Shown: positions 1 through 64,000 of the stretch, piece after piece | Layout: each line of letters starts with the position of its first letter | Numbering within the stretch: position 1 is the first letter of the stretch | Source: Kofleriaceae bacterium | GTDB lineage: Bacteria > Myxococcota_A > Polyangia > Haliangiales > Haliangiaceae | Reading direction: 5' to 3' | DNA: 64,000 nt | NCBI GenBank assembly: GCA_046597055.1 | Contig: JBKJLC010000178.1 | Coordinates: 1-64,000, forward strand | The notes under the pieces: generated by a model | Database searches by the model: none | What the model saw: only the letters and a program-made list of their open reading frames with translations | Told to the model about the DNA's origin: nothing | Translations under genes and position numbers: made by a program

Positions 1-599
1 TGGAACGGCGCCGTCACGATCGTGGCCGCGCCGGTGCCGGGAAACGGAAAGCCGCGGGCCGCGCGTCGCGCGCACGCCAGCAGCCCGTTGCCGTGCAGGT
101 ACGCCGGGGCCCGCACCCGGAGCTTCTGCACGCCACCGTCGCCACCGACCAGCATCTGCATGGTCACCTGGGCCGACAGCGGCGCACCGCCGACCGCGTC
201 CTTGATGCAACCGACCATCGCCGACGAGCCGCCGGCGATGCCGCCCTGGATCTCGCCGTCGTCGAGCGGCCGGGCGTCGTCGGCGCCGCCGAGATCGACC
301 CGGCCCGGCGGTAGCGCCACCGCGTCGCCGCGCCACTCGAGCATGCGATCGGCCGCGGTCAGCTCGATCGCCTCGTCGACCTCGTAGGGCTCGGCGGCCT
401 CGGTGGCAGCGCCGGCGCGCGGCCCGCCGCCACGGCGCCGACCCTTCTTCTTGCCAACGCCAGCGTCGAGCCCCGGGGTGGTGGCTTCACGCGCGACCTC
501 GATCGGCGCGACCCCGGTGCGCCATGGCGGCTCGATCGCGAGGTATGTTCCGGCGACGCCGAGCACCAGGCCGATGGCGAGCCCGAGCCAGAACTTCAC
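1..599 (-). CDS. Membrane-anchored hypothetical protein with AgmX/PglI-C-terminal-like domain (runs off the left edge)
   Basis: Not in the ORF track. Manual translation from GTG 599 gives MKFWLGLAIGLVLGVAGTYLAIEP...AMVGCIKDAVGGAPLSAQVTMQMLVGGDGGVQKLRVRAP...LLACARRAARGFPFPG, open to position 1 with GC-rich third positions. Confidence 0.6.
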   Translation of the reverse strand, partial: MKFWLGLAIGLVLGVAGTYLAIEPPWRTGVAPIEVAREATTPGLDAGVGKKKGRRRGGGPRAGAATEAAEPYEVDEAIELTAADRMLEWRGDAVALPPGRVDLGGADDARPLDDGEIQGGIAGGSSAMVGCIKDAVGGAPLSAQVTMQMLVGGDGGVQKLRVRAPAYLHGNGLLACARRAARGFPFPGTGAATIVTAPF

Positions 600-606
600 T
601 CCTCGC

Positions 607-1365
607 TTGTACCACGGCGTCGGCCAGCCCCTCCCCGCCGGGCTCGCCCTGCTGATCTACGGGCTCGCCACCGCGACCTTCTTCGCGATCCACTTGACCC
701 TCGGCGGCGGCCTGCTGGCCTCGGCGGTCGCCCAGGCGGTCGCGTTCGTCGTGATCCCGGTGGCCGCGCTCCGGCTGCACGGCGTCGCGCCACGCCAGCT
801 CGGCCTCGAGCGCCCGCCGCTGCTGGGGATGATCGGCGCGCTCGTGATCGGGGCCGGGCTGTGGCTGATCGCGCTGCGACTCGCGCTGCCGATCATCGAG
901 GCGACCGGGTCCGAGCAGGCGACCCGCGAGCTGTCGCACCGGCTGCTCGCGCCGGCCATGCCGCTGCCGCTGGTGATCGCGGCCAACGCGCTCGCGCCCG
1001 GCCTGTGCGAGGAGCTGCTGCATCGCGGCATGCTGCTCGGCGCGCTGGCGCCGCGCCTGGGTCGGGTCGCTGCGATCGCGATCACCACCGTGCTGTTCGC
1101 CGCGCTGCACCTCGAGCCGGCCCGGATGGCGACCGCCGCGCTGCTCGGCCTGGCCGCCGGGATCCTGGCGGTGTGGGCCCGGTCGGTGTGGCCAGCGGTG
1201 GTCCTGCACGGGGTCAACAACACGGTCGCGCTCGCGGTGGGGGCCGGGATCGCTCCCCAGCTCGCGACCGCGATCCGATCGCACCCTTTCGGGAGTGTCA
1301 CCGTCGCTGGCGGGCTATGTGCGGCAGGGTTTGCGCTGGCCTGGATCGGCCGTCAGCGCGCCTGA
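607..1365 (+). CDS. CPBP (CAAX protease/Abi) family intramembrane metalloprotease
   Basis: Multi-TM protein with EELLHRG, FAALH and HGVNN motifs. Start uncertain (TTG 607 chosen to avoid overlapping the divergent gene). Confidence 0.85.
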   Translation: MYHGVGQPLPAGLALLIYGLATATFFAIHLTLGGGLLASAVAQAVAFVVIPVAALRLHGVAPRQLGLERPPLLGMIGALVIGAGLWLIALRLALPIIEATGSEQATRELSHRLLAPAMPLPLVIAANALAPGLCEELLHRGMLLGALAPRLGRVAAIAITTVLFAALHLEPARMATAALLGLAAGILAVWARSVWPAVVLHGVNNTVALAVGAGIAPQLATAIRSHPFGSVTVAGGLCAAGFALAWIGRQRA

Positions 1366-1427
1366 GAGTCAATCGTAAGCGCGATGACACGATGACAAGC
1401 AGATGCACGGTCTGATACATTTTGATC

Positions 1428-2117
1428 GTGACCGACCCTAAGAGGACGCTCTGGTATCTCAAGAAGATCCAGCTACTGGGGGACATGGGTCCCGAGGTGC
1501 TGGCTCGACTCGCTGAGCGGGTCGAGATGCGCGAGGTCCGCCGCCGCGAGGTGGTCTATCTCCCCGGGGATCCCGGGAAGAGCGTGTTCTTCGTCAACGG
1601 CGGGCGCATCAAGGTCTGCAAGGTGACCCGCGACGGCAAGTCGCTGACGCTCGGGTACTGCGGCCCGTCGGAGATGTTCGGGGAGACCTGCCTGGTCGGC
1701 ACCGGCGCGCGCACCGAGATGGCCGAGGCGGTCGAGAACGCGATGCTCACCGAGATCGATCGCGGCGACTTCGATCGCCTGCTGATCACGCACGCGATCC
1801 TCGCCGCCGGCGTCGCCAAGCTGATGATCACGCGCCGTCACGATCTCGAGAACAAGCTCGAGGCGCTGGTGTTCCGCGACGTCACCTCCAAGCTCGCCGA
1901 GCTGCTGATCAAGCTCGGCGACGAGTACGGCGTCGACGACTCGCGCGGCACCCTGGTCGCCCTCAAGATCACGCACCAGGAGCTGGCCAACCTGATCGGC
2001 TCGACCCGCGAGACCGTGTCGCTGACGCTGTCGCAGTTCAAGCGTCGCAAGCTGATCTCGACCGACGGCCGCAAGGTGATCCTGAGCGACCTCGAAGCCC
2101 TGCGCGCGCTGCTGTAG
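1428..2117 (+). CDS. Crp/Fnr family transcriptional regulator
   Basis: cNMP-binding domain (GEMFGE-like SEMFGE) and HTH ITHQELANLIGSTRETVS. Confidence 0.92.
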   Translation: MTDPKRTLWYLKKIQLLGDMGPEVLARLAERVEMREVRRREVVYLPGDPGKSVFFVNGGRIKVCKVTRDGKSLTLGYCGPSEMFGETCLVGTGARTEMAEAVENAMLTEIDRGDFDRLLITHAILAAGVAKLMITRRHDLENKLEALVFRDVTSKLAELLIKLGDEYGVDDSRGTLVALKITHQELANLIGSTRETVSLTLSQFKRRKLISTDGRKVILSDLEALRALL

Positions 2118-2131
2118 CTCACCGCGCTGCG

Positions 2132-3094
2132 CTAACGGCCCGCGTCGGTCGCGGCGCGAGCCGCCACCATCCGCGCCGCCAGCGCGAGCGCGGCCGCCAT
2201 GCTGGTCGGACGCGCGCGGCCGGTGCCGGCGAGATCGTAGGCGGTGCCATGATCGGGCGAGGTCCGCACGATCGGCAGCCCGAGGGTCACGTTGACGGCC
2301 TCCTCGAAGTCCACGAGCTTGACCGGGATGAGCGCCTGGTCGTGATACATCGCGACCAGGCCGTCATAGCCACCGTCGACGGCGTGGCGGAACGCGGCGT
2401 CGGGCACCAGCGGGCCGGTCACGTGGGCCCCGGCGCCGAGCCGGCGGCCGAGCTCGGCGACCGCCGGCGCGATCACCGCGTCGTCCTCGGCGCCGAGCAG
2501 CCCGCCCTCGCCGGCGTGCGGGTTGAGCCCGACCACGCCGAGGCGCACCGGCGCGGCCCGGCCGAGGTCGCGGCGCAGGCAGGCCGCGAGCAGCTCGCCG
2601 ACGCCGACGATCCGATCGACGGTCAACAGGCCGGCGACCGCGGCCAGCGGCTCGTGCACGGTGACCAGCGCGACGTTGAGGCGTGGCCCGATGAAGGTCA
2701 TCGCCACCCGCTCGGCGCCGAGCCGCGACGCCAGCAGCTCGGTGTGGCCAGGGAACCCGAACCCGGCCCGGCGCGCCCAGGTCTTCGAGATCGGGGCGGT
2801 CACCAGCGCCGACACCCGGCCCGCGCGCGCCGCCGCGATCGCCGCCTCCAGCCACGCGACCTGGGCGGCACCGGCCGCGGCGCCCGGCACGCCGGCGACC
2901 ACCCCCGGCGCCGGCTCGCCTTCGCACGGCACGTCGACCGTGACCCCGATCGCGCGGGCGCCCCGCGCCAGCACGTCACCGTCGCCGAACACCACCAGCT
3001 GGCGGCGCAGCGCGTCGCTGGCGTGCGCGATCGCCCACGCGGCGACCTCGGGGCCGATGCCGGCCGGATCGCCGAGCGTGATGCCGATGGTCAT
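2132..3094 (-). CDS. pdxA: 4-hydroxythreonine-4-phosphate dehydrogenase
   Basis: GDPAGIGPE, FPGHTE, GLNPHAGE, MYHDQ and RTSPDHGTA motifs. Confidence 0.95.
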   Translation of the reverse strand: MTIGITLGDPAGIGPEVAAWAIAHASDALRRQLVVFGDGDVLARGARAIGVTVDVPCEGEPAPGVVAGVPGAAAGAAQVAWLEAAIAAARAGRVSALVTAPISKTWARRAGFGFPGHTELLASRLGAERVAMTFIGPRLNVALVTVHEPLAAVAGLLTVDRIVGVGELLAACLRRDLGRAAPVRLGVVGLNPHAGEGGLLGAEDDAVIAPAVAELGRRLGAGAHVTGPLVPDAAFRHAVDGGYDGLVAMYHDQALIPVKLVDFEEAVNVTLGLPIVRTSPDHGTAYDLAGTGRARPTSMAAALALAARMVAARAATDAGR

Positions 3095-3229
3095 CGCCGC
3101 AACCTACACCGGCGCCGGGGCGGTCGCCCGTGCCCCGACGTGGCGAGGTGCGCGCGTCCTACGGCGAACCTCGCAGGGGTACGCATGTTGAGGATTGCAG
3201 TGACGCGCGGGTCCATCAACACTGACCTC

Positions 3230-4057
3230 ATGCGCGCCGCCCCGATCCTGATCGCTGTGCTCGCGGCCTGTGGTGGCGCCGTCACCGGTGACCTCGAGGC
3301 GCCGGCGGCGCCCGGGCCCGGGCCGGTCGCGACCGAGACCGTGCGCGCCGACGACGTCAGCGGGCTGGTCGCCGGCGAGGTCATGCGGTTCGACGTGCGG
3401 ATCGCCGGCGTGCTCGCCGGCGAGGCCCAGGTCGCGGTCGGCGAGCCCGGCCTGGTCGGCGGCATCCGCGCGGTGGCGGTGTCGTCGCGGATCGCGTCGG
3501 CCGGCGCGCTCGCGCTGCTCAAGGTGGTCCGCGACGAGGCCACCTCGATCGTGGACATGCGCAAGCTCACGCCGATCAGCAGCACCGCCAAGGTGGTGTT
3601 CGGCGACAAGCGCTACACCGCCGCCGCCGCCTACGACGACCACGCCGCGACCATCCAGTACCAGCCCGAGGGCGGCGCGGTGACCACGCTCACCTACAAG
3701 TTCGGCGAGCACGAGGTCCACGACGCCCACACCGCGATGGCGCGCGTGCGGACCTGGCGCGCCGAACCCGGCGATCGGCTCGGCATGTGGATGATCGGGG
3801 GCCGCCGCATCTGGCGGTCGGAGATCTGGCCGGTCGGGCACGAAGTCATCGGCACCCGGCTCGGCAACCAGGCCGCGATCCGGCTCGACGGCACCTCGCA
3901 TCGCGCTCGCCCGGATCTCACGCTCGACCCGAGCAAGCCGCCGCGCCGGTTCACCGTGTGGCTGTCCGACGACGCCGACCGGGTGCCGCTGCTGGTCAAG
4001 GCGCACACCGAGTACGGCGAGCTCACGATCGAGCTGGTCGACTACCAGCACCCCTGA
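3230..4057 (+). CDS. DUF3108-like exported lipoprotein
   Basis: Signal with lipobox LAAC; C-terminal VWLSDDADRVPLLV pattern typical of DUF3108. Confidence 0.7.
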   Translation: MRAAPILIAVLAACGGAVTGDLEAPAAPGPGPVATETVRADDVSGLVAGEVMRFDVRIAGVLAGEAQVAVGEPGLVGGIRAVAVSSRIASAGALALLKVVRDEATSIVDMRKLTPISSTAKVVFGDKRYTAAAAYDDHAATIQYQPEGGAVTTLTYKFGEHEVHDAHTAMARVRTWRAEPGDRLGMWMIGGRRIWRSEIWPVGHEVIGTRLGNQAAIRLDGTSHRARPDLTLDPSKPPRRFTVWLSDDADRVPLLVKAHTEYGELTIELVDYQHP

Positions 4058-4068
4058 TCTAGCGAGCG

Positions 4069-5265
4069 CTACGGGGCGGGCGCGACCATGTCGGCCAGGG
4101 CGGCGTACAGCAACTCGGCCAGGTCGGCGTCCTCGTTGGCGAGCTCGGCGAAGTCATCGCCGCGCACCGCCAGCGCGCGCACCTCGCTGATCGCGACCGC
4201 GAGCGACTCGGCCCGGCGCGGCTGACCGCGGCCGAGCAGCGCCTCGGGATAGAGCATCGAGCCGGCGCCCTCGGTGTCGCCGCCGATCAGCACCTCGCCA
4301 TCGAGCAGGATCCAGCCGACCCGGCTCTCCAGCGTGCTCTCGGGCAGGATGTCGCCGGCGACGAAGTCGTGGCTCATCGCGATCCGCAGCGTCCGCAGCC
4401 GCTGCTGCGGCGACAGCTGCTCGAGCAGCGGGCACAGCGACAAGATCTCGGCGTCGCGCTGACGCTGGGCCGCGGGCACCGGCGTCTCGCCCGCTTCGAT
4501 CACCTTGATCACCAGCGCGGTCGCGTTGTCCTCGCCGCCGCGCTCGAGCGCGAGATCGACCAGCTTCTGGGCGGCCCGGGCCGGGCTCGGCTGCGAGGTG
4601 AGCACCTCGCCGACCTCGGCCTCGCCGACGTACTCGCTGACGCCGTCCGAGCACAGCAGCAGCCGATCGCCGTCGGACAGCGGCACGGTGAACGTGATCA
4701 CCCGGGTGTCATCGCCGAAGCCGAGCGCGTTGGTGATCACGCCTTTCCAGCGGTGACTTTCGGTGCTCTCCATCATCGGCAGGCCGGCGGCCAGGAGCCG
4801 GGCCAGCAGCGTGTGATCCTCGGTGAGCTGCATGGCGATGCCCCCGCGCACCAGGTAGGCACGCGAGTCGCCGGCGTGGGCGATGATGGCGTCGCCCCCG
4901 GCCACCACGATGCCGGTGAAGGTGGTGCCCATGCCCTTCTTGGCGAGATCGGCGAGCGACTGCTCGCAGATCGTGCGGTGCGCAGCGAGCACACCCCCCT
5001 TGACCGCGTGCAGCGCGGCCCGGCGCGCCTCGAGGCTGCCGGCGCCGGCCCAGGTCGCCAGCGCCTTCTGGGTCGGCGGGGCCAGCCACTCCTGCCGGGT
5101 CACCCGGACCCCGAGCGCGGACGCCACCTCGCCCGCGGCATGGCCGCCCATCCCGTCGCAGACGATGAAGATGCCCTCGTCCGAGTCGACCAGGTGCGAG
5201 TCCTCGTTGTGGTCGCGCACGTTGCCGACGTGGGTCACCGCCGCGGCGACGATCGTCGATCTCAC
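4069..5265 (-). CDS. PP2C-family Ser/Thr phosphatase with C-terminal cNMP-binding-like domain
   Basis: RDHNED, VCDGMGGH, HAGDSRAY, LCSDG and GGEDNAT motifs. Confidence 0.92.
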   Translation of the reverse strand: MRSTIVAAAVTHVGNVRDHNEDSHLVDSDEGIFIVCDGMGGHAAGEVASALGVRVTRQEWLAPPTQKALATWAGAGSLEARRAALHAVKGGVLAAHRTICEQSLADLAKKGMGTTFTGIVVAGGDAIIAHAGDSRAYLVRGGIAMQLTEDHTLLARLLAAGLPMMESTESHRWKGVITNALGFGDDTRVITFTVPLSDGDRLLLCSDGVSEYVGEAEVGEVLTSQPSPARAAQKLVDLALERGGEDNATALVIKVIEAGETPVPAAQRQRDAEILSLCPLLEQLSPQQRLRTLRIAMSHDFVAGDILPESTLESRVGWILLDGEVLIGGDTEGAGSMLYPEALLGRGQPRRAESLAVAISEVRALAVRGDDFAELANEDADLAELLYAALADMVAPAP

Positions 5266-5340
5266 CCGTGCATCATATCCGAGTCGCCCCGATCACGTGG
5301 GCCACGGCTGGGCACATCATCTGAAAGCCGGTCGGGGCTC

Positions 5341-6300
5341 TCACAGGATCGTGCGCCGGAACCACTCGATCAGGCCGGCCGGGACCAGGACCAGGGAGGC
5401 CAGCATGACCCCCATCCAGAACGGGCTGTCGTACGGCAGGTCTTCGAAGTTCTGCCCGAAGAAGCCGACGATGAACGACAGCGGCAGGAAGATGGCCGAG
5501 AACACGGTCAGGCTCTTCATGACGTTGTTGGCCTTCTGGGCCTGGAACGCCTGGTAGCTGCTGACCAGCCCGTTCGAGACCTCGCGGATCTCCTCGACCA
5601 TCTCGGCCAGGCGGGCGACGTGGTCGGTGACGTCGCGCAGGTGCAGCACCGTCCGCTGCGAGATGCGTTCGTCGGTGCGGCGATGCAGGATGCCGATGGT
5701 GTCCCGCAGCGGTCGGATCACGCGCCGCATCGCGACCGCGACCCGCTTCATCCGGACAATCGTCCGGAGATCGAACGTCGCGGTCGCGTCGATCATCGAC
5801 CACTCGATCTCGTCGAGCTGGTCGCGGATGTGCTGCACCAGCGGCTCGGTCGCGGCGACCATCGCGTCGACATGCAGGTACAGCACCCACGATGGCCCCC
5901 GCTCGAGCACGGTGGCGTCGACCTGCGCCTTCTGCCAGACCCGCTCGTGGGACGGCAGCGGGTTGTCGTGCACCGTCACCAGGTAGCCATCGCCGATGAA
6001 CGCGTGGATCTCGTGGATCTGGATGTCGAGCGCGTCGTCGGGCGACGCGGTGAAGGAGTGGATCACCACGAACAGGTAGCGATCGTAGTCGTCGACCTTC
6101 GACTGGGTGCCGAACACGGCGCAATCCTCGATCGCCAGCGGGTGGAAGCCGAACCGCTGCCGGAGCAGCTGCAACGAGGCGTCATCGGGCTGCTCCAGGT
6201 CGATCCAGCGGGTCACCCCCTCGGGTGGCGCGGCGACCGACTCGTCGCCCTCGCGGACGACCGGCTGTCCATCGGCACCAAGATCCAGGACCTGGAACAT
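5341..6300 (-). CDS. corA: CorA-family Mg2+/Co2+ transporter
   Basis: HPLAIED, two C-terminal TM helices and a GQNF (GMN-variant) signature. Confidence 0.88.
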   Translation of the reverse strand: MFQVLDLGADGQPVVREGDESVAAPPEGVTRWIDLEQPDDASLQLLRQRFGFHPLAIEDCAVFGTQSKVDDYDRYLFVVIHSFTASPDDALDIQIHEIHAFIGDGYLVTVHDNPLPSHERVWQKAQVDATVLERGPSWVLYLHVDAMVAATEPLVQHIRDQLDEIEWSMIDATATFDLRTIVRMKRVAVAMRRVIRPLRDTIGILHRRTDERISQRTVLHLRDVTDHVARLAEMVEEIREVSNGLVSSYQAFQAQKANNVMKSLTVFSAIFLPLSFIVGFFGQNFEDLPYDSPFWMGVMLASLVLVPAGLIEWFRRTIL

Positions 6301-6335
6301 TGGCCGCGACGATACGCCGCGGGGCGCCTGCGCCT

Positions 6336-7028
6336 CTACCGGTTGCCGCGCATCTTGTAGCCCACGTTGCGGACCGTCTCGATCAGGCCGCCCGACACCG
6401 CCCCCATCTTGGCGCGCAGCCGGCGGACATGGATGTCGACCGTCCGGGTCCCGCCGGCGTAGGAGTAGCCCCACACCCGCTCGAGCAGCTGCTCGCGGGT
6501 GAACACGCGTCCGCGGTGCTGGCCGAGGAAGCGCAGCAGCTCGAACTCCTGGTGGGTGAGCGCGAGTCGCCGGCCTCCGAGCTTGGCCTCATGACCGGCG
6601 ACGTCGATGTGGAGCTCGTCGATCTTGAGGGTCTCGTCGGTGCCGAACGCGGCGGTCTTCCAGTCGAGCTGGCGGACCCGGCCGTACAGCTCGGCGGGGA
6701 CGATCGGGAGGAGGACGAAGTCGTCGAAGCCGGTCGAGAAGTCGAGCCCGGGCAGGCGCGGCAAGGTGAGCGCCATGAGCACAGGTACCTCGGCGAGCAC
6801 CCCGCCAGATTTCATCTTCTTGATGGCCCGCTGGGCGCGCATCACGTCGTCGCCGGCGTCGACCACGACCACGGTCGGAGGAGTCCGGAGTAGGTCCTCC
6901 TCGTCAAGGCCGCCCAGGTCGAACCTGCCCAGACGGGTAGCGCAGCCCAGATCCGCCAGCACCGTGGCGATCGAGTCACGTTCATTGATCGCCGTCTCGG
7001 GCTCGGCACAGATCACGACGGCTCTCAT
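6336..7028 (-). CDS. OmpR/PhoB-type winged-helix regulator with atypical receiver domain (GlnR-like)
   Basis: LTHQEFELL...RTVDIHVRRLRAK...TVRNVGY wHTH; degenerate N-terminal REC. Confidence 0.88.
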   Translation of the reverse strand: MRAVVICAEPETAINERDSIATVLADLGCATRLGRFDLGGLDEEDLLRTPPTVVVVDAGDDVMRAQRAIKKMKSGGVLAEVPVLMALTLPRLPGLDFSTGFDDFVLLPIVPAELYGRVRQLDWKTAAFGTDETLKIDELHIDVAGHEAKLGGRRLALTHQEFELLRFLGQHRGRVFTREQLLERVWGYSYAGGTRTVDIHVRRLRAKMGAVSGGLIETVRNVGYKMRGNR

Positions 7029-7128
7029 CCCGGTAAGTGATCGCTTCGATGACCCAACGCGTCAAGCGAATCGTCGAGGCGTGTGACCTGTTGCCGACGC
7101 CGTCGAACATGTAAGAATCGTCCCTCAG

Positions 7129-8337
<1,209 letters not shown>

Positions 8338-8367
8338 GACGCGGCGCTGGTCGCAGCTGCGCCGCGG

Positions 8368-10728
8368 TCAACCGCCGCCGTAGTGGTGGCCGCCGTAGTG
8401 ACCGACGAAGCCGCCGTAGCCGCCCCCGCCGTAGGCGGCGGCGCCGAGCAGCTCGTCGAGCCGCTGGCGGGTGGCGTCGTCGACGTCGACGCCGCGCTGG
8501 CGGAGCTGCGAGGCCGCCGCCATCCGCACCTGGTCGGTCGCGCCGGTGCTGGCGAACACCCGCACCAGCGCGCGGTCGACGTCCTCGCCGCCGTTGTACG
8601 CCGCGTAGATCGCGGCCGCCGCCACCTGCTCGTCGCCGTCCTCGATCAGGCGCGACAGCGTCTGGCTCGCGCGCGGGTCGTCGAGCTGGCCGAGGGTCGA
8701 CACCGCGACCAGCCGCTCGTTGGGGTCGGTGGCCTGGCTGGCCGTCACCAGCGCGTCGACCGCGCGGGGCGAGCCGACCTGGGCGAGCGCGGCGAGCGCC
8801 TGCCCCTTCACGCCGGCGTCGCTGTCGCGGGTGAGCTGGATCAGCGCGTCGGTCGAGGCGTCGTCGCCGGCCTGGGCCAGCGCGCTCGCCGCCGCCGAGC
8901 GGACCTGAGCGTCCTGCGACCGCACCGCGTGCCGGAGCAGCCGCTGCGAGTCGGCCGAGCCCAGGCTCGACAGCGCCCACGCGGCGGTCCGCGCCAGCTC
9001 GGGATCGCTGCCGTTCAGCGCCGCCTCGGCGATCGCCAGGCCCTCGGCCGAGCCGGCGTTGACGAGCTGCTGGAGCGCCTGCGTGCGCAGCGCGGGCTTG
9101 CCGGTGCGGGCCACGTCGGCCAGGGCGCCGCGGACGTCGTCGGGGCTCCCGCTCTGTCCGAGCGCGCCGATCGCGGCCTGGGCCAGGGCCGCGTCGTCGC
9201 TCTTCAGCGCGGCCAGCAGCGCCGACCGCGCGTCCTCGGTGCCGAGCCGGCCGAGGATCCACGCCGCGCCCTGGGCCTCGTCGGACTTGCCCGCGAACAG
9301 CGCGTCCGCGAGCATCGCGGTCACCGCCGGATCGTCGGGCTGGGCGTTGGCCAGCATGTCGAGCGCGAAGGTCCGGGTCTGGCCGTGCCCGCGCTCGGCG
9401 ATGTGCAGCAAGGCCGCGCGGGCCTCGGGCGCGCCGGTGTCGGCGAGCATGCGCATGGCCTCGAGCTTGTCCTGGCGCGGGCCGTGCTCGGCCAGGTCGA
9501 TCGCGATCCCGATCGCGTCGGGGTTGCCGGCCTTGACCAGGCCGGGCAGCACGACCCGGCGGTCGGCCGCCTTGCCGGTGCGCGCGATCGCGAGCAGCGC
9601 CAGCTCGACGTCGGGGCTGCGCAGCTGCTGGAGCGCGTAGATCACCGACGAGCTGGTCGCGTCGCCGGCGAGCGCCGCCTCGATCAGGAGCTCGCGGGCG
9701 TCGTCGCCGCCGAGGTTGACCAGGGTCTGCGCGACGTTCGAGACCAGGTTGCGATCGCCCGAGCCCAGCAGCTGGCCGAGCGCCTTGATCGCCTCGGCGC
9801 CACCGATCTCGCCCATCGCCGAGATCGCGTTCCACTTGGCGAACTGCGGGCCGCGCTGGGCGAGGTCGATCAGCAGCGGCAGCACCGCGGGATCACCGGA
9901 GCGACCGAGCGCGGTCAGCGCCGCCGTGATCGTGTTGGCGTCGCCGGTCTTCACCAGCTTCGCGAGCATCGCGATCGTCTCGGGATCGCTCGGCTGCAGG
10001 TTGGCGAGCGCGACCGCGCGGATGCGAACGTCGGGCGCCATCGCCAGCTCGGCGAGCAGCTCCTGCGCACGCGGCGACGGGATCTGGGCCAGGGCGTAGA
10101 CCGCGGTCGAGGCGCCCTCGAAGTCACCGCTGCTGGCGATCCGCGCCAGCACCGCGGCCGCCTCGTCGCCGCCCATCTGGCCGAGCGCCTGGAGCGCCAT
10201 CGCCCGGGCCGGGTCGCCCCGGTCCTCGGCGATCGCGACCAGCGCGGCCCGCGCCCGCGGATCGGCGGCCGAGCCCATCGCGGTCACCGCCGCGTTGCGC
10301 ACCCGCGGCCGCGGGTCGTCGACGAGGTCGAGCAGGAGATCGATCGCACGCGTGGTGGCGATCCGGCCGATCGCGCCGATCACGGCCTCGGGGACGCCCG
10401 GGCGCGGGTCGTCGGCCAGCGGCGCCATGGCCGCGACCGCGTCGTCGGTGCCGACCGTGCCCAGCTTGTCGGCGATGATCGTGACCTGCTGTGGGCTCCG
10501 CGCCGCCAGCAGCTGGTCGATCAGCTTGGCCTCGGACAGGCCCAGCGAGGCGGCCGAGACCCGGACCGGGCGGCGCAGCTGCGAGGCGTCGCCCTTCTTG
10601 CCGGCCCGCCCCCCCTGCTGGACCGGCCCACCCGGGTCGGCGGGCCCCGACCACGCCGCGTAGCCGGCGACGACGGTGGTGAGGGCGAAGAAGACGGTGG
10701 CGAGACGGTAGCGGCCAAGGGTGGTCAA
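8368..10728 (-). CDS. HEAT-repeat protein with N-terminal membrane anchor
   Basis: Many Ala/Leu-rich HEAT-like repeats (e.g. DDPRPRVRNAAVTAMG); AGGAG upstream of TTG start. Confidence 0.85.
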   Translation of the reverse strand: MTTLGRYRLATVFFALTTVVAGYAAWSGPADPGGPVQQGGRAGKKGDASQLRRPVRVSAASLGLSEAKLIDQLLAARSPQQVTIIADKLGTVGTDDAVAAMAPLADDPRPGVPEAVIGAIGRIATTRAIDLLLDLVDDPRPRVRNAAVTAMGSAADPRARAALVAIAEDRGDPARAMALQALGQMGGDEAAAVLARIASSGDFEGASTAVYALAQIPSPRAQELLAELAMAPDVRIRAVALANLQPSDPETIAMLAKLVKTGDANTITAALTALGRSGDPAVLPLLIDLAQRGPQFAKWNAISAMGEIGGAEAIKALGQLLGSGDRNLVSNVAQTLVNLGGDDARELLIEAALAGDATSSSVIYALQQLRSPDVELALLAIARTGKAADRRVVLPGLVKAGNPDAIGIAIDLAEHGPRQDKLEAMRMLADTGAPEARAALLHIAERGHGQTRTFALDMLANAQPDDPAVTAMLADALFAGKSDEAQGAAWILGRLGTEDARSALLAALKSDDAALAQAAIGALGQSGSPDDVRGALADVARTGKPALRTQALQQLVNAGSAEGLAIAEAALNGSDPELARTAAWALSSLGSADSQRLLRHAVRSQDAQVRSAAASALAQAGDDASTDALIQLTRDSDAGVKGQALAALAQVGSPRAVDALVTASQATDPNERLVAVSTLGQLDDPRASQTLSRLIEDGDEQVAAAAIYAAYNGGEDVDRALVRVFASTGATDQVRMAAASQLRQRGVDVDDATRQRLDELLGAAAYGGGGYGGFVGHYGGHHYGGG

Positions 10729-10890
10729 GAAGGCTCCTGGAAGGTCCCGGTGCTAGGACGGCTGCCCTGGTGGAACGATCTCAGCGCCTGGTTCATTTCT
10801 ACCGCCGCGTCAAGAGGATGTAAGGCGCTCCCCCTCATCCCGAACGCCGTGCATTGACGCGCGCTTGAACCGGTCCATAAGCTTTCCCTC

Positions 10891-11265
10891 ATGCTCACGC
10901 CTGAACAGACCGCAGAGCTACGCCAGCGTCTCGAGGCGGAGCTGGCCCGCCTGGCCGCGAATGCCCAGGCCGCCATCGGCTTCACGATGGACCGTGACCG
11001 CGATCGCATCGGCCGCGACTCCATGGACGAGTCGACCGAGGAAGAGCTCTATTCGACCCAGCTCCGGCTCCACGACCGCGAGACCTTCTTCATCGGCAAG
11101 ATCCAGGACGCCATCAAGCGGATCGACGGCGGCGAGATCGACGAGTGCGAGGAGTGCGCGGAGCCGATCGGCTTCAAGCGGCTCATGGCCCGGCCGGTGA
11201 CAACCCTGTGCTTCGAGTGCAAGAGCGCCAAGGAGCAGGTCGAAGCCGACGACAACGGCGAGTGA
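10891..11265 (+). CDS. DksA/TraR C4-type zinc-finger protein
   Basis: Coiled coil with DSMD tip; CEEC...RLMARPVTTLCFEC. Confidence 0.88.
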   Translation: MLTPEQTAELRQRLEAELARLAANAQAAIGFTMDRDRDRIGRDSMDESTEEELYSTQLRLHDRETFFIGKIQDAIKRIDGGEIDECEECAEPIGFKRLMARPVTTLCFECKSAKEQVEADDNGE

Positions 11266-11338
11266 CCGGCGCGGCGCTGGTGCCCCGGGTTTGCTAACCA
11301 CCGGAAAGGTCTGGTAGCGTTCCCTCACGGGTCCACGA

Positions 11339-12685
11339 ATGCGCGACCGCTACACGATCACGGAGCGACTGGACCAGGGCGGAATGGCCGAGGTCTTCCG
11401 CGGCGTTGCGGAGTCGATCGAGGGGTTCAAGAAGTCGGTTGCGATCAAACGCATCCTTCCGAACCTGACGAAGAACCAGAAGTTCGTCTCGATGTTTCTC
11501 GACGAGGCGCGGCTGTCGCTGTTCCTGCAGCACGCCAACATCGTCCAGGTCTTCGACATCTCGAAGACCCCCGACAACGCGTACTTCCTGGTGATGGAGT
11601 ACGTCGATGGGTGCAACCTCAAGGCGCTCATCGAACGACAGAAGCAGCGCGGCAAGCGGATCGAGATCGCGCCCACGATCTACCTGATGATCGAGTGCTG
11701 CAAGGCGCTGAACTACGCCCACAACCTCGAGCATCCCGAGACCAACGAGCCGCTCGGCATCGTGCACCGGGACATCTCGCCGCCGAACATCCTGCTGTCG
11801 AAGAACGGCGAGGTGAAGCTGGTCGACTTCGGGCTGGCCAAGGCCAACAGCCAGATCGAATCGACCGATCCCGGCGTGGTGAAAGGCAAGTTCAGCTACC
11901 TGTCGCCCGAGGCCGCCAGCGGCCTGCCGGTCGACCACCGCGCCGACGTGTTCGCGGTCGGCATCATCCTCTGGGAGATGTTCACCAGCCGCCGGCTGTT
12001 CTACGGCGATACCGACTACCAGACGGTCGAGCAGGTGCGGCAGGCCCGGGTGCCCTCGCTGCAGGCGCTCAACCCCGAGATCGAGCCCGAGCTCGAGCAG
12101 ATCGTCCGCAAGTCGCTGTCGCGCGCGCCCGACGACCGCTACGCCAGCGCCGCCGATCTCGGCGACGCGCTCGCCCAGTACCTGTTCTCGCGGCGGATGA
12201 AGGTCACGGCGCGCGACATCACCAATCTCGTGCGCGACACGCAGATCGAGATGATGCGCAAGCGGTCCTCCGAGCCCAAGGAGTCGATCGGCGCGCTCAT
12301 CAATGACGAGGTCCAGCGCCTGAGCTCGCTGGTCGGCGCCGAGGAGGTCGACCCCAATCCGCGCGGCGGCGGCGCGGCCAGCCTCGACCCGCTGCACTTC
12401 GTGGACACCGCCGCCTGGGCCGGCGACATGGACACCACCGGCAACCTGCCCCGCCCGGCGGCGCGACCGGCCGGCGCGCCGGTGCAGCCCACCGCCTCGC
12501 CCGGGACCCCGCCGAACCGGCCGCCCGGGTCCAGCTCGACCGACGTCGAGTCGCTGCAGGCGATGCTCGAGCCCGATCGCACCGGCCTGCACCAGCGCGG
12601 GGGCAGCAACATGCTGATCGCGATCCTGGTGGTGCTGCTGCTGGTCGCGGGCGCGGGTGCGTACGTCGTGACGCAGGTGCTGTAG
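11339..12685 (+). CDS. Membrane-anchored Ser/Thr protein kinase
   Basis: GGMAEV, VAIKR, HRDISPPN, DFG and YLSPE motifs; C-terminal TM helix. Confidence 0.95.
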   Translation: MRDRYTITERLDQGGMAEVFRGVAESIEGFKKSVAIKRILPNLTKNQKFVSMFLDEARLSLFLQHANIVQVFDISKTPDNAYFLVMEYVDGCNLKALIERQKQRGKRIEIAPTIYLMIECCKALNYAHNLEHPETNEPLGIVHRDISPPNILLSKNGEVKLVDFGLAKANSQIESTDPGVVKGKFSYLSPEAASGLPVDHRADVFAVGIILWEMFTSRRLFYGDTDYQTVEQVRQARVPSLQALNPEIEPELEQIVRKSLSRAPDDRYASAADLGDALAQYLFSRRMKVTARDITNLVRDTQIEMMRKRSSEPKESIGALINDEVQRLSSLVGAEEVDPNPRGGGAASLDPLHFVDTAAWAGDMDTTGNLPRPAARPAGAPVQPTASPGTPPNRPPGSSSTDVESLQAMLEPDRTGLHQRGGSNMLIAILVVLLLVAGAGAYVVTQVL

Positions 12686-12760
12686 CCCCGTCGAGACCGC
12701 GCCGCCGATCCCAGACCCCGCGGTGACGCGATCTCGCGCGGGGTGCATTAGCATTTGGGC

Positions 12761-15268
12761 ATGCGGCTCGGAGCTGGCGTCGTCCTCGTCCTCGTGCTGG
12801 GAGCCTGCGGCGATAACGTCGTGCGCGCCCCGGCGACCCTGACCGTCGGCGGTCTCGAGGTCCGCCTCGACGAGGTGCCCGCGCGCATCGAGGTGCGCCG
12901 GGGCGACGAGGTGCTGTGGGCGACCGCGCCCGGGCTCGCCCGCGACGGCGACGAGCCCGCGGTGTTCGCGGCGACCCGCCGCACCGACGCCGCCGTCAGC
13001 ATGCAGTTCGGCTCGTTCCGGTTCGAGCCCGACGACGACACGCCGTGGCGAGGCGTGGCGACCCTGGCCGTGACCGCGCAGACCGCAGCGACGATCACGT
13101 TCGAGCTGCGCGACCGGGTCGGCGACCCGATGGGCACCGGCGAGGTGACCCTGACCGCGGCCGACGGCGCCGGCGAGGTCGTGCTGGGGCTCGATCTGTC
13201 GGCGGTCGGCGGCAACCGCGCCTCGATCGCATTCGCCTGCGAGGACCGCGATCACTTCCTGGGCCTGGGCGGCCAGTCGTTCGCGGTCGACCACCGCGGC
13301 CAGTCGGTCGCGCTGTGGGTGCAGGAGGACGGCATCAGCAAGCTCGACGTGCCCGACGACAACTACGACGGCGTGTGGGCGCTGACCGGGCGCCGCCACT
13401 CGACGCACACGCCGATGCCGATGATGCTGTCGTCACGGGGCTGGGCGCTCGCGCTCGACACCAACCGGCGGGCGCGCTTCGACCTGTGCGCGACCGACCC
13501 CGCGCTGGCCCGGCTCGAGGCCTGGGACGACCAGCTCACCGTGCGGCTGTTCGTGGGCAACTCGCCGCGCGACTCGATCGCGCGGATGACCGCGTGGATC
13601 GGCCGGCCGGCGGTGCCACCGGCGTTCGCGTTCGCGCCGTGGCTCGACGCGATCTACGGCCAGGCCAACGTGCGCCGGGTCGCCGACGCGCTGCGGGCTG
13701 CCGACGTGCCGGTCAGCGTGATCTGGAGCGAGGACTGGCGCGGCGGCAACGACGAGACCGGCCCGGCCGGTGGCTACGTGCTCGAGGAGGACTGGCGGGT
13801 CGACCGTACGATTTACCCAGACTTCGAGGGGCTCGCCGGCCACCTCCACGACAGCGGCTACAAGTTCCTGACCTACGCCAACACCTTCATCGACACCGAC
13901 GCCGACGTGCGATCCGAGGCGATCGCGCTCGGCCACACGATCAAGCGCCCGGACGGCAGCGTCCACGACTTCCTCGGCGTGAAGTTCCGCGACTCGACCC
14001 TGCTCGATCTGTCGAGCCCGGCCGCGGTCGCGTGGGCCAAGGGCGTGTACGGCGAGACCTTCGCGATCGGCTCGGACGGCTGGATGGCCGACTTCGGCGA
14101 GTGGTTGCCGACCGACGCCGTGCTGGCCTCCGGCGAGTCCGGGCTCGACTACCACAACCAGTACGCGACCGACTGGCTCCGCCTGAACCACGAGCTGTTC
14201 ACCGAGGCCCAGGCCCGCGACGGCATCGAGCGCCTCTACTTCGCCCGCGCCGGCGGCCTCGGCGCCCAGCCGTACATGCAGGTGGTGTGGGCGGGCGATC
14301 AACAGACCGACTTCACCGTCGGCGACGGCCTGCCGTCGGTGATCCCGATGGGGATCGGCCTGGGGCTCACCGGCTTTCCGTACTTCGGCCACGACATCGC
14401 GGGCTACATGAGCCAGACCACCGTGCCGGTCAGCCGCGAGCTGTGGTTCCGCTGGGTGACGTTCGGTGCCCTGTCGCCGGTGATGCGGACCCATCACGGC
14501 CGCAGCGCGCGCGAGAACTGGCACTGGGAGCGCGACGCCGAGACCACCGCGCACCTGCGCCGCTGGGCCAAGCTGCACATGCAGCTCGTGCCCTATCTAC
14601 GGATGCTCGCCGTCGACGCCCACGCCACCGGGGCGCCGCTGTTCCGCCCGTTCGTGATCGATCACCCCACCTGGACACCCGGCTGGTCCCTCGCCGACCA
14701 GTACATGCTCGGCGATCGCATCGCGGTCGCGCCGGTGGTGGTGGCGGGCGCGACGTCGCGCGAGGTCCGGCTGCCGGCCGGCCGGTGGTACGGCCTGCTC
14801 GACGGGGCCGCGCTCGACAGCGACGGGGACCGGCCGCTGTCGGTGAGCGCGACCGTGTCCGAGATCCCCGCGTTCGTGCCGGACTGCAGCGTGCTCGCGA
14901 TGTACCCCGAGCGGGTCGATACCGTCGTCGCGACCGCGGGGGTAGCCGGGGCCGGCGTGGTGACGGCCGCGGCGGTCGGCGATGACCGCGAGCTGTGGCT
15001 GTACCCGTGCCAGGCGCCCGGCGCGGGCGGCGTGCGGACGATGACCGAGGCCGGCGGGCTCACCTACGTGCGGTCGGGCGGGTTCGGGCCGGGCGCGGCG
15101 GCGTGGAACGGCGCGCCGGTGACGTTCGCGGCCGAGGGCAGCGGCGGACGCTGGCTGAGCGCGGAGGTCGTGGGGCCCGGGCGGCTGACGGTCGATGGCG
15201 TCGAGGTCGTGCGCGCGGACGGCGGCGCCGCCGGTCGACGGATCCGGCTGCGGAGCGTCGGGCCGTAG
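12761..15268 (+). CDS. Glycoside hydrolase family 31 lipoprotein (YihQ-like subgroup)
   Basis: Lipobox LGAC; WMADFGE nucleophile motif, WAGDQ acid/base motif, HDIAGY, MRTHHG. Confidence 0.88.
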   Translation: MRLGAGVVLVLVLGACGDNVVRAPATLTVGGLEVRLDEVPARIEVRRGDEVLWATAPGLARDGDEPAVFAATRRTDAAVSMQFGSFRFEPDDDTPWRGVATLAVTAQTAATITFELRDRVGDPMGTGEVTLTAADGAGEVVLGLDLSAVGGNRASIAFACEDRDHFLGLGGQSFAVDHRGQSVALWVQEDGISKLDVPDDNYDGVWALTGRRHSTHTPMPMMLSSRGWALALDTNRRARFDLCATDPALARLEAWDDQLTVRLFVGNSPRDSIARMTAWIGRPAVPPAFAFAPWLDAIYGQANVRRVADALRAADVPVSVIWSEDWRGGNDETGPAGGYVLEEDWRVDRTIYPDFEGLAGHLHDSGYKFLTYANTFIDTDADVRSEAIALGHTIKRPDGSVHDFLGVKFRDSTLLDLSSPAAVAWAKGVYGETFAIGSDGWMADFGEWLPTDAVLASGESGLDYHNQYATDWLRLNHELFTEAQARDGIERLYFARAGGLGAQPYMQVVWAGDQQTDFTVGDGLPSVIPMGIGLGLTGFPYFGHDIAGYMSQTTVPVSRELWFRWVTFGALSPVMRTHHGRSARENWHWERDAETTAHLRRWAKLHMQLVPYLRMLAVDAHATGAPLFRPFVIDHPTWTPGWSLADQYMLGDRIAVAPVVVAGATSREVRLPAGRWYGLLDGAALDSDGDRPLSVSATVSEIPAFVPDCSVLAMYPERVDTVVATAGVAGAGVVTAAAVGDDRELWLYPCQAPGAGGVRTMTEAGGLTYVRSGGFGPGAAAWNGAPVTFAAEGSGGRWLSAEVVGPGRLTVDGVEVVRADGGAAGRRIRLRSVGP

Positions 15269-15291
15269 CGAGGCGAGGCCGCATCCGCGGC

Positions 15292-15442
15292 GGCACGGGC
15301 ATCGGCATCGGCAGCGGCACCAGCGGCACCAGCATCAGCGCCGGCACCCGCATCAGCACCGGCACCCGCGTCAGCACCGGCACCGGCACCGGCACTCGCA
15401 TCAGCACCAGCACCCGCATCAGCATCAGCATCAGCAGCGGCA
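15292..15442. repeat. Degenerate hexanucleotide tandem tract (GGCACC/AGCATC/GGCATC units)
   Basis: Directly visible run of 6-bp units in the intergenic region after the GH31 gene. Confidence 0.85.
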
Positions 15443-15453
15443 CCGCTCCCCCG

Positions 15454-15636
15454 CCCGGTGTCCCTGAGCGAAGCGCGCAGCGCGGAGTCGAAGGGCAGAC
15501 GGCAGCCTGCCAGGTGCAGCACCCCATCTTCGACGCGCTGCCCTCAGGATTGATCACAGGTCTCCATGTGATCGGAAGCGCTCATCCTTTCCCGGTGTCC
15601 CTGAGCCGGCGCCGAAGGCGCCGCGTCGAAGGGCAG
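15454..15636. repeat. Cluster of REP-like elements (GTCCCTGAGC-hairpin-GTCGAAGGGCAG)
   Basis: Copies at 15454-15498 and 15591-15636, plus an inverted variant at 15525-15551; same family at 58041-58262. Confidence 0.75.
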
Positions 15637-15659
15637 AGCGCGGGCCCGCTGCGCGACCG

Positions 15660-16586
15660 CTACGACGTCGCAAACAACGCGATCAGCAACCCGATCGCCG
15701 CCACCGCGACCGCCGCCGCCGCCAGCGCCGGCCACCGCGACGCTCTCGCCTCCTCCTCCCGCTCCTCGGCCGCGACCGGCATCCGCCCCGTCGCCCCCGC
15801 GCCGGCGCGCTTCCCGGCCCGCGTCACCGTCTCCAGCAGCTGCGCCCCGCCCGCGCTCAACCGCCCTTCCAGCTCCACCAGCATCGCCGCCGCCGGATCC
15901 CGGTACCGCACCACGGTCGCCCCCAGCGTGATCCGCGCGCCATCCGCCAGCAACAGCCCCGGCGCCTCCCGCGGCGCGGGTCGTCCGTCCACCTGCGTGC
16001 CGTTCTTCGAGTCCAGATCGGTCACCCACACCCCGTCGAAGCGCCGCTCGATGACCGCATGGTTGCGCGAGAGATCCGGATCCAGCAGCACCCACGTCGA
16101 CGTGTCGCCGCGCCCGATCACCACCCGCGCTTCCGGCGGCGGCAAGGCCAGCCGCTGGCCGGCGACCGGGCCCTCCTCGACCGTGAGCTCGGGTGCCAGC
16201 TCGGGGTGCTCGGACGACTCGCCGCCGAGCAGGTCGCGCACGAGCTCACGCGCCAGCGACTCCGTGCGATCGCGCCCGGTGCCGGCCTCACCGTCCCAGG
16301 GCACCGCGACCATGCGAGCCGGGCCGATGTCGACCGGTCGGCCCGCGCAGGCCCGCAGCTCGTCGACCACCAGCTCGACCCCGTCGAGAAAGGCCCCGGG
16401 CGCCAGCGCGATCGCGACCACGCCCTCGCCATCGCGCAGGAAGCGCAGGTGGACCGGCGCCAGCGCCGGGTCGGCGACGCGGACGTCGGCCGCGCGGCCA
16501 CTGCCGACCAGCGCGCTGCCGCCGAGCTCGATCGGACGCGGCGTGCCGCCATGGATCGCCAGCGAAACCTTCAGGTGAGCCCTCAT
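15660..16586 (-). CDS. FHA domain-containing membrane protein
   Basis: IGRG...LSRNHA...[11 protein letters not shown] motif, a degenerate N-terminal FHA and a C-terminal TM. Confidence 0.85.
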   Translation of the reverse strand: MRAHLKVSLAIHGGTPRPIELGGSALVGSGRAADVRVADPALAPVHLRFLRDGEGVVAIALAPGAFLDGVELVVDELRACAGRPVDIGPARMVAVPWDGEAGTGRDRTESLARELVRDLLGGESSEHPELAPELTVEEGPVAGQRLALPPPEARVVIGRGDTSTWVLLDPDLSRNHAVIERRFDGVWVTDLDSKNGTQVDGRPAPREAPGLLLADGARITLGATVVRYRDPAAAMLVELEGRLSAGGAQLLETVTRAGKRAGAGATGRMPVAAEEREEEARASRWPALAAAAVAVAAIGLLIALFATS

Positions 16587-16660
16587 CGGCCCGACCTATC
16601 GTGCCTGGCATCACGCGGTTGCGTCTTGGCGTGGTCGTGCAATTGCGCCACGATGGGAGG

Positions 16661-19291
16661 ATGCGATGGGCACTCGCGGCCGCGTGCCTGACCGCCCTCG
16701 CGGCGATCCCGGCCACGGCGTGCGGCGCAACCCTGACCGGCGCCGTCTACATCGACCGCAACGGCGACCGGGTCCGCCAGGGCAGCGAGCCCGGTGTGCC
16801 CGGGGCGGTGGTCGCCCTCGATGGCGCCGCCTTCGCGGTCACCGATGCGCGCGGCGAGTACGTCCTGGACGTACCGCTGGTGGCCGGCATCGTGTGGGTG
16901 CGGGTCCCCGACGGGTTTCGCCCGGGCCCGGTGTGGCGCCCGGCCCAGGCCGGCGAACTCGACCTGGGTGTGGTTCCGCTCACGGCCGACGAGGCCGCGG
17001 CGCCCGTCACCTTCGTCGTCGCCGCCGACTCGCACATGACCGACAACCCGGCCGACCCCTGGGACGGCGGCGATCTCGCCGACGCGATCGATCAGGCGAT
17101 CGGGCTGCCCGAACCGCCTCGCTTCTTCACGATCGTCGGCGATGTCACCCAGGGCAACCAGCCCGGCGAGTTCGCCCGGATCGACGCCGCGCTCGACGGC
17201 GTGACGGTGCCGTGGGTGCCGGTGCCGGGCAACCACGACTGGTACGACGGCGGCGCGGCCTGGCGGGCGCGCTGGGGTCCCGACAACTACAGCTTCGACG
17301 TCGGCGACCTGCACGTGATCGTGTGGGACACCAACCTGTCCGACGATCGGCAGATCGGGTTCGTCACCGCCGACCTCGCGCACGTCGCGCCGTCGATGAC
17401 CGTGGTCGGGCTCGGCCACGCGTCGCCGAACGACGCGGTCGCCGACCAGCTCGCCGCGCTCGGCGTCGACTACCTGTTCACCGGGCACTGGCATGCCAAC
17501 CGGCGGGTCGAGCGTGAGGGCCTGGTCGAGTGGGGCACCCAGACGTTCGTGATGGGCAGCATCGATCAGTCGCCGTCGGGCTACCGCGTGATCACGTTCG
17601 AGGGCGGCGTGCCGTCGATCGTCCACCGCGAGCGCCTGCTGGCGCCCCAGCTGGCGCTGACCGCGCCCCACCCCGGCAGCTGCGCGCCGCCGTCGGGCTT
17701 CGAGCTGATCGTCGCGGCCGCGCTCGATGCCGCCACACCCGAGGTGACCGCCCGGCTCGACTGCGGCGAGCCGATCGAGCTGGCCCCGCGCGGCGGCTGG
17801 ACGTTCGCGGCCGCGGTGCCGGCGCTGGCGCCGGGCCCGCACGCGGTCACGCTGCAGGCGACCTCGCCGTCGGGACGGAGCCACACGCGCCAGGTCTCGT
17901 TCGAGGTGTGCGCGACGACCGATCCGGCGCCGGTGCCCGGTGACTGGCCGCAGCTCGGCGGCGGTCCTGCCCACGCCGGCAACGCGCCGCGCCCGATCGC
18001 GCCGCCGCTGACCCAGCGCTGGGCGACCTCGGTCGGTGGCACGGTGGTGCTCGGCTCGCCGGTCGTCGCGGACGGCATCGTCGTGGTGTCGGTGACCGAT
18101 CTCGGGGCCGGCGATGGCGGCGGCCTGGTCGCGCTCGATCTGGCGACCGGCGCGGTCCGCTGGCGCTACGTCACGCCCTACCCGGTGCGCAACGCGCCCG
18201 CGATCGACGGCGACACGGTCGTGGTCGCGCTCGGCCACGGCGAGATCCACGCGGTCGGGCTCGCCGACGGGGCGCGGCGCTGGAGCTACGACGTCGCCGA
18301 CGGCCTGCCGACCTTCGAGTCGTCGCTGTGGGCGGCGCCGACGATCGCCGATGGCGCGGTCCTGGTCACGGTGCAGGGCCGGATGGCCGCGATCGACCTC
18401 GCCACCGGCCTGCCGCGCTGGGAGCAGGCGCTGGTGCCGGTGTATCCGTGGCTGGGCACGCTGGCCGCGGTCGCCGCCGGCGAGGGCGCCGCGATCGCGA
18501 CGTACTCGCGCGACGACGGGCTGACCGCGTGGAGCGCCGCCACCGGCTCGAAGCTGTGGGAGATCAAGTCGGGCCGGTCGGTCGCGATCAACGCCACCCC
18601 GGTGATCGCGGGCGGCATCGCGTACATCGTGAGCTCGCTCGGCGCGGTCACCGCGGTCGAGATCGCCACCGCGAGGCAACTGTGGAGCAACGGCTACACG
18701 CCGGGCGGCTTCGACTGGGGCTACTCGGTCACCGCTGCGCCCGCGGTCGCCGGCGGTCGTCTGTTCCTGCCGACGCAGTGGAAGGATCTGGTCGCGATCG
18801 ACGCCGCCACCGGCGCCGAGCTGTGGCGGGCCACCACGCCGCTCGGCCCGCTCAACTTCGCGCACTACCGCTCGGCCGAGCCCGGCTTCGCGGCCAGCCC
18901 GGTCGTCACCGGCGATCTGGTGTGGGTCCCGCGCCCCGACGGCAGCCTGGTCGCCCTCGCCGCCGACGATGGCCGCGAGCTGTGGTCGACCGATCTCGGC
19001 GCGCCGATCGTGAGCGCGCCGGCGCCCGCGGGCGACTACCTGATCGTCGCCACCTACGACGGCACCGTGCGCGCGCTCGCCCCCGCCGCCGCCGCGATCA
19101 CGCCCACCACCGCCGCGCCCTGCCCCGACCTGCCGCCGGCGCCGCCGGTCGACCCGGGCGGCTGCTGCTCGAGCGTCCGCGACGACGGCCGCAGCGCGCT
19201 GCTGCTGGGCGCGGTGATCGCCGGCCTGCTGGCCCGTCGTCCCTCGACGCGCGAGCGCAAGCGCGCGCGGCGCCGGAAAACCGGCCCGTGA
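16661..19291 (+). CDS. Exported metallophosphoesterase with PQQ-like beta-propeller and MYXO-CTERM-like tail
   Basis: ADSH, GDVT, GNHD and GHWH metallophos motifs; repeated ALDLATG...W propeller blades; C-terminal GGCC-hydrophobic-RR. Confidence 0.85.
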   Translation: MRWALAAACLTALAAIPATACGATLTGAVYIDRNGDRVRQGSEPGVPGAVVALDGAAFAVTDARGEYVLDVPLVAGIVWVRVPDGFRPGPVWRPAQAGELDLGVVPLTADEAAAPVTFVVAADSHMTDNPADPWDGGDLADAIDQAIGLPEPPRFFTIVGDVTQGNQPGEFARIDAALDGVTVPWVPVPGNHDWYDGGAAWRARWGPDNYSFDVGDLHVIVWDTNLSDDRQIGFVTADLAHVAPSMTVVGLGHASPNDAVADQLAALGVDYLFTGHWHANRRVEREGLVEWGTQTFVMGSIDQSPSGYRVITFEGGVPSIVHRERLLAPQLALTAPHPGSCAPPSGFELIVAAALDAATPEVTARLDCGEPIELAPRGGWTFAAAVPALAPGPHAVTLQATSPSGRSHTRQVSFEVCATTDPAPVPGDWPQLGGGPAHAGNAPRPIAPPLTQRWATSVGGTVVLGSPVVADGIVVVSVTDLGAGDGGGLVALDLATGAVRWRYVTPYPVRNAPAIDGDTVVVALGHGEIHAVGLADGARRWSYDVADGLPTFESSLWAAPTIADGAVLVTVQGRMAAIDLATGLPRWEQALVPVYPWLGTLAAVAAGEGAAIATYSRDDGLTAWSAATGSKLWEIKSGRSVAINATPVIAGGIAYIVSSLGAVTAVEIATARQLWSNGYTPGGFDWGYSVTAAPAVAGGRLFLPTQWKDLVAIDAATGAELWRATTPLGPLNFAHYRSAEPGFAASPVVTGDLVWVPRPDGSLVALAADDGRELWSTDLGAPIVSAPAPAGDYLIVATYDGTVRALAPAAAAITPTTAAPCPDLPPAPPVDPGGCCSSVRDDGRSALLLGAVIAGLLARRPSTRERKRARRRKTGP

Positions 19292-19312
19292 TCACGACGG
19301 CTCGGTCGCGCG

Positions 19313-21331
19313 TCACAGGCCCGTGAAGCGCAGCACGCCGACCGCGACGCCGACCGACCCGGTCGGGACCTGCGCCCCGGCGCTGCCGGCCGCCACCGGC
19401 CCGATCGCCGTCTCGATCGCGAGCTCCTGCAGCCCGACCGGCCCCGCGACATCCCAGCTCACGACCGTCGTCCCGACCGGCAGGGTCGCGCGCACCATCA
19501 CCTCGTCGTTCCAGCGCACGACCACCGCCTGATCGGCGCGCGCCGACGTCAGGGGCAACGACAGCCGGTGTGGCTGCGGGATCAGCACCGGCACGAAGAA
19601 CGCCGCGTGCGGTGCCGTCGTCCACCGGACCGCGCGCCCGGCACCGGGTACCGGCGGCCCGACCCCGCCGATCACGTACGGCTCGATGCCGCCGCCGCCG
19701 AGATCCCAGTCGGCGGTCATCCCGCGCAGCGACGCGCGCGTGTACTCCATCGGCGGCGCGAACGGATAGTCCCCGATGACCTCGTCCCACCGCCGCGCCG
19801 GCAGCCCGTGCTGCCACCCGAACACCGCGCTGGCCGGCAGCGCGAACGGGTTGCCCATCGCCCGGTAGATCGGCGCGGCGACCCACGCGAGCGGACCCGG
19901 CACGCCCCGGCAGCAGATCGGCCCGGCCCGGCGCTCGGCCGCGCGGCCGCTGTGGTGCTTGAGGACCAGGCCCAGGTTCCACGCGACGAACCAGCCGAGG
20001 ACGAGCCCGGCGAGCGCGTGCCAGACCACGCGCGGCGCCCGCCAGCGCGCGACCGCGCGGCCGAGGACATGCAGCCACCCGGCCAGCCCGACCACGACCG
20101 GCAGGGTCATGGAGCACAGCCGGCGCGCGCCGAAGCTGGCGTTGCCCCACCAGTCATAGATGATGCTGTTCAGGTAGACCTGCACCGCGACCGCCGCGAG
20201 CAGGCCGAGCGCGAGCAGGCGGGCCCGGTCGCCGACCCGGGCGCCGCGCACGGCCAGCAGCACCAGGCCGAGCACGCCGGCGTACGCGATCGGGGTGGTC
20301 GCGAACCAGCCGTTGCGCGCGGCGAACAGCAGCTCGACGATCATCGGGTGCGTCGGCCGCGTGTAGTGCGGGCCCTGCGGCAGCGCGAACGGATCGCCGT
20401 AGATGATCGTCCACGCCAGCAACTGCGGGACGAACACCACCAGCGCGATCGCCAGCACCGCGGCGCCGCGAGCGACCAGCCCGGCCCGCCACCGCCACCG
20501 CGAGCCACCCTCGGGTGCACGGCCCACGATCGCGGCGACGATCTCGACCGCGACCACGATGCCGAGGCCGAGCTCCTGGGCGCGCACCAGCGCGGCGAGC
20601 CCGAGCAGCCCGCCGAGCAGAGCGACCCGGCGCCACCGCCAGTCGCCGAGCGTGAGCGCCCACGCGGCGAGGAACCCGGCCGCGGCCGCGGCGTCCATCG
20701 CGTGGCCGTAGCTCGGCATGTAGGTCGCGTAGTAGGTGAGCGAGGTGCCGAGCAGCACCGCGGCGGCCGACCAGGCAGGCGCCCAGGTCCCGCCGATCCG
20801 CCGGCGGAACACCCAGACACCGAGCAGGACGGCGAGGCAGCCGAACCCGACGCTCGAGGCGAACACGATGCGCTGATGCCAGATCGTGTAGCCGTGGGAC
20901 TCGATCTTGGCGCCGAGCCGGTTGGCCACCATCGCGCCGCCGTCGGCCGCGGCGAGCAGCGGCGCCCACACCAGCACCGGTCCGATCGGGTGCGGGATGC
21001 CCTTGCGGCCGGTCCTGGTGCGGGCCTGGCCCCACGGATCGCCGAACCGCGCCAGGTCGTTGTCGAAGACGAGGTCGCGGTCGAACACGAACGACCGCAG
21101 CATCAGGTAGGTCATGTGGCCGTCGCCGCGGGCGAGCACCGGGCGGTACCGGCCGTCGCCGCGGGGCGAGGTCGGGTCACCTCCCATGTCGTCGTTCGTG
21201 CAGTACATGCACGCGATCACCAGGCAGGCCGCGACCAGCAGCAGCCGGGGCGCGCGGCCGAGGCCGGCGCCGATCCGGACCAGCGAGCGCAGGCGTCGCC
21301 AGCGAGGAGTCGTCGGAGCGCGCGCGGTCAC
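19313..21331 (-). CDS. Polytopic membrane protein, probable GT-C-fold glycosyltransferase
   Basis: Many TM helices; RGDGHMTY early loop, WWGNASFGARR late motif. Start uncertain. Confidence 0.65.
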   Translation of the reverse strand: MTARAPTTPRWRRLRSLVRIGAGLGRAPRLLLVAACLVIACMYCTNDDMGGDPTSPRGDGRYRPVLARGDGHMTYLMLRSFVFDRDLVFDNDLARFGDPWGQARTRTGRKGIPHPIGPVLVWAPLLAAADGGAMVANRLGAKIESHGYTIWHQRIVFASSVGFGCLAVLLGVWVFRRRIGGTWAPAWSAAAVLLGTSLTYYATYMPSYGHAMDAAAAAGFLAAWALTLGDWRWRRVALLGGLLGLAALVRAQELGLGIVVAVEIVAAIVGRAPEGGSRWRWRAGLVARGAAVLAIALVVFVPQLLAWTIIYGDPFALPQGPHYTRPTHPMIVELLFAARNGWFATTPIAYAGVLGLVLLAVRGARVGDRARLLALGLLAAVAVQVYLNSIIYDWWGNASFGARRLCSMTLPVVVGLAGWLHVLGRAVARWRAPRVVWHALAGLVLGWFVAWNLGLVLKHHSGRAAERRAGPICCRGVPGPLAWVAAPIYRAMGNPFALPASAVFGWQHGLPARRWDEVIGDYPFAPPMEYTRASLRGMTADWDLGGGGIEPYVIGGVGPPVPGAGRAVRWTTAPHAAFFVPVLIPQPHRLSLPLTSARADQAVVVRWNDEVMVRATLPVGTTVVSWDVAGPVGLQELAIETAIGPVAAGSAGAQVPTGSVGVAVGVLRFTGL

Positions 21332-21357
21332 CGGCCGTGTACTATATATGTCTTCTC

Positions 21358-23385
21358 GTGGCCTCACGCCTTCGCCGAGCCGCCGCGTGGCTGGCTCCGA
21401 CCGTCGCCCTGGCGGCGCTGACCACCACGATCGCCGCGGTGAGCGAGAGCGCGGCTGCCAGCGATGGCGCGCTCGCGGTCGCAGCCGGAGCCGGCTTCGC
21501 GCTCGCGGTGGCCTGGCCGGTCGCGCTCGGGCTGGCGCTGATCGGGCGAATCCTGGCCGCCGCGTGGCGACCGCGCGCCCTGATCGCTGGCCTGTCCGAC
21601 CCGGGCGGCGGCGCGCCCCGGCTGCTCGGCTGGATCGTCGGGCTGCTCGCCGGGATCGCGCTGCTGGTGTGGGCGACCAACCAGACCGTGTGGGTGTTCG
21701 CGCGGGCGACCGCGTTCAAGCCGCGCACGATGGCGTACCTGCTGCCGATCGCGATGGTGCTCGTGGTGGTGGCGGTCATCCTTGCCACCCGCGCGGTCGC
21801 GGTCGGGGCCGGCGGGCTGGCCACCGCGGCCGAGGCCGGTTGGCAGCGCCGCCGCGACCGGCCCCTGTTCACGCCGCGGCGGATCGCGGGCGCGGGGCTG
21901 ATCGTGCTCGTGGTCGGCGGCGGAGTGGTCTGGCAGCTGCTCCTTCGTCCGGTGTTCGGACACGTGGCGATCGGCGAGCTGCGCGTGGTCGCGGCCGTGG
22001 TCGCCGGCCTGATCGTCGGTCACCTCGGCTGGCGCCGGGTCGGCACCGGACGGCGCGGCACCGCGCGCACGATCGCCGCGCTGGTCAGCATCGCGGCCGC
22101 GACCGGCCTGGTCGGGCTCGCGCTGTGGGTGCGCCAGGCGCGTCCGGGCCTGGTGCTCGGCCTGTGGGGCGACGGCGGGCTCGGCGCCGACGCGATCGAT
22201 CTCGTCTACGATCTGTACCAGGTGCGCAACGACGTGCCCGCGGCCGACCTGGTCCCGCCGACCCGCGCGGGCGCGCCCCACCGCGACATCATCCTGGTCA
22301 CGATCGACACGTTCCGACCCGAGCGGATCCAGCCGTACGGTGGCCCGGCCCGGACGCCGACGCTGACCGAGCTTGCCCGTCGCGGCACGCTGTTCGAGTG
22401 GGCGTTCGCGCCGTCGAACGTGACCCGCCGGTCGATCCCGGCGATCGCGACCGGGCTGGCCCCGCCGCGCATCCATGGCCGGGTCAGCGGCTGGGCGCTG
22501 CGGATGGATCCGCGCCACGTCACGGTCGCCGAGCGGCTGCGCGCCGGTGGCTACCGCACGCTGGGGCTGTTCTGCTGCGACGGCTTCTGGGCGCCGCGCC
22601 GACGGCTCGGCCTCGAGCGCGGCATCGACGATCTCGTGATCGAGCACGACGGCGCGACCCTGGTCGCGGCCTACCGTGATCGTATCCGGGGCCGGGTCCC
22701 GGGCGCCGCGCCGACCTTCACGTGGATCCACTTCATCGAGCTGCACGAGTGGGCCGGCGGCAACCCGGCGCTCACGCCGGAGCTGCGTCGCCGCTACGAC
22801 GAGATCCTCACCCAGGTCGACGGCTTCGTCGGCGAGCTGGTCGCCGCCACCGCCGATCGCCCGGCCGAGGACCAGCCGCTGATCATCGTCACCGGCGATC
22901 ATGGTGAGGCGTTCGGCGAGCACGGTCAGCCGTTCCACTCGTCGGACCTGTACAACTCGCAGATCCGGGTGCCGCTGATCGTCGCCGGGCCCGGGGTGGT
23001 GACCGCCCGGGTGGCGGAGGCGGTGGCGCTGGTCGACCTCGCGCCGACCATCCTCGATCTCGCTGGCTTCGTGCCGCCGGGCGCCCCGACCATGGATGGG
23101 CGCTCGCTCGCGGACGTGCTGACCGGCGCGCGTCGGCCGGAGGTCGAGCGCGGTCGCGCGTACGCGGCGATGATGGTCGACCGGTTCATCCGCGAGCGGC
23201 GGGCCGCGCTCGTGCACGGGTCGTGGAAGCTGATCGAGCAGCTGGGCCGATTCGAGCTGTATGACCTGGCGACGGATCCGGCGGAGCTGCGGGATGTTGC
23301 CGGGAGCCAGCCCGAGCGGTTGCGGGTGATGAAGGCGCGGCTGAGCGAGCGGCAGGCGCTGGATCGGGTGTCACCTTTTCGGTGA
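21358..23385 (+). CDS. Membrane-anchored sulfatase-like (alkaline phosphatase superfamily) hydrolase/transferase
   Basis: N-terminal TMs; LVTIDTFR, GDHGEAFGEHG, LVDLAPT and ELYDLATDPAE motifs. Confidence 0.85.
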   Translation: MASRLRRAAAWLAPTVALAALTTTIAAVSESAAASDGALAVAAGAGFALAVAWPVALGLALIGRILAAAWRPRALIAGLSDPGGGAPRLLGWIVGLLAGIALLVWATNQTVWVFARATAFKPRTMAYLLPIAMVLVVVAVILATRAVAVGAGGLATAAEAGWQRRRDRPLFTPRRIAGAGLIVLVVGGGVVWQLLLRPVFGHVAIGELRVVAAVVAGLIVGHLGWRRVGTGRRGTARTIAALVSIAAATGLVGLALWVRQARPGLVLGLWGDGGLGADAIDLVYDLYQVRNDVPAADLVPPTRAGAPHRDIILVTIDTFRPERIQPYGGPARTPTLTELARRGTLFEWAFAPSNVTRRSIPAIATGLAPPRIHGRVSGWALRMDPRHVTVAERLRAGGYRTLGLFCCDGFWAPRRRLGLERGIDDLVIEHDGATLVAAYRDRIRGRVPGAAPTFTWIHFIELHEWAGGNPALTPELRRRYDEILTQVDGFVGELVAATADRPAEDQPLIIVTGDHGEAFGEHGQPFHSSDLYNSQIRVPLIVAGPGVVTARVAEAVALVDLAPTILDLAGFVPPGAPTMDGRSLADVLTGARRPEVERGRAYAAMMVDRFIRERRAALVHGSWKLIEQLGRFELYDLATDPAELRDVAGSQPERLRVMKARLSERQALDRVSPFR

Positions 23386-25587
23386 TGGCGGAGTGGGAGT
23401 GGGAGTGGGGCGGCGGCGGAGCTCGGCGTAGTCGATGAAGAGGACGTCGGCGGGGCGGCCGGAGGGGATCGCGAGCTCGACCCAGTGGCGGCCGGGGCCG
23501 AGCTCGAGGTCGACGGGGTGCTCGACCAGGGTCCAGGTTGGCGCCGCGGTGGCGAGGCCGCGTGCGACCGGGACGCCGTCGACGAGGAGGTCGAAGGTGG
23601 GGCCGCGCGGGTGGTGGGCGAGGCCGAGGCCGAGCGTGATGGGCCCGGCATCGGCGGCGATCGCCCAGACCGGGAAGCCGAACCGGGCGGGGCCCGCGTG
23701 GTCGAGCGTGAAGCGCAAGGCGGCGCCGCTCGACAGGGGCAGGTTGCCGACCCACGGCACCGGTGCGCGATCGCCGAACCCGCCGCGGGCTTGCTCGAGC
23801 GGATAGAGCGCCCCGCCCTCGTGCCGCATCGGCGCGTCGGGCGGGTAGGTCAGCCGCTGCAGGCGCAGGCCGCGCAGTCGGTAGGGCTCGCGCTCGGGGT
23901 AGATGCGGGCGAAGCCGGCGTTGGCGCGATCGCCGAGATCCTTCACGACCAGCGGCTGGTTGCGTCCGACCGCGGCCGGGTGGGCGTTGAACGCGGCCGG
24001 GATCACCATCGAGTCGACGAACACCAGCGTGCCGTGCAGCGAGGGCGCGTCGAGGACGCGCACGACCTTGCCGTCCTGCAGGTGTGGGCGCTTGCCGGCG
24101 TGCTGCTCGATCGCGGGCCGCTGCGCGATCATGCCGGCGACGACCACCGCCGGCAGCGCCAGCCCGAGCGCGCCGCTGGCGATCACGCCGCCGCGACCGC
24201 GCCGCGCGAGCCAGCCGCCGAGATCGACCACCGCCGCGGCCGAGGCCAGCAGCGCGAACGGGAACCCGAGGTAGTAGAAGCGCGCCCCGTACGCGACCCC
24301 GTGATAGAAGAACAGGCCGTAGCCGAGGACGGTGGCGACCACGACCCCCGCCAGGAGCGCGCGCCGCCGCGCCGCGGCCCCGCCGGCGATGGCGCCGCCG
24401 AGCAGGCCCAGCACCGGCAACAGCGCCAGTGGTGCCCAGCCGAACGAGTAGCGGGTCCACGCGTCGAGCCGCTTGCGGGTGTTGGCCACCGCGTGCCGGG
24501 GCTGGAAGCCGTCCTTGCCGAAGCTGGTGTTCTGCGTGAGCGGACACTCGCCGACGCCGGGCCCGAAGCCGAGCCGGAAGCAGTCGCCGCGGCGCTCCTT
24601 CAGCTGCATGTAGCGCTGCTGCGGCGGCAAGAGCGCGCTGCCGGTGAGCGCGTGGTTGTACGCGAGATAGCCGCTGGCGATCGGCAGCGCGCACAGCGCC
24701 GCCAGCAGCAGCGGGCCCACCACCTGGCGCCGTCGGCGCACGAGCGCCCACGCGACCACCGGCACCAGCGCGGCCGCGACGATCACCGCGTCGAGCTGGC
24801 GGGTGGCCCCCAGGAACGCGAGCGCGGCGCCGCCGACGCCGGCCCACACCCGCGCCCGGCGACCCTCGCCCAGGACGCCGCGCCAGATCCCGAGCACGGC
24901 CAGCGCGCCGGCCAGCGCCGCGGTGGGATGGGCCATGTAGCTGCCCTCGTTCATCAGCCGGAACCACGAGCCGAGGAACAGGAGCGGCGCGAGCCGCGCC
25001 CCCGCGCCGTCGCCGCCGAGCACCTCCCGGGCGAGCGCCCACAGGATCAGCGCCAGCGCCGCGCCGAGCAGCGGGTTGATCAGCCACGGCGCGCCGACCC
25101 GCTCCCCGCCGGCCAGCAGCAGCGGGTAGCCGGGCGGGAACACCGCGTACCAGCGGCCGCCGTCGTGGGTGCCCCACGACACGTAGTGGAACTCGGGCGC
25201 CGGCGGCGACGGCGCGACCAGATCGCCGCCGGCGAACGTACGCGCGGTGTGCAGGTAGCCCAGCTCGTCAGGCACCTGCGGCACGTGCTTGTGGATGCGC
25301 CAGTGCGCCCACAGCGCGGTCACCAGCGCGACCGCCACGATCGCGGCCGCGAACCCACGGGCCGGGACCTGCGCGAGCAGCCGCGCGGGCGGATGGCCCC
25401 GCCACGCCAGCAGCGCCCCGACCGCGAGCGCCGCGGCGATCGCGGCCAGGTGCGGCGGATGCGCGATCGCGCGGGCGGCCTCGCCGAAGATGGGCACGCC
25501 GCCCGCGATCAGGCCGACGATGCCCGCGAGCGCGACCACCCCCAGGAAGCCGCGCGCGGCGAGCGTGACGATCGAGACGATCCGCAT
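23371..25587 (-). CDS. Polytopic membrane protein, probable GT-C (PMT/ArnT-like) glycosyltransferase
   Basis: PDELGY loop motif, FPPGYP, YGARFY, many TMs and a C-terminal soluble domain. Confidence 0.7.
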   Translation of the reverse strand: MRIVSIVTLAARGFLGVVALAGIVGLIAGGVPIFGEAARAIAHPPHLAAIAAALAVGALLAWRGHPPARLLAQVPARGFAAAIVAVALVTALWAHWRIHKHVPQVPDELGYLHTARTFAGGDLVAPSPPAPEFHYVSWGTHDGGRWYAVFPPGYPLLLAGGERVGAPWLINPLLGAALALILWALAREVLGGDGAGARLAPLLFLGSWFRLMNEGSYMAHPTAALAGALAVLGIWRGVLGEGRRARVWAGVGGAALAFLGATRQLDAVIVAAALVPVVAWALVRRRRQVVGPLLLAALCALPIASGYLAYNHALTGSALLPPQQRYMQLKERRGDCFRLGFGPGVGECPLTQNTSFGKDGFQPRHAVANTRKRLDAWTRYSFGWAPLALLPVLGLLGGAIAGGAAARRRALLAGVVVATVLGYGLFFYHGVAYGARFYYLGFPFALLASAAAVVDLGGWLARRGRGGVIASGALGLALPAVVVAGMIAQRPAIEQHAGKRPHLQDGKVVRVLDAPSLHGTLVFVDSMVIPAAFNAHPAAVGRNQPLVVKDLGDRANAGFARIYPEREPYRLRGLRLQRLTYPPDAPMRHEGGALYPLEQARGGFGDRAPVPWVGNLPLSSGAALRFTLDHAGPARFGFPVWAIAADAGPITLGLGLAHHPRGPTFDLLVDGVPVARGLATAAPTWTLVEHPVDLELGPGRHWVELAIPSGRPADVLFIDYAELRRRPTPTPTPPSPKR

Positions 25588-25589
25588 GG

Positions 25590-27149
25590 CTACTCGATCC
25601 AGATCGGGTTGATGATCGCGAACGGCACCACGCCGGGCCGGCCCTTCTCGACCTGGTAGGTCCCGGTCATCTCGACCGGCAGCGGCTCGTCCCCGCCGGC
25701 GTCGACGCCGATCCAGGTCGGCGCGGTGACCGGCACCTCGAGCCGGACCCGGTGCCGGGTGGCGCCCGGTGGCACCGGCTCGACCCGGACCACCGCGCCG
25801 CCGACCCGGATGCGCAGCTCGGTCGCGTGCACCCACGAGGCCTGGGCCAGCTCGACGTCGATCACGACCCGACCGCCCGGCGCGCGCAGGACCTGGCCGG
25901 GCCCGACCGGCGCACCCGCGGTCGGGTCCACCACCTCGACGTCGAGCCAGGGGCCGGTGGTCGCGACCGCGCGGCGCCCGCGGATGGCCGCGACGAAGCC
26001 GGCCTCGTCGAACGGCGCCAGCCGGGTGTCGCCGACCCGCACGTAGGTCCGCGCCACGCCGTCGAGCACGCCGTTGAGGTGGTGAACGTCGCTGCTGCCC
26101 ACGCCGGTGACCCGCACGCCGTGCGACGCCAGCGTGTAGAAGTCGCGCACGCTCTGATCGACGCGGCGATCGCCCGGGGCGTTGAACGCGGTGTGGCCGG
26201 CCAGCACCTCGACCGCGTCGAAGTCGAGCGGGAACGGCGGCGGCCACGCCACGCCATCCCAGCCGGCGGTGTCGTAGAGCGCGTAGACCCGGAACCGGGG
26301 ATGGTTGACCTGCACCACCGGGCGCCCGGGCAGCGCGTGGCCCCACGCCATGAACGCCGCCGGCGTCCAGCGCGCCATCTCCTCGGCGGCGGGGCTGCCT
26401 CCGCGGGGCGCGGCCGTGATCACCGGCACCGGGTACACGCCCAGGTGCACCGCGTCGTTGCCGGCCTCGTTGGACGCGATCGACGCGATCACGTCGCCCA
26501 GGCCGAGCGCGGCGATCTCGTCGTCGAGATCCCCGGCCGCGGCGTGGTCGGACAGCGCGGTCACCTGCAGCCCCGACGCGACCTGCGTCATGACCCGGAT
26601 CCGGTCGGGCAGCCGCGAGTCGTTGGACGCGGCCGCGTGCACGTGGAGATCGGCGGCCAGGGCGCCGTCGGCGCGCCAGGCCCGCACCAGCGGGATCGTG
26701 AGCGCGACCGTCTCGCCCGCGCCGATCACGACCTCCCCCTCCCACCGCTCGTGCTCGAAGCCGCGCCAGGCCCACACCCGGTAGCGCCCGAGCGGCAGCG
26801 CCGGCGAGGGCTCGCACCGGTCGCCGCCGCCGACCGGCATGGTCGCGGTCCCGTACGCGAGCACCAGGCCGTGCCAGGTGCCGATCACGCCGGGCCCGAG
26901 CTCGCACGCGCCGGCGACCTGGCGCGCTCCGCCGTACAGCTCGGCGGTGCCGAACCGGACCGGCTGATCGCCGTCCCAGAACAGCACGCGCGCCGCGGTC
27001 GGCGGCCCGCCGACGCCGTCGGTGACCGTGATCAGCAGCCGCGCCGGGGTCGGCGCCGCGCGCCGGTCGCGCTGACACGCCCCGCCTCCCGCCGCGATCA
27101 TCACCGCCATCACGACTCGCCGGGCCCGCCCGTCGCTGCTACCGCGCAC
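25590..27149 (-). CDS. CehA/McbA-like PHP-domain metallohydrolase, probably exported
   Basis: ADLHVH, SDH, VNHPR and GSSDVH motifs. Confidence 0.8.
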   Translation of the reverse strand: MRGSSDGRARRVVMAVMIAAGGGACQRDRRAAPTPARLLITVTDGVGGPPTAARVLFWDGDQPVRFGTAELYGGARQVAGACELGPGVIGTWHGLVLAYGTATMPVGGGDRCEPSPALPLGRYRVWAWRGFEHERWEGEVVIGAGETVALTIPLVRAWRADGALAADLHVHAAASNDSRLPDRIRVMTQVASGLQVTALSDHAAAGDLDDEIAALGLGDVIASIASNEAGNDAVHLGVYPVPVITAAPRGGSPAAEEMARWTPAAFMAWGHALPGRPVVQVNHPRFRVYALYDTAGWDGVAWPPPFPLDFDAVEVLAGHTAFNAPGDRRVDQSVRDFYTLASHGVRVTGVGSSDVHHLNGVLDGVARTYVRVGDTRLAPFDEAGFVAAIRGRRAVATTGPWLDVEVVDPTAGAPVGPGQVLRAPGGRVVIDVELAQASWVHATELRIRVGGAVVRVEPVPPGATRHRVRLEVPVTAPTWIGVDAGGDEPLPVEMTGTYQVEKGRPGVVPFAIINPIWIE

Positions 27150-27792
27150 GCTCCGCTTTCGCCTTGTACTCGTAGTAGCGCTCGAGAACCATCTTCAGAT
27201 AGAGGCGCGTGTGCGCGTACGGCGGCACCTGGTTGCCGTACTTGGCGAGCGAGCCGGCGCCGGCGTGATACGCCGCGATCGTGAGGACGAGGTCGCCCTG
27301 GTACTTGTTGGCCAGCACCCGCAGCAGCCGGGTGCCGCCCAGGATGTTCTCGCGGGGGTCGAACACGTTGGCGACCCGCATGTCGTGCTCGACCGCGGGC
27401 ATGAGCTGCATCAGGCCCTTGGCGCCCACCCGCGACACCACCCGCGGGTCGTAGTCGCTCTCGGTCTTGATCACCGCGCGGATCAGCGGCTCGGGGATGC
27501 GATACAGCGACGACGCCTCGCCGATGAACCCGTTGTAGCGGGTCAGCCGCTCGGCGCTGTGGTCGCGGGCCGGCACCATGTCGCAGCGCGCGCAGCCGCC
27601 CCGATCGGCGCTGGCCTTGGTGCCGGCGTCGGGCGGCTCGACCACGATCTTCTTCCAGCCCCGGCCCTTGCGCGGCTTGATGTTGGTGAAGTGCACCACG
27701 CCGTCGTCGTCGGTCCACGTGTAGATGTCGGCCACCGCCGGCTCGAGCGCCACCAGCAGGACGCCGAGGACCAGGACGAGACGACCGGACAT
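27139..27792 (-). CDS. Lytic transglycosylase (SLT) with N-terminal DUF4124-like domain
   Basis: IYTWTDDDGVVHFTN; ESDY, GAKGLMQLMP and AAYHAG motifs. Confidence 0.92.
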   Translation of the reverse strand: MSGRLVLVLGVLLVALEPAVADIYTWTDDDGVVHFTNIKPRKGRGWKKIVVEPPDAGTKASADRGGCARCDMVPARDHSAERLTRYNGFIGEASSLYRIPEPLIRAVIKTESDYDPRVVSRVGAKGLMQLMPAVEHDMRVANVFDPRENILGGTRLLRVLANKYQGDLVLTIAAYHAGAGSLAKYGNQVPPYAHTRLYLKMVLERYYEYKAKAERAR

Positions 27793-27878
27793 CCGGCTGA
27801 GTCTAACGGCCGGTGACCGCCCATGCAAAACCCGGTTCGCCGGCCGAGCCCGGCCACGGCTCGCGGTAAGGTCGCGCG

Positions 27879-29468
27879 ATGGCCGAGCCGGTCGAAACCG
27901 ATTATCTGGTCCTGGGCTCCGGGATCGCGGGCCTGTCCTTCGCGATCGACGCGGCCGCGCACGGCCGGGTGCTGGTCATCACGAAGAAGCAGCCGAGCGA
28001 CACCAACACCAACTGGGCGCAGGGCGGCGTCGCCGCGGTGCTCGCGACCGACGACTCGGTCGAGCAGCACGTCGCCGACACGCTGACCGTGGGCGATGGC
28101 CTGTGCAACCCGGCGGTGGTCGAGTCGATCGTCCGCGAGGGCCCGGCCGCGGTCGCCAAGCTGCTCGAGCTCGGCACCCACCTCGACCGCGGGGCCGACG
28201 GCGAGCTCGACCTCACGCGCGAGGGCGGCCACAGCCGCCGTCGGGTGGTCCACCACGAGGACGTCACCGGCCGCGAGATCCAGCGCGCGCTGCTCGCCGC
28301 CGCCGCGGCCCATCCCAACATCACCATCCTCGACGACCACATCGCGGTCGACCTGCTCAACATGGCCAAGTACGGCGGCGAGGCCGCCTGCTTCGGCGCC
28401 TACGTGCTCGACCGCACCAGCGGCGAGGTCAAGACCATCGTCGCGCGGGCGACCGTGCTCGCCACCGGCGGCGCCGGCAAGGTCTACGTCTACACCTCCA
28501 ACCCGGACGTCGCCACCGGCGACGGCATCGCGATGGCGTACCGCATCGGCGCGGTGGTCTCGAACCTCGAGTTCGTCCAGTTCCATCCGACCGTGCTCTA
28601 CCACCCGCACGCCAAGAGCTTTCTCATCTCCGAGGCGCTGCGCGGCGAGGGCGGCAAGCTGCGGCTGGCCACCGGCGAGCGCTTCATGGACGCCTACCAC
28701 GAGCGCGCCGAGCTCGGTCCGCGCGACGTGGTCGCCCGCGCGATCGACAACGAGCTCAAGAAGTCGGGGGCCGACTCGGTGTTCCTCGACATGACCCACC
28801 TGGCGCCCGACTTCGTGCGCGCGCGCTTCCCCAACATCCACGATCGGTGCCTCGAGCTCGGCATCGACATCACCAAGCAGCCGATCCCGGTGGTGCCGGC
28901 CGCGCACTACATGTGCGGGGGCATCAAGGCCGATGAGCACGGCCGCACCACCGTGCGCAACCTGTACGCGATCGGCGAGTGCTCGTGGACCGGCCTGCAC
29001 GGCGCCTGTCGGCTCGCCTCGAACTCGCTGCTCGAGGGCATGGTGATCGCCAAGCGAGCCGCGGTCGACATCCGCGCCAGCGAGTCGGTGCGCCCCGGCC
29101 AGATCATCCCGTGGCAGCGGGGCGAGGCGACCGACTCCAACGACGCGATCGTGGTCGCGCTCAACTGGGACGAGATCCGCCGCTTCATGTGGTCGTACGT
29201 CGGCATCGTGCGCTCCGACAAGCGCCTCGACCGGGCCCGCCGCCGCATCGAGCTGCTACGCGAGGAGATCCGCGAGTACTACTGGAACTTCAAGATCGAC
29301 TCCGACGTGATCGAGCTCCGCAACCTCGCCCTGGTCGCCCACCTCATCATCGAGAGCGCGCGCCGGCGCAAGGAGTCGCGCGGCCTCCACTACACCGTCG
29401 ACTACCCGCAGAAGGCTGCCGTCGTACGCGACACCGAGCTCCAGCTCTCCAACGGCCCCGCCGCCTGA
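27879..29468 (+). CDS. nadB: L-aspartate oxidase
   Basis: GSGIAG, WAQGG, EGGHS, QFHPT, LISEALRGEG, AHYMCGG, LASNSLLE and ESRGLH motifs. Confidence 0.96.
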   Translation: MAEPVETDYLVLGSGIAGLSFAIDAAAHGRVLVITKKQPSDTNTNWAQGGVAAVLATDDSVEQHVADTLTVGDGLCNPAVVESIVREGPAAVAKLLELGTHLDRGADGELDLTREGGHSRRRVVHHEDVTGREIQRALLAAAAAHPNITILDDHIAVDLLNMAKYGGEAACFGAYVLDRTSGEVKTIVARATVLATGGAGKVYVYTSNPDVATGDGIAMAYRIGAVVSNLEFVQFHPTVLYHPHAKSFLISEALRGEGGKLRLATGERFMDAYHERAELGPRDVVARAIDNELKKSGADSVFLDMTHLAPDFVRARFPNIHDRCLELGIDITKQPIPVVPAAHYMCGGIKADEHGRTTVRNLYAIGECSWTGLHGACRLASNSLLEGMVIAKRAAVDIRASESVRPGQIIPWQRGEATDSNDAIVVALNWDEIRRFMWSYVGIVRSDKRLDRARRRIELLREEIREYYWNFKIDSDVIELRNLALVAHLIIESARRRKESRGLHYTVDYPQKAAVVRDTELQLSNGPAA

Positions 29469-29589
29469 CCGCTTTCACACCCGCAGGCGTGAACCGCCGT
29501 TGACGATCGTGGCCGGCCCTGGCGGCGCAACCTGGCAGGATCGCTCGGCTCCTGCGAGCGATCCCGCCGGCGGCCGCGCCGACGGCCCC

Positions 29590-29605
29590 TGGCATCGCGG
29601 TCGCA
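29590..29605 (+). promoter_or_regulatory. Putative sigma54 (-24/-12) promoter
   Basis: TGGCATCGCGGTCGCA has exact GG-N10-GC spacing. Confidence 0.6.
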
Positions 29606-29615
29606 ATACCGGGGA

Positions 29616-29698
29616 GCGTCACTTCGCGACGCACTCTTGACGGACGGCCCGCGTCGCGGGGGGCCGCCGGGGCATACCGCCCCGGCGGCTATTTTTTT
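29616..29698 (+). ncRNA. Candidate small RNA
   Basis: Starts 12 nt after the -12 GC; two small hairpins followed by a terminator hairpin with U-tract; no plausible ORF. Confidence 0.5.
29663..29698 (+). terminator. Rho-independent terminator
   Basis: GCCGCCGGGGC-ATACC-GCCCCGGCGGC followed by TATTTTTTT. Confidence 0.9.
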
Positions 29699-29756
29699 CG
29701 GCGACGACGACCCGCGCGGGTTGCTCGCCAGGTACCCGCCGATCATCACGGTCATC

Positions 29757-32423
29757 TCAACGATGGCGCCGCAGGTAGGCCGCGACCTGCGGCGCATGTC
29801 GGGTGCGAACCGCGGCGCACGCGTCGTACGCGGCCAACCAGCGCGCCCGCTCCGCCGCCCCATAGCGGGGCAGCGTGACGAAGTGAGTATCGATGACCTC
29901 GAGGGCGGCGACGCGGAGGGCGGGATCACAGGTGCTCGGCGCCAGCCACCTGCGGTAGTCCTCGCCGACCTTGGGCAGGAGCGCCGGCGCATGGTCGCGA
30001 AGGAAGGCGAGCTGGACCGGCTGGGTCACCGGGTTTGCCCAGAACACGCCCAGCAGCTCGTGCGAGATCGCCGGCATGGCGAGAACCTGCTCGAGGACCC
30101 GCCGGTAGTGGACCGGATCGCGGATCGCGGACAGCGCGTTCGCCATCGCGCGACGCGCCAACGCGCGGGGCTCGGTACCGAGCCGGGCGAGGAGCTTGTC
30201 GGCCAACGAGCCGTCGCCGACCGCGACGGCCGTCGCGAGCACCGGATACCACATGGAGTCGGGCACCACGCCATGATCGTCGAGCCAGCGATGCGCCAGC
30301 GCGGTCGCCTCGCGTACGAGCGCAGGGTCGCGCGTGACCCGCGCCACCAGCGGAACCACCCTGCGCCGCATCGCTGCGGCCACCAGGCCTTCACCGGCGC
30401 GGGGGCGCCAGCCGACGCGGCGCGCGAGCTTGCCGACGCTGCCGCGGACGAGACGCGCGAACGCCGGTCGGTCGGGGGCAGCGACCTCCAGCTCCACGGC
30501 ACCGAGCGTCTGGATCGCGATTCCGGCCAGCTCGGGCACCGAGCTAGCGGTGAGCACCGGCAGCAGCTCCAGCGCGGCCGAGAGGTCGAGCTGCAGCAAG
30601 TCCACGAGCGCGCTGGTGTCGCCGGCCATCGCGACCTGCTCGGCCGGGCTGAGCTGCTTCCAGCCCCGGATCAGCGCGGCGCGCAGGTCCGGCGAGAGCT
30701 CGCTGACGTAGTCGCCGCCGGGACCTGGAATGATGCTGGCCGGACAGCGCGGGCCGAGCTCGAGATGGCCCGCGGCCTCGGTGAGGAGCGTGCACCGCGG
30801 CGTCGACTCGCCGGGAACCCGGACACAGATCGGGATGTGCCACCGCCCGGTCGCGGCCGCCCCGTCGAGCTGGTAGCGGCGCTGGCGCAGGGCCACCCGC
30901 GCCGGACCGCCGGCCGGACATTCCAGGGCCATCGAGACGATCGGCGCACCGGGCTGATCGAGCCAGGTCGCGAACGGCGTTGCGACGTCGACCTGACTGG
31001 CCTCGCCGATCGCCTGCAGGAAATCGGCGGCAGTGGCGTTGCCGCCGCGGTGGCGCGCGAGGTACTGGCGGACGCCGGCGCGGAACACGTCCGCGCCGAG
31101 CCACTGCTCGAACATGTGGATCACCGTCGCGCCCTTGGCGTAGGTGATCTGGTCGAAGGCGCGGCCGATGTCGTTCTTCTCGCCGATCGGCTGGCGGATC
31201 GCGCGCGCGGACGGATCCCGTTCTGCGCCGATCGCGTCGAGCCGAGTGGCGGTCGCACCGAGGGCACCGCCGAACCCGACGTAGCCATCGGCGAGCAACC
31301 GGTCGGCCATCCAGGTGGAGAACGCCTCGTTCAGCCACAGGTCGTCCCACCAGGCGAGCGTGACCAGGTTGCCGAACCACTGATGCGCAAGCTCGTGCGC
31401 CATGAAGTCGATCCCGGTCCGACGCACGGCGTCGCTCTCGCCGTCGCCGATGAGCAAGAGGCGCGGGGCGTACGTGATGAGGCCGACGTTCTCCATGGCG
31501 CCGCCGGGGCGACCGGGGATGACGACGTGGTCAAGCTTCTCGTAGGGGTACGGAATGCCCGTGTAGGCCTCGAGCGCGGCGACCAGCGGTCCGGACTGCC
31601 GGGCCATGAACGCCGCTTCGGCGGTGCGACCGCGTGGGACCAGGATGCGCATCGGCGCGCCGCCGCGGGTGGTGCCGGCGTCGACCGCCTCGAACCGGCC
31701 GACCGCGAAGGCGAACAGGTAGCTGGGGATCGGCTGGGTCGGTGCGAACTCGACGCGCCGTCGCCCCGCGGCGACCGGTGTCTCGCGCGCGATCGGCGTG
31801 TTGGACGCGGCGAGCAGGTCCGCAGGCACGGTGAGCTCGAGCTGCCAGGGCACCTTGAAGCCGGGCTCGTCGAAGCACGGCGCGACCCTCCGGGCGCCCA
31901 TGGGTTCCAGATCGGTGACGACGTACCAGTCACCGCGCTCCTCGGAGCGGATCATGCCGTCGGTCTGGCCGGTCGGCTGGATGCCCGTGTACTCGAGCTC
32001 GACCGTGAGGCGGCCCGGATCGAGGACGCGGTCACCGACCAGCCCGATCACGCCCTCGGGACCTGCGACCACGCGCAGCGGACGGTCACCGGTGGCGGAC
32101 GAGACCCGAGCAGATGCGATCGTCAGATTGTGGGCGTTGAGCCACAGCGGATTCACGGCCTCGCGCACCTCGATGTCGATCGCGACCCGGCCGCGGAAGG
32201 TCTCGAGCGCTGGGTCGACGTCGAGTGCGAGTCGGTAGGCGAGCGGACGCGCCGCGGTCGACAGCCGGATCCCGTCCGGGGCGGGCGTGGTCGCGACGGC
32301 GACCGCTGGCGACGGCGCGACCGGGGTGGCCGGCGCGGACGGAGGTGCGACTCGCGGCGGGGCGCCACAGGTAGCCAGCACGAGGGCAGCGAGGCCAGGG
32401 AAGACGAAGCGGCGGACGGACAT
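29757..32423 (-). CDS. M1-family aminopeptidase lipoprotein
   Basis: GAMEN, HELAHQW...LNEAF and YAKGA motifs; lipobox LATC. Confidence 0.92.
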
Positions 32424-32681
32424 GAACGACTCCGGTCGAACGGATACACGAAGACGCCCGGCCTGTCGGGCAGGCCGGGCCGCGGTTGCGAGGCACCGCA
32501 CAGGTCGACGGCTCCGCCGGCAGGGCCTGGCAAGGTCCGCCGCTGGATGAACCAAGCTGCGCCCCGCCCCGCGGGCCCGGCGTTCGTCCGCTCGATCGCC
32601 GACCCGCCGTGCTATGTGCCGTCTGATGTACCGGCACGTGTGCACGCTGACGACGCTCGACCGCGCCGCGGGGGTCACCCC

Positions 32682-34079
<1,398 letters not shown>

Positions 34080-34159
34080 CCTGACAGCCTCCTGTCAGGT
34101 TTGCGCGCCCGCGCCGAGGGCGGCCCGAGCCGCCGCGCCAGGGTGCGCTAGGGTGCGCC

Positions 34160-38812
<4,653 letters not shown>

Positions 38813-38821
38813 CCCACCGCC

Positions 38822-39646
38822 ATGCCCGAAGGCGACAGCATCTTCCGGGTCGCGACCCAGCTCCGGCCCCACCTCCTCCCCACCCCGCTGACGTCGGTCA
38901 CGATCGCGGGCGCCACCCGCCACGACCTCGCCGGCGCGCAGGTCACCGCGGTCACCCCGCTCGGCAAGCACCTCCTGATCGATCTCGATCGCGGCTGGCA
39001 GCTCCGCATCCACCTCGGCATGAACGGCCGCTGGCGCCGGTTCCGCGCCGGCGGTGACGCCCCGCCACCGTCGGCCTCGCTCATCCTCACCACCGCGACC
39101 GACGGCTTCGCCTGCTTGCGGGCCAAGACCGTCGAGCTGTCGGCGGTCCGCGACCCGCGCCACGGCCGCGCGATCGCCGCGCTCGGCCCCGACGTCCTCG
39201 ACCCCGGGTTCGACCCCACCATCGCGGCCGCCCGGGCGCTCGCCACCGGCGGCGAGATCGGCCACGTCCTCCTCGATCAGCGGGTCTCCTGCGGCATCGG
39301 CAACGTCTACAAGTGCGAGGCGCTGTACGTGCAGCGCACCAGCCCGTTCATCGACGTCAGGGCCCTGCCACCCGACCAGGTCGCGGCGCTGTTCCTCGCC
39401 GCCAGCCGCCTGATGCGCGCCAACCTGACGCCCGGCATGCGCCGCACCCGCCCCGGCTTCCGCGAGAGCCGCTTCGACCGCTACCACGTCTATCGCCGCG
39501 CTGGCCGCCCGTGCGAGCGCTGCGGCACCCGCATCGCGACCGCGGTCCAGGGCGTCAACACCCCGCGCACCACCTACTACTGCCCGACCTGCCAGCCGAC
39601 GCCGCCCGGCATCACCCCACGGCGCCGCGGCCGGCGCCCGGTGTAG
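38822..39646 (+). CDS. Fpg/Nei family DNA glycosylase (Nei-like)
   Basis: MPEGD N-terminus, GKHL, HLGMNG, H2TH GIGNVY and zinc finger CERC...CPTC. Confidence 0.92.
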   Translation: MPEGDSIFRVATQLRPHLLPTPLTSVTIAGATRHDLAGAQVTAVTPLGKHLLIDLDRGWQLRIHLGMNGRWRRFRAGGDAPPPSASLILTTATDGFACLRAKTVELSAVRDPRHGRAIAALGPDVLDPGFDPTIAAARALATGGEIGHVLLDQRVSCGIGNVYKCEALYVQRTSPFIDVRALPPDQVAALFLAASRLMRANLTPGMRRTRPGFRESRFDRYHVYRRAGRPCERCGTRIATAVQGVNTPRTTYYCPTCQPTPPGITPRRRGRRPV

Positions 39647-39655
39647 CCTCACCCC

Positions 39656-40144
39656 ATGCCTCGCCTCGCGGTCACCGCCGCCGCTGTCGCCACCGTCGCC
39701 CTCGGATGCGGCTCGTCGCCGCCGCCACCGCCGGTCCTGTCCAACACCAGCGCGGCGCCGCTCGAGCCCGAGGCCACCGGCCCCGCGTCCGGCGCCACCG
39801 ACGGCGCGCTGTGGACCTGCCAGATCGGCGACTACGACCCGCAGCCGTGCAAGCTCGGCCGCGACGGCGACCGCTGGACCCTGCGCAAGCTGCTCGGCTC
39901 GCAGCGGTTCCGCGGCGCGGTGACCTTCGCGCCCGACGGGTCGATCACCTTCGATGGCAGCTACTTCTGCCCGTGGGGCGAGTGCGACCAACCCATGCAG
40001 ACGACCTTCCAGCGCACCGACGACGGCGGGTACGCGACCGGGTTCGACAACGACACCATCCGCCTCGAGTGGAACCCCGACAACGCCCGCGCGTACGGCG
40101 GCGCCGGCTACGGGGCCCTGACCGGCGACGAGACCGGCGACTAG
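39656..40144 (+). CDS. Hypothetical lipoprotein
   Basis: Lipobox-like ALGC, paired cysteines, GC-rich third positions. Confidence 0.7.
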   Translation: MPRLAVTAAAVATVALGCGSSPPPPPVLSNTSAAPLEPEATGPASGATDGALWTCQIGDYDPQPCKLGRDGDRWTLRKLLGSQRFRGAVTFAPDGSITFDGSYFCPWGECDQPMQTTFQRTDDGGYATGFDNDTIRLEWNPDNARAYGGAGYGALTGDETGD

Positions 40145-40203
40145 ACGACGAGTGCCCGCGGGACCACGGGCACCGACCGCGGCGCTGCGCTATCTTCGGG
40201 GCG

Positions 40204-40941
40204 ATGGCGCGCCGGATCGGGTCTGTCTTCGCCGCTGCGTCGCTGGCGCTGGTGCTGGCGACCGGCGCGTGCCGCGCGTCGCTCGGCGGCAAGGCGCCCC
40301 CGGCCGAGGGCGGCGTGGCCGCCCTGGTCCGAGCCCTCGAGGGCGACGACCCGCGCGCCGCCTACGCGCTTCTCTCGCGGCACACCCGCAAGCAGGTCAG
40401 CTTCGAGGCGTTCGCGATCCAGTGGAAGGCGAGCCGCATCGAACGCGCCTGGCAGGCCGCGCGCCTGGCCGAGGCGCTCCGCGGCGATCCCGACGTCGGC
40501 GAGCGCGCCGCGGTGACCTACCCCGACGGCAAGTCGGTGCTGCTCGAGCGCGAGGGCGCGCGCTGGCGGCTCGAGTCGGCGCTGATCTCACGGGTCCGCG
40601 CCGGCCGCCCGCGCGACGCCATCCGCATGTTCGCCGAGGCAGTGCGCCACAACGACCTGGAGGCGATGCTGCGCACGCTCACGCTGCGCCGCCGCGAGGG
40701 CCTGGCCCGCCAGATCGAGGGCTTCCTCGCCGGCATCGATCGCAAGGTCGACGGCAAGCTCGAGGAGATCGGCAACGACCGCGCCGAGCTGCGCTGGGAC
40801 GAGAACGGCGTGCGCTTCCGGATCGTGCTCCGCAAGGAGGATGACGAGTGGCGCATCGACGACATCCACATCCACCCGGTGCCCAAGGGCGAGGCCGACG
40901 ACGACGCCGCCGGCGAACCGGACGACGACATCATCTTCTGA
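40204..40941 (+). CDS. Hypothetical lipoprotein
   Basis: Signal ending TGAC; two internal segments ending WRLES / WRIDD. Confidence 0.75.
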   Translation: MARRIGSVFAAASLALVLATGACRASLGGKAPPAEGGVAALVRALEGDDPRAAYALLSRHTRKQVSFEAFAIQWKASRIERAWQAARLAEALRGDPDVGERAAVTYPDGKSVLLEREGARWRLESALISRVRAGRPRDAIRMFAEAVRHNDLEAMLRTLTLRRREGLARQIEGFLAGIDRKVDGKLEEIGNDRAELRWDENGVRFRIVLRKEDDEWRIDDIHIHPVPKGEADDDAAGEPDDDIIF

Positions 40942-41223
40942 GCAGCCCCGCACGCGCGGGTCCGGCGCGGCCGGACTCGCCGTCGGCGCGGCCAAGGTCC
41001 CGTCGCTGGCTCGATCCGGGGTCCCCGGATGCGTCGCGCGGCCGTGCCATTGCCTCTGCTCACCGACGCCCGCACCACCCGGCCCTGGAATTTACGAGCG
41101 CTCTGGGACCTCGACCCCGCCTCGACTCGTCCTCCGTGCTGACCACGAACACCGGACTCATGCTCGGCATCTTCTGGCTGCGATCGTCAGGCGGGCTGTC
41201 CGCCGGACCGATCTGACCGCGAG

Positions 41224-41505
41224 CTAGCCGGCGTCGTCGAGCCCGCGCCGCACCAGGGCCTCGGTGGGGCGCATCGCCGCCAGGTCGCGCAGCAGCGCCT
41301 CGTAGTCGCGCGCGCGCGGCACCGGGGGGCCGGGCAGCACCTCTCGATCGTCGAACGGCGCCACGTCGGGTGGCGCCTCGCCGAGGACCACGCCGCCGCG
41401 GGCGCGGAACTCCTGGGAGAACGCCTCGCGCGTCATCCGGTCCCCGAGCACCGGGACCGGACCGACCGGGAACCGATCCTGCGCGCGGATCTCGAGCGCG
41501 AGCAC
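41224..41505 (-). CDS. Small hypothetical protein or 3' gene remnant
   Basis: Coding-like codon usage only in the 3' part of ORF 41224..41730. Confidence 0.35.
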   Translation of the reverse strand: MLALEIRAQDRFPVGPVPVLGDRMTREAFSQEFRARGGVVLGEAPPDVAPFDDREVLPGPPVPRARDYEALLRDLAAMRPTEALVRRGLDDAG

Positions 41506-41711
41506 GCGGCGCGACCGCTGGCCGCGCGTGCCTGATCGGTGACGCAGGTGCGCCCTACGTGTCGCGCCTACATGTCGTGGCCTCGCGGTTGCGGTCCGCA
41601 TCGCTGGCACTCGACGTCGCTTCGCCCGTGCCACGCGAACCGCACTTGGATGTCCCGACGCTGAATCACGGCCCAGTGCGGGCGATGCTGCTGCTATGGT
41701 CAGCACCTGGC

Positions 41712-44700
41712 ATGACCGCGGAGCTTTCACGGGTCGCTGACATCGGGGGGCGATTCACGGAGCGGCGGCAGCTGGGCGGCGGCGCGATGGGCACGGTGTA
41801 TCGCGTGTACGACGCCGAGCGCCACGCCGAGGTGGCGCTCAAGATCCTGCGTCGCGTCGACGGCGCCGCGCTCGCGCGCTTCAAGCGCGAGTTCCGCTCG
41901 CTCGCCGGTCTCGTACACCCAAACCTGGTGACGCTGTACGAGCTGGGCTCGGTCGGAGACGTCTGGTTTTTGACCATGGAACTGGTCGAGGGGTGCGACT
42001 TCCTCGAGCATGTCCGACCGTACCGACAGGCGCTCGCGGTCGAGTCGCAGCAGCTGGATGATCACAAGCCGGTCAGTCGTACCCGCAGCTCCACGAATGC
42101 GGCCGACAGCGACCGCACCACCACGATGCTTACCCCAGAGCCCGGCGACCCGGTCAGCACCGTGAACCGGGCCAACTTGCGCGCTCGCGAGGCGATCGTC
42201 CGGGCGCGCCTCGACGAGCCCCGGCTGCGCGCGTCGTTTGCGCAGCTCGCGCAGGGGCTGGTGGCGCTGCACGACGCGGGCAGTCTGCACTGTGATCTCA
42301 AGCCTTCGAACGTCCTGGTGTCGACGCAGGGGCGCGTGCTGCTTTGCGACTTTGGCCTGGTCGCCGATCTGCGGCAGGAGTCACGTAGCCCGGAGCAAGA
42401 GATCGCTGGCACGCCCGCGTACATGTCTCCCGAACAGGCGAACGGTGAGCCGCTCGGCGAGGCGACGGACTGGTACAGCGCCGGCGTCATGCTCTACGAG
42501 GCGCTCACGGGCCATCGCCCGTTCGCGGGCGCGCCCGCGGCTGTCCTGCGCGCCAAGCTGGAGCGCGCGGCAGCTCCGGTCAGGGAGATCGCGCCCGACG
42601 CGCCCGCCGATCTTGCCGAGCTGTGTGACGCGTTGCTAGCGCGCGATCCGTCGGCGCGCGCCTCCCGCGCCGACGTGTTCACACGCCGGGCGGCCTGGGG
42701 TGCCCACGCACACGCTGTGACCACGGCGGGCGAGCGCGACGCCGTGCCGTTCGTCGGGCGACAGGCGCAGCTGGTCGCCATCGAGCAAGCGTTCGCGGAC
42801 GCGCGCACGGGCTGCGTCCCGGTGCTGCTCGCCGGCCTCTCCGGCATGGGGAAGACATCGCTCGCCCGCGCCTTCCTCGAGCGTGCGCAGCAGGACCCGC
42901 GCGTGCTGGTCCTCGCGGGCCGCTGCTACCAGAATGAGTCGGTGCCCTACAAGGCCATCGACGCGCTGGTCGATAGCCTGGGCAGTTACCTCGCAGGCCT
43001 GCCCGAGCCCGAGCGCCAGGTGGTGATGCGCGACGAGGCCCACGCGCTGGCGCGGCTGTTCCCGGTGCTGGCGCGCCTCGAGGAGGGACGGCCGCCCGGC
43101 CGCGACGAGTCGGGCGATTCACAGCAGCTGCGCCAGCGTGCGTTCGACGGACTCACCCGCATTCTCGCGCGGATCGCGCAAACCCGACCGACGGTGTTGT
43201 TCATCGACGACCTGCAGTGGGGTGACCTCGACTCGGCGGCATTTCTGGCGGGGCTGGCGCAGGCACGCGCGGCCGCGCCCGTGTTGCTGCTCGTCACCTA
43301 CCGCACCGATGAGCAGGCCACGAGCCCGCTCCTGCGCGCGCTGCTCGACTCGGACTCCGTCACCTGTATCCTGAGCCAGGCCCGCACGATCGCGGTCGAC
43401 TCGCTGGCCGACGACGAAGCGCGCGCGCTGGCGACGTCGATCGTGCGCGACCAGGGACGCTCCGCGTCGTCGCTGGATGCGATCTTGCGCGAGTCACGCG
43501 GTCATCCGCTCTTCCTGAGCGAGCTTGCGCGCGCGGTCGGCGCGGCCAGGGAGCCACACGACGACCGGCCGGTCGCGCTCGACGCGCTCCTCCAGGATCG
43601 AGTGCGGGCATTGCCCGCGGAGGCGCGCGCCCTGATGATGACGACCGCCCTGGTCGGTCGTCCCATGCCGGTCTCGTTGCTGGCCCAGGCGGCCGAGCTG
43701 CAGGACGAGCCCGCGGCGGCGGCCGTGCTGCTCGCGCAGCACCTGGTGCGAAGCCGTAGGCGCGAGGGGATCGAGCAGTTCGAGCCTTACCACGATCGCA
43801 TCCGCGAGGCGTCGATCGCTCTGTTATCGGCGGACGAGGCGCGCGCCTACCACGCGCGCATCGCGAGCGTGCTCGAGCGGGAGCCGGACGGCGATCCGCT
43901 GCCACTCGCCGAGCACTGGCTGGCGGCCGGCGAGCTCCAGCGCGCCGGTGTCTACGTGGCCGAAGCGGCGGCACGCGCCGAGCGTGCGCTGGCGTTCTCC
44001 AGCGCGGCGCGCCTCCATCGCCTGCACCTCGAGCTCGTCGAAGGGCTCGATGATGACCGGCGCCGGATCGTGCAGGTGAAGCTCGCCGACGCGCTGAGCA
44101 ACGCGGGCGCCCTGGTCGAGGCCGCCGACGCGTTTCGCGCTGCCGCCGACGGCGCACCCACGGGCGTGGCGATCAACCTGCGCGCTCGGGCCGCCGGGGA
44201 GCTCATCCGTTCCGGCAAGCTCGACGAAGGCCTGGCGCTGGCTCAAGCGGTGCTGCAGGAGGTAGGCCTCAAGCTACCGAAGGGGCGTGTGCGCATCCTG
44301 GCGGGCCTGTTGCTGCGCCGCGCGTGGGTGGCCGTGCGCGGCCTTCGCTTCCACGACGTGCCACCGGAGGATTGGTCCGAGCACGTCGCCCACCGCATCG
44401 ACGCCTGCCAGGCCGTCGCAGGCGGCCTGAGCACAGTGCTACCCGTGCACGGCGCCTACTTCCACGCCCGCCAGCTCTTGTGGGCGCGCCGCCTGGGAGA
44501 CCCGCGTCGCTTCGCACTCGCGCTCAACCTCGAGGTCGGCTTTCGCAGCCTGGCGGGCGCCCGATCGCGGCCGGCGGTGGTGCGCATCGTGGCCCAGGCC
44601 ACCAAGCTCGGGGAACGGGCCGGCGGCCCCGTTGTCGCCGGCTTCGCCGTCGGCGGAAACGGCTTGTCGGCGTTTCTCGCCGGTGACTTCACGACCGCGT

Positions 44701-45557
44701 TTCGCGACTGCTTCCTCGGCGCGTCGATGCTGCGCTTCGACGCACCATCGATCGATAGCGGGCCCGATCTGCGCTGGCAGCGACGCATCTTCGAGCTCTA
44801 CGGCCTGGCCGCCGCGCAGTACCTGGGAAAGATGAGCGAGGTCATCGAGATGGTGCCGCCACGGCTGCGCCTGGCGCTCGAGACTGGCGACGAGTACATC
44901 GCCAAGGCGCTTCGCGCCTGGCGCACGAACCTCATGTGGCTGGCGCTCGACGATGTCGACGAGGCCCAGCGGCAGGCGGAGGCCGGCGCGCCGCCGCCCG
45001 TGACCGATACCTTCACCATCCAGCACTACTATCAGATGCTGACGCGCTGCCAGATCAACCTCTACCGTGGCGACGTCGAGCCGGCCTGGCAGCGCGCCGA
45101 ACAATCCTGGCTGGCGCTACGTCGCACGATGCACCTGCGCCTGCAAAGCGTGCGCGTCGAGGGCGCGTTCCTGCGCGCTCGCTGCGCGCTTGCCGGGGCT
45201 GCCGTCGCGACGACGCCCCGCGATAGCCGCGATCGCCTCGCGATCGCCCGCGCCGCCGGGAACGCGCTCGCGCGCGAGCCCGTCGCCTGGTCGCAGGCGT
45301 TGGCCACGCTCGTGCGCGCCACGCTCGAGCACCGAGCCGCTCGGCCAGAGGCGGCCTGCGCCCTGCTGGTCGAGGCCGCGACGCGCTGCGAGCAGGCGGG
45401 GCTCGGCCTGCACGCCGCGGTCGCGCGCCGCCGCCTGGCCGAGCTTCGCGGCGCCGACGCGATCGCGATCGCGCGCGAGGATGCGCACATGGTGCGCGCC
45501 GGCGTCCGCGCGCCTGCGCGCTTCGCCGGGCTCTACGCCCCGGGCTGGGGCGCCTGA
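41712..45557 (+). CDS. Ser/Thr kinase fused to AAA/STAND-like ATPase and helical repeat domain
   Basis: GGGAMG, VALK, HCDLKPSN, DFG, GTPAYMSPE; Walker A GLSGMGKT; Walker B LFIDDLQW. Confidence 0.92.
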   Translation: MTAELSRVADIGGRFTERRQLGGGAMGTVYRVYDAERHAEVALKILRRVDGAALARFKREFRSLAGLVHPNLVTLYELGSVGDVWFLTMELVEGCDFLEHVRPYRQALAVESQQLDDHKPVSRTRSSTNAADSDRTTTMLTPEPGDPVSTVNRANLRAREAIVRARLDEPRLRASFAQLAQGLVALHDAGSLHCDLKPSNVLVSTQGRVLLCDFGLVADLRQESRSPEQEIAGTPAYMSPEQANGEPLGEATDWYSAGVMLYEALTGHRPFAGAPAAVLRAKLERAAAPVREIAPDAPADLAELCDALLARDPSARASRADVFTRRAAWGAHAHAVTTAGERDAVPFVGRQAQLVAIEQAFADARTGCVPVLLAGLSGMGKTSLARAFLERAQQDPRVLVLAGRCYQNESVPYKAIDALVDSLGSYLAGLPEPERQVVMRDEAHALARLFPVLARLEEGRPPGRDESGDSQQLRQRAFDGLTRILARIAQTRPTVLFIDDLQWGDLDSAAFLAGLAQARAAAPVLLLVTYRTDEQATSPLLRALLDSDSVTCILSQARTIAVDSLADDEARALATSIVRDQGRSASSLDAILRESRGHPLFLSELARAVGAAREPHDDRPVALDALLQDRVRALPAEARALMMTTALVGRPMPVSLLAQAAELQDEPAAAAVLLAQHLVRSRRREGIEQFEPYHDRIREASIALLSADEARAYHARIASVLEREPDGDPLPLAEHWLAAGELQRAGVYVAEAAARAERALAFSSAARLHRLHLELVEGLDDDRRRIVQVKLADALSNAGALVEAADAFRAAADGAPTGVAINLRARAAGELIRSGKLDEGLALAQAVLQEVGLKLPKGRVRILAGLLLRRAWVAVRGLRFHDVPPEDWSEHVAHRIDACQAVAGGLSTVLPVHGAYFHARQLLWARRLGDPRRFALALNLEVGFRSLAGARSRPAVVRIVAQATKLGERAGGPVVAGFAVGGNGLSAFLAGDFTTAFRDCFLGASMLRFDAPSIDSGPDLRWQRRIFELYGLAAAQYLGKMSEVIEMVPPRLRLALETGDEYIAKALRAWRTNLMWLALDDVDEAQRQAEAGAPPPVTDTFTIQHYYQMLTRCQINLYRGDVEPAWQRAEQSWLALRRTMHLRLQSVRVEGAFLRARCALAGAAVATTPRDSRDRLAIARAAGNALAREPVAWSQALATLVRATLEHRAARPEAACALLVEAATRCEQAGLGLHAAVARRRLAELRGADAIAIAREDAHMVRAGVRAPARFAGLYAPGWGA

Positions 45558-45651
45558 GCCACGCCGGTCACCCGGGTTCTGTCATCGTGATCGTCCTCCG
45601 CCGACCCTCAGGGCCGATAGAGCCCGCCGGCGCCGGACGTGAACGTCCGCG

Positions 45652-46233
45652 CTACTTGTAGCCGCGGCCGAGCAGCATCTTGGCCGACGCCGCGAAGCTG
45701 TCCGCGCCGGGCACGTCCCACGCGAACGCGTCCGCCATCCGGGTGATGACGTTGAACGCGTAGCCGACCATGAGCGCCTCGATCACGCCCTCGCGCGAGA
45801 CCCCGGCCGCGAGCAGCGGCTTGAAGTCGGCCGCGGTCAGGCCGGCGTGGTCGCGCGTCACCTTGGTGAGGAGGCGCAGCGCCGCCTTCACCTTGTCGGG
45901 CAGGTCGGTCGCGTCCGGATCGACCAGCGCCGCCGCGACCTTGGCATCACCGAGCACCTTCGACGCGACCGCGCCGTGGGCCTTCGTTCAAAACTCGCAC
46001 TCGTTCGTCTTCGACACCCACGCCGCGAACAGCTCGCGCTCGCCGATCGACCACTCCGACGGCCCCCGCATGACCTCCTGGAACATCACCTTCATCGGCG
46101 CGCCGAACAGCTCGCTCCGGTAGGTCAAGGTCCGGACCACGTCGGGCGCGCGGTGGCCGCTCACCACCCGGATCATCGCGAAGAACAGCTTGGCCTTGAG
46201 GCCGCGCCCGCGCTCGATCGACGGCACCCGCAT
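45652..46233 (-). CDS. AhpD/carboxymuconolactone-decarboxylase-family peroxidase-like protein with in-frame TGA (candidate selenoprotein, CxxU)
   Basis: Reads ERELFAAWVSKTNECEF-TGA(45988-45990)-TKAHGAVA and stays in frame to TAG at 45652; TGA occupies the second Cys of CxxC. Alternative start GTG 46239. Confidence 0.8.
45961..45976 (-). promoter_or_regulatory. Putative bacterial SECIS hairpin
   Basis: CGGCGC-GGUC-GCGUCG stem-loop at +15..+30 counting from the U of UGA. Confidence 0.55.
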
Positions 46234-46240
46234 CGCCACG

Positions 46241-46576
46241 TCAGGCGCTCCTCGTCGGCGCGCCGGCCGGTTCGGCCACCGCCTCGTCGAGCGCGCGCAG
46301 CGCGGCGTCGAACTGCCGGGTCGCCTTGCCGACCGCGGCCGCCACCGTGATCTCGAACAGGCCGTCGTCGTCGAGCCCGGCCTTGCGGACGTCGGTGACC
46401 ATGGCGTCGTGCACCTTGTACGCCGCCGTCTGCACGGTGGCGACGTACTCGGCGATCGCGCCGGATGCGCCCTGACCGTCGTACGCGCGCCGGCGGGTGT
46501 CGCGATCGAGCACGCCGTCGCGGTCGAGAATCGCCGCGCCGATCGCAGCGCGGATGGATGCGTAGCGGTCCCCCAT
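46241..46576 (-). CDS. Small Cys-free CMD/AhpD-like helical protein
   Basis: AYKVHDAMVTDVRKAGLDDDGLFEITVAAA resembles the C-terminal half of AhpD-like proteins; abuts the downstream gene. Confidence 0.7.
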   Translation of the reverse strand: MGDRYASIRAAIGAAILDRDGVLDRDTRRRAYDGQGASGAIAEYVATVQTAAYKVHDAMVTDVRKAGLDDDGLFEITVAAAVGKATRQFDAALRALDEAVAEPAGAPTRSA

Positions 46577-46622
46577 CGCGCAAGGATGCCACAGGCGCGG
46601 CCCGCGCGGATCCCCGGCGTCG

Positions 46623-48206
46623 TCAGCGCGACTGCCGCGCGATGCTCTCGTGCGCGAGCTTCCGCACGAAGACCTCGATGTTCTTCTTCAGCGCTGGATT
46701 CTCGCAGTGCGGCAAGGCGCGCCGCCAGATCTCGACCGCGCGCGCGACGTGCCCCTTCTTGTAATAGAGGTACGCGAGCCGGGTCATCGCCGGGAAGTAG
46801 CGCGGCTCGAGCTCGACCACCGTCTCGTACTCGTCGATCGCCTCCTCGAGACGCTGGCTCTTCTGCAGCAGGTTGGCCAGCGCGAACCGGATCTTGATCG
46901 CGGTCGGATCCTGGGCGACCCCGTCGCGCAGGAGCCGGATCGCGCCATCGACGTCGCCGGCCTGGTAGCGCTCGATCGCCCGCGCGAAGCCATCGTCGGT
47001 GCGCGGGCGCGCCCGCCGTCGGCCCAGCAGCTCGCGCACGATCCGCAGGAGCCGCGCGGTGTCGAGCGGCTTGGCCGCGTAGCCGTCGGCGCCGTAGCGC
47101 TCGAGCACCTCGGCGGTGACCCGCCCCGAGTCGATCACCGCCGACATCAAGATGACGCCGACGCCGTCGAGCCGCGGGGTCCGCTTGATCGCGCGGCACA
47201 GCCGGAAGCCGTCGACCCCGGGCAGCAAGATGTCGGCGATCACCACGTCGGGCGCCATGTCGCGCAGGACCGAGATCGCGTCGGTGCCCGAGGCCGCGGT
47301 CGCGACCTCGTAGCCGCGCGGCTCGATCTCCTTCACCAGCAGGTGGCGGGTCGCGAAGTCGTCGTCGACGATCAGCAGCCGCGGCAGGCCGCCGGTGGCG
47401 GGCACCGGCCCGCGCTCGAGCAGACGCGACAGCTCGGCGACGTCGTCCTCGGGCGGCGCCACCTCCGGCGCGGTGTCGCGCCCGGGTGACGCGCCGGCCC
47501 CGGTCACCGGCCACAGCGGGTCGCCGCCCTCGCCGATCGACGGCGCGCGCGGCGCCAGGAACGCCCCCGGGCTCGGCAGCTCGTCCTCGGCCGTCTCGAG
47601 GAACAGGTCGTCGACCTTGATCTCCTTGGTGACGTCCTCGATGACCGCCTGCTGGGCGCGGGCGCCGAGCTCGCCCTCGTCGAACGTGTCGTCGGGCGTC
47701 ACCAGCGCGACCCGCGGATGGCGAGTGGGCCCGTCGGCCGCGGCCTCGGGGCCGACCCAGCGCGCGTCGCCCCGTCCGCGCGCCGCGATCACGCCGCGGA
47801 TCGTGCGCGCGACCGTCACCGCCAGCGCGACACACATCGTGACGTGCAGGCCACGTCGCGAGAACAGCGCCTCGGCGTGGCTGGCGACCTCGAGCGGCCG
47901 CGCCGCCGCCACGTACACCGTCCCGCCCTCGGCGCAGACCGGCAGCATCTGCATGCGGCGCAGCAGGTCAGGCGAGATCCCGTCGATCAGGCCGGCGTCG
48001 ATCACGCACTCGTCGAGCACGACCGCGGGCCGGCCGAACGCGACGGTCAGCGCCTCGGCCAGCGTCCGCTCGTTGGCGTAGCCGAGCATGTAACAGACCG
48101 ACGCGATCGGTAGCCGCTCCGACTGGCGCGCCAGCACGTCGGCCAGCGAGCTCGCGTCGTCCAGCACCCCCATGTCGAGGAGGAGCTTCCCGAGGAGCGC
48201 GGCCAC
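46623..48206 (-). CDS. Response regulator with N-terminal MshEN/T2SSE-N-like domain and C-terminal TPR
   Basis: LLGKLLLDMGVL N-terminus; REC LIVDDD...ADILLP...MSA...KP; TPR helices. Confidence 0.8.
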   Translation of the reverse strand: MAALLGKLLLDMGVLDDASSLADVLARQSERLPIASVCYMLGYANERTLAEALTVAFGRPAVVLDECVIDAGLIDGISPDLLRRMQMLPVCAEGGTVYVAAARPLEVASHAEALFSRRGLHVTMCVALAVTVARTIRGVIAARGRGDARWVGPEAAADGPTRHPRVALVTPDDTFDEGELGARAQQAVIEDVTKEIKVDDLFLETAEDELPSPGAFLAPRAPSIGEGGDPLWPVTGAGASPGRDTAPEVAPPEDDVAELSRLLERGPVPATGGLPRLLIVDDDFATRHLLVKEIEPRGYEVATAASGTDAISVLRDMAPDVVIADILLPGVDGFRLCRAIKRTPRLDGVGVILMSAVIDSGRVTAEVLERYGADGYAAKPLDTARLLRIVRELLGRRRARPRTDDGFARAIERYQAGDVDGAIRLLRDGVAQDPTAIKIRFALANLLQKSQRLEEAIDEYETVVELEPRYFPAMTRLAYLYYKKGHVARAVEIWRRALPHCENPALKKNIEVFVRKLAHESIARQSR

Positions 48207-48619
48207 GGTCCGAAGCTAACACACCGCACCTGAGGCGCCGGGCACGTGCTCGGCGCCGGTTCGGCTCCATGAGTGGATCGGCGGGCTCGATAAGGTCCCA
48301 GAATCACGCCGGTTTTTCCGGTCCCGGTGACGACTCGAGCAGCCAGTCAAAACGCCACACGGCAGCGTCGCAGCCGGGCTGGCTGCAACGCGCCAGATCT
48401 GCTGTGCTATCCTGGCAAAATCCAATCTCGCTGCACGCTCTCGCCGCGCCACGCTGTCACAGCGGCCCTCGGCAGACGCAGGCGCAAGACGGACGCAACT
48501 GCGCGCAGGTTCTGAACCAATACTCGTCCTCTACGCGCAGCGTCACGCGGCACCACCCTTGCTTGATCAAATGCGATCGCGGAGACGAGATCCGCACCGC
48601 CACTGGAGTGACCTACGAC

Positions 48620-49105
48620 ATGAGCGAATTCAAGATCGGCGACAAGGCTGTGTACCCCGCGCATGGCGTCGTCGAGGTGCAGGGGGTTGATACCAAGGAG
48701 ATCAACGGCTCCACGTGTGCTTTCTACGTGCTCCGCGTCCTCGAGAACCAGATGCAGATCATGGTTCCGAAGGCCAAGGCGGAGCAGGTCGGCCTTCGCG
48801 CCGTCGTGTCGATGCAGGAGGCCACCGAGGTGTTCGACGTGCTGCGCGATCAGGATGTCCACATCGACAAGCAGACCTGGAACCGCCGCTATCGCGGTTT
48901 CATGGAGAAGATCAAGACCGGCTCGCTCTTCGATGTCGCCGAGGTCTATCGCGACCTGTTCCGGCTCAAGAGCACCAAGAGCCTGTCGTTCGGCGAGCGC
49001 CGCATGCTCGAGACCGCCCGGATGCTGATGGTGAAGGAGCTCGCGGTGGCCCGACGCTGGACCGAGGCGAAGGTCGAGCAGGAGCTCGAGAAGGCCTGCG
49101 GCTAA
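48620..49105 (+). CDS. cdnL: CarD/CdnL-family RNA polymerase-binding protein
   Basis: FKIGDKAVYPAHGV, WNRRYR and LSFGERRML motifs; no HMGA-like tail. Confidence 0.88.
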   Translation: MSEFKIGDKAVYPAHGVVEVQGVDTKEINGSTCAFYVLRVLENQMQIMVPKAKAEQVGLRAVVSMQEATEVFDVLRDQDVHIDKQTWNRRYRGFMEKIKTGSLFDVAEVYRDLFRLKSTKSLSFGERRMLETARMLMVKELAVARRWTEAKVEQELEKACG

Positions 49106-49227
49106 ATGACGCCGGGCGCCCGTGCCGCGCCCGCGTACTCGGTGACGTGCGGATAGTCCGAGAACCGGACAGCTGCACGTCGGGTTCTTGAAACCCTGAA
49201 TCGGCGCGTGCTAGCGTGGCCGCGCGC

Positions 49228-49737
49228 ATGCAGGTTCACGTCGCCCGGGCCGAGCTCACAACCCTCCCGGTGGATGCCATCGTCAACCCGGCGAATTCGC
49301 TGGGAATCATGGGCGGTGGCACCTGCGGCCTCCTCCGTCGCGCCGGGGGCGACGTCATCCAGCAAGAGGCGATGGCAGCCGCCCCCATCGCGGTGGGTGC
49401 CGCGATCGTGACCGGCGCCGGCTCGCTGCCGTGTCGATTCGTGATCCACGCGCCGACGATGGAAGAGCCCGGGATGAAGATCCCGGCCGAGAACGTCCGC
49501 CGCGCCGCCCGCGCCGCGCTGATCGCGGCCGACGTCAAGCAGTTCAAGGTGATCGCGTTTCCCGGCATGGGCACCGACCTCGGTGACGTTCCCCTCGACG
49601 AGGCCGCCCGCGCCATCGTCGAGGAGATCCGCGCGCACAAGCGCGCCTGCCCCGAGACCGTCTACCTGGTCGACCCGTCCCCGGACATGGTCGACGCGTT
49701 CGAGGAAGCGCTGCGCAACGCCGTGCAGAACCTCTGA
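49228..49737 (+). CDS. Macro domain (ADP-ribose-binding) protein
   Basis: DAIVNPAN...MGGG, VIHAP and AFPGMGT motifs. Confidence 0.9.
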   Translation: MQVHVARAELTTLPVDAIVNPANSLGIMGGGTCGLLRRAGGDVIQQEAMAAAPIAVGAAIVTGAGSLPCRFVIHAPTMEEPGMKIPAENVRRAARAALIAADVKQFKVIAFPGMGTDLGDVPLDEAARAIVEEIRAHKRACPETVYLVDPSPDMVDAFEEALRNAVQNL

Positions 49738-49755
49738 AACGCCCGGCTCGGCCGG

Positions 49756-49783
49756 TTGACGGCTCGAGTCGGACATCTATACT
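49756..49783 (+). promoter_or_regulatory. Sigma70-type promoter of the nuo cluster
   Basis: TTGACG-16 nt-TATACT. Confidence 0.7.
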
Positions 49784-49792
49784 CGCCCCGCT

Positions 49793-50176
49793 TTGCAGCT
49801 CCAGGCCTATCTGCCAGCCGGGCTGGCCATCCTTTGTACCCTCCTGTTTTGTGGGCTGTTCGTGGCCCTCGCGGTGTTCGTCGGCCCGAAGTCGGTGAAC
49901 CCCGAAAAACTCAAGCCGTTCGAGTGCGGCTCCGAACCAATCGGGAGCCCCCGCGGTCGCTACTCCGTGAAGTTCTACCAGGTCGCGATCCTCTTCCTGG
50001 TGTTCGACATCGAGGCGGCGTTCATGTACCCGTGGGCCCAGCTGTATGCCAAGCTTTCGCTCACACCGGCCGGGACGGTGAGCATCTTCGGCTTCGTCGA
50101 GATGCTCATGTTCGTCGCGATCCTTGTGGTCGCCCTGACCTACGTGTGGCGCAAGAAGGCCATCGGTTGGGACTGA
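49793..50176 (+). CDS. nuoA: NADH-quinone oxidoreductase subunit A
   Basis: PFECG and FLVFDIE motifs; three TMs. Confidence 0.95.
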   Translation: MQLQAYLPAGLAILCTLLFCGLFVALAVFVGPKSVNPEKLKPFECGSEPIGSPRGRYSVKFYQVAILFLVFDIEAAFMYPWAQLYAKLSLTPAGTVSIFGFVEMLMFVAILVVALTYVWRKKAIGWD

Positions 50177-50210
50177 GTCCCCGCCGACGACAAACCCCCG
50201 GAGTACCACC

Positions 50211-50720
<510 letters not shown>

Positions 50721-50722
50721 GC

Positions 50723-51277
<555 letters not shown>

Positions 51278-51310
51278 GCGCCGCCCCCGAGCGACGGAAA
51301 AGAGTCAGAC

Positions 51311-52552
<1,242 letters not shown>

Positions 52553-52559
52553 GGCTGTC

Positions 52560-54206
<1,647 letters not shown>

Positions 54207-54224
54207 GCGAACCGAGCCAATACG

Positions 54225-55439
<1,215 letters not shown>

Positions 55440-55461
55440 CCGCGGGGACGGAGTAAGGACG

Positions 55462-56157
55462 ATGGCGACTACCCACGGTCACGCTCACGGGGATCATGAC
55501 GACGCCCACGCGTCCGCAGGGCCCAAGGTCCTCGCGGTCTCCAAGGTGAGCCCTCGGGTCCGGACGATCGCGGTCAAGCGTCCGACCGCCGAGGACGCGA
55601 CCTACCTGGAGGCCACCCGCACCGGCCTCGGCATCACGCTAAAGCACTTCATGAAGAACCTGTTCGGTCGCCGCCGGTCGGTGGCGGCGCTGAACAGCGG
55701 TGGCGCGACCACGGGGCCGTTCCACAACGAGATCGAGACGATCCAGTATCCGGAAGAGAAGGTCGTCTATCCGGAGCGGTTCCGCGGCCTGCATCGCCTG
55801 ATGCAGCGCGACGACGGCACCGTGCGCTGCGTCGCGTGCATGTGCTGCCCGACCGTGTGCCCGGCCAACTGCATCACGATCATCCCCGAGGACGCGGGCG
55901 ACGGCACCGTCGAGAAGCGCCCGGCGGTGTTCGAGATCGACGAGCTGCGGTGCGTGGTCTGTGGGCTCTGCGTCGAGGCGTGTCCGTGCGATGCGATCCG
56001 CATGGACTCCGGAGTCCACGCAGCGCCGGTCGAGTCGCGCGGCGAGGCGATCATGACGAAGGATCTGATGCTGGGCCTGTCGAAGAAGGTCGGGAAGAAC
56101 CCGACGTCGACGGCAACGCAGGGCGGTGAAGGTCCCGACTGGCACGACCCGCACTGA
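55462..56157 (+). CDS. nuoI: NADH-quinone oxidoreductase subunit I
   Basis: TIQYPEE, RFRG and two 4Fe-4S motifs CVACMCCPTVCP / CVVCGLCVEACP. Confidence 0.93.
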   Translation: MATTHGHAHGDHDDAHASAGPKVLAVSKVSPRVRTIAVKRPTAEDATYLEATRTGLGITLKHFMKNLFGRRRSVAALNSGGATTGPFHNEIETIQYPEEKVVYPERFRGLHRLMQRDDGTVRCVACMCCPTVCPANCITIIPEDAGDGTVEKRPAVFEIDELRCVVCGLCVEACPCDAIRMDSGVHAAPVESRGEAIMTKDLMLGLSKKVGKNPTSTATQGGEGPDWHDPH

Positions 56158-56278
56158 CGTCGCGCGTGGCGCGCGCATCGCGCGCTACACAACATCGTGC
56201 GGTCGACGCCGCGATCACGCACTTGGCGAGCCCGTCGGTGTCGTCGAGGACCTAACGCGCGCGCGTGAAGATTTTCGG

Positions 56279-56307
56279 TTGACGCTCGTGAACGAGGTGG
56301 CTAGGGT
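56279..56307 (+). promoter_or_regulatory. Sigma70-type promoter for the 6S-like RNA
   Basis: TTGACG-17 nt-TAGGGT. Confidence 0.65.
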
Positions 56308-56313
56308 TGATTC

Positions 56314-56493
56314 GAGTCCGGCGGTTCGATTCGATCAACGCGGCCCATTCTGTCTCTTACTCCGTCTATCCAGGGATCTGCCTCTGTCTCGGGAGTGCAT
56401 GCCCGCACGTCGGGAAGCCCGATGAGGTACGTGGAGCCCACCTACCGCGAAGGTAGGGGATAGATAAGCCGTACGGTCGAGCCTGTCGGTCTC
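56314..56493 (+). ncRNA. ssrS: 6S RNA-like (SsrS)
   Basis: ~180-nt long hairpin: GTCTATCC/GGATAGAT closing stem, central bubble, GGGAG...GCCCACCT and a 3' bubble hairpin CCTACC-GCGAA-GGTAGG. Confidence 0.72.
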
Positions 56494-56502
56494 ATCTTTT
56501 TA

Positions 56503-56537
56503 TGCGGGGGAGCCTTGGTGCTCCCCCGCAGCATTTT
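56503..56537 (+). terminator. Rho-independent terminator
   Basis: TGCGGGGGAGC-CTTGGT-GCTCCCCCGCA followed by GCATTTT. Confidence 0.8.
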
Positions 56538-56587
56538 CGGTACATCAGCACACGTTGGCGTCGGCGATCGCCCTGCTATCACGTTGT

Positions 56588-57985
56588 ATGGCTGAGCTGG
56601 TCTCACAGGTGCTGCTGGTCGTCACGGGTCTCACGCTGACCACCGGCGCGGTTGCCGCCGCGCCGGAGGTGTCCGACGTCGAGGAGCTGGTGCAGCCGGC
56701 GGCGCCCACCGCCGCCAGCTACCAGGACGACCAGGTGGTGAAGCGCAGCTATCTGATCCCGGCGATCGAGCTGGTCGTGTTCAACATCGGCGCAAACGCG
56801 GCGTCGCGGGTCGCGGGCATGGAGTGGGCGAACACGACCCCCGACACGATGTGGCGCAACCTGACGCACAAGTGGGTCTACGACAGCGACCTGTTCTCGG
56901 TGAACCAGCTCGCGCATCCCTACGGCGGCGCGATGTTGTACTCGGCGGCGCGCTCCAGCGGCCACGGCTTCTGGGTCTCGTCGGCCTACGGCTTCGTCGG
57001 CAGTCTCATATGGGAGACGTTCATGGAGTCGGAGCCGCCGTCGATCAACGATCAGATCACGACGTCGATCGCCGGCGCGTTCATGGGCGAGGCCTTGCAC
57101 CGGTGGGGTCGCGCGGTGCGCGGGAGCAGCCCGCACCCGAGCCTCGGCCGCGAGATCTTGTCCGCGGTGATCGATCCGGCCGGCGCCGCCAACCGGGGCG
57201 TGTTCGGCGACAGCTGGCGGAAGGTCCCGCCGCCGCGGCTGCACGCGTTCATGGCGGCCGGCTACAACGCGCCGCTCGATGACACCTCGAGCGGCCCCTT
57301 CCATGCCGAGCTAGCGGTCAGCCACGGCCTGCCCTCGGATCCGCTGTTCGTGCCGCGGGTACCGTTTCACCACTTCGACCTTCGCGGCCAGCTCAACGCG
57401 GGGACCGACGGGGCCACCGGCTACCTCGACGTGCGCGGCATGATGCTGGGCACCACGGCGGGCGCGGACCGTCGACGCGCGCTGTGGGGCGTGTTCGGCA
57501 CCTACAGCTACTGGGACGCCGAGGGCGTGCGCGCCGGCGCGATCGGCGTCGGGCCCGGCATCGTGCTGCACCAGGCGATCGGCGCGCGCAGCTTCCTCGA
57601 TGCTTCGGCCGTGGTGGCGCTGGTGCCCTGGGGCGCGGCGGGCGGCACCGGCGACGTCGAGGGCAGGCGCGATTATCACCACGGCCCCGGCGGCTCCGAG
57701 ATCCTCGAGGTGAAGCTCGGCCGCCGCGGCCTCGGCGTGGTCCGCCTCAGCGCCCGCGCGATCGAGATCAACGGCCGGCTCCGCGGTGACGCCAGCGAGA
57801 ACGTGATCGTGACGTCGGCCGGCGTGATGGCAGCGCTGGCGGAGCACCACGCGGTCGGGTTCGACATCGTGTACTCGGCGCGGCACGCGAACTTCGAGGA
57901 CGCGGCGATGACCGCGACCGACCAGGCGGCGCAGGTCCGCGTCATGTACGCGGTGACGTCCGACAGCAGCTTCGGCGGCCGCTGA
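56588..57985 (+). CDS. DUF3943-like exported/outer-membrane protein
   Basis: Signal peptide; DSDLFSVNQLAHPYGG, GSLIWE and PSINDQITT motifs; beta-rich C-terminus. Confidence 0.75.
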   Translation: MAELVSQVLLVVTGLTLTTGAVAAAPEVSDVEELVQPAAPTAASYQDDQVVKRSYLIPAIELVVFNIGANAASRVAGMEWANTTPDTMWRNLTHKWVYDSDLFSVNQLAHPYGGAMLYSAARSSGHGFWVSSAYGFVGSLIWETFMESEPPSINDQITTSIAGAFMGEALHRWGRAVRGSSPHPSLGREILSAVIDPAGAANRGVFGDSWRKVPPPRLHAFMAAGYNAPLDDTSSGPFHAELAVSHGLPSDPLFVPRVPFHHFDLRGQLNAGTDGATGYLDVRGMMLGTTAGADRRRALWGVFGTYSYWDAEGVRAGAIGVGPGIVLHQAIGARSFLDASAVVALVPWGAAGGTGDVEGRRDYHHGPGGSEILEVKLGRRGLGVVRLSARAIEINGRLRGDASENVIVTSAGVMAALAEHHAVGFDIVYSARHANFEDAAMTATDQAAQVRVMYAVTSDSSFGGR

Positions 57986-58040
57986 TCCGCGGCCCGGCAC
58001 CCGCGCACCGGCCGTCCGGTCGCGGACCGCGTCTCCCTCT

Positions 58041-58262
58041 CCCGGCGTCCCTGAGCGAAGGGCTCGTTGCGAGCCCGAATTCGAAGGGCCAGCCCGTCGA
58101 GGACGCCTGCTCACAACCTGGGCGGCTGCCAGGCAGAGCGCCAAGGTGCCGCACGCGATCTTCGACGGGCTGCCCTTCGACGGCGGGCTCGCGTGCGCTC
58201 GCCCTGGCTCGGGGACACCGGGGGGGGACGTGCGGGATCCTGAGGGGCTGCCCTTCGACTTC
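58041..58262. repeat. Cluster of REP-like elements in inverted arrangement
   Basis: Forward copy 58041-58105, inverted copy 58158-58222, partial inverted copy 58236-58262. Confidence 0.75.
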
Positions 58263-58420
58263 GCGCGGGCTCGCCCGGGCTGACCGGTGTACGGCAAGCA
58301 AGGGGGCTTACATCTCTCACATTCAGCCGAATGCGGAATGCCAGACACACATGTGGATGGCGATCTGATACAAGCCGGCTCCTTCGTACTTCCGCATACG
58401 GTTTCAGGAGCCCCTCTCAC

Positions 58421-61400
58421 ATGTCCCGCCCCCCTCTGCGTTCTGTCTTCCGCTCGATTCCTGCCCTCCTCCTCGTCGGTGTCACCACCCTCTCCGGGTG
58501 CCTCACCGATCCCGATGACGCCGAGCTCGCCACCAGCGAGCAAGCGCTCACGACGACCCAGCTGTTTGCCTCGACCGCGCTGGTCAAGGGCGCCAGCAAG
58601 CCCGGCACCTACACGGCGGTCGAGACCGGCACGCTGACCTTCAAGACCGCCGGCACCGGCGACGCCGACCTCTACGTCAAGCGCGGCACCGGCGCGAGCA
58701 CGACCTCGTTCACCTGCAAGTCGGACGGCGCGACCGCGGTCGAGCAGTGCGTCATCACCGTCACCGTCGGCGAGCAGATCTCGTACAGCGTCCACGCGTA
58801 CGCCGCGAGCACCGTGAGCCTCACGGTCATCAGCGAGGGCACCGCGGTCCCGCCCGACACCACGACCACCACGGTCCTGGTCCCGTCGGGCGCGCTGGCC
58901 GCCACCTCGCGCAAGACCGGCATCTTCACCGCGCCGGCCGCCGGCGAGCTGGTGTTCAGCGCGACCGGCAACGGCGACGTCGACCTCTACGTCAAGCGCG
59001 GCAGCGTGGTCACCACGACCAGCAGCGACTGCAAGTCCGAGGGCAGCACGGCGGTCGAGACCTGCCGGGTCACCGTCACCGCCGGCCAGCAGGTCGCGTG
59101 GCTCCTGTACGCGTACTCGGCGTCGACCGCGACGCTGTCGGTCACCGCGCCCCGGAGCGCCACCACGGTCCCGCCGGTCACGACCGTGCTCATTCCGTCG
59201 GGCGCGTTCACCCAGGGTCAGCAGAAGACCGGCGTCCACACCGTGGTCGCCGCCGGCTCGATCGTCTTCAAGTCGACCGGCACCGGCGACGTCGACCTCT
59301 ACGTCCGCCGCGGCTCGGCGCCGACCACCACCGTCGCCGACTGCAAGTCGGAGTCCGGCACGTCGACCGAGACCTGCACGCTGACCGCGGTCGCCGGCGA
59401 GCGGCTCCACTACCTCCTCCACGGCTACGCGACCTCGACCGCCACCTTGTCGGTGACCGGGCCCGGCGCGTCCACCCCCGACGGCCTGGTCACCCTGTCG
59501 ACCCCGACCATGCCGACGGTCGCCGCCTACGACCAGTTCTCGGTCCCCGGCGGCACCCTCTCGACCTCGGGCCGGTCGCTCAAGTTCCTGATCGACAACC
59601 GGACCCCGGCCGCCCGCACCACGCAGTTCATGAACGGCAACTACCGGGTGAACGGCGTGGTGCCGGATTACGCGAAGTACCACTTCGACTTCGCGAAGCG
59701 CGTCCACGGGATCACCGACACCGGCGCGACCTTCAACCAGACCACCTACTTCAGCCAGACCAAGCGCTTCTTCGCCGGCACCCTCCAGACCTACTACCTG
59801 GGCGAGGCGACCACCCCGGTCTACGCCGTGCAGTTCTACCCCGACGACGTGATCGCCGAGGAGACCCTGCTCGACGCGCTGACCACGATCAAGCCACTGG
59901 TCACCATCCCCGGCGCCAAGCTGGTGTTCATCGCCACCGGCCCCCAGCAGACCTTCGCGCGCATCGGCACCCAGGCCGCCGCGCTCGGCATCGACCTCTT
60001 CACGATCGACCAGGTCCTCGGCAACATCAAGTACGTCGGCCTCAACACCGGCGAGGCGTGGGGCTACCTGCGCATCTTCCCGGCTGACCCGTCGCTGCTG
60101 CGCGCGACCGACATCCCCGTGTTCGACGAGCTGCCGCTCGATCTGACCGTGGTCGCCGGCGTCATGACCCGCGCCTATCAGGACATCAACTCGCACATCA
60201 ACCTGAAGTCCAAGGAGCGCGGCACGCCGAACATGGTCCTGCGCGACGCCAGCCTGACCCACCCGCGCCTGGCGCCGTGGGCGAACCTGCCGATCCACCT
60301 GACCATCACCAGCGAGGGCTTCACGATCGAGGCGACCACCGACGCGGTGGTCGCGGCCAAGCTGGCCGAGCGCCTGAACAAGCCGTGGATCCCGCTGCCG
60401 GTGGTCGACGAGACCCGGCTGCTCAGCTTCGACGACATCTGCCCGACCCTGAACACGTCGTGCCTGGCGTGGAGTGACCGCCTCGGCGGCAAGTCGACTG
60501 GCCTGTCGTTCCTGGCCAACCGCCAGGCGGTCGGTCGGGTCGGCCTGGTCGGCTCGCTGAGCGCCCGCTTCGGCTATGACATCTCGCCGAAGGGCTTCGC
60601 GATCCCGGTGAAGTACTACCGCGACTTCGTGAACGCGCCCGAGAACGCGCTGCTCAAGTCCAAGATCGATGCGTTCGTGGTCGCGGAGAAGAGCGGCGCC
60701 CTGTCGCCGGCCGACCGCAACGCGCTCGTCCTCGAGATCCAGAACCTCTTCTACAAGGGCCGGATGTCGGCGACCGCGCTGGCCGACATCTCGAGCCGAG
60801 TCACCACGCTCATGCCAGGCGTCCCCAAGTTCAAGTTCCGCTCGAGCGCGACCTCCGAGGACATCGAGAACTTCAATGGCGCCGGCCTCTACGACAGCTT
60901 CTCGATGGAGCTGGAGAAGGTCGACAACCCCGACTTCTCGTGTGCGCTCAACCCCGAGTTCACCAACGGCGTCCTCACGAACCTCAAGATCAAGCCGAAG
61001 ACGGTGCAGTGCGCGGTCAAGGCCGTGTACGCCAGCCTGTGGAACCCGCGCGCGGTCGACGAGCGCACGTTCGCCCGCCTCGACCACGCGACCGCCGGCA
61101 TGGGCATCGCGGTCAACCCCTCCTACGACACCGAGGACGTGGTCGCGGCCAACGCGGTGCTGATCACCCGCGTGGTCGGCAGCGACATCTACGGCTACAC
61201 GCTGTCGGTGCAGAAGGATAACAACCTGGTCACCAACCCGACGCCCGGCTCGATCTCCGAGCTCGACGTGGTCGCCTTCTCCGACTTCACCCGCCCGCCG
61301 CGGTTCACCACGACCCGCTACGCCAAGCCGCTCGCCGAGCTGCCCACCCTGACCACGACGGTCCTGACCGAGCGGCAGATGATCGACCTCGTCGACATCG

Positions 61401-61573
61401 CGAAGTCGGTCGAGATCGCGTTCTGCAACGGCAAGCTCAGCTACTTCCCGGGCGGCCAGTGCAGCTCGGTGTGGCTCGACACCAACAAGCCGCGCTCGCT
61501 CGACATGGAGATCAAGATCCTCGCCAACGGACATTACGTCCTGAAGCAGGTCCGCGAGTTCCACGGCCGCTGA
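58421..61573 (+). CDS. Lipoprotein with three PPC-like domains and a PEP/pyruvate-binding (PPDK_N-type) domain
   Basis: AGGAG RBS; lipobox LSGC; three G(T/N)GD(A/V)DLYV(K/R)RG repeats; LGGKSTGL and FRSSATSED...AGLYDS motifs. Confidence 0.85.
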   Translation: MSRPPLRSVFRSIPALLLVGVTTLSGCLTDPDDAELATSEQALTTTQLFASTALVKGASKPGTYTAVETGTLTFKTAGTGDADLYVKRGTGASTTSFTCKSDGATAVEQCVITVTVGEQISYSVHAYAASTVSLTVISEGTAVPPDTTTTTVLVPSGALAATSRKTGIFTAPAAGELVFSATGNGDVDLYVKRGSVVTTTSSDCKSEGSTAVETCRVTVTAGQQVAWLLYAYSASTATLSVTAPRSATTVPPVTTVLIPSGAFTQGQQKTGVHTVVAAGSIVFKSTGTGDVDLYVRRGSAPTTTVADCKSESGTSTETCTLTAVAGERLHYLLHGYATSTATLSVTGPGASTPDGLVTLSTPTMPTVAAYDQFSVPGGTLSTSGRSLKFLIDNRTPAARTTQFMNGNYRVNGVVPDYAKYHFDFAKRVHGITDTGATFNQTTYFSQTKRFFAGTLQTYYLGEATTPVYAVQFYPDDVIAEETLLDALTTIKPLVTIPGAKLVFIATGPQQTFARIGTQAAALGIDLFTIDQVLGNIKYVGLNTGEAWGYLRIFPADPSLLRATDIPVFDELPLDLTVVAGVMTRAYQDINSHINLKSKERGTPNMVLRDASLTHPRLAPWANLPIHLTITSEGFTIEATTDAVVAAKLAERLNKPWIPLPVVDETRLLSFDDICPTLNTSCLAWSDRLGGKSTGLSFLANRQAVGRVGLVGSLSARFGYDISPKGFAIPVKYYRDFVNAPENALLKSKIDAFVVAEKSGALSPADRNALVLEIQNLFYKGRMSATALADISSRVTTLMPGVPKFKFRSSATSEDIENFNGAGLYDSFSMELEKVDNPDFSCALNPEFTNGVLTNLKIKPKTVQCAVKAVYASLWNPRAVDERTFARLDHATAGMGIAVNPSYDTEDVVAANAVLITRVVGSDIYGYTLSVQKDNNLVTNPTPGSISELDVVAFSDFTRPPRFTTTRYAKPLAELPTLTTTVLTERQMIDLVDIAKSVEIAFCNGKLSYFPGGQCSSVWLDTNKPRSLDMEIKILANGHYVLKQVREFHGR

Positions 61574-61628
61574 TGGAAGCTCGGCCTGCGAGGCCCGCAC
61601 CGGGACCGCCCGGCGCCCTGACCTGATC

Positions 61629-61658
61629 GACGACCCGGCCCGGCCTGGCCGGGTCGTC
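61629..61658. terminator. 12-bp hairpin between convergent genes
   Basis: GACGACCCGGCC-CGGCCT-GGCCGGGTCGTC; no clear U-tract. Confidence 0.5.
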
Positions 61659-61695
61659 CTGGGTTTCGGGCTCGTTGCGACGATCGGGCGGGCGG

Positions 61696-63153
61696 TCAGT
61701 CGCAGAGGCTGGTGCTGAGCGGCTCGACGCCTGCGAGCGTGACCGCCTGGGCCTCGACCTTGCCCGGCTTCACCGTGAGGACCGGGGCGTCGAAGCTGCG
61801 GTTGGCGCGCTGCAGCCGCACCACCGGCGGGCCTCCGTACGACGAGCCGAGGACGTCGAGCCTGCGATCGCCGTCGAGATCCGCGATGGCGACGCCGAAC
61901 ACACCGACCGGTGGCTGCGGGTCGGGCGACGCCGCGAGCGTCACCAGCGGCTCGAACCCGCCGGAGGTCGAACCGGGAGCCCACAGCATGTCCATGTGGC
62001 GGCCCACCACGACGTCGAGGGCTCCGTTGCCGTCGAGATCACCCCAGGTGAGGCCGCGGGCGGCGTTGAAGCCGAGGGACGGGCCGGCGGACAGGCTGAG
62101 GGTCCCCGCGCGATAGACCTGGCCGCCGACGGTGACCAGCCGATCGAAGGTGGCGACGAAGCCACCGTCGGAGGTCGCCGGTCCGTCGGTCGCGAGCCAC
62201 GCGTCGTCGGGTTGCCGATCGAAGAAGCGGAAGCGGCCGCGATGGAGCGCCACCACCTCGAGGTCGAGGTCGGCGTCGAGCTGCATCCACGCGACCGAGA
62301 CCGCCGGCCGGGGCGCGGTGATCTCGGCGCCGGTGATGAGCCAGGTCGGCTGGTAGGTCGCGGGCGGGCCCGGCTCGCGACGGAACACACGCAGGCCGGC
62401 GATCTCGTCGTACCAGAGCAGGTCGAGATCGCCGTCGTGGTCGGCGTCGCCCCAGGCCACCCGGCTGCCCCACGCCCACGCGGTGGGGTCGTGCGGGGTC
62501 GGATCGACGACCTCCAGGCTGGGCGGGCTGGCGAGGTCGAGCACGCCGCCGGTCACCCCGTTGCCTTGCAGCACGCGCACGCCGCCGAGCGATCCGATCG
62601 CCAGGTCGACGTCGCCGTCACCCTCGACATCCGCCCAGGCCGCGCTGGCCGTGAACAGGTGGGTCGGCCCGAGCGCTGGCTGGCAGTGGACCGCGCGCGG
62701 GTTGGCCGGGTCGGGGCGGAACCGCAGCGTGTTCATCGTGTCCCAGCCCATGACCGACACGTCGGACGGGCACCGGCCCGGGCTGGTGGCGCCGGCCAGC
62801 GGCTCGCAGGTGCGGGCGGCGGCCTGCACACAGGGCTCGGCCCAGCCCAGCGTGCAACACGACGCGTCGGCGGCGCAGACCGCGTCGACGCAGGCGTCGC
62901 GTCCGAGCGGCATCGCCGGGCCGATCAAGCAGACCTCGCGCACGAACGGCGCGTCCGGACCATCCGGCGCGTCGGGTGGCGCTTCGGGCGCGTCCGGTGG
63001 GGGCGTGGGCGTCACGCACTGCTGGTCGCTGCAGCCCAGCCCGGGCGCGCAGTCGCTGTCGATGGCGCACACGTACGGAGACGGGTCCGGCAGGCACGCG
63101 ACCAGCGGCAAGGGGGTCAGGGCAAACGCAAGAGCTACGAAGGGTCGACGCAT
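61696..63153 (-). CDS. FG-GAP/VCBS repeat lipoprotein with Cys-rich N-terminus
   Basis: GGAGG RBS; lipobox LVAC; repeated DxDGDxDxD motifs. Confidence 0.85.
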   Translation of the reverse strand: MRRPFVALAFALTPLPLVACLPDPSPYVCAIDSDCAPGLGCSDQQCVTPTPPPDAPEAPPDAPDGPDAPFVREVCLIGPAMPLGRDACVDAVCAADASCCTLGWAEPCVQAAARTCEPLAGATSPGRCPSDVSVMGWDTMNTLRFRPDPANPRAVHCQPALGPTHLFTASAAWADVEGDGDVDLAIGSLGGVRVLQGNGVTGGVLDLASPPSLEVVDPTPHDPTAWAWGSRVAWGDADHDGDLDLLWYDEIAGLRVFRREPGPPATYQPTWLITGAEITAPRPAVSVAWMQLDADLDLEVVALHRGRFRFFDRQPDDAWLATDGPATSDGGFVATFDRLVTVGGQVYRAGTLSLSAGPSLGFNAARGLTWGDLDGNGALDVVVGRHMDMLWAPGSTSGGFEPLVTLAASPDPQPPVGVFGVAIADLDGDRRLDVLGSSYGGPPVVRLQRANRSFDAPVLTVKPGKVEAQAVTLAGVEPLSTSLCD

Positions 63154-63271
63154 CGGTCCGCCTCCAGCGGTGAGGCGAGTACGACACACCCGCGCCGCGG
63201 GCCGACTGGCAGAATCCGGCGTTGATGGCCGGCGGGTCGCGCGGGCGCCGGCGTCGTCGTCAGTCAAGGGC

Positions 63272-64000
63272 CTATTTGACGCCTGTCAGGCTGACCGCCT
63301 GCGCGCTGTACTTCCCGGTCACGGCGGTGAGGACCGGGGCCTCGAACGTGCCATCGGGTCGTCGAAGTCGCACCACCGATGCCTTGTCGCGCGCGGAGCC
63401 GAACACGTCGAGAGTGCCATTGCCGTCCAGGTCTGCGATCGCGACGCCGAACACGTTGATCGGGTTGGCCTCATCCGCCTGCACTGCGAGCCGCTCGACC
63501 GGCAGGAAGGTGGTGGCCCCGGCGCTGGGAAAGTAGCGCAGCTCTTCGTTCAGCCCGACGACCACGTCGAGGTGGTCGTCACGATTGATATCGCCGAAAG
63601 CCATGCCGCGTGCGCCGTCGATGGGTAGCGGGGTGCCGATGGCGCTGAGGCTCTCGATGCCCGCGTTCATGATCTGCCCGCGGACGGTGATCAGCCGATG
63701 GAAGGTGGCGACGAAGCCACCGTCGCTGACCACGGGGCCTTCGAGCTCCCGCCAGCTCGCCATGGGCGGCCGGTCGAAGAGGCGGAAGCGGCCGCCTCGG
63801 GTCGCCACCAGCTCGAGGTCGTCATCGCGATCGAGCTGCATCCACGCCGCCGACACCTGGACGTCGGCGGAGACCGCGGCCGGGATCAGCGTCTCCTGCA
63901 CGTAGCGCACCGGCGGTCCCGGTTCTCGCCGGAAGACGTGCAGCCCGAGCTGCTGGTCGTGCCAGAGCAGGTCGAGGTCATCGTCGCTGTCGGCATCCGC
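63272..64000 (-). CDS. FG-GAP repeat protein, paralogue of the downstream gene (5' end outside the window)
   Basis: Shared blocks AWMQLD.D.DLE, SDGGFVATF and VFGVAIADLDG. Confidence 0.85.
   Translation of the reverse strand, partial: ADADSDDDLDLLWHDQQLGLHVFRREPGPPVRYVQETLIPAAVSADVQVSAAWMQLDRDDDLELVATRGGRFRLFDRPPMASWRELEGPVVSDGGFVATFHRLITVRGQIMNAGIESLSAIGTPLPIDGARGMAFGDINRDDHLDVVVGLNEELRYFPSAGATTFLPVERLAVQADEANPINVFGVAIADLDGNGTLDVFGSARDKASVVRLRRPDGTFEAPVLTAVTGKYSAQAVSLTGVK

What the first reader, a model, noticed from the sequence alone, without database searches (positions are those of the whole stretch)
45652..46239. Hidden CxxU selenoprotein candidate in an AhpD/CMD-family peroxidase-like gene
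Seen: the ORF track splits this gene in two. On the minus strand it reads ...WVSKTNECEF-TGA-TKAHGAVASK... and continues in the same frame for ~110 codons of AhpD-like sequence. Established: AhpD/CMD peroxidase-related proteins carry VSxxNxCxxCxxxH, so the TGA falls exactly on the second redox Cys, and AhpD-like selenoproteins are a known but sparsely characterised class. Inference: the UGA is recoded as selenocysteine, giving a ~193-aa CxxU enzyme that standard annotation would call a pseudogene or two fragments.
Basis: partly seen in the sequence, partly recalled or inferred. Interest (0 to 1): 0.88.

Follow-up and report, generated by a model that had tools for sequence, protein, structure and literature searches.

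The report
AhpD-like selenoprotein with cysteine-less partner gene
The apparent stop codon in the middle of this small redox-enzyme gene almost certainly encodes selenocysteine, so it is one intact gene of a selenoprotein class known since 2005 that gene callers cut in two, and it nearly always sits directly behind a small related gene that lacks the active site.

Summary
Confirmed. Window 45652-46239(-) is one frame with a single TGA (codon 84, C-E-F-U). The genome has selA, selB, tRNA-Sec and a TGA-containing selD. Of 48 orthologous loci, 41 have TGA at this column and 7 have Cys; 38 of 40 other TGA carriers have selA, the other two have other Sec genes; both genomes lacking selA and selB carry Cys. 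Five degenerate codons 3' of the TGA are frozen in 31 of 31 TGA genes and form a hairpin with a GGUC loop. The model has the AhpD fold with Glu69/Cys81/Sec84/His88 at AhpD spacing. AhpD-like CxxU selenoproteins are known since 2005, so this is a new member of a known kind, in a subfamily below every NCBIfam cut-off and split by annotators. A cysteine-less paralogue of the C-terminal half lies directly upstream in 47 of 48 loci and is sometimes fused; binding is untested. Sec incorporation and substrate are inferred. This scan has reported the same class, and the partner, on other genomes.

The parts
45652..46239 (-). AhpD-like selenoprotein gene, 195 aa from GTG 46239 (193 aa from ATG 46233), one in-frame TGA
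   Evidence: Pfam CMD 28.7 bits over cut-off 23; TIGR01926 68.5 bits under cut-off 81.8; model pLDDT 94.6, Foldseek 3c1l/6k40 TM 0.75-0.79
45988..45990 (-). In-frame TGA, codon 84, predicted selenocysteine (second position of C81-E-F-U84)
   Evidence: TGA in 41, Cys in 7 of 48 orthologous loci; Cys in 49 of 49 aligned full-length homologues; same letters in contigs of X1, X2, X3
45961..45976 (-). SECIS-type apical hairpin, 6-bp stem with GGUC loop, 15-30 nt from the U of UGA (codons 88-93)
   Evidence: degenerate codons 89-93 invariant among the 31 TGA genes that keep the residue, against mean 0.65 and max 0.90 for 51 comparable codons elsewhere; 90.3% of cells paired, 2 pairs with double changes
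45976..46035 (-). Catalytic helix hairpin: Glu69, Asn79, Cys81, Phe83, Sec84, His88
   Evidence: E69, N79, position 84 and H88 invariant in 49 of 49 homologues, C81 in 45 of 49; spacing equals Glu118/Cys130/Cys133/His137 of M. tuberculosis AhpD and Glu36/Cys48/Cys51/His55 of PA0269 (PMC3141380 passages)
46241..46576 (-). Partner gene, 111 aa, no cysteine; distant paralogue of the non-catalytic C-terminal half of the AhpD fold; ends 1 nt before the GTG
   Evidence: directly upstream in 47 of 48 loci; hhalign to the main family 87%, E 3.9e-6; profile hits PDB 2oyo residues 122-168 at E 6e-7; fused in P0038, P0060, P0075, P0077

Best explanation
One intact selenoprotein gene. Shown: single in-frame TGA at the second Cys of the AhpD CxxC motif, complete selA/selB/selC/selD set, a downstream hairpin under nucleotide-level selection, AhpD fold with the relay residues in place. 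Inferred from established bacterial Sec decoding: SelB-GTP-Sec-tRNA binds the hairpin's G-containing loop and inserts Sec at the UGA, giving a 193-195 aa C81-x-x-U84 enzyme; without selenium the product would be an 81-83 aa fragment. Inferred from AhpD chemistry: Glu69-His88 activate the position-84 selenol, which attacks a peroxide, reactive-chlorine species or a partner disulfide; Cys81 resolves it to a selenenylsulfide that a cellular reductant (lipoamide-type by analogy) recycles. The co-translated cysteine-less paralogue most likely co-assembles with it as a non-catalytic subunit (about even odds; inferred from gene order, coupling and fusions only). The enzyme is probably not the dedicated AhpC reductase, since the genome has a separate AhpC-AhpD(CxxC) pair.
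For: Sequence; selA E 6.5e-140, selB over cut-off, tRNA-Sec 70.4 bits, selD with one TGA; 41 TGA / 7 Cys of 48 loci in samples from three phyla; selA in 38 of 40 other TGA carriers, G134 has selB, G001 has tRNA-Sec and a TGA-selD; the only two carriers with neither selA nor selB (G229, G622) have Cys; frozen synonymous sites; the C-terminal half stays conserved (mean identity 0.49 vs 0.59 before the TGA); 97 of the 120 best short database hits end exactly at xCx[FYW]; fold; four Cys-form homologues lost the first Cys and none the second; a second likely selenoprotein of the genome has a hairpin at a similar distance.
Against: No direct evidence of expression or selenium. The 91-nt region is no more stable than shuffles (z 0.64) and its minimum-energy fold does not contain the hairpin; RNAalifold found no consensus structure; covariation is thin (0.133, against 0.125 for one slid control); a crude hairpin-plus-motif scan passes 63 of 10572 sites in this GC-rich genome; the selD gene shows no clear hairpin of the same type in a simple fold. 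selA is common among relatives anyway (34 of 41), the baseline in the two other phyla was not measured, kin are not independent, and 5 of 7 Cys-form genomes also have selA and selB. The His132-equivalent is Phe. Substrate and reductant are unknown.
Confidence: 0.95

Rival explanations
1. Pseudogene or sequencing error: a Cys codon mutated to a stop.
For: TGC to TGA is one change; TGA is the commonest stop in this genome (2810 of 3722 long ORFs).
Against: Same TGA in 41 loci down to 36% identity with no second stop in the 31 examined; other samples' contigs agree; synonymous freeze downstream. The one frameshifted locus seen is a Cys form (L052).
Confidence: 0.01
2. A real stop: two separate short proteins (83 aa and 101 aa) that reassemble.
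For: An in-frame GTG at codon 95 gives a 101-aa ORF; databases hold both halves.
Against: The split would cut the catalytic helix and leave codons 84-94, including invariant His88, untranslated, yet these are the most conserved; no Shine-Dalgarno-like run before codon 95; Cys orthologues are single chains.
Confidence: 0.015
3. UGA is read as Cys or Trp (tRNA-Sec-like Cys insertion or leaky read-through) instead of Sec.
For: One database fusion (P0038) shows Trp at this column (its codon could not be checked, it may be a gene caller's reading of TGA); the codon before UGA is unusually TTT (22 of 30).
Against: Canonical tRNA-Sec, selA, selB and a TGA-selD are present; TGA form not seen in genomes without Sec genes; TGA is the main stop codon of the genome.
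Confidence: 0.025
4. Sec is inserted, but the enzyme is not an antioxidant: it is a reductive dehalogenase or other small-molecule reductase, as the AhpD-fold debrominase Bmp8, with the partner shaping a substrate pocket.
For: Bmp8 is a fold and profile hit (6ohj E 2.3e-3, TM 0.69; 6ohi E 1.2e-4); no redox partner gene is adjacent; the genome has a separate AhpC-AhpD pair.
Against: Much closer matches are peroxidase-related AhpD-like proteins (E 4e-8, 27% identity), one of which (DR1765, the 6k40 organism's AhpD-like protein) protects against H2O2 (PMC8945050 passages); the neighbourhood shows no conserved pathway gene beyond the partner (one search tested only the window's own neighbours).
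Confidence: 0.12

Closest known systems
AhpD-like (1) selenoprotein family, COG2128 / TIGR01926, CxxU (PMC1088965; PMC2398784; PMC13188914)
   Same: CxxU at the same motif (E-x11-C-x-x-U-x3-H), similar length, TIGR01926 is the best NCBIfam hit (E 6e-19).
   Different: Under the TIGR01926 cut-off (68.5 vs 81.8; the Cys homologue P0002 64.5). Subfamily words GERE and CEFU were not found in the 2008 supplement's sequence file, and RGPS and HGAVA once each in unrelated proteins. No partner gene mentioned in the passages seen.
CMD-domain / AhpD-like 2 / NF041238 alkylhydroperoxidase-related (seleno)protein
   Same: CxxU in a PF02627 domain; the window protein matches positions 222-331 of the 357-position model and one partner homologue weakly matches positions 35-115 (E 0.002), so that family looks like a one-chain version of non-catalytic half plus catalytic half.
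   Different: 38.2 bits against a cut-off of 175; here the two parts are usually separate genes; the natural fusions also stay far below the cut-off.
Solved AhpD-like proteins Mlr4105 (3c1l), D. radiodurans AhpD-like (6k40), 2oyo, 2pfx, 2prr
   Same: Same fold, TM 0.72-0.79, 22-27% identity; profile E down to 5.6e-26.
   Different: Cys enzymes; described oligomers are made of one chain type (PMC3141380 passages).
M. tuberculosis AhpD and P. aeruginosa PA0269
   Same: Relay residues at identical spacing (PMC3141380).
   Different: Weak fold match to AhpD proper (E 0.3-0.6, TM 0.4-0.5); His132 position is Phe; no adjacent ahpC; Sec in place of the second Cys.
TIGR04029 (CMD domain, Avi_7170) with TIGR04030 (Avi_7169)
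   Same: A CMD protein and an AhpD-domain protein with consecutive locus numbers; partners weakly hit TIGR04029 (L036 E 0.0015) and the main protein TIGR04030 (E 2.7e-6). That TIGR04029 lacks the CxxC and forms a gene pair is recalled, not tested.
   Different: All scores far below both cut-offs; different subfamily.

Membership tests
Bacterial selenoprotein | In-frame UGA aligned with a conserved Cys of homologues | tested here: met
   Cys in 49 of 49 aligned homologues; 41 TGA / 7 Cys loci
Bacterial selenoprotein | selA, selB, selC, selD in the genome | tested here: met
   all over the family cut-offs
Bacterial selenoprotein | SECIS-type stem-loop just 3' of UGA with G in a small apical loop | tested here: met
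   frozen synonymous sites and 6-bp stem with GGUC loop; energy-based tests alone were negative
Bacterial selenoprotein | Selenium actually incorporated | not testable with these tools
   needs 75Se or mass spectrometry
Pfam CMD (PF02627) | Score over gathering threshold | tested here: met
   28.7 vs 23 bits
TIGR01926 peroxidase-related enzyme | Score over curated cut-off | tested here: not met
   68.5 vs 81.8 bits; only the two-part fusions pass (103.7, 100.2)
NF041238 AhpD_rel_CFYUT | Score over curated cut-off | tested here: not met
   38.2 vs 175 bits
AhpD-like superfamily | All-helical AhpD fold | tested here: met
   pLDDT 94.6; Foldseek E 4e-8, TM 0.75-0.79
AhpD-like superfamily | Relay Glu, Cys-x-x-Cys, His | tested here: met
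   E69, C81, U84, H88 at the spacing given in PMC3141380; His132 position is Phe, a position that paper calls variable
AhpC-AhpD system (AhpD proper) | Gene next to ahpC | tested here: not met
   neighbours are the partner, a REC-TPR gene and a kinase; the genome's AhpC-AhpD pair is on C81
AhpD-like superfamily | Peroxidase or disulfide-reductase activity | not testable with these tools
   needs an assay
GOS 'AhpD-like 1' set (PMC2398784) | Subfamily represented among the published sequences | tested here: inconclusive
   shared core motif visible in supplement file 3, but exact subfamily words not found; word search only, no alignment

The most novel reading that the evidence does not exclude
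A widespread, uncatalogued subfamily (about a thousand short database clusters, most of the best ones cut at the UGA) in which the selenoenzyme works as an obligate hetero-oligomer with a cysteine-less half-paralogue made from a translationally coupled gene; the partner would be made regardless of selenium while the catalytic chain is made only when Sec is available, and the complex may act on a substrate other than peroxides.
Probability: 0.4. Interest if true: 0.5.

Novelty: new member of a known kind. Interest (0 to 1): 0.3.

Why it matters
For annotation: a search for short relatives returned 1010 clusters, and 97 of the best 120 end exactly at the residue before the UGA, so many public 'hypothetical protein' pairs, including in Nannocystis records, are one selenoprotein for which NCBIfam has no passing model. 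For biology: no AhpD-like selenoenzyme assay was found in the papers seen, and this family offers natural Sec and Cys versions in cultured myxobacteria-related hosts, plus a partner subunit that would be unusual for AhpD-like oligomers. The recoding mechanism itself is standard.

Tried and rejected
Energy folding of the 91 nt after the TGA: not better than shuffles, hairpin not in the minimum-energy fold. RNAalifold: no consensus pairs. Genome-wide motif-plus-hairpin scan: 63 of 10572 sites, mostly off-frame chance, so not used as evidence. Direct BLASTP of partner vs main protein: nothing; only profiles detect the paralogy. Idea that the partner's N-terminus is a relic of the MRGPS-ERE helix: 0.2% probability, rejected. 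Single-sequence model of the partner: pLDDT 64, fold search uninformative. Search for longer proteins containing the partner: none found, weak evidence since fusions are known. Atlas: partner clusters are unnamed. No model of the two proteins together was obtained, so binding is open. No RNA holder listed. Promoter/terminator scan: nothing informative. The upstream MshEN-REC-TPR gene was seen beside the pair only in same-genus loci (9 of 12 besides the window's own, 1.5-kb flanks) and the downstream kinase is not conserved there: both rejected as parts. Paper searches for a description of the partner or of Myxococcota AhpD selenoproteins found none; subscription papers and most supplements were not searched.

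Full report
Observation. The minus strand of 45652-46239 reads as 195 codons and a TAG with one internal stop, TGA at codon 84 (45990-45988), in NECEF*TKAH. Contigs from three runs of one study (X1 may be the source; X2 and X3 are other samples) span the codon without a difference (contigs only). The closest named relative is a Kofleriaceae record at 81% identity, so the host is inferred to be a myxobacterial relative from soil.

Machinery. The genome holds selA (E 6.5e-140), selB (307 bits, over cut-off), tRNA-Sec (70.4 bits) and selD, itself with one in-frame TGA. A Prx-like gene with UxxC and a similar hairpin lies on C30. TGA is otherwise the main stop codon, so general reassignment is excluded.

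Conservation. Genome searches covered 41 relatives (25 with a match), 301 genomes of the phylum (14), and 251 genomes each from the phyla of an Acidobacteriota and a Dormibacteraceae record (5 and 10), plus 3 loci. Keeping matches at E < 1e-25 and dropping duplicates (L050 repeats L021; L067, L071, L072 repeat L052 and L051) and weaker paralogues (L040-L049) leaves 48 loci including the window's: 41 TGA, 7 Cys (31/4, 10/3). None of the 31 TGA loci has a second stop in the match. Among 49 full-length homologues that I picked from the 77 hits, the column is Cys in all 49; one fusion left out of that alignment, P0038, shows Trp. A search among short proteins gave 1010 hits; of the best 120, 97 end at xCx[FYW], 21 end like the C-terminal half and 2 fit neither pattern.

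Link to the Sec trait. Of 40 other TGA carriers, 38 have selA (17 of 18; 11 of 12; 10 of 10). G134 lacks a selA match but has selB; G001, in 1770 contigs, lacks selA and selB matches but has tRNA-Sec and a TGA-selD. The two carriers with neither selA nor selB, G229 and G622, have the Cys form. Caveats: 5 of 7 Cys-form genomes are Sec-positive, selA is in 34 of 41 relatives regardless, and kin are not independent.

SECIS. Positions 15-30 from the U form a 6-bp stem with a GGUC loop. Energy tests alone do not support it and such hairpins are common by chance here. The evidence is selection on nucleotides: the five degenerate codons 89-93 are each 100% invariant among the TGA genes that keep the residue (26-31 of 31), whereas 51 comparable codons elsewhere average 0.65 and never exceed 0.90; the four Cys-form genes vary there. 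On 36 rows (31 orthologues, 5 paralogues) 90.3% of cells pair, with two pairs showing double changes; covariation is modest. A small apical loop with G is the feature described for bacterial SECIS elements (PMC1088965, passages).

Protein. Pfam CMD passes; no NCBIfam model passes, TIGR01926 being closest. The model (pLDDT 94.6) matches AhpD-like structures 3c1l, 6k40, 2pfx, 2prr, 2oyo at TM 0.72-0.79 (profile search). Glu69, Cys81, Sec84 and His88 have the spacing of the AhpD proton relay (PMC3141380, passages). Four homologues have Ser/Thr at 81 and none lost position 84, which suggests 84 is the attacking residue; that the second Cys is the nucleophile in M. tuberculosis AhpD is recalled, not checked. 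Related proteins act against H2O2 (PMC8945050, passages) or HOCl (PMC9751292, passages). The genome has its own AhpC-AhpD(CxxC) pair on C81, so this gene likely has another target.

Partner. A 111-aa cysteine-free ORF (46241-46576) ends 1 nt before the GTG. A homologue lies directly upstream in 35 of 35 loci, mostly overlapping or abutting the start, and in 12 of 13 further loci (not found at L070), with Sec and Cys forms alike. It is a distant paralogue of the C-terminal, non-catalytic half. Two full fusions (P0038, P0060) and two fusion fragments ending at CxF (P0075, P0077) exist. These point to a shared complex, but no model or experiment tests binding. The arrangement has weak precedents: partners touch TIGR04029 and the N-part of NF041238.

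Known or new. CxxU AhpD-like and CMD-like selenoproteins were predicted in 2005 (27 and 4 sequences; PMC1088965, passages), numbered 299 and 70 in the 2008 ocean survey (PMC2398784, passages), appear in genome surveys (PMC1794560, passages) and are tabulated in a 2026 review (PMC13188914, passages). Word searches in the 2008 supplement's sequence file did not find this subfamily's signature words (one file of four, exact words only), and six paper searches found no account of the partner. Earlier notes of this scan report the same class on eight other stretches, two with the partner; I had found the partner before reading them, and they are not independent support.

Verdict. Real, intact selenoprotein gene (0.95); new member of a known kind, in a mis-annotated subfamily; the open point worth a bench test is the cysteine-less partner. 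Interest 0.3.

Noticed in passing
G000:C30:9680-10057 (+), TGA at 9797: Second likely selenoprotein in this genome: AhpC-TSA domain with RGFY-U-HSC (UxxC) and a hairpin at a similar distance from the TGA.
   Followed up: partly
G000:C81:7872-8943 (+): Canonical AhpC followed by an AhpD with CESC.
   Followed up: partly
window 45991-45993 (-): The Phe codon just before the TGA is the rare TTT in 22 of 30 TGA orthologues, against 23 of 268 elsewhere in those genes and 829 of 21942 genome-wide; but 2 of 3 Phe-bearing Cys forms also use TTT. Unexplained: context selection or ancestry.
   Followed up: partly
L040-L043, L046, L047: More distant AhpD-like paralogues in relatives also have TGA at this column, several with a different hairpin (8-bp stem, 3-nt loop), i.e. 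a second Sec subfamily.
   Followed up: no
P0017, P0030, P0032, P0041: Cys-form homologues with SxxC or TxxC in place of CxxC.
   Followed up: no
G005:C7:345717-346801 and G010:C782:7732-8828: selA matches come in two abutting pieces, a frameshift or assembly error.
   Followed up: no
L052:3001-3580: A Cys-form orthologue is frameshifted near residue 96, and its partner is in frame with the N-terminal part.
   Followed up: no
window 46623-48206 (-): MshEN + receiver + TPR protein upstream of the pair; syntenic only within the genus.
   Followed up: partly
window 34160-38812 (+) and 38822-39646 (+): Lhr-like helicase followed by an Fpg/Nei-like glycosylase (names from recalled motifs); the helicase ends in a long (A)n(AD)n low-complexity run.
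   Followed up: no
window 49793-56157 (+): Start of a complex I (nuo) operon, and a CarD-like gene at 48269-49105 (names from recalled motifs).
   Followed up: no
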